DNA of 64,000 nt from Podarcis pityusensis (Eukaryota). This document shows, piece after piece, positions 1 to 64,000 of the stretch (the stretch's first letter is position 1; every line of letters starts with the position of its first letter). A program made the translations under genes and the position numbers. Below the pieces are notes generated by a model. It saw nothing but the letters and a program-made list of their open reading frames with translations, searched no databases and had not been told where the DNA came from. The stretch lies in the NCBI GenBank assembly GCA_964106645.2, contig OZ067040.1; one strand, written 5' to 3'.

Positions 1-86
1 CTGTTCATGGAACTTCAGCTGGATCATCATGATGAAAAGGACAACTAGGAAGTTAACTTGTATTTTTAAATATATATGTATTCCAG

Positions 87-145
87 GAAGTTTGCAGTGT
101 CAACCAAAATTCCAGACACAAAGATGTGTCAGAAGTGTTGTGTGG
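87..145 (+). CDS. MAP4K3: MAP4K3 coding exon (CNH domain; KFAVSTKIPDTKMCQKCCV)
   Basis: ttccag acceptor, gtaagt donor; translation matches the vertebrate MAP4K3 CNH domain and keeps phase with the next exon. Confidence 0.9.
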
Positions 146-1036
146 GTAAGTAGAGATATTATCTAATATCAACGCATACGTACAAATTAGACATCTAATG
201 TAATTTGTACTTTGGATTACTTTGGCAATAAAATGGTTTGCTTGGAATTTAACATTGGATACCTTTTGGACCTCTCAAAACGCCTCTGTAGTATCTGGAT
301 GTTTCATCATTCTGTGAAATGTCACACAACAGTGGGGAATCGGCTTAGGGAGAGAAACACAGGAAGGTAGAAAAGAAAGGGGAAGGCAGTAGTCAAGGGG
401 GGTGGGGAGTCCTCTCTGCAGTTTCCTCTGTATTCCTCAAGTGTTAATGTGTGTAGGTGGCAACCGCAGGTCACAAAGGGAAGGGTGGAAAGAACAGCAA
501 AATGTGGGGAAATTAGGCTCTTTACTACAGTTCAACAGAGGTTGTTCATGTGACAGGTTGTGACTATTGTATAATTCTTGCAGTTAGTGAAAAACCTGGA
601 AAAATACAGTCTTTAAGTAAATGGCAGTATGTCTTCTGTATTTGCTAGCAGGATCCCATGTGAGCACTTTCAACTTTCAAGAGCTTACTCTGGACTTGAG
701 CCACTGGTTCTCATAGTCTGAAGCTTGAAATCCCTCACATGAAGAGAGAAAATGAGTCTCAAGCAGTCAAGCCCTACCAGATGCCTCATCTTAGCCAGGA
801 GCTTTTTCAGTAGTAGGATTATATGTGCCAGAAATGGGGAAATATTTGTGATAGTTCCATAGCTATCTGTATCTCACTGCCAAGCTTACTAAGGCTCGAG
901 ATTCTCCCCAGCTGGTGTACCAGGAAAGAAATCCATCAGAGCAGCATTGGTCTTTTGCAGATCACATCTCACACAGGACTCATCTACACTTTGCTTTACT
1001 GTGAAGGGTTTCTAAAAAATCATTTTTCTTTCTTAG

Positions 1037-1140
1037 TGAGGAATCCTTACTCGGGACACAAATACCTTTGTGGGGCCCTGCAGTCTAGTATCATTCTATT
1101 AGAGTGGGTTGAGCCAATGCAGAAATTCATGTTGATCAAG
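1037..1140 (+). CDS. MAP4K3: MAP4K3 coding exon ([35 protein letters not shown])
   Basis: cttag acceptor, gtaggt donor; peptide seen in ORF 823..1155. Confidence 0.95.
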
Positions 1141-2095
1141 GTAGGTTGCATTTGAAAAGTTATCCTGCTGTAAATATTACTCTCACAGCAGAAAATATTT
1201 TGTTGTATTCTATTAGCTTCCAGCCTGAAGAGTGAAAAGGATTCCTTATTGTTGTTGTTGTTGATTTGTCCACTTCTGTTCCACTTCTCTCAAAAACAAC
1301 ACAAAAACCAGGGGAGCCAATTAAGACCATAAGCGCCACCTTAAAAACAAAACACAATGATGAAATAAAATTAAAGCAGCTGTCTTTCTAAAAAGCAACC
1401 AGGAGATTCTTTGGAGCATCTTTTTGAGTAACTCATGCCAGACCCCAGGGCTGCAGCAGAAAAGACCCTGCAACTAACCACCGTTGAGATAATTTTAAGA
1501 TCTGGCACACTGATTTAAAGAGGTGGAGGGACTCTTGCAGATTTGGGAGGGGAACTTAATGCATTTCCTGGTATAAGATCAAGTGGCTTATAGCTATTGT
1601 AATGTTTAAAGGCTTCTCAGTATCCTTTGACTAGGATCAAAAAAGGCTTTGCTCTTAGTCAAAGGATATTGGCGCAGTGCTTCAGATAACTACAAGAAAC
1701 ACTTTTAGTAAGAATGGCAAAATCTGCATAAACCTTGTTTTAGTGATGCCTGTTTCACCTTTCTTAAAAGAGGCTTGAAGTCACCATACATTGATAAGCA
1801 CATTATTTTATCCTGTTATGATGTTGAAATAATAGTAGTGCTAAGTGTGACATTCCATCAGCACAATAATTTTTCCCTGGGCAACAGAACATCTCCCTTC
1901 ATATCCCCCCCCCAATCTGTTATGGGGGTTTCCCCAGTCCTCGGGAGCATATTGGGGGGTGGGGGTGGGGAGAAAGGAGGGCATCCACTTGTTTGTTACA
2001 CTTGTGCGTAGTTGAAGACCACCCAGTACTTTAATGGTATTATACAAATACCTCCATATCTATTTTGTGGCTAACCAGTTTACTTCTTAATGTAG

Positions 2096-2267
2096 CACAT
2101 AGACTTTCCTGTACCTTGTCCACTGAGATTGTTTGAGATGCTGGTGGTACCTGAGCAGGAATTCCCTCTGGTTTGTGTCGGTGTGAGTAAAGGGAAAGAC
2201 TTCAACCAGGTGGTGAAGTTTGAAACAGTCAACCCAAATTCTACCTCTTCATGGTTTACAGAAACAG
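2096..2267 (+). CDS. MAP4K3: MAP4K3 coding exon (HIDFPVPCPLRLFEMLVVPEQEFPLVCVGV...SSWFTET)
   Basis: tgtag acceptor, gtttgt donor; peptide seen in ORF 2129..2503. Confidence 0.95.
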
Positions 2268-2851
2268 GTTTGTGTATCTTTCGATTAGCTTTTCAAATAG
2301 TTAGCTGTCTAACAGAACCATTGCCATTAGCAGAACCATTACCAATTGCTACAGAGATTTTCTGTGAGGCCATGATGCAAAAGGTTAGCCATCGCTGCTA
2401 TAGGGATGTGATTCTGACTGGGTCACTGGGGGAGAAATTATTTAACTATTTTGTTTTAAACAGATTATATATAGTTCTAATTCCATCAATGGTTGCTTTT
2501 TAATTATTGTTTTTTTCTTCTTTTATCTGCAAGCCATCTTGAGTTTCGTCAGGCAGGGTATAAATAAATAGATAGATAGATAGATAGATAAATTTCATTC
2601 ATTCATTCATTCCCCCAATTGAGTCCCTGCTCCAGCGCCACCTTTTGTTGTCTAGGGAAGATTTATGAGGAGCCTTAAAGGCTCATTCACATAGTACCAA
2701 ACCAACCAGGATAATGGATTCCAAAAAGAAAAGAAAAATGCCCTGTACGGTGGCTTTTTTATACAAATAGAACAATTGAACTGGAGAGTGTTTGCCTTGA
2801 ATTAATATTTACACATGAATGTCAACTAATCTTGTTTTGGTATTTTGGCAG

Positions 2852-2920
2852 ATACTACACAGACAAACGTTGCGCATGTAACACAATTGGAGAGAGATAC
2901 CATTTTAGTCTGTTTGGATT
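2852..2920 (+). CDS. MAP4K3: MAP4K3 coding exon (DTTQTNVAHVTQLERDTILVCLD)
   Basis: ggcag acceptor, gtaagt donor; manual translation. Confidence 0.93.
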
Positions 2921-3008
2921 GTAAGTTACGTCATTGACCTAGACATACATATTCTAGTAACATTCATGATGTAAGGAAAGCTGCTGAATTATGGTGTCTG
3001 TTTTTCAG

Positions 3009-3101
3009 GCTGTATAAAAATTGTAAATTTGCAAGGCAGATTAAAATCTAGTCGGAAACTGTCCTCGGAACTCACATTCGATTTCCAGATCGAAACAATA
3101 G
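3009..3101 (+). CDS. MAP4K3: MAP4K3 coding exon (CIKIVNLQGRLKSSRKLSSELTFDFQIETI)
   Basis: ttcag acceptor, gtatgt donor; follows an 88-bp intron. Confidence 0.95.
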
Positions 3102-3701
3102 GTATGTAAAGTTTAGTCTTAAAACTTTATTAGCTAGTTAACTCCTTGGGTATTTCACAACGTGATGAAAACCTCATCATCATCATTATTAGGTTTGGAG
3201 GAGGCACAGTACCACAGACTATTCATTTTATGTATTTCTGAACAGTTGGGACAAATAATAAATTATCATTTTAAAAAGTTTTTTAAACTATTATTTTAAA
3301 ACAATGGAAGATCAAGAGCAAAGGCAAATATGTGACTGCAGCACTGTTTGCAAAAGTAGCTATTGGATAAAATCTCAATGTTTTTCAGAATTCTAACATT
3401 TAAATATCTCTAGAAACAAGTAAATGTTTTACAGTAGTATCGTGTACAGTAAATGATATCTGGAGTTTGCATTGATTTCCATTGTTAATTGCTGTGGGTT
3501 CTGATACCATCCTTAGGCAATTTCCCTTACTAACACTTGGAGTTAGTAATATTAAAAAAACCAAAAACCATTAGCTGAATGCCTTAATTTCTGTGTTAAC
3601 ATTAAATAGCTATTGGGGTGTTAAATGTGAGGTTTTTACTGTGTTATGGCCCCATAGATTCCCCCAGTCCCCTGGTTATTGTGGGTCTCTCCCCCCCAAC
3701 C

Positions 3702-3940
3702 CCATGGTGTAGTGGTTAAGAGCAGTGGACTCGTAATCTGGTGAACCAGGTTCGATTCCCCGCTCCTCCACTTGCAGCTGCTGGGTGACCTTGGGCTAGT
3801 CATACTTCTCTGAAGTCTCTCAGCCTCACTCACCTCACAGAGTGTTTGTTGTGGGGGAGGAAGGGAAAGGAGATTGTCAGCCGCTTTGAGACTCCTTAGG
3901 GTAGTGATAAAGCGGGATATCAAATCCAAACTCCTCCTCC
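3702..3940 (+). mobile_element. tRNA-derived squamate SINE (Squam3-like)
   Basis: A box TGGTGTAGTGGTT and B box GGTTCGATTCC; short (CTC)n tail; closely similar second copy at 5441. Confidence 0.8.
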
Positions 3941-4307
3941 TTTATTTTAAGAGGAATCTATTTTGTCACTTTGTGAGAGGACACCCAAGTCCTATTGAGA
4001 TCAGTCCTATTGAGTGAAATGTAAGCATGCAGGCACGTTCTTAAACCCAGTTCAGATCATGATCTAACCTTTCTAAGCCATGATTTAGATGAGAGGTGGA
4101 AGCTGGATCCAGCTGGTTGGCCAGATCCTTGGTTCCATCATTCCTAGTGTACTGTTTTGACAGGTAGGTGGGCTTCAGCAGTCCTACTGACTTCCCCATG
4201 GTGATGTCCTAGGGATGTTGACTGTGACTAATAGGTGGAACCTGTGCCAGTCCTAATTAACTCCATGGGCCGAGGTTCCTTGTTGTTGGCTTGGGTGACC
4301 ACAACTA

Positions 4308-4309
<2 letters not shown>

Positions 4310-4353
<44 letters not shown>
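4310..4353. repeat. (AAT)n microsatellite at an L2 3' tail
   Basis: direct inspection. Confidence 0.9.
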
Positions 4354-4356
<3 letters not shown>

Positions 4357-4620
4357 TTATACCCCACCCATCTGGTTGGGTTTCCCAGCTCCCAACAGAT
4401 TAAAAACAGAATAAAACATCAAACATTAGAAACTTCCCTAAACAGGGCTGCCTTCAGATGTCTTCTAAAAGTCAGATAGTTGTTTCTTTCCTTGACATCT
4501 GATGGGTGGGCATCTCACAGGGCGGGCGCCACCACCGAGAAGGCCCTCTGTCTGGTTCCCTGTAACCTCACTTCTCGCAGTGAGGAAACTGCCAGAAGGC
4601 CCTCGGAGCTGGACCTCAGT
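4354..4620 (-). mobile_element. L2 LINE 3' fragment
   Basis: resembles lizard L2 3' ends; homologous segment (accaccgagaaggcc...ggagctggac) recurs at 24668-24830. Confidence 0.6.
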
Positions 4621-4798
4621 TTCTGAGCCATGGAGAGATTCAGGCCCACATGCAAAAGGAGAGTGAAACCTTTTTGCTTTCAGCTAAAAACAACATTGTC
4701 CTGATACATATGAACTTGGGGAGTTGTCTGAACCAGGCCTTCAATTTTAGTTGGGCTTAGGCATGTTGAACTCTTTTTGGACTGCACCTATTCAGATA

Positions 4799-5024
4799 CA
4801 GTGGTACCTCAGGTTAAGTACTTAATTCATTTCGGAGGTCCGTACTTAACCTGAAACTGTTCTTAACCTGAAGCACCACTTTAGCTAATGGGGCCTCCTG
4901 CTGCTGCTGTGCCGCCAGAGCACAATTTCTGTTCTTATCCTGAAGCAAAGTTCTTAACCTGAAGCACTATTTCTGGGTTAGCGGAGTCTGTAACCTGAAG
5001 CGTATGTAACCTGAGGTACCACTG
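4799..5024. mobile_element. Tc1/mariner (Tigger-like) MITE
   Basis: TIR CAGTGGTACCTCAGGTTA...TAACCTGAGGTACCACTG flanked by TA; related copy at 40689. Confidence 0.88.
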
Positions 5025-5119
5025 TATGCATAGATTCAATGCAGTTTAGGTGTAAATAAGCATGTGCACTTGGCTGCAGTCTATAAAAAAAGCTAATTCA
5101 AATTGTCTTTTTCTTCCAG

Positions 5120-5190
5120 TTTGCCTACAAGATAGTGTTCTGGCTTTCTGGAAACATGGAATGCAAGGCAGGAGTTTTCGATCAAATGAG
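5120..5190 (+). CDS. MAP4K3: MAP4K3 coding exon ([24 protein letters not shown])
   Basis: tccag acceptor, gtaaat donor; peptide seen in ORF 5062..5274. Confidence 0.95.
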
Positions 5191-5440
5191 GTAAATATTG
5201 CAGGGTGGAATAAAAAAAAACGTTCTGTTCCTTTAAATTGCCTTGAAAGGCAAGATTGCTGTTTGTTTCCATAATTAATATTTCATTTTTTCCACATAAT
5301 TTCATAAAATTCAATGGTTTTTCTGTAAGTACTTGGGTTGCCCTGAAAGAAATGGCTAATGTATGGCACAGTAATCAGAAGAAGTTCTGGAAGTTCTGGT
5401 ACCTTGCTCAGCTTATCTGTAAACTCCTTGCATAAGGCAA

Positions 5441-5697
5441 GCCAGTGTGGTGTAGTGGTTAAGAGCGGTAGTCTCGTAATCTGGGGAACCGGGTTCGCGT
5501 CTCCGCTCCTCCACATGCAGCTGCTGGGTAACCTTGGGCCAGTCACACTTCTCTGAAGTCTCTCAGCCCCACTCACCTCACAGAGTGTTTGTTGTGGGGG
5601 AGGAAGGGAAAGGAGAATGTTAGCCGCTTTGAGACTCCTTTGGGTAGTGATAAAGCGGGATATCAAATCCAAATTCTTCTTCCTCTTCTTCTTCTTC
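5441..5697 (+). mobile_element. tRNA-derived squamate SINE (Squam3-like), second copy
   Basis: colinear with 3702-3940; (CTT)n tail. Confidence 0.82.
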
Positions 5698-6279
5698 CCT
5701 CATATCCCCTCTGCCATCTGAATAATAGAGAGGTATAATAAAGGGCATATTGTAAGAATTGCTTCAAGCTGTGTAAAACACTTGGAGCATGTAGATTTCT
5801 ACATAGCACTTGTCCTTTAGTAGTTCTACTAAAGAGGGGCACTCCTTAGCCGACTGATTTTTAAATTTGTCAGTGTCTTCAAACACTAGCTTCTAGTTAG
5901 AGTAAATTTATGTAAAGCTGCCAAAAGGAAGGATTGCAAATATATTCAAAACTCAATAAAATAAGACAGTGAAACCATCATAACTACAGGAGGGCAAAGG
6001 TGTATATCAGTCTTCTCCCTTTGTTCTCTAATGTGCCATTCTGCTGCCAAATCTCCTAACTGTTGAATCAGCTGTTGGTCCCACACAGGCCAGGAATTCC
6101 CTGATTGGTGGCTGCTTCTATGTCTCTCACAGCCCCAGCCTTGGTGACAGATGCAGGCGGTGCTGGGGGCAGGGCAGGGAGCAAAGATGTTAACATGCTA
6201 TCCTCTCAGTTTTGTCTTAAGCATTGATTATATCAGACACTTAAAACTCCACTAAGTATTTGTTTGGCTTTTCAAACAG

Positions 6280-6335
6280 ATCACACAGGAAATTTCTGAC
6301 AGTACAAGAATATTCAGACTCCTTGGCTCTGACAG
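6280..6335 (+). CDS. MAP4K3: MAP4K3 penultimate coding exon (ITQEISDSTRIFRLLGSDR)
   Basis: aacag acceptor, gtaaga donor; manual translation. Confidence 0.93.
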
Positions 6336-6530
6336 GTAAGATAACATATTGAACCAAGAGTGAAAACTGTTCAAGTGGGGAGGGAGTAGGGCCTGGTTTT
6401 GTTTTAAATTTCTTGTTTGTTTTTAACTTTCTGTGATTTTATTCTTTGGTTTTATGTTTTCATATTGTTAACTGCTGTGATTTATGTTTTATGATACAGC
6501 AGTGTGTATGTGCGTGTGTGTGTATTCATA

Positions 6531-6896
6531 GGACGTGGGTAGCACTGTGGTCTAAACCACTGAGCTTCTTGGTCAGCAGTTCAAAAGCCCATGATGGAGT
6601 GAGCTCCCACTGCTCTGTCCTAGCTCCTGCCAACCTAGCAGTTTGAAAGCACACCAGTGTAGGTAGATAAATAGATATCACTGCAGCGGGAAGGTAGACG
6701 GCATTTCCGTGCGCTCTGGTTTCCGTCAGGGTGTTCCATTGCGCCAGAAGTGATTTAGTCATTCTGGCTACATGACCCGGAAAACTGTCTGTGGACAAAC
6801 GCCGGCTCCCCCGGCCTGAAAGCTTGATGAGCACCACAACTCCATAGTCGCCTTTGACTGAACTTAACCGTCCAGGGGTCCTTTACATTTACCTTT
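6531..6896 (+). mobile_element. Sauria SINE
   Basis: typical body and (ACCTTT)n tail; TATTCATA on both flanks as a probable TSD. Confidence 0.82.
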
Positions 6897-7179
6897 ATAT
6901 ATATTCATAAATAAATACATTGACCATGCAGCTCAGGGCCAGCACCAGGGGTTAGCCTATTAGGACAACTGTTGAGGGGGCACTGCCCTAGAAAAGTAGT
7001 AAGAGCCACCAGCTACTCACTTTCTTGCCCTTTCCCTCTGGGCTATGAAAATTGGACCTGAGGTAACCAGTTCCCACCATCACCCAGAGGAAGAGGGTAG
7101 GGAGCGGCTGTGACGGCAGAGCTTTGCTGCCATTGCCATTTACACACTTGTAAATGGCAATTTACAATTTACACACTTG

Positions 7180-7790
7180 TGGGTGGCGCTGTGGATTAAA
7201 CCACAGAGCCTAGGACTTGCTGATCAGAAGGTCGGCAGTTCGAATCCCCTCGATGGGGTGAGCTCCCATTGCTCGTCCCTGCTCCTGCCAACCTAGCAGT
7301 TTGAAAGCACGTCGAAGTGCAAGTAGATACCGTATTTTTTGCTGTATAAGACTCACTTTTTCCCTCCTAAAAAGTAAGGGGAAATGTGTGTGCATCTTAT
7401 GGAGCGAATGCAGGCTGCGCAGCTATCACAGAAGCCAGAACAGCAAGAGGGATTGCTGCTTTCACTGCACAGCGATCCCTCTTGCTGTTCTGGCTTCTGA
7501 GATTCAGAATATTTTTTTTCTTGTTTTCCTCCTCTAAAAACTAGGTGCGTCTTGTGGTCTGGTGCGTCTTATAGAGCGAAAAATACGGTAAATAGGTACC
7601 GCTCCGGCGGGAAGTAAACAGCGTTTCCGTGCGCTGCTCTGGTTCGCCAGAAGCGGCTTAGTCATGCTGGCCACATGACCTGGAAGCTGTACGCCGGCTC
7701 CCTCGGCCAATAAAGCGAGATGAGCGCCGCAGCCCCAGAGTTGGTCACGACTGGACCTAACGGTCGGGGTCCCTTTACCTTTACCTTTTT
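7180..7790 (+). mobile_element. Sauria SINE interrupted by a MITE
   Basis: homologous to the 6531 copy; gcaagtagaTA/aataggtaccgct rejoins seamlessly when the insert is removed. Confidence 0.85.
7330..7588. mobile_element. Tc1/mariner-type MITE nested in the Sauria SINE
   Basis: TIR CCGTATTTTT...AAAAATACGG with TA duplication; same family as 27490-27968. Confidence 0.85.
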
Positions 7791-8044
7791 AAATGGCATT
7801 TACACACTTGTAAATGGCAAACCTCCAATCCACAGCCAATCATCGTTGTGGATTGGAGGTGGTGAAGCAGGTGCTGAGGAGAAGCCCTCCATCACAGGGT
7901 TTCTTGACGATGTGCTCTGCTCACCTCCCTCCTGCCAGGAGCCTAGCCCCAATTTGATTTATAAGTAGTAGATTAACGTATTACTTTTCTTCTTCTTCTT
8001 CTTCTTCTTCTTCTTCTACTCCACCCACCCTCCCCACCCTTCAG

Positions 8045-8132
8045 AGTTGTGGTACTGGAAAGCAGGCCAACAGACAACCCGACAGCCAACAGCAATCTAT
8101 ACATCTTAGCAGGCCATGAAAATAGTTACTGA
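8045..8132 (+). CDS. MAP4K3: MAP4K3 terminal coding exon ([28 protein letters not shown])
   Basis: ttcag acceptor after a (CTT)n pyrimidine tract; canonical MAP4K3 C-terminus; TGA at 8130-8132. Confidence 0.95.
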
Positions 8133-10090
8133 GAAGCAATATGCATGGAGATTGAATCATGAACAGAGAAACACTACTGCTTCAACACTTTTGGATGGCT
8201 GAAATTGCACAAAAGCTGCAGTACCCCCACTTCAGTTGCTTTGTAATTTATTGTGATGTATGGGAGAGTGAGTGAGAGCAAGAACTCTTGCCTGAATGAT
8301 ACGGACACGCTTAGCACATTAATACCACAAAAGTGCTTGATTCACCATTATGTAATCTTTGTACATATGCAGAATTTTTTTCCCCAGTGAAATGTATTGC
8401 TGAAAGCCTCTCTTGAGTTTATGTAGATAGTGGTCAAATGTCTTATCTGTATAAATGTAAAAAGGTTGCTGAGGACATAAAATTGCATTTGGGGTACTAT
8501 TTTAAGGACTCTTCAAGAATTGGATGCTAGCGATAAACACAGCACATTTAATAACACTATTGTATTTTATTATGTAATTTACTAATACAAATAAACCTTA
8601 CCTTTTTAGACATTGTAACCAAGACTGCAATCCTATTACGATCTTGTTTTTAATTATATGCAAGTACACTGGTGTTTTTGGTTGCACAAAGTATTAATAT
8701 GTGATGTATTTAGTCACAAACGTAAGCTGTGACATTGTGAATATGATTTGGGCGTTATAATTTTAGGAGTTTGGGGTAGTTTTCTTTGTGAAACCAGCCA
8801 GTTGAACACCTGTATTTTTATATTTAAGGAAAATTCTTTAATTATTTTCTGTGCTTGGGGGCGGGGGAGTGCATATTTTGGAATGGGAATAAATCCTGAA
8901 TAGTGGTACCTTGCCGTAATTCTAAATGTCTGCAATGGTAAAATTAGCATTATTATGAGTCTTTGTTAACCAGTGCTGCTCATATCATGCAAAAGAAACA
9001 GCAACAAATTACAGCATTCTACATCATGGAAGTGGTTGAAATACTTTGGGATGGATCCAAATAGCCACCTGCAAAAGTATCCTGTTCAGTACTTGCAAAA
9101 TATTCCTTAGCACTTGCATTAAGATGAAGGTGTGCATTTTCCTCATTAAGATGTTGATAACTGACTTGGAAGGACAGAACGAGTTAACATCCACACCGAA
9201 TTGCCAATGTACCCATTTGGAGCTGCGGAGCTGTTCTGCGGTTCTTATAGGATAACTTTGTACCATAGGATCCCATACCGGTTCCTAATTTCCTTACATG
9301 GTGGGATCTTGTAGGTTTTTCAAGCTCTGTTCCAGGGAACCCCAGAATCCCTTGGATGCTTCGCAGGGGGCTTCTCCCTGAGATGATCGGTAATAGTGGA
9401 AAGCATTCCTGAAGGACAGCATGCTTACCCCTACTGATTTTCCCCCTTGCCATGAGCAGTTGCAGAGTGTAAGATGGGCAGCACTAAGGCCCAGTCTGTG
9501 TGCCTAGCTAGCAGCCGTGTGTTCACTGAGTGTGCAACACATACAGTGCCCAAGAATCCTTTGCAAACATGCAGAGCTTCATCAGCGGACAAGCTGATTT
9601 CTCTCAAGGCAGGAAGCTTGAAATCTGCCATAAGAGGTTGCACATACAGAGTAGCTGTTCTGAATAGAAAAAAGTTGTTGAATGGAATAATTGTCTTAAT
9701 TTGGCCTGTTTGGGGCTTTTTTGCTTTTATTTTTTTTAATGGCCTTATTTTCACTTTTTTTTAATGTCTTAACACCCGGCCAAATGATTTAGTTACTACC
9801 TCACGCAAATGATTTAAATGGTTTTTATTACACATCACAGGAATTTTAGTTTTGAGGAAACCTATTTTAGATTTCCCCCCCCCAGTGCAGTATGTAAATG
9901 CCAAGTTTGAGAAAAATGCACATACTGGCGCTTTTTTTTTTTTTAATAAGTTCTTTATACTGTGATATAGACTAAGAACAAAACTACATTAAGAAGTGAT
10001 TTATGGTCTGTATTGATGTTGTTAATGCTTTTGAATATTTCATAATGTATATAATGTAAAATAAACTTTTTTTAACATGTTTGTTGTACA
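8133..10090 (+). promoter_or_regulatory. MAP4K3: MAP4K3 3'UTR with candidate polyA signals (AATAAA at 8590 and 10060)
   Basis: AT-rich sequence after the stop; AATAAA at 10060 is followed by U/GU-rich sequence; 3' end is inferred. Confidence 0.6.
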
Positions 10091-11444
10091 AGTGGATTAT
10101 CATCTGCACTAATTTTCTGATTGGGGAAAAGTTTTCTTAACTGAGATCAGTTTTGATTCCAATAAAAATGTAGAAAGAATAAAAATTAAGATGACTTTAG
10201 TTACTTTGACTTTTATATTACACTATATATAAAATAAATGTTAAGAACGCATTAATAAACACATTTGGGGAAGATTTAAGTTATAATTAACCAATAGCTT
10301 CTTAGTAAATCTTGAATTTACTTCCTTCTTTGAATACCTTCTTTTGATTCAAACAAAACTGGTTGTTTTTAATTTTATTTATTTATTTGATTTCAATATC
10401 ACCCTTCATCTTGAAGATAACAGGATGGCTTAAAATATAAAAACACAAAAATAATAATTATTATTTCTGAGAACCTCCATTATCCCCTGTGGGTTGAATC
10501 CGGAATGTCCCTTTTGTGAACAGAAGTTCTCCTTTTTGTAGAAGAGGCCCAAATTCGGTGGAGGTTCCCACAGGGGAGGGTCCAGCAACCTTCTGAAGCA
10601 GCTTTCCAAAGGGCTTCCAGGAGAGGAGGAATTGGTGAAAACTGCGCACACAAACACATTTCCTCCAGCCTATGTGGGTATAGAGGTTTTTGAACAAAAC
10701 TATTAAAGAATCCCTTGAGAAATGAATACCAGTTCATAATAACCAATCTTGCAATAATAATCAATTTGAGCAAATGTCCGCTATTAACTAGTACAGGGTG
10801 TGTGTTAACAATACTTGGATATTTCTGTGGCACCTACGCAATGCACAAATGTAATTTCCCCCTGTACTTATCACATTTTTTTAGCGTCTCATCCCCAAAA
10901 TTTTAAACCAGGATCTTGGAGGTGGTTCCAGTCAGATTTTCAGTATGCTTTGATTGCTCTTTCCAAACTGAACATAAAAGCAGAGTTTGTATAAGATGCA
11001 CAAGTAGTTTTGACTTACGGTATATCCAGAAGCGCACCTATTTCACGGCGCTAACGAAAGTTGCTTCACAATCAAAATGAAGCATAAACAGGCACTATGA
11101 AACCAAGCCACAGCAATTGCTGGTATTGCAGGTAACATATGCTAAACTCAAAGCTAAGGATTGGATATTCTGGAATAAACAGAACTTGCTCCCAAGACTT
11201 CAAAGGCCTCAAACTAGAAATGACAGCGCCACGAACTCTGCTGTATTTCTGTAAAGCAGAAAGGGAAAGCCAGTCCTGTTTCCAATGCCTTTCTCCTTGA
11301 AATTGCTTCTCCCTAGGAGAAACACACAGGGTTTCCAGTTACCCTGCTAGCCAGTATGTACACACTTCCCGAGTCTGAGCAGATCCCAGATGAAGATAGT
11401 GGAAAGACGTGACTGGCTTGCACCCCAGCCTACAAACTAGATCT

Positions 11445-12300
11445 TTGGCGATCACTCGTAGCTGAGTAAGATTATCTTCCATAAACACGGTTTTAACAAT
11501 GAGTCCATAAGTGACTGTGGAGGCCAATTCTGGATCCACACGTCCTTCCACAGTGGGGACATTGGTTTCCGGGCGGGAGTTGATCGCAGTGTGGATTTGC
11601 CAAGCGTTCCTTCCTCTTAGCACGTTTCTCCCTTGCGTCCTGAGTTTGAGTGTCTTCAAGGCCCATGACACCTTTGGTAAAGGCTGTTCTCCAACTGGAG
11701 CGTTCGCAGGCCAGTGTTTCCCAGTTGTCAGTGTTTATACTACATTTTTTTAGATTTGCCTTGAGACAGTCTTTAAACCTCTTTTGTTGACCACCAGCAT
11801 TATGCTTTCCATTTTTAAGTTCGGAATAGAGTAGTTGCTTTGGAAGACGATCATCAGGCATTCACACAACATGACCAGTCCAGCGAAGTTTATGTTGAAG
11901 AATCATTGCTTCAACACTGGTGATCTTTGCTTCTTCCAGTACACTGATATTAGTTCGCCTGTCTTCCCAAGTGATGTGTAAAATTTTTGAGAGACACCGT
12001 TGATGGAATCTTTTGAGAAGTTGGAGATGGCGTTTATAAGTGGTCCATGTTTCACAAGCATATAGTAAGGTTGGTAGTACAATAGCTTTGTAAACAAGCA
12101 TTTTGGTTTCCCTGCGAATGTCCCGGTCCTCAAACACTCTGCACTTCAATCGGGAGAAAGCCGCACTCGCAGAGCTCAGGCGATGCTGGATTTTGGCATC
12201 AACGTTGACCTTTGTGAAAAGATAACTGTGTAGGTAGAAGTGATTGACATTTTCCAATGTTACACCATTGAGTTGGATTTGTGGCGCTGCAGAGGGGTTA
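11445..12300 (-). mobile_element. RTE-clade LINE 3' fragment (decayed RT C-terminus)
   Basis: ORFs 11862..12257 and 11493..11861 are in frame, split by one stop; motifs LLYACETW, LRWTGHV.MPDDRLPKQLLYSEL and terminal CPHC...H..H. Confidence 0.9.
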
Positions 12301-14229
12301 TTTTATACTTGTTGGTGCAGCACTTGGGTTTTTGGGATGTTGAGTGGTAAGAGGATCCCTGCAATGCATTGGGGTGACACCAAATGGGAGCCCCTCAGGG
12401 TCACCATGAGGGCAAGGGTACTCTCCCGCCTTCGCACCTCCTGCAGGCACAGCATTGGACACAGTGTCAGGAGGGTTAGATTGGCTCTGACATGGTGCCC
12501 CTTCCCACTGCCTTGCCCCAGGGCATTTGGAAGGCAAGAGGGTATCACAGCCTCACTGACTGCTACTGACTGTGTGTGCTGCCGCACAGAGTGAGAGTAA
12601 TATTTGCGTTCATTGTAAAAGTTGCCAAATACTTCTCTGAGTAGGTGGATAAGCTAAAACCAGCTATAAGTGCGGCAGAACCTATCCAAACAGATACTGT
12701 ACTGCTAAACATTCCTGCAGCATAGTGACAGCACGAGGCCTCAAACTTTGACAGCTGCACCCTGACATCAACGGAGGTGGAGGAAATAGTTTTCAGAGCA
12801 CAAAACATAATCGGACAGACACATACGCAGCATTTCCCCACAGGCTTCCTGCCCCTCTTGGTGCTTATGACAAGAACATACAGTCAGACAAGGGCACCAC
12901 CATGAGGCTGCTCTTGACAAGGCCACAGAGATTGTGACAGGAGATGTGAAATACATCTGCAAAACACAGTGAAATCTCCAAGCTAAAACCTAAATGTAAT
13001 TTGTGCCATTTTGCTAGATGCCTTCCTCAACTGATCAAAGAGGAGACAAAGCAAATTAGGTGAAAGGCAAAAAGGTGGATAAAAGTTCTCGACACAAGTG
13101 AAAAATGTGTGTCAACTGCCTGTCCCCTTTCTTTGCCCTCAGCAAACACTATACAGCAGTGTGGCACTACAGGTACAGCACTGTATTAAAATACTATTGA
13201 TATTTAGAAAGTAACGGTTTCTATTAATACATTATTAATTAGTATTAATTAATTAGTATTAATAATTAAGTATTAATTAGTATTAGTATTAGGAGTTTAT
13301 GACAACACCCCAAGCCACTTTCTACTGAGATGTAATGTAGTTTCAGCATTTGATGGATTATGATGATTATGCTGTCTATTGAAGGCATGTTTTTGTTGCT
13401 GAAGTTTTTGCTTGTTTCATTGGCTTCATTTTATGTTACTATATGGATTGTTCATTTTTGGTACTGGTATACCCTAGAGTTCAGGGGTTCTCATTTGTGG
13501 AACGCTCTCCAAGGGAGGCTTGCCTTGTGCCTTCATTGCATATCTTTAGGCAATGGGCAAGCCTTTGGCTTATTAAATATATGGCCCTTTAAACTGGGTG
13601 TGTGGGTTACTGTTTTGTTTGTTCTTGTTATGATGTTTTGTTATACACACACACACACTATAAATAGCCATATGATCCTAAGATGAGGGGTGGAATATAA
13701 ATTTCATAAATAATAATTTCGTAATGTATTTCCTCACCCAATGTTACATTTTTAAATTTTTCCAAGTTGCTGGAAGGCCACGTGTCAAGCGACTAGTAAA
13801 CTGAAATAACAACACCCCAAACAACAATGTAACATCCTCTCAGCGACATAGGAGGGAGAAGAAGAAACAGCCCCCAGCTTTCTCAATGTCTCACAGACTC
13901 CGTAAAGTTCGCTCTCTCAGTAGCGAGTCCAGTTCTGGCTCGGCTCTGTGGTTTTTTTTTAAGTAACTTTTTACTGGATTTTATAAACAAGGATCATAGG
14001 AACAATAAGGTGTATAAATAAAAAGACCAAGTCTTCTAATGTCATTTGTACATCGCAAAAATGGCATAATAAATTTGCAATAATATCTACAACATATGAT
14101 TCGTTATTAGTGTCAGTGTACAAACCTTTGGTTTAAATAAGTGGAGTGGGTCAAATAAAAACAGCAAGTGGAAACAGGATAGAACTGCTCGGCTTTGTTT
14201 TGTTTATAAAGCTTCTTCCTATCTAAGGA

Positions 14230-15560
<1,331 letters not shown>

Positions 15561-16685
15561 TAAAATACAAGGTAATGTATGAAGCTTGCAGGGTGACCTT
15601 GGGCCTGTCGCTGTCTCTCAGCCTAACCTACCTCACAGGGTTGTTGTGAAGAGAAATTGGAGAGGGAGGAGAGCTATATATGCCACTGTGTGTTGGAAGG
15701 AAGGTGAGATATAAATATAAATGTAATCAATAAACGCCTGCCAGTAGAACACTTGGGGTAGATAGCTGGTTTTACACTTCCCAACATGGTCCTATAGGAT
15801 AGCTACTAAATGATCTGAACTTTAAGTACCAGATACATGTGCACATGACTTTAAGCAACAACAAAAATATAGCAGTGATATTCTTTAGGAGAGCTGTAGG
15901 TGTGATTATCACTTTGCTCCCAAATGGAAGATGGGCAGCATTTTAAATAGTTCAGATGATACTGAATATTACACAAATATATTAATGTGGCATGACAGGT
16001 TTTTGAGTTGGTCTTTAATTTAGACTAGAATGTTATGAGTCCTTCAGATATACCTGCCTCACTGAAGAAAATTATGTCATTTGCTGTTGTATTATATTCC
16101 AGTATAGTTGCTACCAATATGTGTTTCTTGACAATTAGAGTTAAGTGATGAAAGTCCTGCTCCATCAGAATCTGTATTGAGCTTGATTAGTTTTTAAACA
16201 TTATTGACTGATGGCTAGTGCATGGAATTTAATAGGATAAAGGTGGTATTTGTTTTTGCTAGATCTGTGTTGCAATTTGTTGTTTAATTTGTTCCCTGGG
16301 TGCTTGTGCAGATAACCACTTTTTAAAACACAAGCTAGGTTTACTCTCTTACCTGAACATGGTTCATTTTATCTTGTGAGGTTGGTAACATTTTAACCCA
16401 TACATAATATCTAGGTGCACTGAACAATTATTACTCACAACTTTGAGAAGCTTGCTTTCTTTATCCTAGGGCAATATTCTAATGATTGGTCTACCAGCCC
16501 TAAAATACATGGGCTGTGCTTTATACACATCATGCACCAGTATTTTGAAGCTGAAATAATGCATAAGTGTGTTTGTGTAACTTGAGAACTTGCTTTCCTG
16601 ATTTTCTCAAAAAGATTCATTAGCCTCATTTATTTTTAAAGCAGGGGCATATTGAAGTTATTCTGAAGCTGTTGTCAAAAAATAT

Positions 16686-16979
16686 TGTTGTTGTTGTTTA
16701 GTTGTTTAGTCGTGTCCGACTCTTCATGACCCCATGGACCAGAGCACGCCAGGCACTCCTGTCCTCCACTGCCTCCCGCAGTTTGGTCAAACTCATGCTA
16801 GTAGCTTCGAGAACACTGTCCAACCATCTCGTCCTCTGTCGTCCCCTTCTCCTTGTGCCCTCCATCTTTCCCAATATCAGGGTCTTTTCCAGGGAGTCTT
16901 CTCTTCTCATGAGGGGGCCAAAGTATTGGAGCCTCAGTTTCAGGATCTGTCCTTCCAGTGAGCACTCAGGGCTGATTTC
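16686..16979 (-). mobile_element. Bov-B (RTE) LINE 3' end
   Basis: minus-strand peptide DSLEKTLILGKMEGTRRRGRQRTRWLD...AWRALVHGV; (AAC)n tail. Confidence 0.88.
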
Positions 16980-19900
16980 AAAAATGAGGATGTCAGGGAC
17001 TTGGTGGGAAAAAGAGGACTGAGGAAACTTGGTTCAGAGTGTAAAGTAGGGTTGCTGTATTTCAAAAAAGTAAGTTGTTGAGCTTACTTAGACAAACCCC
17101 AATGTTGTTGAGATTTTTTTTTTTACCAAAACGCCCAAAAAAAGTGATTTCTTGGTTTACATGCAGAAGATCTAGGACAAAACAGTGCCTTCCGGAAATT
17201 CCCCCCAGACGTCACTTCCACCTTTGAAATCCCAGTAATGTCCTGGACATATGGCAGCCCTAGATGAAGTGACTAGAGATTCTTGCAGTGCAATTCTTTA
17301 CATGCCTTTACTTATTTGCTGGTAATTTGGTGCATGGGATAGTATTAATTAGCTGCAGCTGATGCTGCATTGAAGCAGGCAAGCTGGACTGTGTATACTA
17401 AAGCTGTGATTCAGGGTGGGGAGAGAGAGCCAGGCATGCTGCAGGCAGAGGTCTTTCCAGTGATGGGCCAATGCTAGTAGGAGTCACCTCAGAGAATTAT
17501 GGTACCCCTTTGGTGTCTTCCCTTTGAAAAACCATTGAGGGCTAAGGACCTCACCCACATGAAAGTGACAGATAGATGATGGAAGGACCCTGAGGGAAAA
17601 GCAAGTGAGATTATGGGTCAGTAAATGAAAGCTCCCAGGTGAGAGGTGGTAGCAGCGTTCAAAATTCACTGGGCACATTTTGCACCTGGCTATCGGCCAG
17701 TTGTGACCAAGTGAAGATACCCAGGCGCCACCAGGATTGTGCCTGATGTTTCCACTATCTGGAGGTGCATGCCTGGGGATCCTTGGATCTTGACTGTTTT
17801 CACACACTAGCAACATATCCAGTAGAATTCTATCTGTTATATTTTATCTGCGCTATCAGAATGAATTTAAGGAACCAAAACATTGCATTGAAAAATACAA
17901 CTTTCAAGCCGTCTGGCCCCTAAAAGACAACTAGACATTCGGTTTTGGCAAATAAGATTTCTACCTCCCATTGATTTTTTTGAATCCACCTATATTAAAG
18001 TATAAAGCCAGATGTAACTTTTCAAATTTTCTAATCATGTTCTCTTCTAACTACCCTTACTGAACATTAATTCCTCCTTCTTGTCTTTTCAGAACAGCAC
18101 AATGGTTAATTCTACCCATAATTAACTTTAACTAATACTTGCAAACTCTCTTTTAACCTTGGTTTTATTTAAACTCTGTTAGCTTTAAACTAAAGTTAGT
18201 GTTAACATCAGTTTAGAGATAACTGGGTAATTAGGTGTTGAAGAGATTTCACTAGCCTGTTCCATACTCCCAATCCCCTAGCCATGGATAGGAGATCAGG
18301 GGTGTTACATTTGGAGTGGCTTTAGTGAGAACTTTATAGAACTACTTTAAGGTAAAAAGAAGTTTATTTTTAAAATGTTCACACATATTGACCATACTTG
18401 CTTTAAATTTTCTGTTACCGCAGTCACAGTTAAAAATTAATGTGGTTACAGTTTTGATAACAATAAATACTCGTAAGTTTTAAGGCCTTAATAGACGTTT
18501 GATTACATTACGTTTTGTTTGAGACAAAAAGATTACAGATTTATGCTGTTGTGTTTTGTGTGCCTGAAAGATTCATTTTTTTATTCCATTTATCACACTT
18601 TCTTCATTGAAGTATGGACCTGGGTTAAGCACTTAAGAACCAGTGATTTCAGTGTGATTTAAACAGGGTTTGGGTAATATCAATGTATTTTTAGTGCTTA
18701 ACCCTGGGTCAGTAACCCAGGGAGTATAAAATACAGTTTTCAAGTGCCCAATGCATTTTACTTGTTAAGTCGTATTCTAGTCTAAAATGTCCGCTAACTT
18801 CATTTTACTTGAGACATACATACTTCAGATTTCAGTGGACCTCTAGCTTTGTTATGCAGTGGGAACGATTACCTATTAGTTGTCTGGGGAAAATAGTTTT
18901 ACAATATCCTTATATGTGGTGGCATTTAGAACAAAGGTGACTTAAAGTTCAGACCAACATTTTTTGTTAGTCCTATTATTTGCGTACACAGTAATGTGTT
19001 TTATCCTGTAAAAAGAATGGACAGTATATCCAATATTAGTTATACTTAGAATATATTAATTGAAATAATTGGACTTAAGTTCTGAAATTCATTGACTTTG
19101 ATGGGTCTACTATGAGTATGGCATAATTGGATACCACCCAATATAAGTAAGGTTTAATTTCACTATTTTAGAGGTAGAATGACAGCTGTTAAACATATGC
19201 CCTCAAAATCCTTTAATAAAAGCTGAAATATGGAGTGCTAGACAGCATTTTTCTATCGACAAAATTTTAAAAAAGAAAACAGTGCCATGTTTCAGGTGGC
19301 TTAAAATGATAAAATACCCTTCTCCAACTTGGCACACTCTGAATGTTTGGGACTGCAACCCCCATCGTCTCCAGTGGACATCTGGAAGACACCAAGTTGA
19401 GGGGTGCTATAAGACTTGCACGAGCACAGCTTAGACTTCATGTTTAAATGTCACCTGTTGCATTTTATTAGTTTGACTGTATGCCTAGCAAATGTGTAAT
19501 TCTAATTTTATCTGTAATACAGTGGTCTTGATGACTAACATGTAGTGTTGCATTTAACTTTGCTGTTGAAATTGTTTTATAGAGTAACCTTGGTTCTCTT
19601 GGCTAGAAATTGTGAATTAAAAATGGCCCCCTCTACATTTAGAAATCTAAAATAAACTTGTTGGAGAGGCTAATACTTTCAGAAAGCAGCCTATGCTGAT
19701 ATCTGTATTCACATCTGTATCTATTTCATATATGTATTTAGGCTACTACCTGCTCTTCTGGCATGATTGCTTTTAACTGGCTACCATATTGCCATCACAA
19801 ACATATCCACGCAGTTGTCTCCTTTTATTACCAGAATGGTGCCATTCTGGCTAGAAACAGCAACAACAGTGTGATCCTGCTCGTATTTACTCAAGCATAA

Positions 19901-21410
19901 AATCTCACAGAGATCAAACTTACTGCCTAGAAATATGTTTAGCATTACAGCCTAATTCAGTGGGACTGAATTATAGATATTTTAAAAAGCAGAAAAATCA
20001 GGTCTTCATGTTTGGGCAAAGGGCCCAAATAAAGAAAAAACTCAGGAAGGGAGCAAGAAGTGAAACCTAAAACTGGTGTGAGCCTGTTTTAACTGTAAGT
20101 AGATTCCTATTGGAATAATCTTAGTGTAGATCTCTTAGTAGTGCACTACTTTGATTTCTTATTTGGCAGGCACTAAATGTTGCTTGCCTTGCCAGGTATA
20201 TAGGGCTAAATCTGTAAACATAGACTAAAATAAGATCTTAATGGAGGTGAGAGGAGATTTTAGCTTGCAGTGAAGTTTCAGAGACAGGTCCTTGAAACAT
20301 ATATTCACACAAAACATACAAATTCCTTACCAACAGTTGGATACCATTTTTGTATTAACTTTTGTTCTGCTGAAATTAATACTTCTTTGCCATGGGGTGC
20401 ATTCATGCATGCCTTTTTCTTTGTACTATTTATGTTTGTAAAACAGCATCAAGTCAATTTCAACTCCATGTGAGAATTACAGCAGTATTACAAATGGATG
20501 TTTTCTGTAACAATGAGTAAATTATTGAATTATTGAACGTACATAAACGCACGTGCTCCTGGGAAGGTTTATTGGGCCAAGTGTCACCAGATATGTATGC
20601 ACATGCATTATTACTTCCACACTTTAAACATTTGCTGTAGGCAGCACTTTTGTAAGACTAGTGTTTTCTGTAGTGGTTGTAATGTATAGCACTGCTTTTA
20701 GATAACAGGATTTCTATTACCTGGAAAGGAAATACTGTGCTTCAGTTTAGGAAATATTTGCTTCTTAAGCTAAAGCTAATTTCACCATTTCTAGAGGTCA
20801 TAATAGCACCTGTGACAAAGTACATCATGGACATTGTCCTCCTGGTTCTCTCGTTTGGGTAACATTACATGTTGGATAATAAAGGATAACCAATTATCAG
20901 TGCAAAACAGTCTACTTCAATGCAGTGAGATTGCATTAAAGACCAAGTACTGTACTGTAGTTTCTTCAAGCCTAAAACCATCAGGAACAAACAGTGTCTT
21001 TTAATATGTAGCAGTGACAATGTATCTTATTTTTCCTTAATTCCAGACATTTGAGGGGAGTTTGTATTGAAAACACAAAGTACACAATGTGCTTATTTCT
21101 TGCACATGGCAATCAGTACAGAGATTCCCCCTCCTCTTATGTGAGTTTCACCCTTAGGAAAAAGGTCTTCTTTAGTGTTTGGAATTAGAGGCTCTTTTCC
21201 TTAGGCTTCTAGCCATTCAGAGAGGCAACCTCTGGTTTGATTGCAGTGGAGAAGAAAGACACCTCTTCACCTTGTGCATTGTCTTCCTTGTAATAATGGG
21301 TTTAAACGCTGCCATTAGTAATTGGGAAAAGAGCAACATGTTGATGGAGTTTAGGGGTCTAGACATTTTGGCTGGGCTTGATAGCCAGTCATTCCCTTGG
21401 ATCCCAATTA

Positions 21411-23828
21411 CAGTGGTGCCCCGCAAGACGAATGCCTCACAAGATGAAAAACTCGCTAGACGAAAGGGTTTTTTGTTTTTTGAGCTGCTTCGCAAGACTA
21501 TTTTCCCTATGGGCTTGCTTCACAAGACGGAAACGTCTTGCAAGTTTGTTTCCTTTTTCTTAACACCGTTAATACAGTTGCGACTTGACTTCGAGGAGCA
21601 ACTCATAGAACGCGGTGTGGTAGCCTTTTTTGAGGTTTTTAAAGACTTTGGTGATTTTTGAAGCTTTTCCAAAACTTTCCCGACACCGTGCTTCGCAAGA
21701 CGAAAAAAATCGCAAGACGACAAAACTCGCGGAACGGACTTCCGGGGTGGCGCCATCAGCAATGGCGGACTCCCTCTGAACAGGAGGGACCAGCTCTGCG
21801 CGAAACGGGTCTTTTCCGCTGCGGCGAAGCGGGGACCCTTCTAGAAATCACAGGCGGATGAAGCCTGTGACCGTGGGACTCGGCGGGCACCCTTAGCGCC
21901 CCCCCCAACCCGCAAAGGAACCCACTAACGGGCTCCGAAGCGAAGAGGGGGAAGTGGCGTGGTGCTGTGAGTCAATTGCTTTTTCTGTGGAGCGAAGCCG
22001 CATAGCCGTTGCCGGAGAGCGCTGCCTTTTTCTTGGGACAATTTGGCATCTAAAATAATCACCCATGAGTACTTAAACACTGAACAATTGGACTTTAAAT
22101 AAGAACTGACGAGCAGAAAGGAATTGGACTTAAAAATTCACTTCAATTTGGTACTGAAACGGGAAGGTCTAAACAGGAAGTCAGCCTTCCGTTTCTTTGT
22201 AGTCAGAGTAAAGCAAAGACAACGTAAACTAGAGCTTAGAAAATTATTTTCAAAGGATTGGCTTTCATCATTTAAAATTGTTGAACCCCCCTTCGGTAGC
22301 AGGAGAAGAAGGGGGATCTTTTTTGGACTGTTTAAACCTGCAGAAGTGAGTCTAAAGCAAAGTAACTTTCCACCGTCCTGATCCTGGAGCGGGGTGTCAG
22401 AATTGACGTTTGAAGCTCATTGACCAGAGACAAATGTTTTTGACAGATAGCTAAAAGAAGAGTAACATTGTGATTTCATTGTTTCCTTTCGCATTTTAAA
22501 GGAACAAATATTGACAAAATATCTTAAAAAGAAACTTTGTTGCTATTATCCTTAAAAGAAAGAACAACCAGAAGCTTTCCCCCTAGAGGGGGACTGTGAG
22601 ATTGTAACTAATTCTAGGGAGCTTGCAGCTGCCACAGATTACAACCGTGGGAAAGGACTTGTGACCTTGTAGGACAATGCTTTCAGAAGCTCTGTTGTGT
22701 GCTCTCTGTAAAATAAATGCCCTATTGGATCAGTTAAGTCAGAAGACGGATTTGATGACTAATGCGGTCAGAACTTTTGAACAGGTAGTGGGAAACTATA
22801 TGGAGCCCACCCAGGAACTAAAACAGGAGTGTGCCATGACAGAACAGATGAGAGAAGAGGATGCTGCTGAATCTTGGGCGCCAGAAAGGGAGGGATTTTC
22901 GGCCCTGCAGGAATATGAGTCTTTGGATTTGACAAATGAACTTGGAAAAAACCAGATTTGGAAAGATAAAGTTTGGTTTGGTTTGAAAATGGGGGGTTGG
23001 ACTGACCCCCCCATGCAGGGATGTTTGGACTTTCCGAGTCTGGCAATGGGCCGTCAGATGTTTGGAGCTGTGGGGGCTCTCAATTTTGGAGGGAATCTGA
23101 AACATGTCTTCAAATACCACATGGAGTTTAGTCTGGACTATGGAAAAGGGGCTGATTTGTTGAAAAGGGTCAAAAACATTATCAAGCTGGAGTTCCCACG
23201 AGTGAAAGGAAAATATGAAGAAGAGCTGCAGAAGGGACATGGAAGAGACTTGAGGGCCTCGGATATAAGATCACCAGGTTAATGTGCTAGATCAATGGGA
23301 TAAAAAGGACTGACAAAACCCGGGACCAGGAGGAAGGGACGCTGGATGAAGATTGGATTGTTCTTATTTCTTTTTTTACCATCAGGATTGTTTTATAAAA
23401 TTGATGAATGTTAGAAAAATGTTGAAATGAAATTACTTGGCTCTTGTAAAAATGTTTAAAGAATTAGGTAAGAATGTTATGCTTATGAGAAGTTGGTAAA
23501 AATAAGATTTAAGTTTTAAGCTTTAAGGTTTTCTATAAGATAAGATGAAAATAGATTAAGGTAATGTAATGACAGAATACTATGAATTATGGAAAGGATT
23601 TGCTGCGAAAATTATTAATTAGGATACAAGAAAAGGGAGGAGGAGGAGGTCAAAGAAAGAAGGTAATGAAAGTGGAGAATTTGAGAATGATGGTTTTATT
23701 TTTTTTCTTTTATTTTTTTCTGTTTTGTCTTTTTCTTGTAATTTTTAAAAAATTTTCAATAAATATCATTTTAAAAAAAACAAAAAAACTCGCAGAACGA
23801 ATTAATTTCGTCTTGCGAGGCACCACTG
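21411..23828. mobile_element. Tigger-like MITE split by a 2-kb retroelement insertion
   Basis: TA-flanked TIRs CAGTGGTGCCCCGCAAGACGAA / TTCGTCTTGCGAGGCACCACTG. Confidence 0.85.
21737..23784 (+). mobile_element. L1-type non-autonomous retroelement (HAL1-like) with a 201-aa ORF at 22677-23282
   Basis: 15-bp TSD AAAACTCGC(G/A)GAACG; CpG-rich 5' end starting GACTTCCGG...ATGGCGG; AATAAA and A-rich tail. Confidence 0.7.
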
Positions 23829-24424
23829 TAAGTTAGTTGCACTTAGTTAAGTCGTGACTAATGTGCCCTGCTGGTTTTAGTTAACTGAGTTTGAATCCAG
23901 CCCATTGTTTGTAGTACCTAGTGATTTTTCACTCCCTCACTCCTAAGAGCAAAAGTCAAAGCAGTGTTTTTATACCAACTGTCCAGACAGTTGGTTTTGC
24001 GGACCACTTATTGTAGGTGTTGTTTATAGCAAGCAGCCCCTCTCTTACAGGCCATGGCACTGTTTGATCCTAACACAATATGCAGTGTTGCTTCACTCAA
24101 CACTTACTTAACTTACAGAATTAGCCAGCATTCAAAATTAAACCAGCATGAGTCTTTTTTGTGACTCAAGGGCGCCATCTAGTGACCATGTTCAGCCCAG
24201 CACATGGAGGGAGGAATGAGCCACATCGGCCCCAGTGGAGGCCGCTTGTTCCTCCCACCAGGCGCTGGCGGCAGAGGGAGTCCCCCCACCACCAGCACCC
24301 AGCTCACTGAGGGAGTCAGGAGCAGGCAAGTTCCACCCACGATACACCACCAGGTGAAGGCGCTATTGCGCTCTGGCTCTCAATCCGTTCCTGGGCAATG
24401 TATCAATACATTGCCCGGGCCTAG

Positions 24425-24667
24425 GTGTCATCTGCAAATTTGATGAGCATCACCTCAATTCTTTCATCTAAGTCATTTATAAAGACATTGAACAACAACA
24501 GGCCCACTTGGACAGAATCCTGCGGCACCAACACTTGTCACTTTCCCCCCAGGATGACAAGGAACCATTAAGTACTCTTTGGGTCCAGTCAGTCAACCAG
24601 CTACAAATCCACCTAACAGTTACCTTGTTCAACCCACATTTTACCAGCTTCCTCACAAGAATATCAT
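24425..24667 (-). mobile_element. CR1 LINE reverse-transcriptase fragment
   Basis: minus strand reads ...KFADDT and DILVRKLVKCGL..VTVRWICSWLTD. Confidence 0.8.
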
Positions 24668-24830
24668 TCCACGGGGAGGGTGCCACTACCGAGAAGGCCT
24701 TCTGCCTTTTTCACTGTAACTTAATTTCTCACAGTGAGGGAATCATCAGAAGGCCTTCGGAGCTGGACTTCCATGTCTGGGCTGAATGATGGGGATGGAG
24801 ATGCTCCTTCAGGTATACAGGGCCAAATCT
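24668..24830 (-). mobile_element. L2 LINE fragment
   Basis: homologous to 4515-4620. Confidence 0.55.
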
Positions 24831-25820
24831 GTTTAGAGTGTTCCCCTCAGTTAAGAGAAAACAGGAGTGAATGGTTACAAACAGCAAACAGAAGCATCTC
24901 ATCTCTTCCCCTTTGCATGTCTAGAGAGGGGTGGGAATGCACAAGCTCAGATTGCACCTGCTCATTCAATAAGATGGTTTGTCATTAGGTCTAAATCAGG
25001 CCATTCTGTGACTCCTCTTCTCGCTTGTCTCTCTCTTCTGCATAAAGTGAATGCACACAAAGTAAAAGATCAGCTAACATGTAGAAAGAGCTTAGGCTTG
25101 TTTCAGTTTGCACAGACCTTCAGTTTTGACATCCATGAGACTCAAAATGAAACTTGATAATTGAAGCTAAATATCTTTTAGACAATGGCCTTGTTAGCAT
25201 GTAATGATAAGTCAGACTTCTGGCGTATATTGGTTTATTGTGTAAACAAACAGCATGCTGGTGTACAGTACTCCTCCCTGGTGTAAGTAGAGTAAACAAA
25301 ACAAGAAGCTGGTGCTTCCTGTTATGTTTGAATCAGAGTTTGTGGTTTATTTTTTCCAAACAAGTACAGTGACTAGCCAACCTTGCTGATCATGGCTTCT
25401 CCAGATGATGATCCTTCATTCAAACATAGTTTGAAGCCAAGGCTTCCTGGTTTGTTTATCTGGTTTGCACCTGGAGAGGAGCCATCGGGCTGTATGCATC
25501 AGCACAGTGGCTTCCCAGTTTCACACCCCACACCCACACTCATTAACCACTTGAAAATTGCTGAGTGACAACATGGACCACTTAATGATTTGTAGCAATT
25601 GTACTGTGCCAGATGCTATATGATTTGCATAGAATTCAAATTGTAATGCAATAAAAGGAGATACAGGAGAATTTTTGTTGCTGCTACTGGCACAGTTGGA
25701 TCTCACCCAGTTTCATATTTTAAAAGTAAAGTATAAAAAAAATTTTGTGTTCAGTCTTGTAAGATGCTCTTGAGAACTTTTGTATGATATGCACATTTGT
25801 TTATTTTATGTTGAATGTAG

Positions 25821-25946
25821 GTTCAGATGCAAGTCCACCCTAAGCTGTCATCTACTGAAGATGCCTTGCAGTATGTTGAGGAGTTAATACTGCAGTTGCT
25901 GAACATGTTATGCCAAGCTCAGCCAAGAAGCTTCCTGGATGTAGAG
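25821..25946 (+). CDS. SOS1: SOS1 exon 2 (histone-fold)
   Basis: 126 nt, AG/GT; [42 protein letters not shown]. Confidence 0.96.
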
Positions 25947-26381
25947 GTACAAGAAGAGTTTGTAGCTATTTATGCACTACTGTTATTTGCTGCTGCTGAT
26001 ATATTATTAATTCTGTCATTCATCATTGGATTATTAACACTTTGTTTTGTTTACAATATTGTATTAAATTATTTGGTTCTTCTATATCTTTTATTATTAC
26101 CTTATTCTGATACCTTGTGAGCTGTTTTGGGTACAAATATATTGTGGGAAAGCAGCATATAAATTAATTAATAATGGGGATTCTGATTTTGACCTTTTAT
26201 TGGGGGGTGATAAGTTTGGAAAATTATTAGCAAATATATAGATTTGTTATTAATGTCTCTGTTCTTACACAAATTAATAATGTTTCCATAACCAAACTAG
26301 ATATCTTTCAGTGACTTAAGATATTGTAAAAAAAAATGTTATGTGCTGATTATATATTTAGCTGCAATTCCTATTTTTTAA

Positions 26382-26555
<174 letters not shown>

Positions 26556-26769
26556 TAACAGAAGTTACCCATTTGTTCTTCAAAGCTGAATTACTTCCTA
26601 TAAAGACAAATTTTTAAAAACCACTGTACCTAGATTTCACTCAAATCTATAAATCTTATTAAAGTAATCTCTGATCCTAGCTAGTAACAGATCTAACTAG
26701 AATTCAATAAATCTTAGCTGGTGTAATTTGACTGCCACAATCTTACACTTCCCTTGACTTGGAAGCAAT

Positions 26770-27430
26770 ACCTGCTTGATTAGGCCATGGGCATCCAGTC
26801 CAGCACTTAGTTCTTATAGTGACCAACCAGCTGTCTGTAGGAAGCCTGCAAGCAGAACCTGAGCCCAACAGGATTCTCACTACTTGCAGATCCCAGCAAC
26901 TGGTATTCAGAGGCATAAGCGTTAATATTGGTCTCATATTTTAAAGCCATCCAGGTTGGTGGGGATCACTACTACTTGTTGGAGTGAATTCCATAGTTTA
27001 TATAGACTATCTTTTGTCTCCCCTGAATCTTCCGGCATTCAGCTTGATTGGGTATCCCCAACTTCTAGCATTTTGAGAAGCAAAAGATAGAGAAAATTAT
27101 TTCTTTACCTCCACTCCACGGACAATTTTGTACGCCTCTATCCTGTCCCCTCTTACTCATCTTTTAACTGAAAGCCCCAAATCTTGTAATCTTTCCTCAT
27201 AGCAAATTTGCTCCACCTCCTTGATCATTTTTGTTGCCTTTTCTGAACCTTTTCCAGCTCTACAATATCATTTTTTACGTGAGGCAACGTTTTTGACATG
27301 AGGCAACACAGTATTCCAAGTTATACAAATATAGATTTGTATAACAGTATTATATGTTTTATGTTCATTAGCTTTCCTAATGATCCCCAGCATTATATTT
27401 TCATGTTTTACAACTGCAGAACACAGGGCT
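26770..27430 (-). mobile_element. decayed CR1 LINE 3' fragment
   Basis: resembles CR1 3' region (ttttccagctctacaatatc, cacagtattccaag); boundaries approximate. Confidence 0.55.
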
Positions 27431-27489
27431 GGATACAAGTCTATAATAATTGCTGTGCCATTTGACTAATAAGAAATATATTTAAGTTA

Positions 27490-27968
27490 CCGTATTTTTT
27501 GCCCCATAGTGCGCACCGCCCCATAGGACGCACCTAGTTTTTTTGGGGGGGGGGGAATAAAGAAAAAAAAATTTTTCCCCCCAGGCCCGAGCTTCCCCCA
27601 GTCCCAGCCCCGAGAACAGCGTGCTATCCGCAAGCCTAGGGAGGCCAGCGGTAAGTCGCGCCAGTCTCCCCAGGCTTCGGAATGCAGGCAGCTCTGCGCA
27701 GCCATCGGGAGGCGGGCGCGACTTCGCGCCTCGCTCCGGATGGCTGCGCAGAGCTGCGCTCGCCCCAGGACAGCAGGCAGCTCTGCGCAGCCATCGGGAG
27801 GCGGGCACGAAGTGGCGCCGGTCTCCCGAGGGTTGCACAGAGGTGCGCACCGACCCCTCTCGCTCTCCAGGCTTCAGCGAAAGCCTGCATTCGCCCCATA
27901 GAACGCACACACATTTCCCCTTCATTTTTGGAGGGGAAAAAGTGCGTCCTATAGGGCGAAAAATACGG
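27490..27968. mobile_element. Tc1/mariner-type MITE with CpG-rich repetitive interior
   Basis: TA-flanked CCGTATTTTT...AAAAATACGG; termini homologous (inverted) to 7330-7588. Confidence 0.85.
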
Positions 27969-28162
27969 TACTTTGTGTGGTGTTAACAATTATGATGCTC
28001 CTGTCACCAGTAACTCAACATTTCAGCAAAAGCATTATTGTTAGAACTAAATTGTTGTTAGCTGTTTAAAAATGACCATGCTTATATGACACAGGAGCAA
28101 ATTGGTGTAGATGTTTAAAAGCATGAATTTATTAGGTGCATTTGTGTAACCCAACATACTAG

Positions 28163-28375
<213 letters not shown>

Positions 28376-28473
28376 TAAAGGTTTCAGATCCAGAAGAGTC
28401 CTTCCACAAACAACATGGGTCCATAAACAGAAGGGGCTTTGATCTTGCATGAGTGGAAGGGGGGAAATGATAT

Positions 28474-28726
28474 ACAGCCATAGCTTGTATCTCAAAACGA
28501 CTTGCAAGACGAATGTTTTGGGTCCCGAATGCCTCAAATCTGGAAGTGATTGTTCCGGTTTGCAAACTTTCTTTGGAACCCGAACATCTGTAGCGACTTC
28601 CATGGCTTCTGATTGGCTGCAGGAACTTCCTGCTGCCAATCAGAAGCCGCGCCTTGGTTTCCAAACCATTTTGGAAGTCGAATGGACTTCCAGAACGGAT
28701 TCCATTCGACTTCCAAGGTACCACTG
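28474..28726. mobile_element. Tigger-like MITE (left end degraded)
   Basis: right end ...GGTACCACTG-TA matches the TIR class seen at 4799 and 21411. Confidence 0.6.
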
Positions 28727-30284
28727 TAAAGGTAACTCGCATCTTACTTTTATTTTACTTAAGCAATTGCATAAGTGAGGCAGAATATATAGAGAAAGGA
28801 GGAAACCCATTCCCCATTTATTTATCTCCCTGCCCCCAAGCTGTAATTGCTTTGGGAAAGCAGCAGGAGGGCTTTGGGACACTGCCAGAGCCTTTGCACA
28901 TCTTCCCCAAATCCGTGTAAGCAGCCCTCCACCTAGTGGGGTGGGGCGGTTCCCAGAGTTCCTGGCTTTATGTGTTTATGCGTGGAACCCTGGAACCTAA
29001 CCTTTGTGTAAGATGCAAGTTACCTGTATTCTGTGATCTGCCATCTCTCATGCTGTTCTGCAGGATCCTCCAGCTGTTTAGAGCAGATTTTCAAGAGGTT
29101 GCAAGAGCACGGGTAATTAGGCAGAAGTTGCCTCCTTTGCCCCTTTATTGTTTCAGTGATTAATGGTATTTGCATACTGATTAATTGTTATGAATGGAGC
29201 TCAATAATAGATACAATAATAGATATTAAACCAGCCCATATCTGGGCAAGAAGAGAATCTGTTCCATTTTCTATATTAAATTTCTCCAGTTTCTCAGGTC
29301 ACAAGTGAGATTTATTGACATCAAATTTTAACCCTCCAGTGGAAGGCACTTTCACTTGTGTAGTGGAGCTTTCACCCCCTCTGTGCCTCCTCCCGCCCCA
29401 ACTCTCTGCAGCCCCAAACCCACAAGAGCAGAGTTGAGCAATGCTGGGGGGAAAGGGGAAGTCCTGTTGCACATAAAAAGTTCACGTGTGATGTTGGATT
29501 TTACCCTTTTTTTAAAAAAAATTCTAATGGAGTCTGAATTTCTTTTGCTTCCGTCAATATTGAACTTCTGTATCCTAATTATTCACACTCTAACAGTTTA
29601 ATATTCATAGTGAACCCCTCAGCTAAATTATATCTGGATTTCCATTTATTAATTTTAAATATATACTTTTCACTATATGCCTCAAAGCAGCTTACAGAAA
29701 GAATAAGCATACAATATACAAAAGCCTAAACATATAATAATAAGCTAAAACATCAGAAAGTAAAAAAACACAAAGCAGCATTCATAGTGCAAAACCCTTC
29801 TGTAGTAAAACTGTGTTAACCTGGCACCTGGAACTTAGCAGGGGTGGTGCCTGCTCAGCTGCTTGTTGTGCCGCAGGTGGTTTTCTTGTTCATACGGGAT
29901 TATGAATAATTCTGCCTCCGAAGATCTCAATGATCCTGGGCCCAAGTTGTTCAGGGCTTTGTACACCGATAGCGAAAACCTTGAATTAAGCTCAGTAGCA
30001 AGTGTATCTTAGAAGACTAAGTCTGGGGAATATAGAATTTAGATTTTTCTCTTCCCTTTATGGTCATGACACTAGGTACTTTGAACGACTTTAGGTGAAG
30101 CAACCTAAACTTAGATGTATGACTGCCAGTCTCCTAGAGACTGGGATCATACACAGCACAGCTTGCCTTCTTCTATATTTGATTTCAGCTTGGTTAGTAA
30201 CAGTTTTATTCCCCAGGGCTCGCTTTAACTTCGATTACATCTTTTCTCAAAAGTTATTACTTTCCCCCATCTTTATTTAAATAG

Positions 30285-30494
30285 GTGTTGATGGATATGT
30301 TCCATCAGGATGTAGAGGATATTAGTACGCTGACTTTATCTGATGAAGAACCCTCTACTTCTGGAGAACAAACCTACTATGATCTTGTAAAGTCATTCAT
30401 GGCAGAGGTTCGACAATATATAAGAGAACTAAATCTTGTAATAAAAGTTTTTAGAGAACCTTTTATTACCAACCCTAAGCTGTTTTCAGGTCAT
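30285..30494 (+). CDS. SOS1: SOS1 exon 5 (linker/DH start)
   Basis: 210 nt, AG/GT; VLMDMFHQD...KLFSGH. Confidence 0.96.
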
Positions 30495-31506
30495 GTAAGT
30501 ACTGCTATTTAATTTTATTTTGATATGATTGTTTTGGAAAAGCCTCTTCAGTTTGAGTCGTGTACAGCTTTAGCACAAAAACTTAATGAGCATAAGCATT
30601 TGAAAACCAAAAAATACTGTAGCCCTGTTTACAAGCTTAAATTCATGTATCCTCTACTGTGTGGGTGGGTGGTTGGATGTGTGGAAGCAGGAATGTGGTC
30701 ATTGCTGCCCTGGACAGAAGGGTAGCATATACATTTAATAAATGAATTAGCAAATCCACTCCATCATATTCTCAACAGCCTGTCTCTGCACTCACCCACA
30801 AGTTAGTGCTGAACGTCTGTAGCATGCCATCCATGTGTAAGGGTCATTATATGATTTGGAATCCTGCAGAATCAAGGTTGTGAAAAATGCAGATAGCATG
30901 CACAAATAAAGCAGGCTCCTCGATGCAGACATTCACTTTGCCTGTATGACAGGATGTAAAGCTAGTGAGTGCATCCTTCCTCACATTCAAATTTAAACCC
31001 TGAAAACATTTGTATAAATGCTATTTGAGGTGCTAGTATAGTCAATCCGGTTACAGGTGCCATCACACAGATACATACATACATACATACATGCATGTAT
31101 TTCACTTAAAACCTTTATCAGACAATCAAGTGACTAGCAGGACAAATTCCTGAAGACTGATTTACATCTTAATTCATGGTTATATGTGAACCAGCTTGCT
31201 TCTGCCTCTTTGGAGACCTGAAACGGGATATTACCCCCCTCAAACCTGCCCTCATTACAGGTATCCTGGATTTTCTAATGTTGCATTATCAATCCAATTA
31301 AGGGTTGGGATCTAAAGAGCCCCAGTTCCAAGTGAAAGATACATCTGTGCATAACTTGGGGAGAGGGCAGAAGAGATTTTTCTTTAGTCAAAAAGTGAAT
31401 GCTTGTTAGGAAACCCAATACTTGTACATTTTTTCTTATGTCTTAAATAGTTGCCATGAAATCTGTATTATTCAGGTTCTGCAGGATTTATTCTTGTTTT
31501 GATTGA

Positions 31507-31734
<228 letters not shown>

Positions 31735-32034
31735 TGACACATTGCTAATAAATTCTAGATGTATCCTATAAACTGCAATAAAATATATCCGTAATGCCAT
31801 ACTCTAAGCAGTGTATGTTGGCTAAAAATTTCAACTGCATGACTTAGAGGGATAGATTACTTGTTGGAAACCAGTTACTATTTACACAGCTATCTGTGCA
31901 TGTTCTTCTACTTCTAGTGTGTTTCGGTATATAATCTTTAAGAAAAAAAAAATCTCTTCTCACCTCCAAATATTTATTGATTAGACAATACTACTTATTA
32001 GTTCATAAGTGAATTATATCCAGTTGCTTTAAAC

Positions 32035-32171
32035 CAGGCTTCCTCAACCTCGGCCCTCCAGATGTTTTGAGACTACAATTCCCACAATCCCTGACCACTG
32101 TTCCTGCTAGCTAGGGATCATGGGAGTTGTACGCAAAAAACATATGGGGGAGCCGAGGTTGAGGAAGCCTG
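32035..32171. mobile_element. hAT-type MITE
   Basis: TIR CAGGCTTCCTCAACCTCGGC / GCCGAGGTTGAGGAAGCCTG; perfect 8-bp TSD CTTTAAAC. Confidence 0.9.
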
Positions 32172-32365
32172 CTTTAAACTCTGTCATACGTAGGTTGCTT
32201 TATTTTCAAACATTTTGTCTTATCTCGTATTAATTTATTTCTATATAACTTCTATATCATTTATAATCTGTTTATTATTATCTATATATAATATAATTTA
32301 ATTATACTCTTAAGCATTGTATATTAATAAACTGAGTGATTAATTTCAGTTGCAATCAGGAGCCT

Positions 32366-32421
32366 GTGTGTTGTGTTGTTTTGTTTTGTTTTGTTTTGTT
32401 TTGTGTTTTGCTTTGTTTTGT
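32366..32421. repeat. (GTTTT)n simple repeat
   Basis: direct inspection. Confidence 0.8.
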
Positions 32422-32676
32422 TCTACCATATAAGCTTTACTCCCTATTCCACTGAGTTGCTAATGACCAAAACAAATTGGAATCCAATGAATGTTGGTGC
32501 ATTGGCCAGTTTCTGGTATGGTATGCACTAATATTGATTGGGTTCCCAAATTAAGATAAGGCAGTAAACATATTCCTATCTATCTGTCTATCTATCTACC
32601 TACCTATCTGTATATTGCATGATAGCATTGAAACAGTGTTTGAGTAAACTGAAATATTCTAAAATCCTTTATTTAG

Positions 32677-32787
32677 GAGCTAGCATTTGATCCTTATGAA
32701 TCGTACACTCAAGATATTTTGCGGACTGGTTTTCATGACCATTTTCTTAGCCTACTGTCAAAGCCTGGTGCAGCATTCTATTTACAG
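32677..32787 (+). CDS. SOS1: SOS1 exon 7 (DH)
   Basis: 111 nt, AG/GT; [37 protein letters not shown]. Confidence 0.95.
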
Positions 32788-32870
32788 GTATGTTAAGTAG
32801 TAAAGTTTACAATGCAGATGATGCAATAATTGGACTTGTTTGTGAAACTGAAATATCTTTTCATTTCTAG

Positions 32871-32969
32871 TCAATAGGAGATGGTTTTAAAGAAGCTGTT
32901 CAGTATGTTTTACCCAGACTGCTTCTAGTTCCTGTTTACCATTGCCTTCACTATTTTGAACTTTTAAAG
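32871..32969 (+). CDS. SOS1: SOS1 exon 8 (DH)
   Basis: 99 nt, AG/GT; [33 protein letters not shown]. Confidence 0.95.
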
Positions 32970-33918
32970 GTAAGAGAGTGGTAGACATGATTGCATCTAA
33001 TATTTCAAAGATTTTACGTTTGATTTTAAATATCATTTGCAGCCCACTTATATTGTCATGTGATCTTGCTTTTGGCACTGGGGTTTTTCTGAAGAACAGT
33101 GCACAATTAGCAAGTAGAGTGCTGATGTAGGTAAATATGAATTTACAGTGTTCATATGCCACACTTCATAAAATCTTGTCCCAAGGTGGTTGATATAATT
33201 AAAAGCATAACAAGATACAAAAAAAAATCAAATAAAACAGTTAAACTTCAAAGTGATTTCCCCCCCTACAAAACCAGTGTTTAAAATAGGAGACCTTATA
33301 ATGCCTTAAAGGGATTAAAACATTTTGATCTGACACCTACATGGTAGTAAAAGGCACAAGGCAAATGCATCTGGGATTTTAAAAAGTTAAATTACAGTCA
33401 AGAGAATAGGGTGAGTTGTATATCTTGGGTGTTAAAGGGGTATGAATGTGCTTCTTAAGCCTACAAAGAATAAAACATAATGAAGATGCCTGAAACACCT
33501 CTGGGGGAAGGGGATTTCACAACTTAGACACTGGGATGTAGAATTACACACTTAAGTTATAGACTGGAAACAGTCTGTTATTGAAAACTGAGCACCTAGA
33601 TTTTAATTAAAGCTAGATGTTGGACTCCTCAGTTTGGCATCTTTACTTGCAACCATTTATCTTTCTTAGTCTCCTTTCTCCAAGTTAACACTCTTAACTT
33701 AAACTGATAGCAGTTGGCAGCCTCTATCTCAGTGTCTCAGTACTATGATTCCTTCCATGGAATGTGAACACTTGAGCAGGCTTCATGAGCCCTTCTCATA
33801 GATTGCTACCATATTATTTGATCTCTTAAGGGACTGTGACAAATTTTTTGCTGCTGAAGGATGAAATCTGATTTGTAAACTTATGTAGAAGTATTAACTA
33901 TTATTTTTACTTTCGTAG

Positions 33919-34047
<129 letters not shown>

Positions 34048-34685
34048 TAAATGCATTTCCACCCCCCACCGCACCCCTCGCTTTTAGCCTGGTTTGTTGT
34101 TCTATAAAGCCAGGCTTTCCAGTTTCCTCTTTCAGTAAACAATGAACAAAGCAGTTTGTGGCAAGCCTACTTTTTCAAAGGAAGTGACATCAAAGTCCAG
34201 ATAGCTATTGTTTTCAGAGTCTCTGATATGTGTGTGTCCTTGTACACTTCTAGTGAATGCATCTTGAGAATCTTCTGGTAAGCAGCAAGAAAAAAGGTTT
34301 TTCATTAGCTGTTAAGAAATAAAAATACCATGCAGAACCATTTGAAATGCCTAACAATTTTTCTGTTAACTCTTGATGCAGTTATTGTAGCGTGCGCTGT
34401 ATTTAAAGTAAACAACAGTGTGGTGTCAGATTTTCTTTCAGATGCTTACAATCTTAATCAGGAAATATTACTTGCCACTTTACTGTTTAATCAGAATTGA
34501 TTGGTTAACTGGAATTCTGTATTAGGCATATAATTTAAACATTAACAGTGACCATAGCACTTTCAGGTCTGGAACGTTTGAAGCTGGCTCATGGAACATA
34601 CTTTGAATACTTCTTCAGGCTAATTGTTTTCAAAGTTAAGCCTGCATTAGTTATTTTTTTGCTAGTATGTGCAGCTGCTGTTTGA

Positions 34686-35417
<732 letters not shown>

Positions 35418-37214
35418 TGAATTTTCGTTTATTAGTATCTTCTATCTTTCATACACCCAGAGAATCAAGGTGGTATAGGTTTCTGATAAAAGTGGCAGTT
35501 TGTAAAAAAACTTTTAGCAGTATCCTTGAGTTGAGTGACTATGCCTCTAGTTACACCTGTCCAGTAGCTCAGATGCTGGATCATTTTATCTCTGAGATAA
35601 AGAACAAAAAGCATACATCCAGTTGATGAGCATTAATATCCTGTTAACATTAACAAACCTACAGAGAACTAGAGCCGTTCTTTAGGAAACAGACTCAATT
35701 GAAATGTCATGTCAGCTGTGCTAGTATACATGCAGAAGCATAAACAGATAGTACAGACTAATTTATTACATCTATAAACTTCAGCAGCTGCCTACCAGAA
35801 GAGAGGGTATTTATGTGTAACAATGTGGTTTTGTAACATTGTTTTGTAATAGTGTAAATTTGTAAATTTATTTTTTTAAATAGAGGAATATGCTTATCTT
35901 AAATCACTTGAATCAGGTAGTCTCAAATAAATTGAAAACATTACCTATAATTTGTTCAAGTTGTGATATAGCAGTTAAGTATTGAATCAAATACCTTGGA
36001 ATGCAAACGTCTAGACTTATTTAAGGTACCCTCATATGCAATTGGTTCACCTATTTTATGTGCTTTGGTTACAGTATATTAATGGGGGAAATCTTAATTA
36101 TTTAAACTTGTCCACATATCCTAAAGGCCATTCCACTTTACAAAATAGTTGAGAAACACCTTTGACCCTAAATGTTGTGCTAAAGCATGATGCATTTGAT
36201 AGTGGTGGGGGTATGCTCATCTGACTTAGGATGTTTTTCCCCATGCTAGCTTTTAATATTTCATTTCAGAGAGGAAGGTTAAATCCATGGAAATTGTATT
36301 CAGGAGGACTTTTATGTAGAATTCTCTCCTCTCCTTTTTCTGGCTAATGGGTGCAGAATATAGTTACAGGAATAGCACTTGCTATGCAGTATTCGTAATA
36401 TGCCACAGTTGTATACAGGGCTGTGTGTATTTCATACTAAAAGGAATTCGGAACCCCAATCCAAATTCTGCTTTAATTAAAAGAATGGTTTTAGGTCATG
36501 TATAAATTGTGCAAAATCTGTATTTTAGCATAGATATGCATATGTTTGTGATTTTGCTAGTTATAGGACTGGTAAACATTCTTAAGCTATTCCTTGTGCA
36601 CCTACTGAAAAACTTATTCATCCACTACTCTGGCTTCTGAAGCTTTTGCAAGGTTTACCAAGTACTAAAAGGGACAGATATTAGCTTTTAAAAAATGAAA
36701 AAGCAGGATGCTGAATTCTGCATCCACTGCTACAGAAATGCAGCATGCACACAGCCCCATTGAGTTCCTAGAAAAATGTACATACCTTTTCCAGTTCTTT
36801 TTCATGAGAACAGTAAACAAAAACTACTGTGCATGAATATGCGGATATATTTGGATAGCTTCCCTTGCTTGTTTTTTGAGTTGCAGAGTTCTAAATCTTG
36901 AATCAATACCTCTTTTCACCTCTTCTAACTAAACAAACACATTCTCTTCAAATTGCTTAAATTGGTCATTAAAAGATCTAAATTCCATCACTAATGATTC
37001 CTTAAAATCATCAGTAGTGTATGTGCTTCTATATCAACTGTTTCTTTTCTCTAGCTGTTTCTATTGGCTATTCTAACAGCTAAAGCCACTACTTTTGGGA
37101 AAAATAATATCGTTATACATAGGTCAGTGGACCTCAGCATTAAACGCTGAAATTCATTCTTACCAAATCAGCACGATAAATAGAATAAACTCATTATCAT
37201 TTCAACAGACCATA

Positions 37215-37555
37215 GTAAAGCTTTTCAGTGGTGTCCTCCCATTTGTAGAATGCTCTCACCAGTAGAATCAGCTGGTGCTGACATTGATATCTTTTCAGCA
37301 CCAGGCAAAGGCATTCCTCTTCTAAGCATTTGAATGCTAATTCCTTGCTCTGTTTGTACTTTAACTGGATAAGTCTTTGATCGAGCTTTTGTTGAGGAGA
37401 GGAGCTATTTGTTTTATGATTTTATGTTTTAACCACTTTTAGTGGTGTTCTGGTTTTAAAATAAACATGTATTTTGTATTATTGGAATTCTATTTTTGTT
37501 AATCACTTTGAGATTCCTTGTAGAAAGCAACTAATAGATTGAATAAAAAATAAAC
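37215..37555 (+). mobile_element. old L2 3' end
   Basis: L2-like 3' region ending in an AATAAA/A-rich tail; approximate. Confidence 0.45.
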
Positions 37556-40081
37556 AGTTGCATCCAATGCTGTCCATGGACAAGCAGAATGGAGTTCAGC
37601 TCCTTCAACAAGACTTTCTCTGTTCCCCATTTCAGCCTCTCTGTATCCTCAAAACCTGCTCTGGTGGGTTGGAGGACACCCCCCCCCCTCCTTATATCAC
37701 AGATTTTGGAGACACACAGGGAACTGCAGGTTGGAGAAGTCCTGTTCTGTCAGCTTAAGTCCTTTTGCACAAGATTGGGTTGTGCAAAATCATAATGGGG
37801 GAAGGTGGGTGGGTTTGCCTTGGCTCACCTGGTATAGAAGCTCTGGCCCTCTCCATTCTACCCCATATACTGGGATGCTTTTTGTTGGTGACTAGTTTGT
37901 GTAAATGAATGGGAAGTTGGAATCGGGACCATTAGCTCCTTGTGGTGCAAAAGTGGCCAGGTTGAGCAAATGGCATTTAAATTCAGTATGGGTTATTTGA
38001 CAGAACTTTTACTTCTTCCCAAAGCCTTTGGTTTTTTTGGCCTCTGTTCACAGTTCTGTGTGTGGTAAAAGTTCATTTCCATTTCCTGATTTGGCCCTTC
38101 CAGTTTTGAAAGAGCTTGCAACTTTTTTTCTCTTGGAGGGTTGTGCTGTTCTATTTATAGAGCTTTGATACGTTGAATGCTTGTGCGTCAGCATAGTGTC
38201 CATTTCCTTTCTTAACGCATTCAGGAATGGTTATTTATGATTTTTTTAGATGTTGTTGTTCTTTTAGCTTTTTAAAATGCCTGTTTGAGGAGAGATTTAT
38301 CACATAGACAGACATCCTGACTTAACTGTGTGTGTGTATTTTTAACCAACGACTTGGCTCTATGAAGTCATTGCAGGAAAAGAATTTAGTAGGAAAATTG
38401 AACTTGCCGTAAAGTAACATCAAACAAAGTGATAGAAAGGTATGAGTTTTATAACTAAATGTGCATACTGAATAGTGTATGTAAATGCATTGTTCTAATG
38501 TTGGGACAGAAGTTACAGTAGCTGTCCCTTAGCCCTGATCAAGAATGGGCCCTGGGTTGATGCCCTCCTTCCATTAAAGTCTACTTCTGTGCTCCAGAAC
38601 ATCCCAGGTCAAATTAACCCCAAGTGATTCTGGTGCATGCACAGTGAACCCCATGATTAAGGGTGAGAGGAATTCATGTCTGAGAGGTTGAGGGCTATAT
38701 GAAAGGAGTGCATGAGGCTTATTCTCTCCTTGTAGGTAGTAGGAAATTCAGTATGGGGAAGGTCCCATCTCTGGGATTGGGTAGGCAGGACCTCTCCCCA
38801 AATCCATTCTTGGTCAGGGAAGGCTTTTACAAAGCTCACCCAAAGAGCTGAAGGTCATGTGAAGACACACTAATTAGGGTAACTGCATTCAAGTTGTTTC
38901 ATGTGCTGTGCAGTAGGGCCTTGACTTCCTCTTGCTGCAGTCTGAAGGAACCATGATGGTTAAATTCAACCCTTCAAGAGTCTCGAACCACCATAGACGT
39001 GGTAGCAGTGGACACTTTAAAATATTCAACATTGATCCTTGTCTTCTAATTTGGAAACAACAGAACTAAAAACAGTGTAAGCTTGCCAGGGAAGAGGATA
39101 AGATTTCTGGTTCAGGAGAGTTGTCTCTTGTTAAAATTGTAAAGAAGCAGAAGCCTTTTTTCTAGTTATTAGTACTGTATTTTTGTTGTTGTAAAAGGTA
39201 CTCGATATTTCAGTGGGTTGTGCAATGGGTTTAAATCATACTTTTAGTTATACTGCTATATGATTACATTTGGCCTTTGGCAAAACAATAAAGATTTGTG
39301 TTTGTCCCTAGCTAAATCTTCAGTCAGAGTAGCTTTAACCAAATAGTTTTGCTCAGAGCCTTTTAGGTTCTGTACAGCAGATGTGCTTATCCTGGGATTT
39401 ACTGCTGCTTGACATCCTTAAGTTAAACACCCTCCTGTGTACAAGAAAGAAGGGGAAAACTCTTTCTTGATAGGCTTCTGTTCTTCTGGTAGATAGTACA
39501 TTCTGACCACCCATCAGATGATGTGTTTTCGTGTTTGAGTATGGTTTGCATTGTTATTTGATTCTCTCACATGTGTAGTTTCCTACCTTGGAGCTTCCTT
39601 CACGATCTAGGGACACATTTCACCCCCCCAAGCAGTAGCAGCTAGCAGGGCAGCCCAGCCTGGTGGGTGCTATTCACCTAGCTTCCCAATGCTACACTCA
39701 CTGCTGACTACCGAAAGGGGGAGGGACAAGGCAGCAGGGAGCTTGGTGTGGTGTGGGCACAGTGGCAAAGCCGGTCCAATGCCCCCATCAAGCTCCTTAC
39801 TGTCTTGTCCCTCTCTCAGTAACCGGCAATGACATGCAGTGTTATTAGGCGAGATGTGCAACACGACCCTGCTTCCCCACTGGCTACTACTCCCTTCAGC
39901 AAAATACAGTTGGCTCCGCAGTCCCAGAAGCAAGATGTTGCTTTACCTAAGTACCTTTTCGCCTACAAAGAGAGCAGAAATCCATCTAGAATGAATGCCC
40001 TTTCCCCATTCCCTCAGCCATGATTAGGTGACATCTCTTACAACTGCATCAGACTCCAGGGTTTGAGGCTTCTGAAGTTAA

Positions 40082-40237
<156 letters not shown>

Positions 40238-40688
40238 TAAGAGGACTTTTCTGAAATACTGTGTTGTAATTTTGGTTCTCTTCTTCTGAGATGAGTTTTT
40301 AAATAACACTTTTATCCTATGGAAAGGGGGGGTGCATGTGTGTGTGCGTGCTTATGCCTATTCCCTCTTCCCCCTAAGCACATCCTGACTATTGTCCACT
40401 ACTTCCAGAATAGAAGTTAAGGGAGACTAAAAATCTCCCTTCCTCTAATAGAGCAGTCCCATCAGTGGAAATCTGTCCGTGGGAAACCTGAAGCCAACCC
40501 ATTTTTCTTTACAGATTTGCATTTAAGAAAAACCCAAATGCAAATTTCATGGGAAACAATTTCTTCCCAATTTAGTGTGAATCTTCAATTCCACATTCTG
40601 TGCTTTACATGCATACCTAAATAAATGAAGTTACAGCACATGACAGCTCTAATGTGTATGAAATTAAACACATATTTAATTTGAGGTA

Positions 40689-40886
40689 CAGTGGTATCTC
40701 AAGTTAAGAACTTAATTTGTTCTGGAAGCCCATTCTTAACCTGAGGTACCACTTTAGCTAATGGGGCCTCCCGAGGCCACCGTGCGATTTCTGTTCTCAT
40801 TCTGAAGCAAAGTTCTTAACCCGAGGTACTATTTCTGGGTTAGCAGAGTCTGTAACCTTAAGCGTATGTAACCTGAGGTACCACTG
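40689..40886. mobile_element. Tigger-like MITE (family of 4799); duplicated at 48257-48454
   Basis: TA-flanked CAGTGGTA...TACCACTG with shared interior. Confidence 0.85.
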
Positions 40887-41630
40887 TACAGGCAATTTTC
40901 CATTCACATGTGCTCTATTTGCATGTAACTATGTGCACATGGGGTGCCAGGAACCCAAAAGTGGATCCAGAAATGGGCATCACCCTGGAGAGTCCTCCTA
41001 GCTCATGGGGAGACTTTCCCCAGAGCCTCCCCACCTAACATCACATCAGCTGAGCAAACCCTGCAGCCCCCTAACTCAAGTGAGCCGGTCTGACTGCCTC
41101 AGCTGATGTGTGAGGAAGAAGCTTCCCTCCGCGTCAGCTGTGCAAACCCCGCTGCCCTCTCTGGCTTATGCCTGATCAACAGTGGGGCTTGCTGAGTGAC
41201 TCACTCCTCCAGGGTACTCCTGATATACACAGTTTTGGTTATACGCAGGGATGTCCGGACTGTAACCCCCACATAAATTGAGGGTTGTCTGCATTTAATG
41301 TGTAAAATACAAGTGCTATTCAGTTATGTCATACTAAGTAGTCAGATGCCTGTGTTGGCATCCATCTGTCTCAAGAGACAATGGAGTGCACCTCCAGGTG
41401 TGAAGTCAAACCACAGATGCCTGCATCTTTGCAAATTATTTCCATTTTACTCCAAACGATATTGAATTTATTTAATCTCAGATTGGTAACACTGTAGTAT
41501 ATTCCCTATTCAATCACACTTAAGGGTATTATACCTGTGTCAGTTGGAAAGCTTGAAATTTTATAGGGGTTGTGGCCTTTCCCTTTCCTGCCTGAATGGA
41601 ACTTTCCTAAATAAAATGTAAGAATGTTAG

Positions 41631-41831
<201 letters not shown>

Positions 41832-42708
41832 TAAGTAATCTTAAGTGTGTAAACTGCATCTTATTTAGATTTAGATCCCAGTTTTAAAAATCAGTGGGTG
41901 GGATCCAAAGGACTGTACAATGTTCTGTGCATATACCAGAGCTTTTCAACCTTCCCACCATTGTACTTTCAAAAAGCCACTTCTGATCCAGAGTTCCACA
42001 TGACTGTTCTTTATTTGAAATATATGCTTCAAAGTTTGTGTAATTTCCTAATGAACTGTGCTACATTTATTAATGTAGTTATAATATGCCTTATCTGAAA
42101 ATATTTCAGAAATGGCACTTCATCTACCTTGTGTTTCACTTGATAGTATTGTTGCTTATATATTTTCTTCATTACAGATCTTAATTCAGTGATACCATGC
42201 CTTTTCCAGAACATTATATCACCTAACTAATATTGTCTCATATTCTGTATTGTTTATTCACCATTTTAATTCCACTAGATGATGCACAAGCCATTACAAT
42301 CTAGAGGGAGATAGAATTCATCCTTGAGAGACATACTTTTTAACATTTTTAAGTGCATAGTAAATGTTAATTGGTAGCAGAACTTGAGGATGACCATAGA
42401 CATAAACTGCGAATCAGCTTGACCTTTTGCTCTGGCTAGGTTTCCTACCACTGCACACATTCACTTATTACCCAGCTACCAGAGCTTGGACTGGAGATTG
42501 GGGGAACTCAGTGTTCTAGTCCTCCTTTTCGAGGCCCAGCAAGTCAGACAAGAGTTTTGGCATGGATCCTGACAGCTGTATGGCACTTCTTCAGGGAGTC
42601 AGGACAGTATATATGCTGTAAAATGAAACCAGCCCTACAGCTCTAGTAGACTTTGTCAAAAATAAATCATATAAACATTGTCCTCAAATATTGTATAATC
42701 TCTGTTAA

Positions 42709-42825
<117 letters not shown>

Positions 42826-43899
42826 TGATTTGATTATTGCAAAGATCTAGCATGATCTGCTTCTTTTTCTTTTGTACCTGCTTTATTAAAGTGTGATGTT
42901 TCAGTTTGCCAGTTGGGCTTTACAAGGCAAAGGTCACTAATGAGATACACAGATGGGCACCCTGAGCCAGGAGATCCAAGAGTCATTCAGGCTGAGCATG
43001 TGCCAGCAAGACTGATCTCAAAGTCACACTGATTTTAGGACAAAAAATAATAATTTTCCTCCAGTTTTTGTTCATGACTATGGTAGCAACTGGAAGGAAG
43101 ATTTCCAGGTGCAGAAAAGGGTAGGATGGTTGTCTGGGCTATTCTGGACAGTTAGATGCTTGGCTGTAGGTGGGTGTCTTTTGGTATTGGTTGGAAGTTA
43201 ACAGCTCAGGGATCTCTCTAAGCTACTGACAAATACTGTTGTAATTGAAATAGGATATGAAGGATATTTGGCTTTAGAAATTCCAAAAGTTTCCAGGCCA
43301 CTGTTTTCTGATGTTTACTAAGAATCTCCTTTCTTGTAACTGTGAGCCGTTAGTTTGTGTCCTACCCTCCAGAGCAGGAGAAAACACGCTTGCTCCATCT
43401 TCCTTCTAACCGCCCTTCAGATATTTGAAGATAGCTATCTTGTCTTCTTTCAGTCTCTTCTGGTTAGAGCCAAGGTGATAGTGTGTGGTTGGGTGTGGGG
43501 ATTGGGGACAAGCTGGTACTCTCTGGTAGCGACATAGAACACTTAGGAAATACATTACCACAAGACATGATGATCGCTAGTTTAGCTAGGTTTAAGCAAA
43601 AGGATTGGGCATTTTAAAATGTAGGTCTGTGTCTGGGGCCTCATGTTCAGAAACAGTATATTATAGGCCTTATCACTAAATGCTGGGAACAAAGGGGATG
43701 ACTGTCTCCAACGTGCCTTATTTGTGAGTTTCCTGGTTGCATCTGGCTGTTGGTGCTAGACCAGATGGCTCTGGCTTCGTTTTCTGAATTTCTCACATTG
43801 TCTTCCACTGTTCTCCCATTTTCATTATTGGAACGTTTCTAGCTACTAGGTAACTGTTATTATTCAAATCCTAGAATGTATTTTTCTTTTACTTCTCAG

Positions 43900-44122
43900 G
43901 TAAAGCTATGAAGAAATGGGTTGAGTCAATTACAAAGATAATCCATAGGAAAAAGCAAGCACAAGCAATTGGGCCAAGTCACAATATTACTTTTGAAAGC
44001 TCACCACCTCCAATTGAGTGGCATATTAGCAAGCCAGGACACATTGAAACATTTGACCTGCTTACGTTGCATCCAATAGAAATTGCTCGACAGCTCACAT
44101 TACTTGAATCTGAACTTTACAG
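43900..44122 (+). CDS. SOS1: SOS1 exon 14 (copy 1)
   Basis: 223 nt, AG/GT; [15 protein letters not shown]...[10 protein letters not shown]. Confidence 0.93.
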
Positions 44123-44432
44123 GTAGCTCTGAAAACAATATTATTCTCTTCTACATCATAATATGCGAGCAATGTAGTGTTCGGTCCTGGTCATTTCTGC
44201 ATTCAGTTCTTACTAGCAAAGCTATTCATATTGCATTTAGGGAACAATGTTCCAAATTGTGACTCTAGTATATATTAATGTGAATTTGATATAGCTAGTA
44301 AAGTGATAATTTATTTTCATATGTTGGCATTTTGGAGCTCACTGTTAAAGAACGTATTATGAAAGCAAGATTTGTAAGCTGTAAGCTATAAGCTTCCAGA
44401 ACCTCATCCACAGATATAGCATTTAACTAGAG

Positions 44433-44558
44433 ATTTTTTTTGTTTGCTTTGTAGAATGCCATTGTTCTACCATCTACTTTTAACAACCAATTCTCTCCAA
44501 TTGGTTGTTAACAGTAGATGGTAGAACAATGGCATTCTACAAAGCAAACAAAAAAAAT
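44433..44558. repeat. 60-bp-arm inverted repeat (also at 52001-52126)
   Basis: arms 44433-44492 and 44499-44558, one mismatch, 6-nt loop. Confidence 0.92.
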
Positions 44559-44648
44559 GCAGTCAATGTTTTTTTCTGATTTGAGAATTATTGGTTATTT
44601 GTAATAATCTAGATGGAAGTAGTAGCTCAATTGACCATAAAATGATAG

Positions 44649-44807
<159 letters not shown>

Positions 44808-45098
44808 TAAGTTGCTTGAGTGCTTTGACTAAGATCTTCTAAATATTGATATTAACATCCAGGTCCATACAGAGCTAGTCTGAGACCCGAGATAGGATTC
44901 TTGTTAGAATGAAAAAAAAAAAAAAAAACCCAGCCAAAGGCATTAGGCCTTTGTTTGGACTGAGGGGTGGTTGTAGCCTCCGCCTGCCCCTCCTTATTAA
45001 GGGTATCTTGTTAAAGGGAACTGGGGGTGTGGATTCTGTCCGATGCCCAGATGTGGGCATGGACCATGCCACAACCCCAACGGGGATCCCTCAGGGTG

Positions 45099-45298
45099 NN
45101 NNNNNNNNNNNNNNNNNNNNNNNNNNNNNNNNNNNNNNNNNNNNNNNNNNNNNNNNNNNNNNNNNNNNNNNNNNNNNNNNNNNNNNNNNNNNNNNNNNNN
45201 NNNNNNNNNNNNNNNNNNNNNNNNNNNNNNNNNNNNNNNNNNNNNNNNNNNNNNNNNNNNNNNNNNNNNNNNNNNNNNNNNNNNNNNNNNNNNNNNNN
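45099..45298. other. assembly gap (200 N)
   Basis: run of exactly 200 n. Confidence 0.99.
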
Positions 45299-47649
45299 TT
45301 GGAGAAGTCCTGTTCTGTCAGCTTAAGTCCTTTTGCACAAGATTGGGTTGTGCAAAATCATAATGGGGGAAGGTGGGTGGGTTTGCCTTGGCTCACCTGG
45401 TATAGAAGCTCTGGCCCTCTCCATTCTACCCCATATACTGGGATGCTTTTTGTTGGTGACTAGTTTGTGTAAATGAATGGGAAGTTGGAATCGGGACCAT
45501 TAGCTCCTTGTGGTGCAAAAGTGGCCAGGTTGAGCAAATGGCATTTAAATTCAGTATGGGTTATTTGACAGAACTTTTACTTCTTCCCAAAGCCTTTGGT
45601 TTTTTTGGCCTCTGTTCACAGTTCTGTGTGTGGTAAAAGTTCATTTCCATTTCCTGATTTGGCCCTTCCAGTTTTGAAAGAGCTTGCAACTTTTTTTCTC
45701 TTGGAGGGTTGTGCTGTTCTATTTATAGAGCTTTGATACGTTGAATGCTTGTGCGTCAGCATAGTGTCCATTTCCTTTCTTAACGCATTCAGGAATGGTT
45801 ATTTATGATTTTTTTAGATGTTGTTGTTCTTTTAGCTTTTTAAAATGCCTGTTTGAGGAGAGATTTATCACATAGACAGACATCCTGACTTAACTGTGTG
45901 TGTGTATTTTTAACCAACGACTTGGCTCTATGAAGTCATTGCAGGAAAAGAATTTAGTAGGAAAATTGAACTTGCCGTAAAGTAACATCAAACAAAGTGA
46001 TAGAAAGGTATGAGTTTTATAACTAAATGTGCATACTGAATAGTGTATGTAAATGCATTGTTCTAATGTTGGGACAGAAGTTACAGTAGCTGTCCCTTAG
46101 CCCTGATCAAGAATGGGCCCTGGGTTGATGCCCTCCTTCCATTAAAGTCTACTTCTGTGCTCCAGAACATCCCAGGTCAAATTAACCCCAAGTGATTCTG
46201 GTGCATGCACAGTGAACCCCATGATTAAGGGTGAGAGGAATTCATGTCTGAGAGGTTGAGGGCTATATGAAAGGAGTGCATGAGGCTTATTCTCTCCTTG
46301 TAGGTAGTAGGAAATTCAGTATGGGGAAGGTCCCATCTCTGGGATTGGGTAGGCAGGACCTCTCCCCAAATCCATTCTTGGTCAGGGAAGGCTTTTACAA
46401 AGCTCACCCAAAGAGCTGAAGGTCATGTGAAGACACACTAATTAGGGTAACTGCATTCAAGTTGTTTCATGTGCTGTGCAGTAGGGCCTTGACTTCCTCT
46501 TGCTGCAGTCTGAAGGAACCATGATGGTTAAATTCAACCCTTCAAGAGTCTCGAACCACCATAGACGTGGTAGCAGTGGACACTTTAAAATATTCAACAT
46601 TGATCCTTGTCTTCTAATTTGGAAACAACAGAACTAAAAACAGTGTAAGCTTGCCAGGGAAGAGGATAAGATTTCTGGTTCAGGAGAGTTGTCTCTTGTT
46701 AAAATTGTAAAGAAGCAGAAGCCTTTTTTCTAGTTATTAGTACTGTATTTTTGTTGTTGTAAAAGGTACTCGATATTTCAGTGGGTTGTGCAATGGGTTT
46801 AAATCATACTTTTAGTTATACTGCTATATGATTACATTTGGCCTTTGGCAAAACAATAAAGATTTGTGTTTGTCCCTAGCTAAATCTTCAGTCAGAGTAG
46901 CTTTAACCAAATAGTTTTGCTCAGAGCCTTTTAGGTTCTGTACAGCAGATGTGCTTATCCTGGGATTTACTGCTGCTTGACATCCTTAAGTTAAACACCC
47001 TCCTGTGTACAAGAAAGAAGGGGAAAACTCTTTCTTGATAGGCTTCTGTTCTTCTGGTAGATAGTACATTCTGACCACCCATCAGATGATGTGTTTTCGT
47101 GTTTGAGTATGGTTTGCATTGTTATTTGATTCTCTCACATGTGTAGTTTCCTACCTTGGAGCTTCCTTCACGATCTAGGGACACATTTCACCCCCCCAAG
47201 CAGTAGCAGCTAGCAGGGCAGCCCAGCCTGGTGGGTGCTATTCACCTAGCTTCCCAATGCTACACTCACTGCTGACTACCGAAAGGGGGAGGGACAAGGC
47301 AGCAGGGAGCTTGGTGTGGTGTGGGCACAGTGGCAAAGCCGGTCCAATGCCCCCATCAAGCTCCTTACTGTCTTGTCCCTCTCTCAGTAACCGGCAATGA
47401 CATGCAGTGTTATTAGGCGAGATGTGCAACACGACCCTGCTTCCCCACTGGCTACTACTCCCTTCAGCAAAATACAGTTGGCTCCGCAGTCCCAGAAGCA
47501 AGATGTTGCTTTACCTAAGTACCTTTTCGCCTACAAAGAGAGCAGAAATCCATCTAGAATGAATGCCCTTTCCCCATTCCCTCAGCCATGATTAGGTGAC
47601 ATCTCTTACAACTGCATCAGACTCCAGGGTTTGAGGCTTCTGAAGTTAA

Positions 47650-47805
<156 letters not shown>

Positions 47806-49198
47806 TAAGAGGACTTTTCTGAAATACTGTGTTGTAATTTTGGTTCTCTTCTTCTGAGATGAGTTTTTAAATAACACTTTTATCCTATGGAAAGGGGGGG
47901 TGCATGTGTGTGTGCGTGCTTATGCCTATTCCCTCTTCCCCCTAAGCACATCCTGACTATTGTCCACTACTTCCAGAATAGAAGTTAAGGGAGACTAAAA
48001 ATCTCCCTTCCTCTAATAGAGCAGTCCCATCAGTGGAAATCTGTCCGTGGGAAACCTGAAGCCAACCCATTTTTCTTTACAGATTTGCATTTAAGAAAAA
48101 CCCAAATGCAAATTTCATGGGAAACAATTTCTTCCCAATTTAGTGTGAATCTTCAATTCCACATTCTGTGCTTTACATGCATACCTAAATAAATGAAGTT
48201 ACAGCACATGACAGCTCTAATGTGTATGAAATTAAACACATATTTAATTTGAGGTACAGTGGTATCTCAAGTTAAGAACTTAATTTGTTCTGGAAGCCCA
48301 TTCTTAACCTGAGGTACCACTTTAGCTAATGGGGCCTCCCGAGGCCACCGTGCGATTTCTGTTCTCATTCTGAAGCAAAGTTCTTAACCCGAGGTACTAT
48401 TTCTGGGTTAGCAGAGTCTGTAACCTTAAGCGTATGTAACCTGAGGTACCACTGTACAGGCAATTTTCCATTCACATGTGCTCTATTTGCATGTAACTAT
48501 GTGCACATGGGGTGCCAGGAACCCAAAAGTGGATCCAGAAATGGGCATCACCCTGGAGAGTCCTCCTAGCTCATGGGGAGACTTTCCCCAGAGCCTCCCC
48601 ACCTAACATCACATCAGCTGAGCAAACCCTGCAGCCCCCTAACTCAAGTGAGCCGGTCTGACTGCCTCAGCTGATGTGTGAGGAAGAAGCTTCCCTCCGC
48701 GTCAGCTGTGCAAACCCCGCTGCCCTCTCTGGCTTATGCCTGATCAACAGTGGGGCTTGCTGAGTGACTCACTCCTCCAGGGTACTCCTGATATACACAG
48801 TTTTGGTTATACGCAGGGATGTCCGGACTGTAACCCCCACATAAATTGAGGGTTGTCTGCATTTAATGTGTAAAATACAAGTGCTATTCAGTTATGTCAT
48901 ACTAAGTAGTCAGATGCCTGTGTTGGCATCCATCTGTCTCAAGAGACAATGGAGTGCACCTCCAGGTGTGAAGTCAAACCACAGATGCCTGCATCTTTGC
49001 AAATTATTTCCATTTTACTCCAAACGATATTGAATTTATTTAATCTCAGATTGGTAACACTGTAGTATATTCCCTATTCAATCACACTTAAGGGTATTAT
49101 ACCTGTGTCAGTTGGAAAGCTTGAAATTTTAAAGGGGTTGTGGCCTTTCCCTTTCCTGCCTGAATGGAACTTTCCTAAATAAAATGTAAGAATGTTAG

Positions 49199-49399
<201 letters not shown>

Positions 49400-50276
49400 T
49401 AAGTAATCTTAAGTGTGTAAACTGCATCTTATTTAGATTTAGATCCCAGTTTTTAAAATCAGTGGGTGGGATCCAAAGGACTGTACAATGTTCTGTGCAT
49501 ATACCAGAGCTTTTCAACCTTCCCACCATTGTACTTTCAAAAAGCCACTTCTGATCCAGAGTTCCACATGACTGTTCTTTATTTGAAATATATGCTTCAA
49601 AGTTTGTGTAATTTCCTAATGAACTGTGCTACATTTATTAATGTAGTTATAATATGCCTTATCTGAAAATATTTCAGAAATGGCACTTCATCTACCTTGT
49701 GTTTCACTTGATAGTATTGTTGCTTATATATTTTCTTCATTACAGATCTTAATTCAGTGATACCATGCCTTTTCCAGAACATTATATCACCTAACTAATA
49801 TTGTCTCATATTCTGTATTGTTTATTCACCATTTTAATTCCACTAGATGATGCACAAGCCATTACAATCTAGAGGGAGATAGAATTCATCCTTGAGAGAC
49901 ATACTTTTTAACATTTTTAAGTGCACAGTAAATGTTAATTGGTAGCAGAACTTGAGGATGACCATAGACATAAACTGCGAATCAGCTTGACCTTTTGCTC
50001 TGGCTAGGTTTCCTACCACTGCACACATTCACTTATTACCCAGCTACCAGAGCTTGGACTGGAGATTGGGGGAACTCAGTGTTCTAGTCCTCCTTTTCGA
50101 GGCCCAGCAAGTCAGACAAGAGTTTTGGCATGGATCCTGACAGCTGTATGGCACTTCTTCAGGGAGTCAGGACAGTATATATGCTGTAAAATGAAACCAG
50201 CCCTACAGCTCTAGTAGACTTTGTCAAAAATAAATCATATAAACATTGTCCTCAAATATTGTATAATCTCTGTTAA

Positions 50277-50393
<117 letters not shown>

Positions 50394-51467
50394 TGATTTG
50401 ATTATTGCAAAGATCTAGCATGATCTGCTTCTTTTTCTTTTGTACCTGCTTTATTAAAGTGTGATGTTTCAGTTTGCCAGTTGGGCTTTACAAGGCAAAG
50501 GTCACTAATGAGATACACAGATGGGCACCCTGAGCCAGGAGATCCAAGAGTCATTCAGGCTGAGCATGTGCCAGCAAGACTGATCTCAAAGTCACACTGA
50601 TTTTAGGACAAAAAATAATAATTTTCCTCCAGTTTTTGTTCATGACTATGGTAGCAACTGGAAGGAAGATTTCCAGGTGCAGAAAAGGGTAGGATGGTTG
50701 TCTGGGCTATTCTGGACAGTTAGATGCTTGGCTGTAGGTGGGTGTCTTTTGGTATTGGTTGGAAGTTAACAGCTCAGGGATCTCTCTAAGCTACTGACAA
50801 ATACTGTTGTAATTGAAATAGGATATGAAGGATATTTGGCTTTAGAAATTCCAAAAGTTTCCAGGCCACTGTTTTCTGATGTTTACTAAGAATCTCCTTT
50901 CTTGTAACTGTGAGCCGTTAGTTTGTGTCCTACCCTCCAGAGCAGGAGAAAACACGCTTGCTCCATCTTCCTTCTAACCGCCCTTCAGATATTTGAAGAT
51001 AGCTATCTTGTCTTCTCTCAGTCTCTTCTGGTTAGAGCCAAGGTGATAGTGTGTGGTTGGGTGTGGGGATTGGGGACAAGCTGGTACTCTCTGGTAGCGA
51101 CATAGAACACTTAGGAAATACATTACCACAAGACATGATGATCGCTAGTTTAGCTAGGTTTAAGCAAAAGGATTGGGCATTTTAAAATGTAGGTCTGTGT
51201 CTGGGGCCTCATGTTCAGAAACAGTATATTATAGGCCTTATCACTAAATGCTGGGAACAAAGGGGATGACTGTCTCCAACGTGCCTTATTTGTGAGTTTC
51301 CTGGTTGCATCTGGCTGTTGGTGCTAGACCAGATGGCTCTGGCTTCGTTTTCTGAATTTCTCACATTGTCTTCCACTGTTCTCCCATTTTCATTATTGGA
51401 ACGTTTCTAGCTACTAGGTAACTGTTATTATTCAAATCCTAGAATGTATTTTTCTTTTACTTCTCAG

Positions 51468-51690
51468 GTAAAGCTATGAAGAAATGGGTTGAGTCAATTA
51501 CAAAGATAATCCATAGGAAAAAGCAAGCACAAGCAATTGGGCCAAGTCACAATATTACTTTTGAAAGCTCACCACCTCCAATTGAGTGGCATATTAGCAA
51601 GCCAGGACACATTGAAACATTTGACCTGCTTACGTTGCATCCAATAGAAATTGCTCGACAGCTCACATTACTTGAATCTGAACTTTACAG
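51468..51690 (+). CDS. SOS1: SOS1 exon 14 (copy 2)
   Basis: same sequence as 43900-44122. Confidence 0.85.
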
Positions 51691-52216
51691 GTAGCTCTGA
51701 AAACAATATTATTCTCTTCTACTTCATAATATGCAAGCAATGTAGTGTTCGGTCCTGGTCATTTCTGCATTCAGTTCTTACTAGCAAAGCTATTCATATT
51801 GCATTTAGGGAACAATGTTCCAAATTGTGACTCTAGTATATATTAATGTGAATTTGATATAGCTAGTAAAGTGATAATTTATTTTCATATGTTGGCATTT
51901 TGGAGCTCACTGTTAAAGAACGTATTATGAAAGCAAGATTTGTAAGCTGTAAGCTATAAGCTTCCAGAACCTCATCCACAGATATAGCATTTAACTAGAG
52001 ATTTTTTTTGTTTGCTTTGTAGAATGCCATTGTTCTACCATCTACTTTTAACAACCAATTCTCTCCAATTGGTTGTTAACAGTAGATGGTAGAACAATGG
52101 CATTCTACAAAGCAAACAAAAAAAATGCAGTCAATGTTTTTTTCTGATTTGAGAATTATTGGTTATTTGTAATAATCTAGATGGAAGTAGTAGCTCAATT
52201 GACCATAAAATGATAG

Positions 52217-52375
<159 letters not shown>

Positions 52376-52448
52376 TAAGTTGCTTGAGTGCTTTGACTAA
52401 GATCTTCTAAATATTGATATTAACATCCAGGTCCATACAGAGCTAGTC

Positions 52449-52889
52449 TGAGACCCGAGATAGGATTCTTGTTAGAATGAAAAAAAAAAAAAAACCCAGC
52501 CAAAGGCATTAGGCCTTTGTTTGGACTGAGGGGTGGTTGTAGCCTCCGCCTGCCCCTCCTTATTAAGGGTATCTTGTTAAAGGGAACTGGGGGTGTGGAT
52601 TCTGTCCGATGCCCAGATGTGGGCATGGACCATGCCACAACCCCAACGGGGATCCCTCAGGGTGACCCTATTTGATATAAGTCATTGGGCTCATCATATT
52701 GGTGGTTTACCCTTAGTTTGGCTGTCTGCAGATGGGCGGGAGTCGAGATACACCCAGTGCCTAAGCCAAACTGTGCACATTTGTAAACAATAAAGTTGTG
52801 GCCTATTTGAACCCATAAACCAAATCCACTTGTCCATGTGTTTATTGTCCACTAGGGAACTGTGGATCATGGGGCCTTGGCATGCAACA
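52449..52889 (+). mobile_element. possible solo LTR
   Basis: TG...AACA ends, TATA-like TATAAG (~52676) and AATAAA (~52789) in LTR order; no clean TSD found. Confidence 0.35.
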
Positions 52890-53563
52890 TCATTCCTGAG
52901 CTGCAGCTTGGCAAAATATTGGAGCTTCATAGAAGGAAATTAGTGTAGCAAGAACAATAATTCCTAAACTTCTCCATTGTTTGAAGTCCAAGAATTGAAA
53001 AACAGTATATTCTTTGAATTATGCACTGGTTTTAGACTGAGTTAGTAATCCTCAAATTGTGCTTTGAGAAATTAAATAATTAAAGGCTTGTCTGAGTTTA
53101 GTGGAGCTGCTGTTGGAGGAACCTGTCTTTTGCATGTCTCATGATTCACTTCTCTAATCTTGCTGCTCAGGGCCATTAATTTGGCTGCATCTCCACCAGC
53201 CATGATAAGATCATTCAGTCATTCCTGTTTATCATGTAGTAGAATTCCCTCCATAGGAGCGGATAGCCCATTGCATTGAGTTTTACTTCTCCAAACTGTT
53301 TCCTTCTTATCAAGAGGTGTGTTTCCTGATCGTGCAGAAACAAGAGGTGGGTTCTTCTGAAGGCAGACTTTTACTTTCCTACTGGTGTGCAAGTTTAACA
53401 GCTAATGTTCTCCCATTTGGATTCAGAAAAGAAGTTGGCTTCAGTAATTATATCAGCTGTTTGGAAACCCCTGTATTAAGTCACACTTGTCAAAATAAAA
53501 TTATATTAAATTGGTGCTTTTTAACATTCTTGTACTGATAAGTACATCTTTTTGTACATTTAG

Positions 53564-53726
53564 ATGCATCATAGAAACAGAAAACCTAGAGGAAAGAGTA
53601 ATTGTAGTATGCCGGATAATTGAGATCTTGCAAGTTTTCCAAGAACTAAACAATTTTAATGGTGTCCTTGAAGTTGTCAGTGCTATGAACTCTGCACCTA
53701 TTTACAGACTGGATCATACCTTTGAA
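53564..53726 (+). CDS. SOS1: SOS1 exon 16 (CDC25)
   Basis: 163 nt, AG/GT; [11 protein letters not shown]...[26 protein letters not shown]. Confidence 0.96.
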
Positions 53727-54277
53727 GTAAGTCACATGTAGATCTAGAAACTGTAATTGTTTTAACTGTTGCTGAATAAAGTATCATTGAAAAAAACAAA
53801 AAGATTTAAGCCAAAACCACTTTTTTCTTTTTCTTCAGTCTTCAGCATGAGCACTGGGTAGGCTGTTGGACACATTTTTCTTTACATAGAGATAATCTCA
53901 GGGTTACATTAAACACTTACAAAATGCAGTGCAAATGTTTGTTTTGTCCCATGTACAAGGGTATATGAAGCCACTGTGACATCTTGTTTATTTTGCCAAA
54001 AGTTCCTTTGTGCATCATGTCCCCATTTGCAGACTGCGTATATTCCCTAGACTGAGATTATCTCCATGGTGGAAAAGTATCGTGTTAAGAAGTAGTGTCT
54101 CTTCTCTCCACAAGAAAGTGGGGCTGAAGCTGAGCAATTGAAAACTAGAGCAAAAAATCAAGGGCACTTCCCAGTGCCACACATAATAGAACCCATTTTT
54201 TGATATGAAAAGCACTTCAATATGTAAGGGGTGAGTGAACCCTGCAAGTGAATCTGAGTATTTTGACTGGCCCTTAA

Positions 54278-54466
<189 letters not shown>

Positions 54467-56170
54467 TAAGATTTATTCTTGAAGAATATAAAATCACAAA
54501 TGTTGATAAGCCACAGAACTATTAAGAAACCATTTCTTAAATATATTAGTGGAGCTTGCTATATTGTTAGGAATAGCCAGGCATTTCAAAGAATCAGTAT
54601 TTCAACTTCAAAAGCTTTCCCCCCTGTTCAATATCAAATCCACAATTTCACTACATTTTAGTTGGAACCCTTGACCTGATTTTTCAGCTATCTTCATGTG
54701 TTAGGTACTAATACAAATTAGTATTTAACTCATTTAGAAACACTAAGCATTTGTGAAGTGTACTTTGTGGTTCTAGCTTAACCAGGGGAATATCAAGGGA
54801 TGGAGATCAGATAAAGTGCTCCAATTTATTCTGTGCTTTTTTTTTTAGCGCTGTTATACTCTACGTGATAAAGATACTTTCTGACTGTGCTTTGACAGTA
54901 GACTGATTCAGATGCAATGATCTCTGTCTAATAAACCATGGTGTTTTAAACAGAACAAACATTGTGCCTGTGTGCCTCCTCCTTTCCTTTCCCCTTCTCC
55001 ATTAGTGGTGAGGAATGCTAAATATAGAACACCTGAATATAGAATACTAGATCTGCTATATAAATAAGCCAGGGAGGCTCGCCTGATGCATTTGTTACAT
55101 ATTTTTAGGTGCCAGACAAGCCTTATTCCAAGTCTTTGGCTAATTAAACAATCCATGGCCTTTTAAATGGGCAGGGGGTATAATTGTTTTGGTCTGTTAT
55201 TATGGTATGTGTTTTTTGTTTTGTAAACTACCCCTATGATCTTTGGGTGAAGGTCAGTATAGACATTTTAATATTAATAATAATTATAAAGTTTCTCACT
55301 CACATTTTTTTACCAACCTATCTTGTGAGCATTCCTATTTATAAGATTAAAAGGATCAGGTTTTAGAAAATAGCTGCCTAGTTGCATGGAGGTAATTTAT
55401 ATGCTCTGCAGGCAGCCAGGAAAGTGGTTGTTTACAAACCTGTATTGTATTATTTATTTACATAATGACATTAGTACACATTATGCTTTGTATTGCAAGA
55501 ACACATAGCCCTGCCCCAAGGAGCTTATAATCTGAAATTTGACACACCAAAGGGGTGCTATGGAAGGTAGTAAAAAGGAATGTATTACTGTTTCAGTTGC
55601 ATACATGTAGCCTTGGTGATAGGGCATGGGGATTATGGGGTGGTACTAAAGGCTTCATGGAAACTGTGGGTTTTGAAGAAGAAGGAAAATAGGTAACATC
55701 ACAGATGGTCTAGAAGTCAGTGAAGGGTGATGGAGCTGGAGGAATGAAAGTCATGGATAGATACAAAAAAAGATATAAGAATGGCGAGAGAAGGAACTTG
55801 GAGGCCTTTGAAGGTAAGGGGAAAGAAGGGAAGTAGGGTCACTCCATTGGCTCTACTGTGAGACCTCCAGTCTTTCAGCCTTTCTCTCCTTCAGCACTTA
55901 TTAGCAACAGCCATTTTATCGGGCTGCAGAGCAGAGAGAGAGAAGGAAAGCAGGGCCATTTCATCCTCCTTTCCCTGAACAGTTGAAACCCCAGCTGGTT
56001 GTTATAAGAACACTGTAACCTGTCCTGGTACCTGCTTCACCCGCTCCATCCCCTCCTCCTTTTTCATTCTGTGTTAGGTCGGTTGCATTGTAAGCCTTGG
56101 TGTGTGTGGATAGACTAAGTAAAAAAATTCCTTCCTGTAGCACCTTAAAGACCAACTAAGTTAGTTCTTG

Positions 56171-56208
56171 GTATAAGCTTTCGTGTGCATGCACACTTCT
56201 TCAGATAC
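56171..56208 (-). ncRNA. minimal type I hammerhead ribozyme motif (antisense copy)
   Basis: exact reverse complement of 56277-56314. Confidence 0.7.
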
Positions 56209-56276
56209 ACAACCTTCAGATGTATTCTTTATTTATTCTTTATGTATTTATGTATTCTTCAGATACATAACCCTGT

Positions 56277-56314
56277 GTATCTGAAGAAGTGTGCATGCAC
56301 ACGAAAGCTTATAC
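56277..56314 (+). ncRNA. minimal type I hammerhead ribozyme motif (sense to SOS1)
   Basis: GUAU-CUGAAGA-A-GUGUG(CAUG)CACAC-GAA-AGCU-U-AUAC. Confidence 0.72.
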
Positions 56315-56927
56315 CAAGAACTAACTTAGTTGGTCTTTAAGGTGCTACAGGAAGGAATTTTTTTACTTCGACTATGGCAGACCAACACGGCTACCCATCT
56401 GTATGTGGATAGACTGTCTTTTAAAAATTATTATTGAGTGAGAGCCTTTCAGATGAAGAGCTGGTAGAATGGCAGGCAAAAAAAAAAAAAATGAGGATGA
56501 AATTCAAAGAGGGTGGTTGAGTGCATGCCATGAGTCTGGAAGCTAGTAACAAAAAGCTGAGGAAAGGGTTAGGAGGCACTGTGGAGTTTTGAAGGAGGGT
56601 GTAGAGGTGGGTAGAGAGGCAGGTGACAAAAGGTGTAGCTTGCCATTAGAATGGCTTGGTCACAAACGGGCATTAAGTGGGCAGTGCCCTTTGGCCACCA
56701 TCCTAGGTTAGTTAACCATGTGTTGAGATGAAGCCCAAACTTTGTTTCACCCCATGTAAGTAGCAGCAGCAAGGCCAGCTGGCACATCTGCTTGGAGGAG
56801 AGGAGATCAGGAATCCCTTTGTTGGATCTTCAGAAAAAAATTAAGTGCATAATTCAACCTTCCCAAAGCCTTTGTAGCTCTAACCTTAATTCTAGTTTTC
56901 CATTGAAAGACCATAACCATTTTATAG

Positions 56928-57215
<288 letters not shown>

Positions 57216-57419
57216 TGACCCAGGGTATTGGGCTGATTTTATTACACCTGAATTTATTTTCAGCCCTTAGACTGGCTCCCTACTCTACAGTCCTTTTATT
57301 TCTCAATTATCAACTTCTAGAGCATGTCCTCGTCAAATAAGAGTTGATTTTAATCTGGTTTTGCCGTTCAACAGATCTGTCGATTCTGTGTTAATCTTTC
57401 TGAATATTTTGGGTTTCAG

Positions 57420-57536
57420 AAATTTTTTGAAAATCTGAATCCAATGGGAAATAGCATGGAAAAAGAGTTTGCAGATTATCTGTTCAACAAGTCTCTAGAA
57501 ATAGAGCCACGTAACGTCAAGCCACCCCCAAGATTT
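57420..57536 (+). CDS. SOS1: SOS1 exon 19
   Basis: 117 nt, AG/GT; [39 protein letters not shown]. Confidence 0.95.
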
Positions 57537-57686
57537 GTGAGTATTTAGATTTTATTCTCAGTTAATGTATGCTATAAAATACAGTTGGAGCTGCACAAAC
57601 TTTTTAAAAGGGAAAAAAGTAAGTAATTTTACAGTAAAAACTATCAGTGTTCTTCGTATAAACAGTGTTTTTGGTTTTCTGTGCAG

Positions 57687-57951
57687 CCCAAAAAGTACAC
57701 CTATTCTCTCAAATCTCCGGGTGTTCGTCCATCAAACCCAAGACCAGGCACCATGAGACACCCTACACCTCTGCAACAGGAGCCAAGAAAAATCAGTTAC
57801 AGTCGTGTCCCTGAGAGTGAAACAGAAAGTGCTGCTTCTGCACCAAACTCTCCAAGAACACCTCTCACCCCACCTCCACCATCGTCCACTTCCAGCACCA
57901 CAGATGTTTGCAGTGTCTTTGACTCTGATCCCTCCACCCCTTTTCATTCAA
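57687..57951 (+). CDS. SOS1: SOS1 exon 20
   Basis: 265 nt, AG/GT; [21 protein letters not shown]...TPFHS. Confidence 0.94.
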
Positions 57952-58184
57952 GTAGGTGCTCTAGCAAGGATTGAGCTATTCTTCTCCTTTTTAAGTAGTT
58001 TGGCCTGTGTCGCATGTGGGCATGTTTTCTGATCCTGCTGTTATGTGCCAAACCACAGGAAATAGTTTAGTTGATACTTGTATTTTGAAAACGGTTTTCT
58101 TAAATTTGATTGAATTCAAACCATGATTGAAAAGGGAAGACTGAGGTGTACTGTTTTAAGTGAATGCCTTGTTTGCTGTTTGTA

Positions 58185-58260
58185 CAGGGTGAGTCCTTTA
58201 AAAGAGGTCCCGTGGATACAGAGTACACATGTTCCACAGGGCCTCTTTTAAAAGACCCTG
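58185..58260. mobile_element. tiny (76-bp) mariner-type MITE
   Basis: TA-flanked CAGGGT..CCTTTAAAAGAGG / CCTCTTTTAAAAGACCCTG; largely palindromic. Confidence 0.7.
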
Positions 58261-58327
58261 TACATGGCAGGATGCTAGTAACAGTGACAATTATTTTATT
58301 TTCTTAATTCATTTTGTTTCTTTCTTG

Positions 58328-58350
58328 GCCTTTATCAATCCATGGTCCAA
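58328..58350 (+). pseudogene. SOS1: decayed relic of SOS1 alternative exon 21
   Basis: TTT ATC ... CAT GGT CCA A (FI..HGP) after a pyrimidine tract, without AG acceptor or GT donor. Confidence 0.55.
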
Positions 58351-58604
58351 GGGCATGTTAAAACATAAGATACAACACTAAGAATACCACAGCCATTGGC
58401 AGCTCTTTGGCTTAAGCTGCCTTGTTTTGTTTGTGAAAAGAAATCCTGATTCCTCAGGAACTTAGCAGAAGGAGGCTTATAGATAAGAGGCATACATTTT
58501 ATATGCTGTATTGTACTTTGTGTGTTTAGAATTTACTGTTAAAGTACTAGAAAAGTAGAAAAATTCAAATGAGATGGATAATAGAATTTTTCATACACTT
58601 TCAG

Positions 58605-58723
58605 GGTCAGCTTCTGTGTCTTCCATAAGTTTTCCAAAAAGCTCAGATGAAATTACCGTTCCCCCTCCTATTCCTCCCCGGAGACGTCCAGAATCTGCTC
58701 CTGCTGAATCTTCTCCTTCAAAG
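58605..58723 (+). CDS. SOS1: SOS1 exon 22 (proline-rich, GRB2-binding)
   Basis: 119 nt, AG/GT; [40 protein letters not shown]; in phase with exon 20. Confidence 0.95.
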
Positions 58724-60226
58724 GTAATTTCACCGCATTTCTCTCTGCAGGAACAGTAAGATGAAAATACAGTGGAGAGGGAGATCCTGTTGTCACTGCC
58801 ATCCCCACAACCTTTAAAGACAAAAGACCACTAGTGTGTGGCTCCCCACGGAGGAAACAGTTTATTCCACCCTTTAAAATAAATGGAGCTTCAGATTTAC
58901 AACCTAGTTTCATTTAATTCTTATACAAGGTGACAGCAAAAGTTAACATTCACTGGGGGGAAAACATTCTGGGTTTTTTATGCTCCACCTATAATCTATA
59001 ATGATAAATGAGTTTGGCTTATTTTAATTTTAATGTAAAGGCACAGCATGAATGGGCTATTTAAAGCTGCTTCAGTGTTTCCATACCCAGTCCCACCTCC
59101 TGGAGCTCCTGGAGCTCTGGTTCCTGCAGTTTCAGTTTTAAGTGGCTGTTTGAAAAAGGTAGGGATCCTGCTGCCATACTCACAATTAGCAGCTTTAAGA
59201 AAGTTAAAAAAAGAAGACCCAATAAGGTATGCGCCTGCAAAAACAATGGGAGAACTAGTTTGGGTCCCATCCAAATGGATAACCTTTTTTTTTAAGAGGA
59301 AGGGAGAACAATAACGACTTTAGTAAAAAATAAAATTTCTGGTTGCCACTGGTGACCCTATTTATTCCTCTGCTTATACATTTTTGCACCTGGGAACACC
59401 TTTAGTGCAACTCTTTGTCTTTATCCATTAAAGGGCTCCCATCTCCTGTGCTGGATCTCCTACCTATCCAGCCCGATTCCGTTTCCTCTTCCCATCTCTT
59501 GCTTCTGGAAGAGATGTGGGCAATAGAGAAGAGTCTGACAACCCTCTCCTATTTCCCCCTCCCCCCTCACACATACACCTTCTCCTTTATATGGGTATCC
59601 GGCCTTTGTCCTCTGTTGGAATCTTGTTGTAGGAGCACTCCTAGAAGTAAGATGAAATGAAAGCCTTTAGACCAGAGGTAGCTAAACCCTTCTGGCCAGA
59701 AGGCCACATTCATCCTCTAGGGGCCACGTGCCAGCAGTGCAGCTGGCCATCCCACACACTCTTGTGCATACTCTCACAGGCAGGTAGGCAGGCACCTAGC
59801 CCCTCCTCTTCCATGCCGATCAGCTGAGGACTAGGTGTCATTGCCCCCGTTGCTCAAATGATCATTCCAGAGACAAATTTGAAGAGGTGGGCTCCATCAC
59901 AGCACTGCGCTTTGCACACCCAACTTTTTCTTTTTGCTGCTGCTACCAAAATTGGTAGGTTCTTTTGGATAGTAGATAATGTCCACAACCCAAGGATTGG
60001 CCATTCCTGCTTTGGGCTTTCTCTAATCCTTTGAAGATAATTCATATTAGACGTGCTGTGTGGGTTCTTTCTACTCTAAAAGAGAACAACCTGTATTGGG
60101 TAAACTCTCTCAACTCACCTCTGTAGGTGGAATTAGTCCAAAGTGTCTTCGCCTTCTTTTGCGAGGTACCATCTTGGCATACATTGAGGTCTTTGAATTA
60201 TGTACTAACAAATCTTTATATTTCAG

Positions 60227-60721
60227 ATTTCTTCTGCACATCTGGACAGCCCACCAGCAATCCCTCCTCGGCAGCCGACATCAAAAATCTATTCACCGAG
60301 ATACTCAGTGCCAGACAGGACCTCCATCTCTGACCCCCCAGAAAGCCCACCTGTATTGCCACCTCGAGAACCTGTACGAACTCCTGATGTTTTCTCTAGT
60401 TCACCTCTCCATCTCCAGCCACCACCCTTAGGCAGAAAAAGTGAACTGGGCAACACTTTCTTTCCCAACAGTCCGTCTCCATTTACTCCGCCTCCCCCCC
60501 AGACACCTTCTCCTCACGTTGTCCGGAGGCATTTGCCATCACCTCCTTTGATACCCCAAGATACGGACCTCCATTCTGTTGCTGGGCCACCTGTTCCTCC
60601 TCGGCAAAGCACTTCTCAACATATCCCAAAGCTTCCTCCAAAAACTTACAAAAGGGAGCCCACGCATCCATTGATGCATCGTGATGGACCCCCTTTGCTG
60701 GAGAACGCCCACTCCACCTGA
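60227..60721 (+). CDS. SOS1: SOS1 exon 23, terminal coding part
   Basis: TACTAAC branch point and ttcag acceptor; [20 protein letters not shown]...[10 protein letters not shown]. Confidence 0.96.
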
Positions 60722-63030
60722 ATTCTCCCTTGTGCTCGAGAGAGAATGCTTTCCCTGGTGCCATGTCTGTTGCTGGCAATAGATGCACTGTACCTTGTGG
60801 GCACCAAGGAGTTGAGCTGTGTTGCTCCTAACACTAAAGACTCTACGTTTGATATTTGGTGTACAAAAAGAAGAAGAAAGAATCTTAATAACAGGCCCCT
60901 TATCGTGAATAAACTGTTGCTGTTTGTTAGTATAGTATGCAGGGCCCTGTTCTAAAGTCAGTGGACACCTGAATGTACCAGAAATCAGAATTGCAGATCT
61001 CTTTGGGCCAATAAGCAGACATTGTGCTTTGTGTAACGTCCTGTGAGGGATAAAATGCATAGTCCTGTATTCATCTGTCCACCATGATGTAAGTTCTTGG
61101 AGTAAAAATATTATGCACTTTTTAAAAAATGAATCTCAAACAGGGAACTTGATAGTCTTCTTAATTTTCTTTTGTTTTATTCCCTGCTTTCAAATCATGA
61201 ACTGGACTGTGAGGAAGATCTGTGGTACTGAACTGAACCAACATAGAGCTAAGACATAGCACCGTACTGCAGTCCTGTTTACAAACTGTTACTAGTAATA
61301 CATGGGTACCTAGGCTTCACCAAAGAGGTACTTTCCTCCTCCTTTATGAATATTATGGTGCCAGTTCAAAAAGAATTTTTTGCCAGTAAACAGAATGCCT
61401 AACTTTTAACCGCCTTTAAACAAATGAGATTTAAGTCTTATATGAATGACACCAATGATGCAAACTGCAAAACAATGCTATTGTCAGAGTTGAATCTGTT
61501 TCTCCATTTAGAAGACTGTTAAATCTAGACTAGGTTAGGTCTTCATTTTAAGGTTTACTGATAAGCCACTTAATGGCTGGGAGTGCAACATCTTTGAGAC
61601 TATGCCATGAAAATGCAAAAGATGATCCGCTGGCCATATTCCCTAGTTATCACCATGTTTTAACTAGCAGTAGGTAGATGAATAATCAGCACCCATAGAA
61701 TTGCCTTGTAGTTGCATAAATAAATCATATGTATATAGTGAATGTTGCATAAATATACTTGCAAATTGTTTTTAATTTAATTGAAATAAAGATACAGATA
61801 TTTTGTCTGGCTGACATATATTAAATTATTGCATTTCTAAATGTACATTTCAGTTTAAAGCACTGAGGAGGAGACACATGCTGTGGTACACACCTCTCTT
61901 TCTTGCTCATTGTTTTAGTCTGTAAAGAAAAAAATTAGAAGAAATCCAAGGTTTGGCATGTGAAATAAATGTGTGTTAGGGGTGATTCGGAAGTGAACAT
62001 CTGTGTGCTTAACATGGATCTCAAGCATATAATACAGTTCAGAATTCCAAACTCTGTTTAACTTCTTAAACCTTGAAACTGATCTTGACCGTGTCAGAAA
62101 TGTTTGAAAGAAAATAATCTACATGAATATTTTGCCTTGGATTATCCATAGACCTGTGAATTGCGCTTCTGATTCTTGTACTGTGATAGTAATGCATGCC
62201 ACTTATTGAAGATATTTTAATCCTTTCTACTACACTAGGACTTGTGAATGGTGCAGTATTGTATCCTTAGTTGCTAAGACTCTTATAGGATGTTTTCTCC
62301 TTGGCAAAACCAAAATACATTTCGGTAATCTAGAAAGCCATGTCACTGGAACAGTGATGGTAGAGGACCGTATCACCATGAAAGCCTACTGTTCTAAGAC
62401 ACTTCTACAGCATTATGTAGTGTGGTCTTTGCATTTCAGGAAAACGTTCATTTAACCTGCATTAAATGGATCCTTCTTAACATGTACGATATGCAGAAAC
62501 AAAAGGGCATTCTGAGATAAAAAATTGTATAATGCTAGCCTATGACAAGTGTTAAGTTGAGCCCAGCTGAGGGTTAGAGATACTTTAAAATGACTGAACT
62601 TGCTAAGGGAAAGTTGAGAAACTGCTCCATACTTAAATACATTTTTTTTCTTGTAATACTAAAGGTAGTGGTAATGCTCCTGTCCATAAGAACTTTAAAA
62701 TACTGCAGATGATATTACGCCCACCTGAGTCAACTAGGAAAAACACTCTAATGTCGCTTCTCCAGGCTCTGCCTACAGAGTAAAAGTTCCCTAATCAATC
62801 CACTCCAGAAAAAAGTGGGGGCAGGATTATAGTTTGATAAATCCATTTAGCATTTGCAAGCAGCAACGTTTTGTACAGATCTGTCTTATTCTTGTTTTGA
62901 GTGGGAAAATGATGTTCACTTAATATTTCCAGCAGCCCCGTAGTTGCTAAAATTATCATCCTTGATACAACCCAGATAACTTTGATAATTAAGCAGTATA
63001 CAAACAGTTTAAATAAATAAAATACTTAAT
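60722..63030 (+). promoter_or_regulatory. SOS1: SOS1 3'UTR (candidate AATAAA at ~61785, ~61965, ~63012)
   Basis: AT-rich sequence after the stop; true 3' end not determinable. Confidence 0.5.
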
Positions 63031-63368
63031 CCAAGATGACAAAAGAATTAGTTTAAGCAACTGAGAAACGAAGTCATTTGTTTCATTGAGGCTGTCCATC
63101 AGCTTCATGGTCTCTTATGGTAACTGAAGTAAAATATTTAGGCCAGCAGAACTTATAAAAAGTACAGATTTTAAATCTGAGTGTGCAAAATTTCCCCAAA
63201 TCCCCCGCAGCAGATGTTGTACATGTGCAAAGTGTGTGTAGTTCTTCAGGCCTCTTGTTTAACATAATCAACTTTCATTGTGTTAAATGTGCTGTGTTTT
63301 TAAGCACTGAAAATGTTTGTTTTGATTAGAATTACTTTGTGCTTACCCAAAACATCCATTATGCAGTT

Positions 63369-63504
63369 CATAGAATCATAGAATTTTAGAGTTGGAAGGG
63401 ACCCTGAGGGTCATCTGGACCAACGCCCTGCAATGCCCAATGTGGGGCTCAAACTCACAAACCCTGACATTAAGAGTTTCACGCTTTTACCAACTGAGCT
63501 ATCC
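63369..63504 (-). mobile_element. tRNA-Lys(CTT)-derived SINE with CR1-type 3' tail
   Basis: minus strand GGATAGCTCAGTTGGT...ACTCTTAAT...AGCCCCACATTGGGC (degenerate tRNA-Lys) joined to a CR1 end with (ATTCTATG)n. Confidence 0.78.
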
Positions 63505-64000
63505 ACAAGAAGTGGCGAGCTTTTTCAGAAGTAAACTTCACTGCATATTTCAAAATCCATCCCAATGAGTTGCTAGAATATTCCCCTTAAAAAACTACTT
63601 TGTAGAATTTTAGTACCTCAATCAAGACTTTGGAAAGTCACAAAGTAGGAAAGGAAATAAACTTTTTGGGGTCCAATATTTGTGTATGCAGACTTCTGAC
63701 TTACATAGAACTCTTCACCAGACGATCTAAAACATTATTTTTCAATATCTGTTTGTGTAGGAGTATAAACCCCATAGAGATGATGTTACATAACTGAACA
63801 TCAGGAAGAATGGAGAGGTATCCAAGTACTGGTTATATAGAACTAAGTGGTTGACATACATTTCACCCAGACTTGGAAATAAAAATTTGTTCCTCTAGCA
63901 AATTGGCTATTAGAGGTTGATAGTAAACTGCCTTTTCACTCTCTGGTAGTAATGTGCCAACTGCAGTATAATAAATAAAGTGGGAGGGAAATCTTGAGAG

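Follow-up and report, generated by a model that had tools for sequence, protein, structure and literature searches.

The window analysed here is a 64,000-nt stretch of Podarcis pityusensis DNA (GCA_964106645.2, contig OZ067040.1; one strand), which contains exons 1 and 2 of SOS1. Exon 2 starts at 25821 on the + strand and matches human SOS1 at E 4e-16; exon 1, located through a motif, presumably has its ATG at 15078, also on the + strand. Since both exons are on the + strand, the insert of 2,048 bp found at 21737-23784, inside a MITE of intron 1, lies there in sense, as had been proposed. The features are as follows.

15165..25820, + strand: SOS1 intron 1, which carries the element in sense.
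21411..23828, no strand assigned: host MITE with 25-nt inverted arms (96% complementary), split by the insert.
21722..21736, + strand: 5' TSD copy, 15 bp, AAAACTCGCGGAACG.
21737..22676, + strand: 5'UTR from a clade-1 L1, starting with GACTTCCGG at 21737 and with ATGGCGG at 21762.
22677..23282, + strand: single ORF of 201 aa, a degenerate ORF1p, whose start is the internal Met ~40 of the parent.
22680..22802, + strand: N-terminal helix or coiled coil, residues 2-42 (AF2 pLDDT 78-91; omega 0.46; HSBP1 coil match).
23093..23094, + strand: site of the RRM deletion, ~40 residues, placed by protein alignment (occupancy 0.02 in 13 proteins) and by the parent model.
23229..23282, + strand: conserved C-terminal peptide QKGHGRDLRASDIRSPG with its stop; the ORF1p CTD helix ends in its opening part, and its final ~10 residues fall at the ORF1/ORF2 deletion junction.
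23283..23476, + strand: ORF2 remnant, the last ~35 codons, now non-coding (65-78% DNA identity to the ORF2 ends of L277, L282 and L234).
23477..23784, + strand: L1-derived 3'UTR with a purine tract at ~23631-23649, a T-rich tract, AATAAA at 23758-23763 and an A tail.
23785..23799, + strand: 3' TSD copy, 15 bp, AAAACTCGCAGAACG.

The inverted arms of the MITE occupy 21408-21432 and 23807-23831 and its TA flanks 21409-21410 and 23829-23830. Without the insert the MITE measures 361 bp, arms counted, and a 95% copy is present elsewhere (L118); we take it to be Tc1/mariner/pogo-like. The two TSD copies differ by a single G>A transition, at a CpG. An empty form also appears in contigs from other runs, which join 21736 to 23800 with one TSD copy; these contigs probably derive from other copies of the MITE. 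As a locus, the SOS1 insertion is one ordinary insertion. Everything that the preliminary description had read at the ends and in the body of the insert is in the sequence: the nesting in a MITE, the 15-bp TSD with one mismatch, the CpG-rich 5' end with its ATGGCGG, the long leader, the ATG-initiated ORF of 201 aa, the T-rich tract, the AATAAA and the A tail. A second AATAAA, at 22712-22717 inside the ORF, could be a further cause of premature polyadenylation within this SOS1 intron.

The leader is 940 nt long and holds four upstream ATGs. The first 350 nt of the element have a GC content of 0.58 and a CpG o/e of 0.84, and the 5'UTR is likely an internal Pol II promoter. The 201-aa frame is the only + strand ATG ORF of more than 100 aa in the element, and all that remains of ORF2 is its last ~35 codons, out of frame (RDQEEGTLDEDW is encoded in another frame at 23309-23356); the lack of endonuclease and RT reported earlier is thus borne out.

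The element is multicopy and therefore not a chance structure. Scoring 40 of 6,824 first-look candidates gave 40 near-full-length places, the window's own copy and 39 others at 92-97%, so that the single-copy status named in the preliminary description as fatal to its reading was not found. An exact 29-nt pattern for the 5' end of the window's group occurs 742 times in the genome, its reversed control never. Exact TSDs of 10-20 bp flank 22 of 30 copies, and half of these (11/22) have extra G-containing bases at the 5' junction; an extra 5' G is expected when copying runs through to the end of a capped RNA. Of the 30 copies, 22 have an intact ORF, 7 a stop within it and 1 a frameshift. For equal substitution rates, a single indel event was counted in the 605 ORF columns vs 41 in 841 and 30 in 404 UTR columns, in copies that were picked by DNA likeness and with shared events counted per copy. 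Among the same 30 copies singleton changes are neutral in ratio and shared changes mildly purifying. The preservation of the ORF, on which the preliminary description had made its reading depend, is thus observed.

A genome search with distant relatives brought to light at least a dozen lineages, by visual count. Those with both ends located have common 5' motifs and TSDs; the leader usually measures 800-970 nt, the ORF encodes ~200 aa, and the usual length of the 3'UTR is 420-640 nt. Their proteins are 176-224 aa long, with pairwise identities of 16-96% (median 38%, 20 representatives). The youngest lineage counts 12 copies only 0.4-0.9% apart (~0.6%). The end of the ORF (last nine codons plus stop), searched as a degenerate pattern, gave 4,314 hits in the genome and none in the control. 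Protein searches matched only hypothetical proteins of Podarcis lilfordi and unnamed contigs. The element group is real, multicopy and recently active.

Some arrangements of copies deserve mention. At two loci, L213 (G000:C20:15589300-15594600) and L214 (G000:C17:492200-497200), a younger copy sits antisense inside an older one, at ~340-348; since the two loci show 95% similarity over the junction, a single event that was later copied or moved whole is more likely than a hotspot. A sister-lineage copy (L043) has two related AATAAA/A-tail ends ~260 nt apart, which a short nested insertion or an internal duplication would probably explain. Copies or fragments of the group also occur in or beside 5 of 40 L1 loci selected on other grounds (L125, L155, L157, L161 and L164).

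The 5' consensus of Anolis clade-1 L1s is given as GACTTCCGGTGN8ATGGCG in the section of PMC5381506 drawn on here, and a 5'-end pattern search based on it led to the parent L1 lineage. The search gave full-length L1s with TSDs and a 1245-aa ORF2 that belong to a lineage distinct from that of the L1s first compared (see below) and rich in near-identical copies. L234, L235 and L282 are 6.0-6.2-kb L1s of this kind, with TSDs and 1245-aa ORF2s, and have their 5'UTR in common with the element. The identity of the element's 5'UTR is 73-76% over the first ~310-335 nt with L234 and L277, and 66% over 604 nt with L276. Aligned on L234, the family DNA profile covers positions 1-1554 (E 1e-111), 1681-1880 and 5598-6123 (E 3e-29). 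The direct parent lineage is this lizard clade-1 L1 of the same genome (L234/L235/L267-L282), and the element consists of an L1 5'UTR, a shortened ORF1, the out-of-frame last ~35 codons of ORF2 and a 3'UTR, i.e. it is the product of an internal deletion of two-thirds of an L1. In the least-changed lineage the stop codon stems from the GTG ATG of ORF2, read in another frame.

The first comparisons with L1s had been negative because those L1s belong to other lineages: the 40 L1 loci obtained by RT and ORF1 searches have only their first nine bases in common with the element, with no extended 5'UTR match, and HHalign finds no homology between their ORF1p and the family (0.2-1.0%). Pfam PF02994 had no match in the genome, nor in its controls. 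In a tree of 5'UTRs the element lineages nest among lizard L1s of the same genome; two label changes are needed, and a single clade is not rejected (p-AU 0.39). The common RRM deletion and junction suggest that the lineages may have a single origin.

Other deleted elements were met in the same genome. L285 (G000:C6:9592400-9599400), from the parent lineage, is an L1 of 3.1 kb flanked by a 17-bp TSD; its ORF1 has 329 aa and its ORF2 is reduced to the last 214 codons, a separate half-L1-type deletion. L223 (G000:C2:2998100-3007099), 1.4 kb long and flanked by a 15-bp TSD, contains no ORF of 120 aa; its L1-type 5' end is related to those of L216-L218, L230 and the divergent L1 L222 (ORF2 30% identical to that of L115), and the L223 type is possibly another non-autonomous family. 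At five loci (L219, L220, L227, L232 and L233) the 5' end is of the form GACTTCCGGT...ATGGCG, and neither an ORF of 120 aa nor a TSD was found within 8 kb. At L126, L129 and L225, LTR-retroelement-like frames, presumably copia-like, interrupt or flank L1 copies.

The ORF had been called an orphan, and with the 201-aa protein alone neither a Pfam family at E<0.2 nor a PDB sequence at E<1 was found. This reading, in keeping with Pfam, PDB, Atlas and large protein searches that named no family, is ruled out by homology to ORF1p. The family protein profile matches that of seven parent ORF1p with an HHalign probability of 97.9% (E 4e-13), and Foldseek relates the model of the parent protein to human ORF1p (E 2e-11). 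Because the ORF derives from ORF1p, the word orphan in the earlier title was wrong, and the highly diverged ORF1-like protein proposed beside it was right. Clear scores on the ORF1p profile are obtained for only 5 of 22 family proteins. The window protein by itself scores 3.9 bits, within the range of its shuffles (maximum 7.2 in 440 shuffles); its homology to ORF1p therefore rests on the DNA, on BLASTP (E 3e-4) and on an L148-type bridge (42%). A DUF4806/BEN lead from the Atlas was dropped at a score of 0.88, below its own bar.

The protein begins at what is an internal Met (~40) in the parent. It has no basic N-terminal region, and its coil, though shorter, still aligns to the parental one. 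All 13 aligned proteins are without parent residues ~205-244 (occupancy 0.02), which in the parent model form a strand (210-217), a helix (220-232) and the start of the last RRM strand (243-246). The protein has the N-terminal coiled coil (helix 2-42) of a canonical L1 ORF1p but not its complete RRM, and does not qualify as one. Most lineages also lack 17-25 residues of the CTD. AF2 on the window protein, from a shallow alignment of 22 sequences and too poor for a fold search, is confident for helix 2-42 only, with pLDDT below 50 over residues 46-191. The HSBP1 coil is matched by 3 of 22 family proteins. The preliminary description could not reveal the loss of half the RRM or the new C-terminal peptide, where conservation is highest.

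Selection on the ORF, which it had suggested measuring among copies, was detected. Over 20 representatives omega is 0.62 (2dlnL ~58 against omega 1), with 0.46 for the coil, 0.69 and 0.77 for the middle and 0.29 for the last 12 codons, terminal branches adding neutral change everywhere. The coil and the last 12-17 codons are under purifying selection, and the middle is near-neutral. Between lineages, 30 of 92 ORF gaps are multiples of three vs 81 of 430 UTR gaps (p 0.005), a result of unreliable alignments that we did not use.

Conservation is inverted relative to the parent ORF1p: the RRM and CTD have diverged (identity 0.63-0.70 in 7 parents vs 0.31-0.36 in 13 family proteins), and the tail at the junction is kept (0.82 in the 13 family proteins vs 0.34 in the 7 parents, after the last CTD helix). 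Amino-acid identity is 0.70 in the last 17 columns and at most 0.49 in every other 17-column window. The consensus of the tail, at the deletion junction, is L-R/K-A-S-D-x-x-x-P-G-stop; in the youngest lineage the end reads RDLKASDVRNPG. All 27 of 27 intact proteins have the S, D, P and G unchanged and a terminal Pro-Gly, a tally that leaves out 5 of 40 loci with damaged ends (L061, L063, L064, L071 and L134). The motif is also found in three elements picked by their 5' end only (L229, L275 and L280); hence it is not an artefact of the way homologues were found. The conserved stretch, ~15 residues long, invariably runs up to the stop, with G at -15, L at -10 and ASD at -8 to -6; positions -3 to -5 are variable. 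A likeness to bacterial RAPP-type peptides was dropped, R at -4 not being fixed (22/27).

Identity at codon positions 1, 2 and 3 is 0.90, 0.87 and 0.63 in the last 12 codons vs 0.63, 0.62 and 0.60 in the middle. The tree length of the last 17 codons is 4.9 vs 13.4, so that by rough arithmetic the synonymous rate is also somewhat lower, which leaves room for a role of the RNA.

How would such an element propagate? From its anatomy, Pol II would almost certainly transcribe it from the internal promoter, and L1 ORF2p would copy it in trans by TPRT. The coil would, with somewhat better than even odds, co-assemble with the ORF1p of the helper. A predicted complex of the coil with ORF1p scores 0.36 vs 0.00 for the best control, the runs agreeing in at least 88% of contacts with a partner pLDDT of at least 63; of 78 solved complexes 5 passed with a score of 0.60 or less, as did each of the 4 mismatches that passed among 180. 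The ORF1p was that of L115, from a non-parental L1 family, the controls had not been selected for being coiled coils, and one of the three runs gave 0.15. This model weakly supports docking of the coil on helper ORF1p. According to the portion of PMC5786205 consulted, ORF1-only elements are thought to multimerise with helper proteins.

A parasite would be expected to retain an open frame only where the encoded protein benefits its own RNA above that of others. ORF1p favours its own RNA by binding it while being made. Half of the RRM being lost, the ribosome is the simplest remaining link between protein and RNA, and this favours a tether. On the strength of the tail's sequence we tentatively suggest that it may act inside the ribosome exit tunnel and delay release at the stop codon, so that the nascent chain would stay joined to its own mRNA and pull that RNA into L1 particles. 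Such a tether would explain a preference for the element's own RNA despite a broken RNA-binding domain, which selection on a non-autonomous element requires. Points in its favour are that the conserved stretch has a suitable length, a fixed terminal position and a 2A likeness, together with the coil-docking fold and the precedent of Alu; against it are the failed 2A core, a hairpin with few breaks, the Pro-Gly degron consensus and the four upstream ATGs of the leader. Our main reading is that the element is a full-length copy of a HAL1-like half-L1 without RT or endonuclease, whose remodelled ORF1p would serve as a tether and not as an RNA chaperone; we put the probability of this whole chain at about 0.4. 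A bolder form, in which the parasite would have rebuilt ORF1p as a ribosome tether with a 2A-like arrest peptide born at the junction, a protein counterpart of the Alu hijack that would drive an ongoing radiation of a dozen lineages, is rather doubtful.

In the portion of PMC12846837 available to us, StopGo/2A peptides grip the exit tunnel and show an upstream (R/K)DL, then D(V/I)...PG, with (D/G/C/N)(V/I)ExNPGP as core. The tail resembles them by an upstream (R/K)DL, by D(V/I) followed by a terminal PG and by a similar conserved length; it differs in having no E, being one residue short, having an N that is not fixed and a stop in place of the last P, and it fails the core (PMC12846837, same portion). 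An F2A-PG-stop construct described there was trapped only with inactive eRF1; a 2A-like end thus need not stall. From the excerpt of PMC11485995 used here, Alu reaches ORF2p via stalled ribosomes. If the proposed tether holds, the lizard element and Alu/SRP9-14 would both be cases of a non-autonomous RNA that captures ORF2p at ribosomes; Alu does so with an RNA fold and host proteins, the lizard element would do so with a nascent peptide that it encodes itself (PMC11485995, same excerpt). We found no stalling-peptide model for a non-autonomous element in the open-journal literature.

The tail could instead be a short binding motif that acts after release, on the element's own RNA, ORF2p or a host factor, making the protein a coil-linker-peptide adaptor in mixed L1 particles with no stall. 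The codon periodicity and the omega of the last codons fit this equally well, and the tail, which extends the last ORF1p CTD helix, has a mildly basic character, with a mean net charge of +1.4. Once released, a protein whose RRM is broken nevertheless has no obvious preference for its own RNA; ORF-less copies should then do equally well, yet the frame is kept, and the motif is fixed at the stop codon in all 27 intact proteins. We consider this unlikely.

The room left for RNA brings in a reading by which a hairpin (GCCUCGG...CCAGGY, over the last nine codons) is what is conserved; the peptide would then be incidental, and the open ORF would serve only the translation and stability of the RNA. 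The consensus has 7 pairs, and across 15 sequences 17 one-sided changes keep the pairing against 3 that break it; the tail Ser codon is TCG in 18 of 20, and the middle of the ORF is near neutral. But none of the 7 pairs shows a compensatory change, the fold is weak (-6.4 kcal/mol), third codon positions vary at background rate while unpaired first and second positions are fixed, and the coil is under purifying selection too. This makes the hairpin distinctly unlikely as the target of selection.

A degron at the terminal Pro-Gly, which would make the protein short-lived or drag helper ORF1p to the proteasome, seems improbable. The end of all 27 intact proteins conforms to the putative C-degron consensus of KLHDC10 (C-terminal W/A/P-G), Trp/Ala/Pro-Gly being the CRL2-KLHDC10 consensus degron in the passages of PMC11568203 that we used. 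The pocket of the related KLHDC3, by the same passages, takes about six residues, and conservation reaches ~15 residues upstream; moreover, positions -3 to -5 are the variable ones. That the protein is an ordinary HAL1 product, still an RNA chaperone despite its divergence, is very improbable: it is colinear with ORF1p along its whole length, and mammalian HAL1s keep ORF1 open for long times (PMC3627910, in the part consulted), but every aligned lineage has lost half the RRM, the basic N-terminal region is gone, most have lost CTD residues, and the poorly modelled stretch (46-191, from the shallow alignment) covers most of the protein.

The tether thus remains our preferred reading, for an element whose place among known families is clearer. 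Mammalian HAL1 (half-L1) elements are reportedly due to Bao & Jurka 2010. As defined in the portions of PMC5753468, PMC3627910 and PMC5786205 drawn on here, they are like the lizard element non-autonomous L1 derivatives with a 5'UTR, an ORF derived from ORF1 only and an L1 3' end, an open ORF and TPRT hallmarks. The lizard family has the internal L1 deletion with both ends kept, a single ORF homologous to ORF1p, no functional ORF2, its own TPRT-amplified family with TSD and poly(A), and an ORF kept under selection; the proposal of a HAL1-like parasite of a lizard L1 is borne out by its parent lineage and by the L1 origin of its 5'UTR, ORF and 3' end. It differs from the mammalian elements, as far as these partial sources go, by its lacertid host and lizard clade-1 L1 origin, by a protein without the N-terminal region and half the RRM, by its new conserved tail, and by a dozen or more coexisting lineages, some very young. 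An origin from a mammalian L1 is contradicted by the nesting of its 5'UTRs among the lizard L1s of this genome, in a tree of lizard L1s alone.

With the lizard clade-1 L1s of Boissinot & Sookdeo 2016 (PMC5381506, the sections used) the element has in common the GACTTCCGG...ATGGCG 5' end and a long 5'UTR; it departs from them by the loss of ORF2, save the out-of-frame end, and by the inverted conservation of ORF1p. A term search of that paper for HAL1 or non-autonomous elements gave no hits. The ORF1-only HeT-A and Ag-Sponge (Jockey and CR1 derivatives) likewise have one ORF1-type protein thought to multimerise with the helper's, in other clades and hosts, and the consulted part of PMC5786205 mentions no degenerate protein with a new tail. 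In the literature covered, with subscription journals, Repbase Reports and Repbase/Dfam outside its scope, there is no lizard HAL1 and no HAL1-type radiation outside mammals; lizard HAL1-like families may already be deposited in Repbase or Dfam.

ORFs of the element group are being filed as hypothetical lizard proteins (P0001, P0004). Their evolution can be read as a deletion scan, in which the RRM is dispensable and the coil and the 12-17-residue tail are not. As one genome holds both intact L1s of parental type and parasite lineages with as little as 0.6% divergence, the proposal is directly testable in a cell assay. It bears on why ORF1-only parasites keep their ORF and on how a non-autonomous RNA bypasses the cis preference of L1; if the tail stalls ribosomes, it would be a novel arrest peptide of eukaryotes, with an origin traceable to a deletion junction.

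What the first reader, a model, noticed from the sequence alone, without database searches (positions are those of the whole stretch)
56105..56415. Paired, oppositely oriented hammerhead ribozymes in a Penelope-like insertion in SOS1 intron 17
Seen: a 12-bp TSD (TGTGGATAGACT) and perfect 95-bp inverted arms (56117-56211 and 56274-56368) around a 62-bp spacer that contains re-copied CTTCAGATAC-type pieces. Each arm carries a hammerhead core: stem I GUAU/AUAC, CUGAAGA, stem II GUGUG/CACAC, GAA, palindromic AGCU as stem III, and a predicted cut after CUU. Known: Penelope-like pseudo-LTRs carry minimal type I hammerheads that cleave as dimers, and these elements often leave inverted ends. Inference: SOS1 pre-mRNA contains a self-cleaving motif together with its own perfect antisense strand, which is transcribed first and should lock it into a 95-bp duplex. 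That architecture could let such insertions be tolerated in either orientation, while creating an ADAR/Dicer substrate. Zero divergence between the arms suggests a very recent insertion.
Basis: partly seen in the sequence, partly recalled or inferred. Interest (0 to 1): 0.8.

Follow-up and report, generated by a model that had tools for sequence, protein, structure and literature searches.

The report
Head-to-head Penelope retroelement insertion, SOS1 intron
This is a small, young, dead-on-arrival insertion of a Penelope-like retrotransposon in a lizard SOS1 intron; its palindromic shape and two hammerhead motifs are the normal footprint of that transposon class, so the finding is real but ordinary.

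Summary
There is a 12/12 target-site duplication, two 95-nt arms that are 95/95 complementary, and a 62-bp filler holding re-copied pieces. A complete minimal hammerhead motif lies on the + strand of the right arm and the - strand of the left arm.

These features match the published hallmarks of endonuclease-containing Penelope-like elements (PLEs):
- a minimal hammerhead with an extra base after A9, a G10.1-C11.1 pair and a palindromic 15.2/16.2;
- a head-to-head inverted 5'-truncated copy;
- a 30-40 bp 'tail' at one end only;
- a short TSD.

SOS1 is on the + strand, and the insertion lies in intron 54462-56955.

Folding predicts a -180 kcal/mol hairpin. Freeing the single sense hammerhead costs about 63 kcal/mol, it has no dimer partner in cis, and such motifs barely cleave without PLE protein. 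Self-cleavage of SOS1 pre-mRNA is therefore not expected.

The inverted shape is best explained by the PLE integration mechanism, not by selection for tolerance. 'Very recent' is only bounded at roughly under 6-18 Myr. Rfam gives no hammerhead hit.

The scan has noted similar palindromic PLE insertions elsewhere in this genome (s1-711312, s1-725628, s1-717138). No other family copies, reads or orthologous sites could be retrieved.

The parts
56105..56116 (.). Left copy of the 12-bp target-site duplication TGTGGATAGACT
   Evidence: 12/12 identical to 56404-56415 and directly abutting the element ends
56117..56211 (-). Left arm: the 95-nt terminal segment of the element, sense on the - strand, with its 3' end facing the left TSD and no tail
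   Evidence: 95/95 complementary to 56274-56368
56171..56208 (-). Minimal hammerhead motif of the left arm
   Evidence: descriptor hit; the isolated 47-mer has a hammerhead-shaped minimum-energy fold
56212..56273 (.). 62-bp AT-rich filler at the head-to-head junction. It includes an 18-nt re-copy (56255-56272) of the inner end of the left arm. That re-copy forms a 13-bp mini-palindrome with the start of the right arm (56255-56267 / 56276-56288).
56274..56368 (+). Right arm: the same 95-nt terminal segment, sense on the + strand (the SOS1 transcript strand)
56277..56314 (+). Minimal hammerhead motif of the right arm; predicted scissile bond between 56310 and 56311
56369..56403 (+). 35-bp 'tail' extension present only on the right copy. 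It is AC-rich in its core (AGACCAACAC) and predicted to form a small stem-loop.
   Evidence: It matches the 30-40 bp optional one-sided tail of PLEs (PMC8557442, PMC3846280) and the interval between the two RT start sites (PMC11167929).
56404..56415 (.). Right copy of the 12-bp target-site duplication
54462..56955 (+). Host intron of SOS1 (donor GT 54462-63, acceptor AG 56954-55). The insertion lies 1,655 nt from the donor and about 550 nt from the acceptor.
   Evidence: The flanking exons match human SOS1, and the downstream exon aligns to residues 930-988 of PDB 3ksy.

Best explanation
The feature is a 287-bp, non-coding, dead-on-arrival insertion made by the integration machinery of a Penelope-like retroelement (PLE) in an intron of lizard SOS1.

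Structure (shown). Two copies of the same terminal segment of the element lie head to head. Each copy is the element's own minimal hammerhead plus 58 nt downstream of its cut site. Their 3' ends face the two target ends. One copy carries the optional 35-nt tail. A 62-bp templated filler joins the copies, and a 12-bp target-site duplication flanks the whole.

Origin (inferred). The GIY-YIG endonuclease cut both strands 12 bp apart. Reverse transcription then started from the two alternative internal start sites, tail-less on the left and tailed on the right, either on both cleaved strands or on one strand followed by self-priming at the junction. The cDNAs ended just 5' of the hammerhead and were joined with microhomology-templated filler.

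Consequence (inferred). The hammerheads are passengers of the element and not a device of SOS1. In SOS1 pre-mRNA the insert should fold into a perfect 95-bp hairpin that sequesters the single sense hammerhead. That hammerhead also lacks a dimer partner and the PLE protein, so it does not cleave. The insertion is removed with the intron and is effectively neutral, and the hairpin may attract dsRNA-binding enzymes.
For: Anatomy is confirmed.

The hammerhead motif is more than chance. Only the two arm sites match the descriptor in the window, and none match in 300 random 64-kb sequences.

The motif shows the three single-sequence features of the four that Cervera & de la Pena 2014 (PMC4209133) found in PLE min-HHRs although these were not in their search descriptor (the fourth, covariation, needs other copies):
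- a G10.1-C11.1 pair (G56289-C56302);
- a palindromic 15.2/16.2 (GC) with no loop 3.
It also has a short helix I (4 bp). The same paper reports pairs of min-HHRs 100-700 bp apart on opposite strands.

Published PLE structure matches:
- Craig et al. 2021 (PMC8557442): PLE insertions are 5'-truncated, often have an inverted 5'-truncated copy forming inverted repeats, and carry a 30-40 bp tail, often at one end only.
- Arkhipova et al. 2013 (PMC3846280): a 31-bp tail on one of the inverted pLTRs, 8-10 bp TSDs, palindromes at the inverted junction, and head-to-head as the commonest arrangement.
- Frangieh et al. 2024 (PMC11167929): the Anolis PLE protein cleaves and extends both DNA strands, starts reverse transcription at two internal sites whose interval is the tail, and starts in an AC-rich stem-loop. 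Its hammerhead cleaves only with the protein, and no RNA-seq ends were seen at the cut site.
- The Poseidon_Ac consensus has the same hammerhead architecture, read by eye: an extra U after A9 and the palindrome ACGU.

Folding: hairpin -180.4 kcal/mol, against -117.1 kcal/mol with the hammerhead stems enforced.

Host gene and strand.
Against: - No Rfam hammerhead model matches, even at E<=10 on a 78-nt stretch.
- No second copy of the family could be obtained: none in the window and none in the metagenome or viral collections. Covariation, family ends and a link to an RT/GIY-YIG ORF are therefore untested.
- The one lizard PLE consensus I could read (Poseidon_Ac) shares the architecture but shows no evident sequence identity outside the catalytic core.
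- All three sense frames between the hammerhead and the tail are closed, as read. The arm therefore does not carry an ORF start in stem II as PAc does. The source may be a non-autonomous relative.
- The 12-bp TSD is a little longer than the 8-10 bp in the cited rotifer examples.
- The TSD itself is not AT-rich; only the downstream flank is.
Confidence: 0.85

Rival explanations
1. The source RNA was a short non-autonomous, PLE-mobilised element (a retrozyme-like or SINE-like unit of about 95-130 nt that begins at the hammerhead), not a randomly 5'-truncated autonomous PLE. This changes the source only. The integration mechanism and the fate of the insertion stay as in the best explanation.
For: - Both arms stop at the same base, 3 nt 5' of stem I.
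- No open frame runs from the hammerhead to the tail (read).
- Scan notes, untested, list stand-alone inserts of 99 and 133 bp in this genome. These are close to 95 nt without the tail and 130 nt with it.
- A 2026 preprint argues that animal retrozymes derive from PLE pLTRs.
Against: - No tandem direct repeats are present, and these define retrozymes.
- The identical inner ends could equally come from self-priming, with the second arm copied from the first.
- No other family copies were available to test whether the 5' end recurs.
Confidence: 0.3
2. The inverted pair is a selected arrangement: a 'safety catch' that lets hammerhead-bearing insertions persist in introns in either orientation, or a regulatory hairpin of SOS1.
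For: The hairpin does sequester the ribozyme in silico. At least two such palindromes are noted in introns of this genome (this one and s1-725628).
Against: - The arrangement is the default by-product of PLE integration (PMC8557442, PMC3846280, PMC11167929).
- It also occurs upstream of a promoter, outside any intron (s1-711312).
- Minimal hammerheads are nearly inactive as monomers anyway (PMC4209133), so no safety catch is needed.
- The insertion appears too young to have been shaped by selection, though zero arm and TSD divergence bounds its age only at about 6-18 Myr.
Confidence: 0.04
3. It is a hairpin small-RNA gene: a microRNA or endo-siRNA precursor born from the palindrome.
For: Rfam miRNA-precursor models align to it, for example MIR8007 at 92.7 bits and MIR1222 at 60.7 bits.
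Against: - All these matches are far below the family gathering scores (195, 100, 90 and so on).
- They fall on plant families and on both strands, which is the generic response to any long perfect hairpin.
- A whole-window search at gathering thresholds gives nothing.
- No expression data could be obtained.
Confidence: 0.05
4. It is a miniature inverted-repeat DNA transposon (MITE) with 95-bp terminal inverted repeats.
For: Long inverted arms flanked by a direct duplication.
Against: - The right end carries 35 unpaired bases, so the inverted repeats are not terminal on both sides.
- From general knowledge of the superfamilies, a 12-bp TSD falls outside the fixed 2-11 bp TSDs of DNA transposon superfamilies.
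- The arms carry a complete PLE-type hammerhead, and the filler has retroelement-style junction stutter.
Confidence: 0.03

Closest known systems
Head-to-head (inverted pLTR) insertions of endonuclease-containing Penelope-like elements (Evgen'ev & Arkhipova 2005; Arkhipova et al. 2013, PMC3846280; Craig et al. 2021, PMC8557442)
   Same: - an inverted 5'-truncated copy joined head to head
- a 30-40 bp tail on one end only (35 bp here)
- a short TSD
- a small palindrome and filler at the inverted junction
- a hammerhead in the repeated part
   Different: There is no ORF and no direct pLTR between the arms. This is the minimal case, with two terminal fragments only. The 12-bp TSD compares with 8-10 bp in the cited rotifer copies.
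Minimal hammerhead (min-HHR) of metazoan PLEs (Cervera & de la Pena 2014, PMC4209133; Lunse et al. 2017, cited through PMC6765202)
   Same: - a full catalytic core
- an extra nucleotide between A9 and G10.1
- a G10.1-C11.1 pair
- a palindromic 15.2/16.2 without loop 3, so helix III can form only in a dimer
- a short open helix I
   Different: Helix II is 5 bp with a CAUG loop and forms a perfect 14-nt palindrome. The cleavage triplet is CUU. Activity and covariation were not tested here.
Poseidon_Ac (PAc) of Anolis carolinensis (Frangieh et al. 2024, PMC11167929)
   Same: It is a lizard PLE with the same hammerhead architecture. Two internal RT start sites define a tail, both target strands are cleaved and extended, and RT initiates in an AC-rich stem-loop.
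   Different: - It is a different sequence family, with no evident identity outside the core by eye.
- The PAc ORF starts in stem II, whereas all frames here close before the tail.
- The distances from the cut site to the ends are 58 and 93 nt here. The proximal PAc start site lies about 85-92 nt from the cut site.
Animal non-LTR retrozymes (Cervera & de la Pena 2020, PMC7229834; Li et al. 2026 preprint)
   Same: They are short non-coding hammerhead-bearing units related to PLE pLTRs, and monomer 'offspring' are scattered in genomes, including introns.
   Different: Retrozymes are tandem direct repeats with canonical type-I hammerheads that have interacting loops. This insert is an inverted pair with a loop-less minimal motif.

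Membership tests
Penelope-like element insertion (EN+ PLE footprint) | Hammerhead motif in the repeated terminal (pLTR-ORF junction) region | tested here: met
Penelope-like element insertion (EN+ PLE footprint) | Inverted 5'-truncated copy adjacent, head to head | tested here: met
   95/95 complementary arms with their 3' ends facing outward
Penelope-like element insertion (EN+ PLE footprint) | Optional 30-40 bp tail, often at one end only | tested here: met
   35 bp at 56369-56403, at the right end only; criterion from PMC8557442
Penelope-like element insertion (EN+ PLE footprint) | Short target-site duplication | tested here: met
   12/12 identical
Penelope-like element insertion (EN+ PLE footprint) | Sequence homology to an element encoding a PLE reverse transcriptase and GIY-YIG endonuclease | tested here: inconclusive
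   Only the Poseidon_Ac consensus could be read. The architecture is shared but no sequence identity is evident by eye. No TE library or eukaryotic genome search is available, and searches gave nothing.
Penelope-like element insertion (EN+ PLE footprint) | AT-rich target with cleavage at ATT (shown for PAc) | tested here: inconclusive
   the downstream flank is AT-rich with ATT motifs, but the 12-bp TSD itself is 42% G+C
PLE minimal hammerhead (min-HHR) | Conserved core C3 U4 G5 A6 N7 G8 A9, G12 A13 A14, A15.1-U16.1, H17 not G | tested here: met
   positions 56281-56310
PLE minimal hammerhead (min-HHR) | Extra nucleotide between 9 and 10.1; G10.1-C11.1 pair; palindromic 15.2/16.2 with no loop 3 | tested here: met
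   A56288; G56289-C56302; G56307 and C56308; criteria from PMC4209133
PLE minimal hammerhead (min-HHR) | Covariation in helices I and II among family copies | not testable with these tools
   The two arms are identical and no other copy was retrievable.
PLE minimal hammerhead (min-HHR) | Self-cleavage as a dimer or with PLE protein | not testable with these tools
   This needs a bench assay.
Rfam hammerhead families (Hammerhead_1, _3, HH9, HH10, II) | Score at or near the family gathering threshold | tested here: not met
   no hammerhead match even at E<=10
Non-LTR retrozyme | Tandem direct repeats of a hammerhead-bearing unit | tested here: not met
   the two copies are inverted, not direct
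MITE / TIR DNA transposon | Inverted repeats terminal at both ends, with a fixed short TSD | tested here: not met
   a 35-bp unpaired right end and a 12-bp TSD
microRNA precursor families hit by Rfam | Score at or above the gathering threshold | tested here: not met
   best hit 92.7 bits against a threshold of 195; none at gathering

The most novel reading that the evidence does not exclude
Host-gene transcription through such minimal head-to-head PLE insertions yields perfect dsRNA of about 95 bp. This dsRNA covers exactly the hammerhead-to-RT-start region that the PLE protein needs. Intronic palindromes like this one could then act as accidental triggers of ADAR editing or small-RNA silencing against active copies of the same PLE family. 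They would be a self-generated brake on the element, not a device of SOS1.
Probability: 0.1. Interest if true: 0.5.

Novelty: already known. Interest (0 to 1): 0.15.

Why it matters
It matters little beyond annotation. The locus is a clean, minimal textbook example of PLE integration. It shows two outward-facing 3' ends, one with the tail and one without, and a stuttered junction. This fits the recent in vitro finding that a lizard PLE protein cleaves and extends both DNA strands from two internal start sites.

It also shows that Rfam hammerhead models miss PLE minimal hammerheads, so genome scans will keep flagging them by eye.

For SOS1, the practical conclusion is that the intron carries a long perfect hairpin but no credible self-cleaving activity.

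Tried and rejected
- **Rfam search, whole region and a 78-nt cut-out at E<=10 and whole window at gathering thresholds.** No hammerhead family matched. Only generic sub-threshold miRNA-hairpin matches appeared, and I rejected these as hairpin artefacts.
- **Other copies in the window.** None were found.
- **Exact and degenerate hammerhead patterns in metagenome and viral contig collections.** No matches were found. These collections are not expected to hold lizard DNA, so this says little.
- **The look-up of sequencing runs.** Expression, editing, cleavage ends and polymorphism remain untested.
- **Exact look-ups of three ORFs beside the insertion, to fetch orthologous or allelic contigs.** Nothing was on record, so no empty site could be examined.
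- **The search of earlier findings by sequence.** Blank.
- **Lunse et al. 2017 (PMC5785218).** The paper is not held, so I cite it only through a review.
- **Formal alignment with the Poseidon_Ac consensus.** I left this out because it would have required typing a long sequence. I compared the roughly 40-nt hammerheads by eye only.
- **MITE and assembly-artefact readings.** I rejected both because of the TSD, the one-sided tail and the complete ribozyme motif.
- **Other limits.** No contig taken for human was met, and the N run 45099-45298 was left as it is.
Full report
**Observation.**
- TGTGGATAGACT occurs at 56105-56116 and again at 56404-56415, 12/12 identical.
- Between these copies lie 287 bp. 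The stretches 56117-56211 and 56274-56368 are perfect reverse complements, 95/95.
- The repeat finder stretches the arms to 102 nt at 98%, but the extra 7 positions are 5/7 chance matches between the TSD and the next segment.
- The arms are separated by a 62-bp spacer that is 74% A+T. It contains an 18-nt, 94% re-copy (56255-56272) of the inner end of the left arm (56197-56214) and short direct repeats of ATGTATTCTT.
- The re-copied piece forms a 13-bp mini-palindrome with the first bases of the right arm (56255-56267 / 56276-56288).

**The hammerhead.** On the + strand of the right arm the motif reads as follows:
- helix I GUAU (56277-80) pairs with AUAC (56311-14);
- the core is C3-A9 = CUGAAGA (56281-87);
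- an extra A lies at 56288;
- helix II is GUGUG-CAUG-CACAC (56289-56302);
- G12 A13 A14 lie at 56303-05, followed by A15.1 G C U16.1 (56306-09) and H17 = U (56310);
- the predicted scissile bond is 56310/56311.

The same 38 nt lie on the - strand at 56171-56208. I wrote a descriptor after the published minimal-hammerhead description. It finds exactly these two sites in the 64-kb window and none in 300 random 64-kb sequences of the same first-order composition. A looser descriptor also finds only these two. The isolated 47-mer has a hammerhead-shaped minimum-energy fold, but a weak one (-9 kcal/mol, z = -1).

Rfam gives no hammerhead match at E<=10, either in 2.5 kb or in a 78-nt cut-out. Its only matches are sub-threshold alignments of long-hairpin miRNA models, on both strands and mostly to plant families. 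That is what any perfect palindrome produces. Nothing in the window reaches a gathering score.

**What the motif is.** Cervera & de la Pena 2014 (PMC4209133) defined 'min-HHRs' in the pseudo-LTRs of Penelope-like elements (PLEs). They listed four features that emerged without being in their search descriptor:
- covariation within families;
- a G10.1-C11.1 pair;
- a palindromic 15.2/16.2 with no loop 3.

They also described a short helix I of 4-5 bp. The present motif has all the features that can be read from one sequence. They further reported pairs of min-HHRs 100-700 bp apart on opposite strands, and min-HHR families in reptiles (turtle and snakes). These motifs escaped earlier searches because helix III can form only in a dimer, which also explains the silence of Rfam. 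Single motifs did not cleave in vitro, and dimers cleaved weakly (review PMC6765202).

**What the insertion is.** The published hallmarks of endonuclease-containing PLE insertions are:
- strong 5' truncation;
- an inverted 5'-truncated copy adjacent to the 5' end, forming inverted repeats;
- a 30-40 bp 'tail' often present at only one end;
- short TSDs;
- palindromes at the inverted junction, with head-to-head as the commonest arrangement (PMC8557442; PMC3846280; PMC8969392).

Here both copies have their 3' ends facing the target ends. Only the right copy has the tail, which is 35 bp. The junction carries a mini-palindrome and templated filler, and the TSD is 12 bp.

Frangieh et al. 2024 (PMC11167929) give the mechanism for a lizard PLE, Poseidon of Anolis carolinensis.
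- Reverse transcription starts at two internal sites in an AC-rich stem-loop downstream of the hammerhead, and the interval between the sites is the tail.
- The hammerhead cleaves only in the presence of the protein.
- Public RNA-seq shows no ends at the cut site.

In the present element the two outer ends lie 58 nt (no tail) and 93 nt (tail) downstream of the cut site. The tail has an AC-rich core (AGACCAACAC) in a predicted small stem-loop.

The Poseidon_Ac consensus printed in that paper has the same hammerhead architecture: CUGAGGA, an extra U, a G...C helix II, GAA, palindromic ACGU, then C and the cut. I saw no sequence identity outside the core, so the present element belongs to another family. 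All three sense frames between the hammerhead and the tail are closed. The source may therefore be a non-autonomous relative. I could not decide this point.

**How it probably arose (inference).** The element's endonuclease made staggered cuts 12 bp apart. cDNA synthesis began at the tail-less start site at the left nick and at the tailed start site at the right nick. Alternatively, the second arm was copied from the first by self-priming, as Arkhipova et al. proposed for junction palindromes. Both arms end at the same base, 3 nt 5' of helix I. This fits either a shared RNA 5' end or a snap-back copy. The junction was then sealed with AT-rich filler templated from the nearby CTTCAGATAC sequence. 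Scan notes of 99-bp and 133-bp stand-alone inserts in the same genome would fit a recurrent 5' end, but I could not check them.

**Host context.** Stop-free + strand segments match SOS1 along the window.
- Pfam finds RasGEF in two of them.
- The exon just downstream of the insertion aligns to residues 930-988 of human SOS1 in PDB 3ksy, at E = 2e-30.
- The upstream exon ends ...INPPCVPFF.
- The intron runs from donor GT 54462-63 to acceptor AG 56954-55.
- 'Intron 17' is consistent with human numbering as I recall it, with E846 in exon 16. I did not test this numbering with a tool.

**What it does in RNA (inference from computation).**
- The 287-nt insert folds into an uninterrupted 95-bp hairpin at -180.4 kcal/mol, z = -25.
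- Forcing helices I and II of the right-arm hammerhead raises the energy to -117.1 kcal/mol. The equilibrium probabilities of its helix I and helix II pairs are about 1e-44 and 3e-19.
- Each transcript holds one hammerhead and its complement, not two ribozymes, so the dimer needed for helix III has no partner in cis.
- Two free copies would pair through the 14-nt palindromic helix II (-28 kcal/mol) in preference to the AGCU helix III (-6.3 kcal/mol).

Given the published weak, protein-dependent activity as well, self-cleavage of SOS1 pre-mRNA is not expected. The long perfect duplex is a plausible substrate for dsRNA-binding enzymes, but I have no data on this.

**Age.** There are no differences in the 95 arm positions or the 12 TSD positions. 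This gives a 95% upper bound of about 6, 9 or 18 Myr for assumed rates of 2.4, 1.5 or 0.8 x 10^-9 per site per year. Arm-to-arm conversion could also erase differences. 'Young' is fair; 'very recent' is not shown.

**What could not be done.**
- Pattern scans of the metagenome and viral collections and exact look-ups of three neighbouring ORFs returned nothing. I have no second copy of the family, no orthologous empty site and no expression data.
- A formal alignment with the Poseidon_Ac consensus was left out because it would have meant typing a long sequence.

**Verdict.** Identification as a Penelope-type insertion with minimal hammerheads is well supported by structure, though not by homology to an RT-bearing copy. 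The hairpin lock is supported in silico. The adaptive 'tolerance' reading is unsupported and unnecessary.

The scan has already met the same kind of palindrome at other loci of this genome (s1-711312, followed up with the same conclusion; s1-725628; s1-717138). The kind is already known, and interest is low.

Noticed in passing
window 39001-45098 and 46569-52664 (N run 45099-45298 between them): These two 6.1-kb blocks are 99.85% identical and lie on either side of an assembly gap. They repeat SOS1 REM/RasGEF exons, for example 43875-44123 and 44649-44807. The most likely cause is a false duplication at the gap, not a real tandem duplication inside the gene.
   Followed up: partly
window 56289-56302 and 56183-56196: Helix II of this hammerhead is a perfect 14-nt palindrome (GTGTGCATGCACAC) that contains an ATG. 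Two RNA copies are predicted to pair through it (-28 kcal/mol) much more strongly than through the AGCU helix III (-6.3 kcal/mol) needed for the active dimer.
   Followed up: partly
window 56369-56403: The tail contains an ATG (56375) that opens a frame (MADQHGYPSV...) running to the end of the element. It may be the start of the family's ORF or a chance ATG. It is too short to search.
   Followed up: no
other pieces of the same genome (scan notes s1-717193, s1-711326): These notes report stand-alone Penelope-type inserts of 99 and 133 bp. The sizes are close to this element's arm without the tail (95) and with it (130). That hints at a recurrent 5' end just upstream of the hammerhead and at very short full-length cDNAs from internal RT initiation. 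No sequences were available to check.
   Followed up: no
window 56416-56495: An AT-rich stretch immediately right of the insertion is followed by an A14 run (about 56479-56492). It may be the tail of an older retroelement into or beside which the PLE inserted.
   Followed up: no
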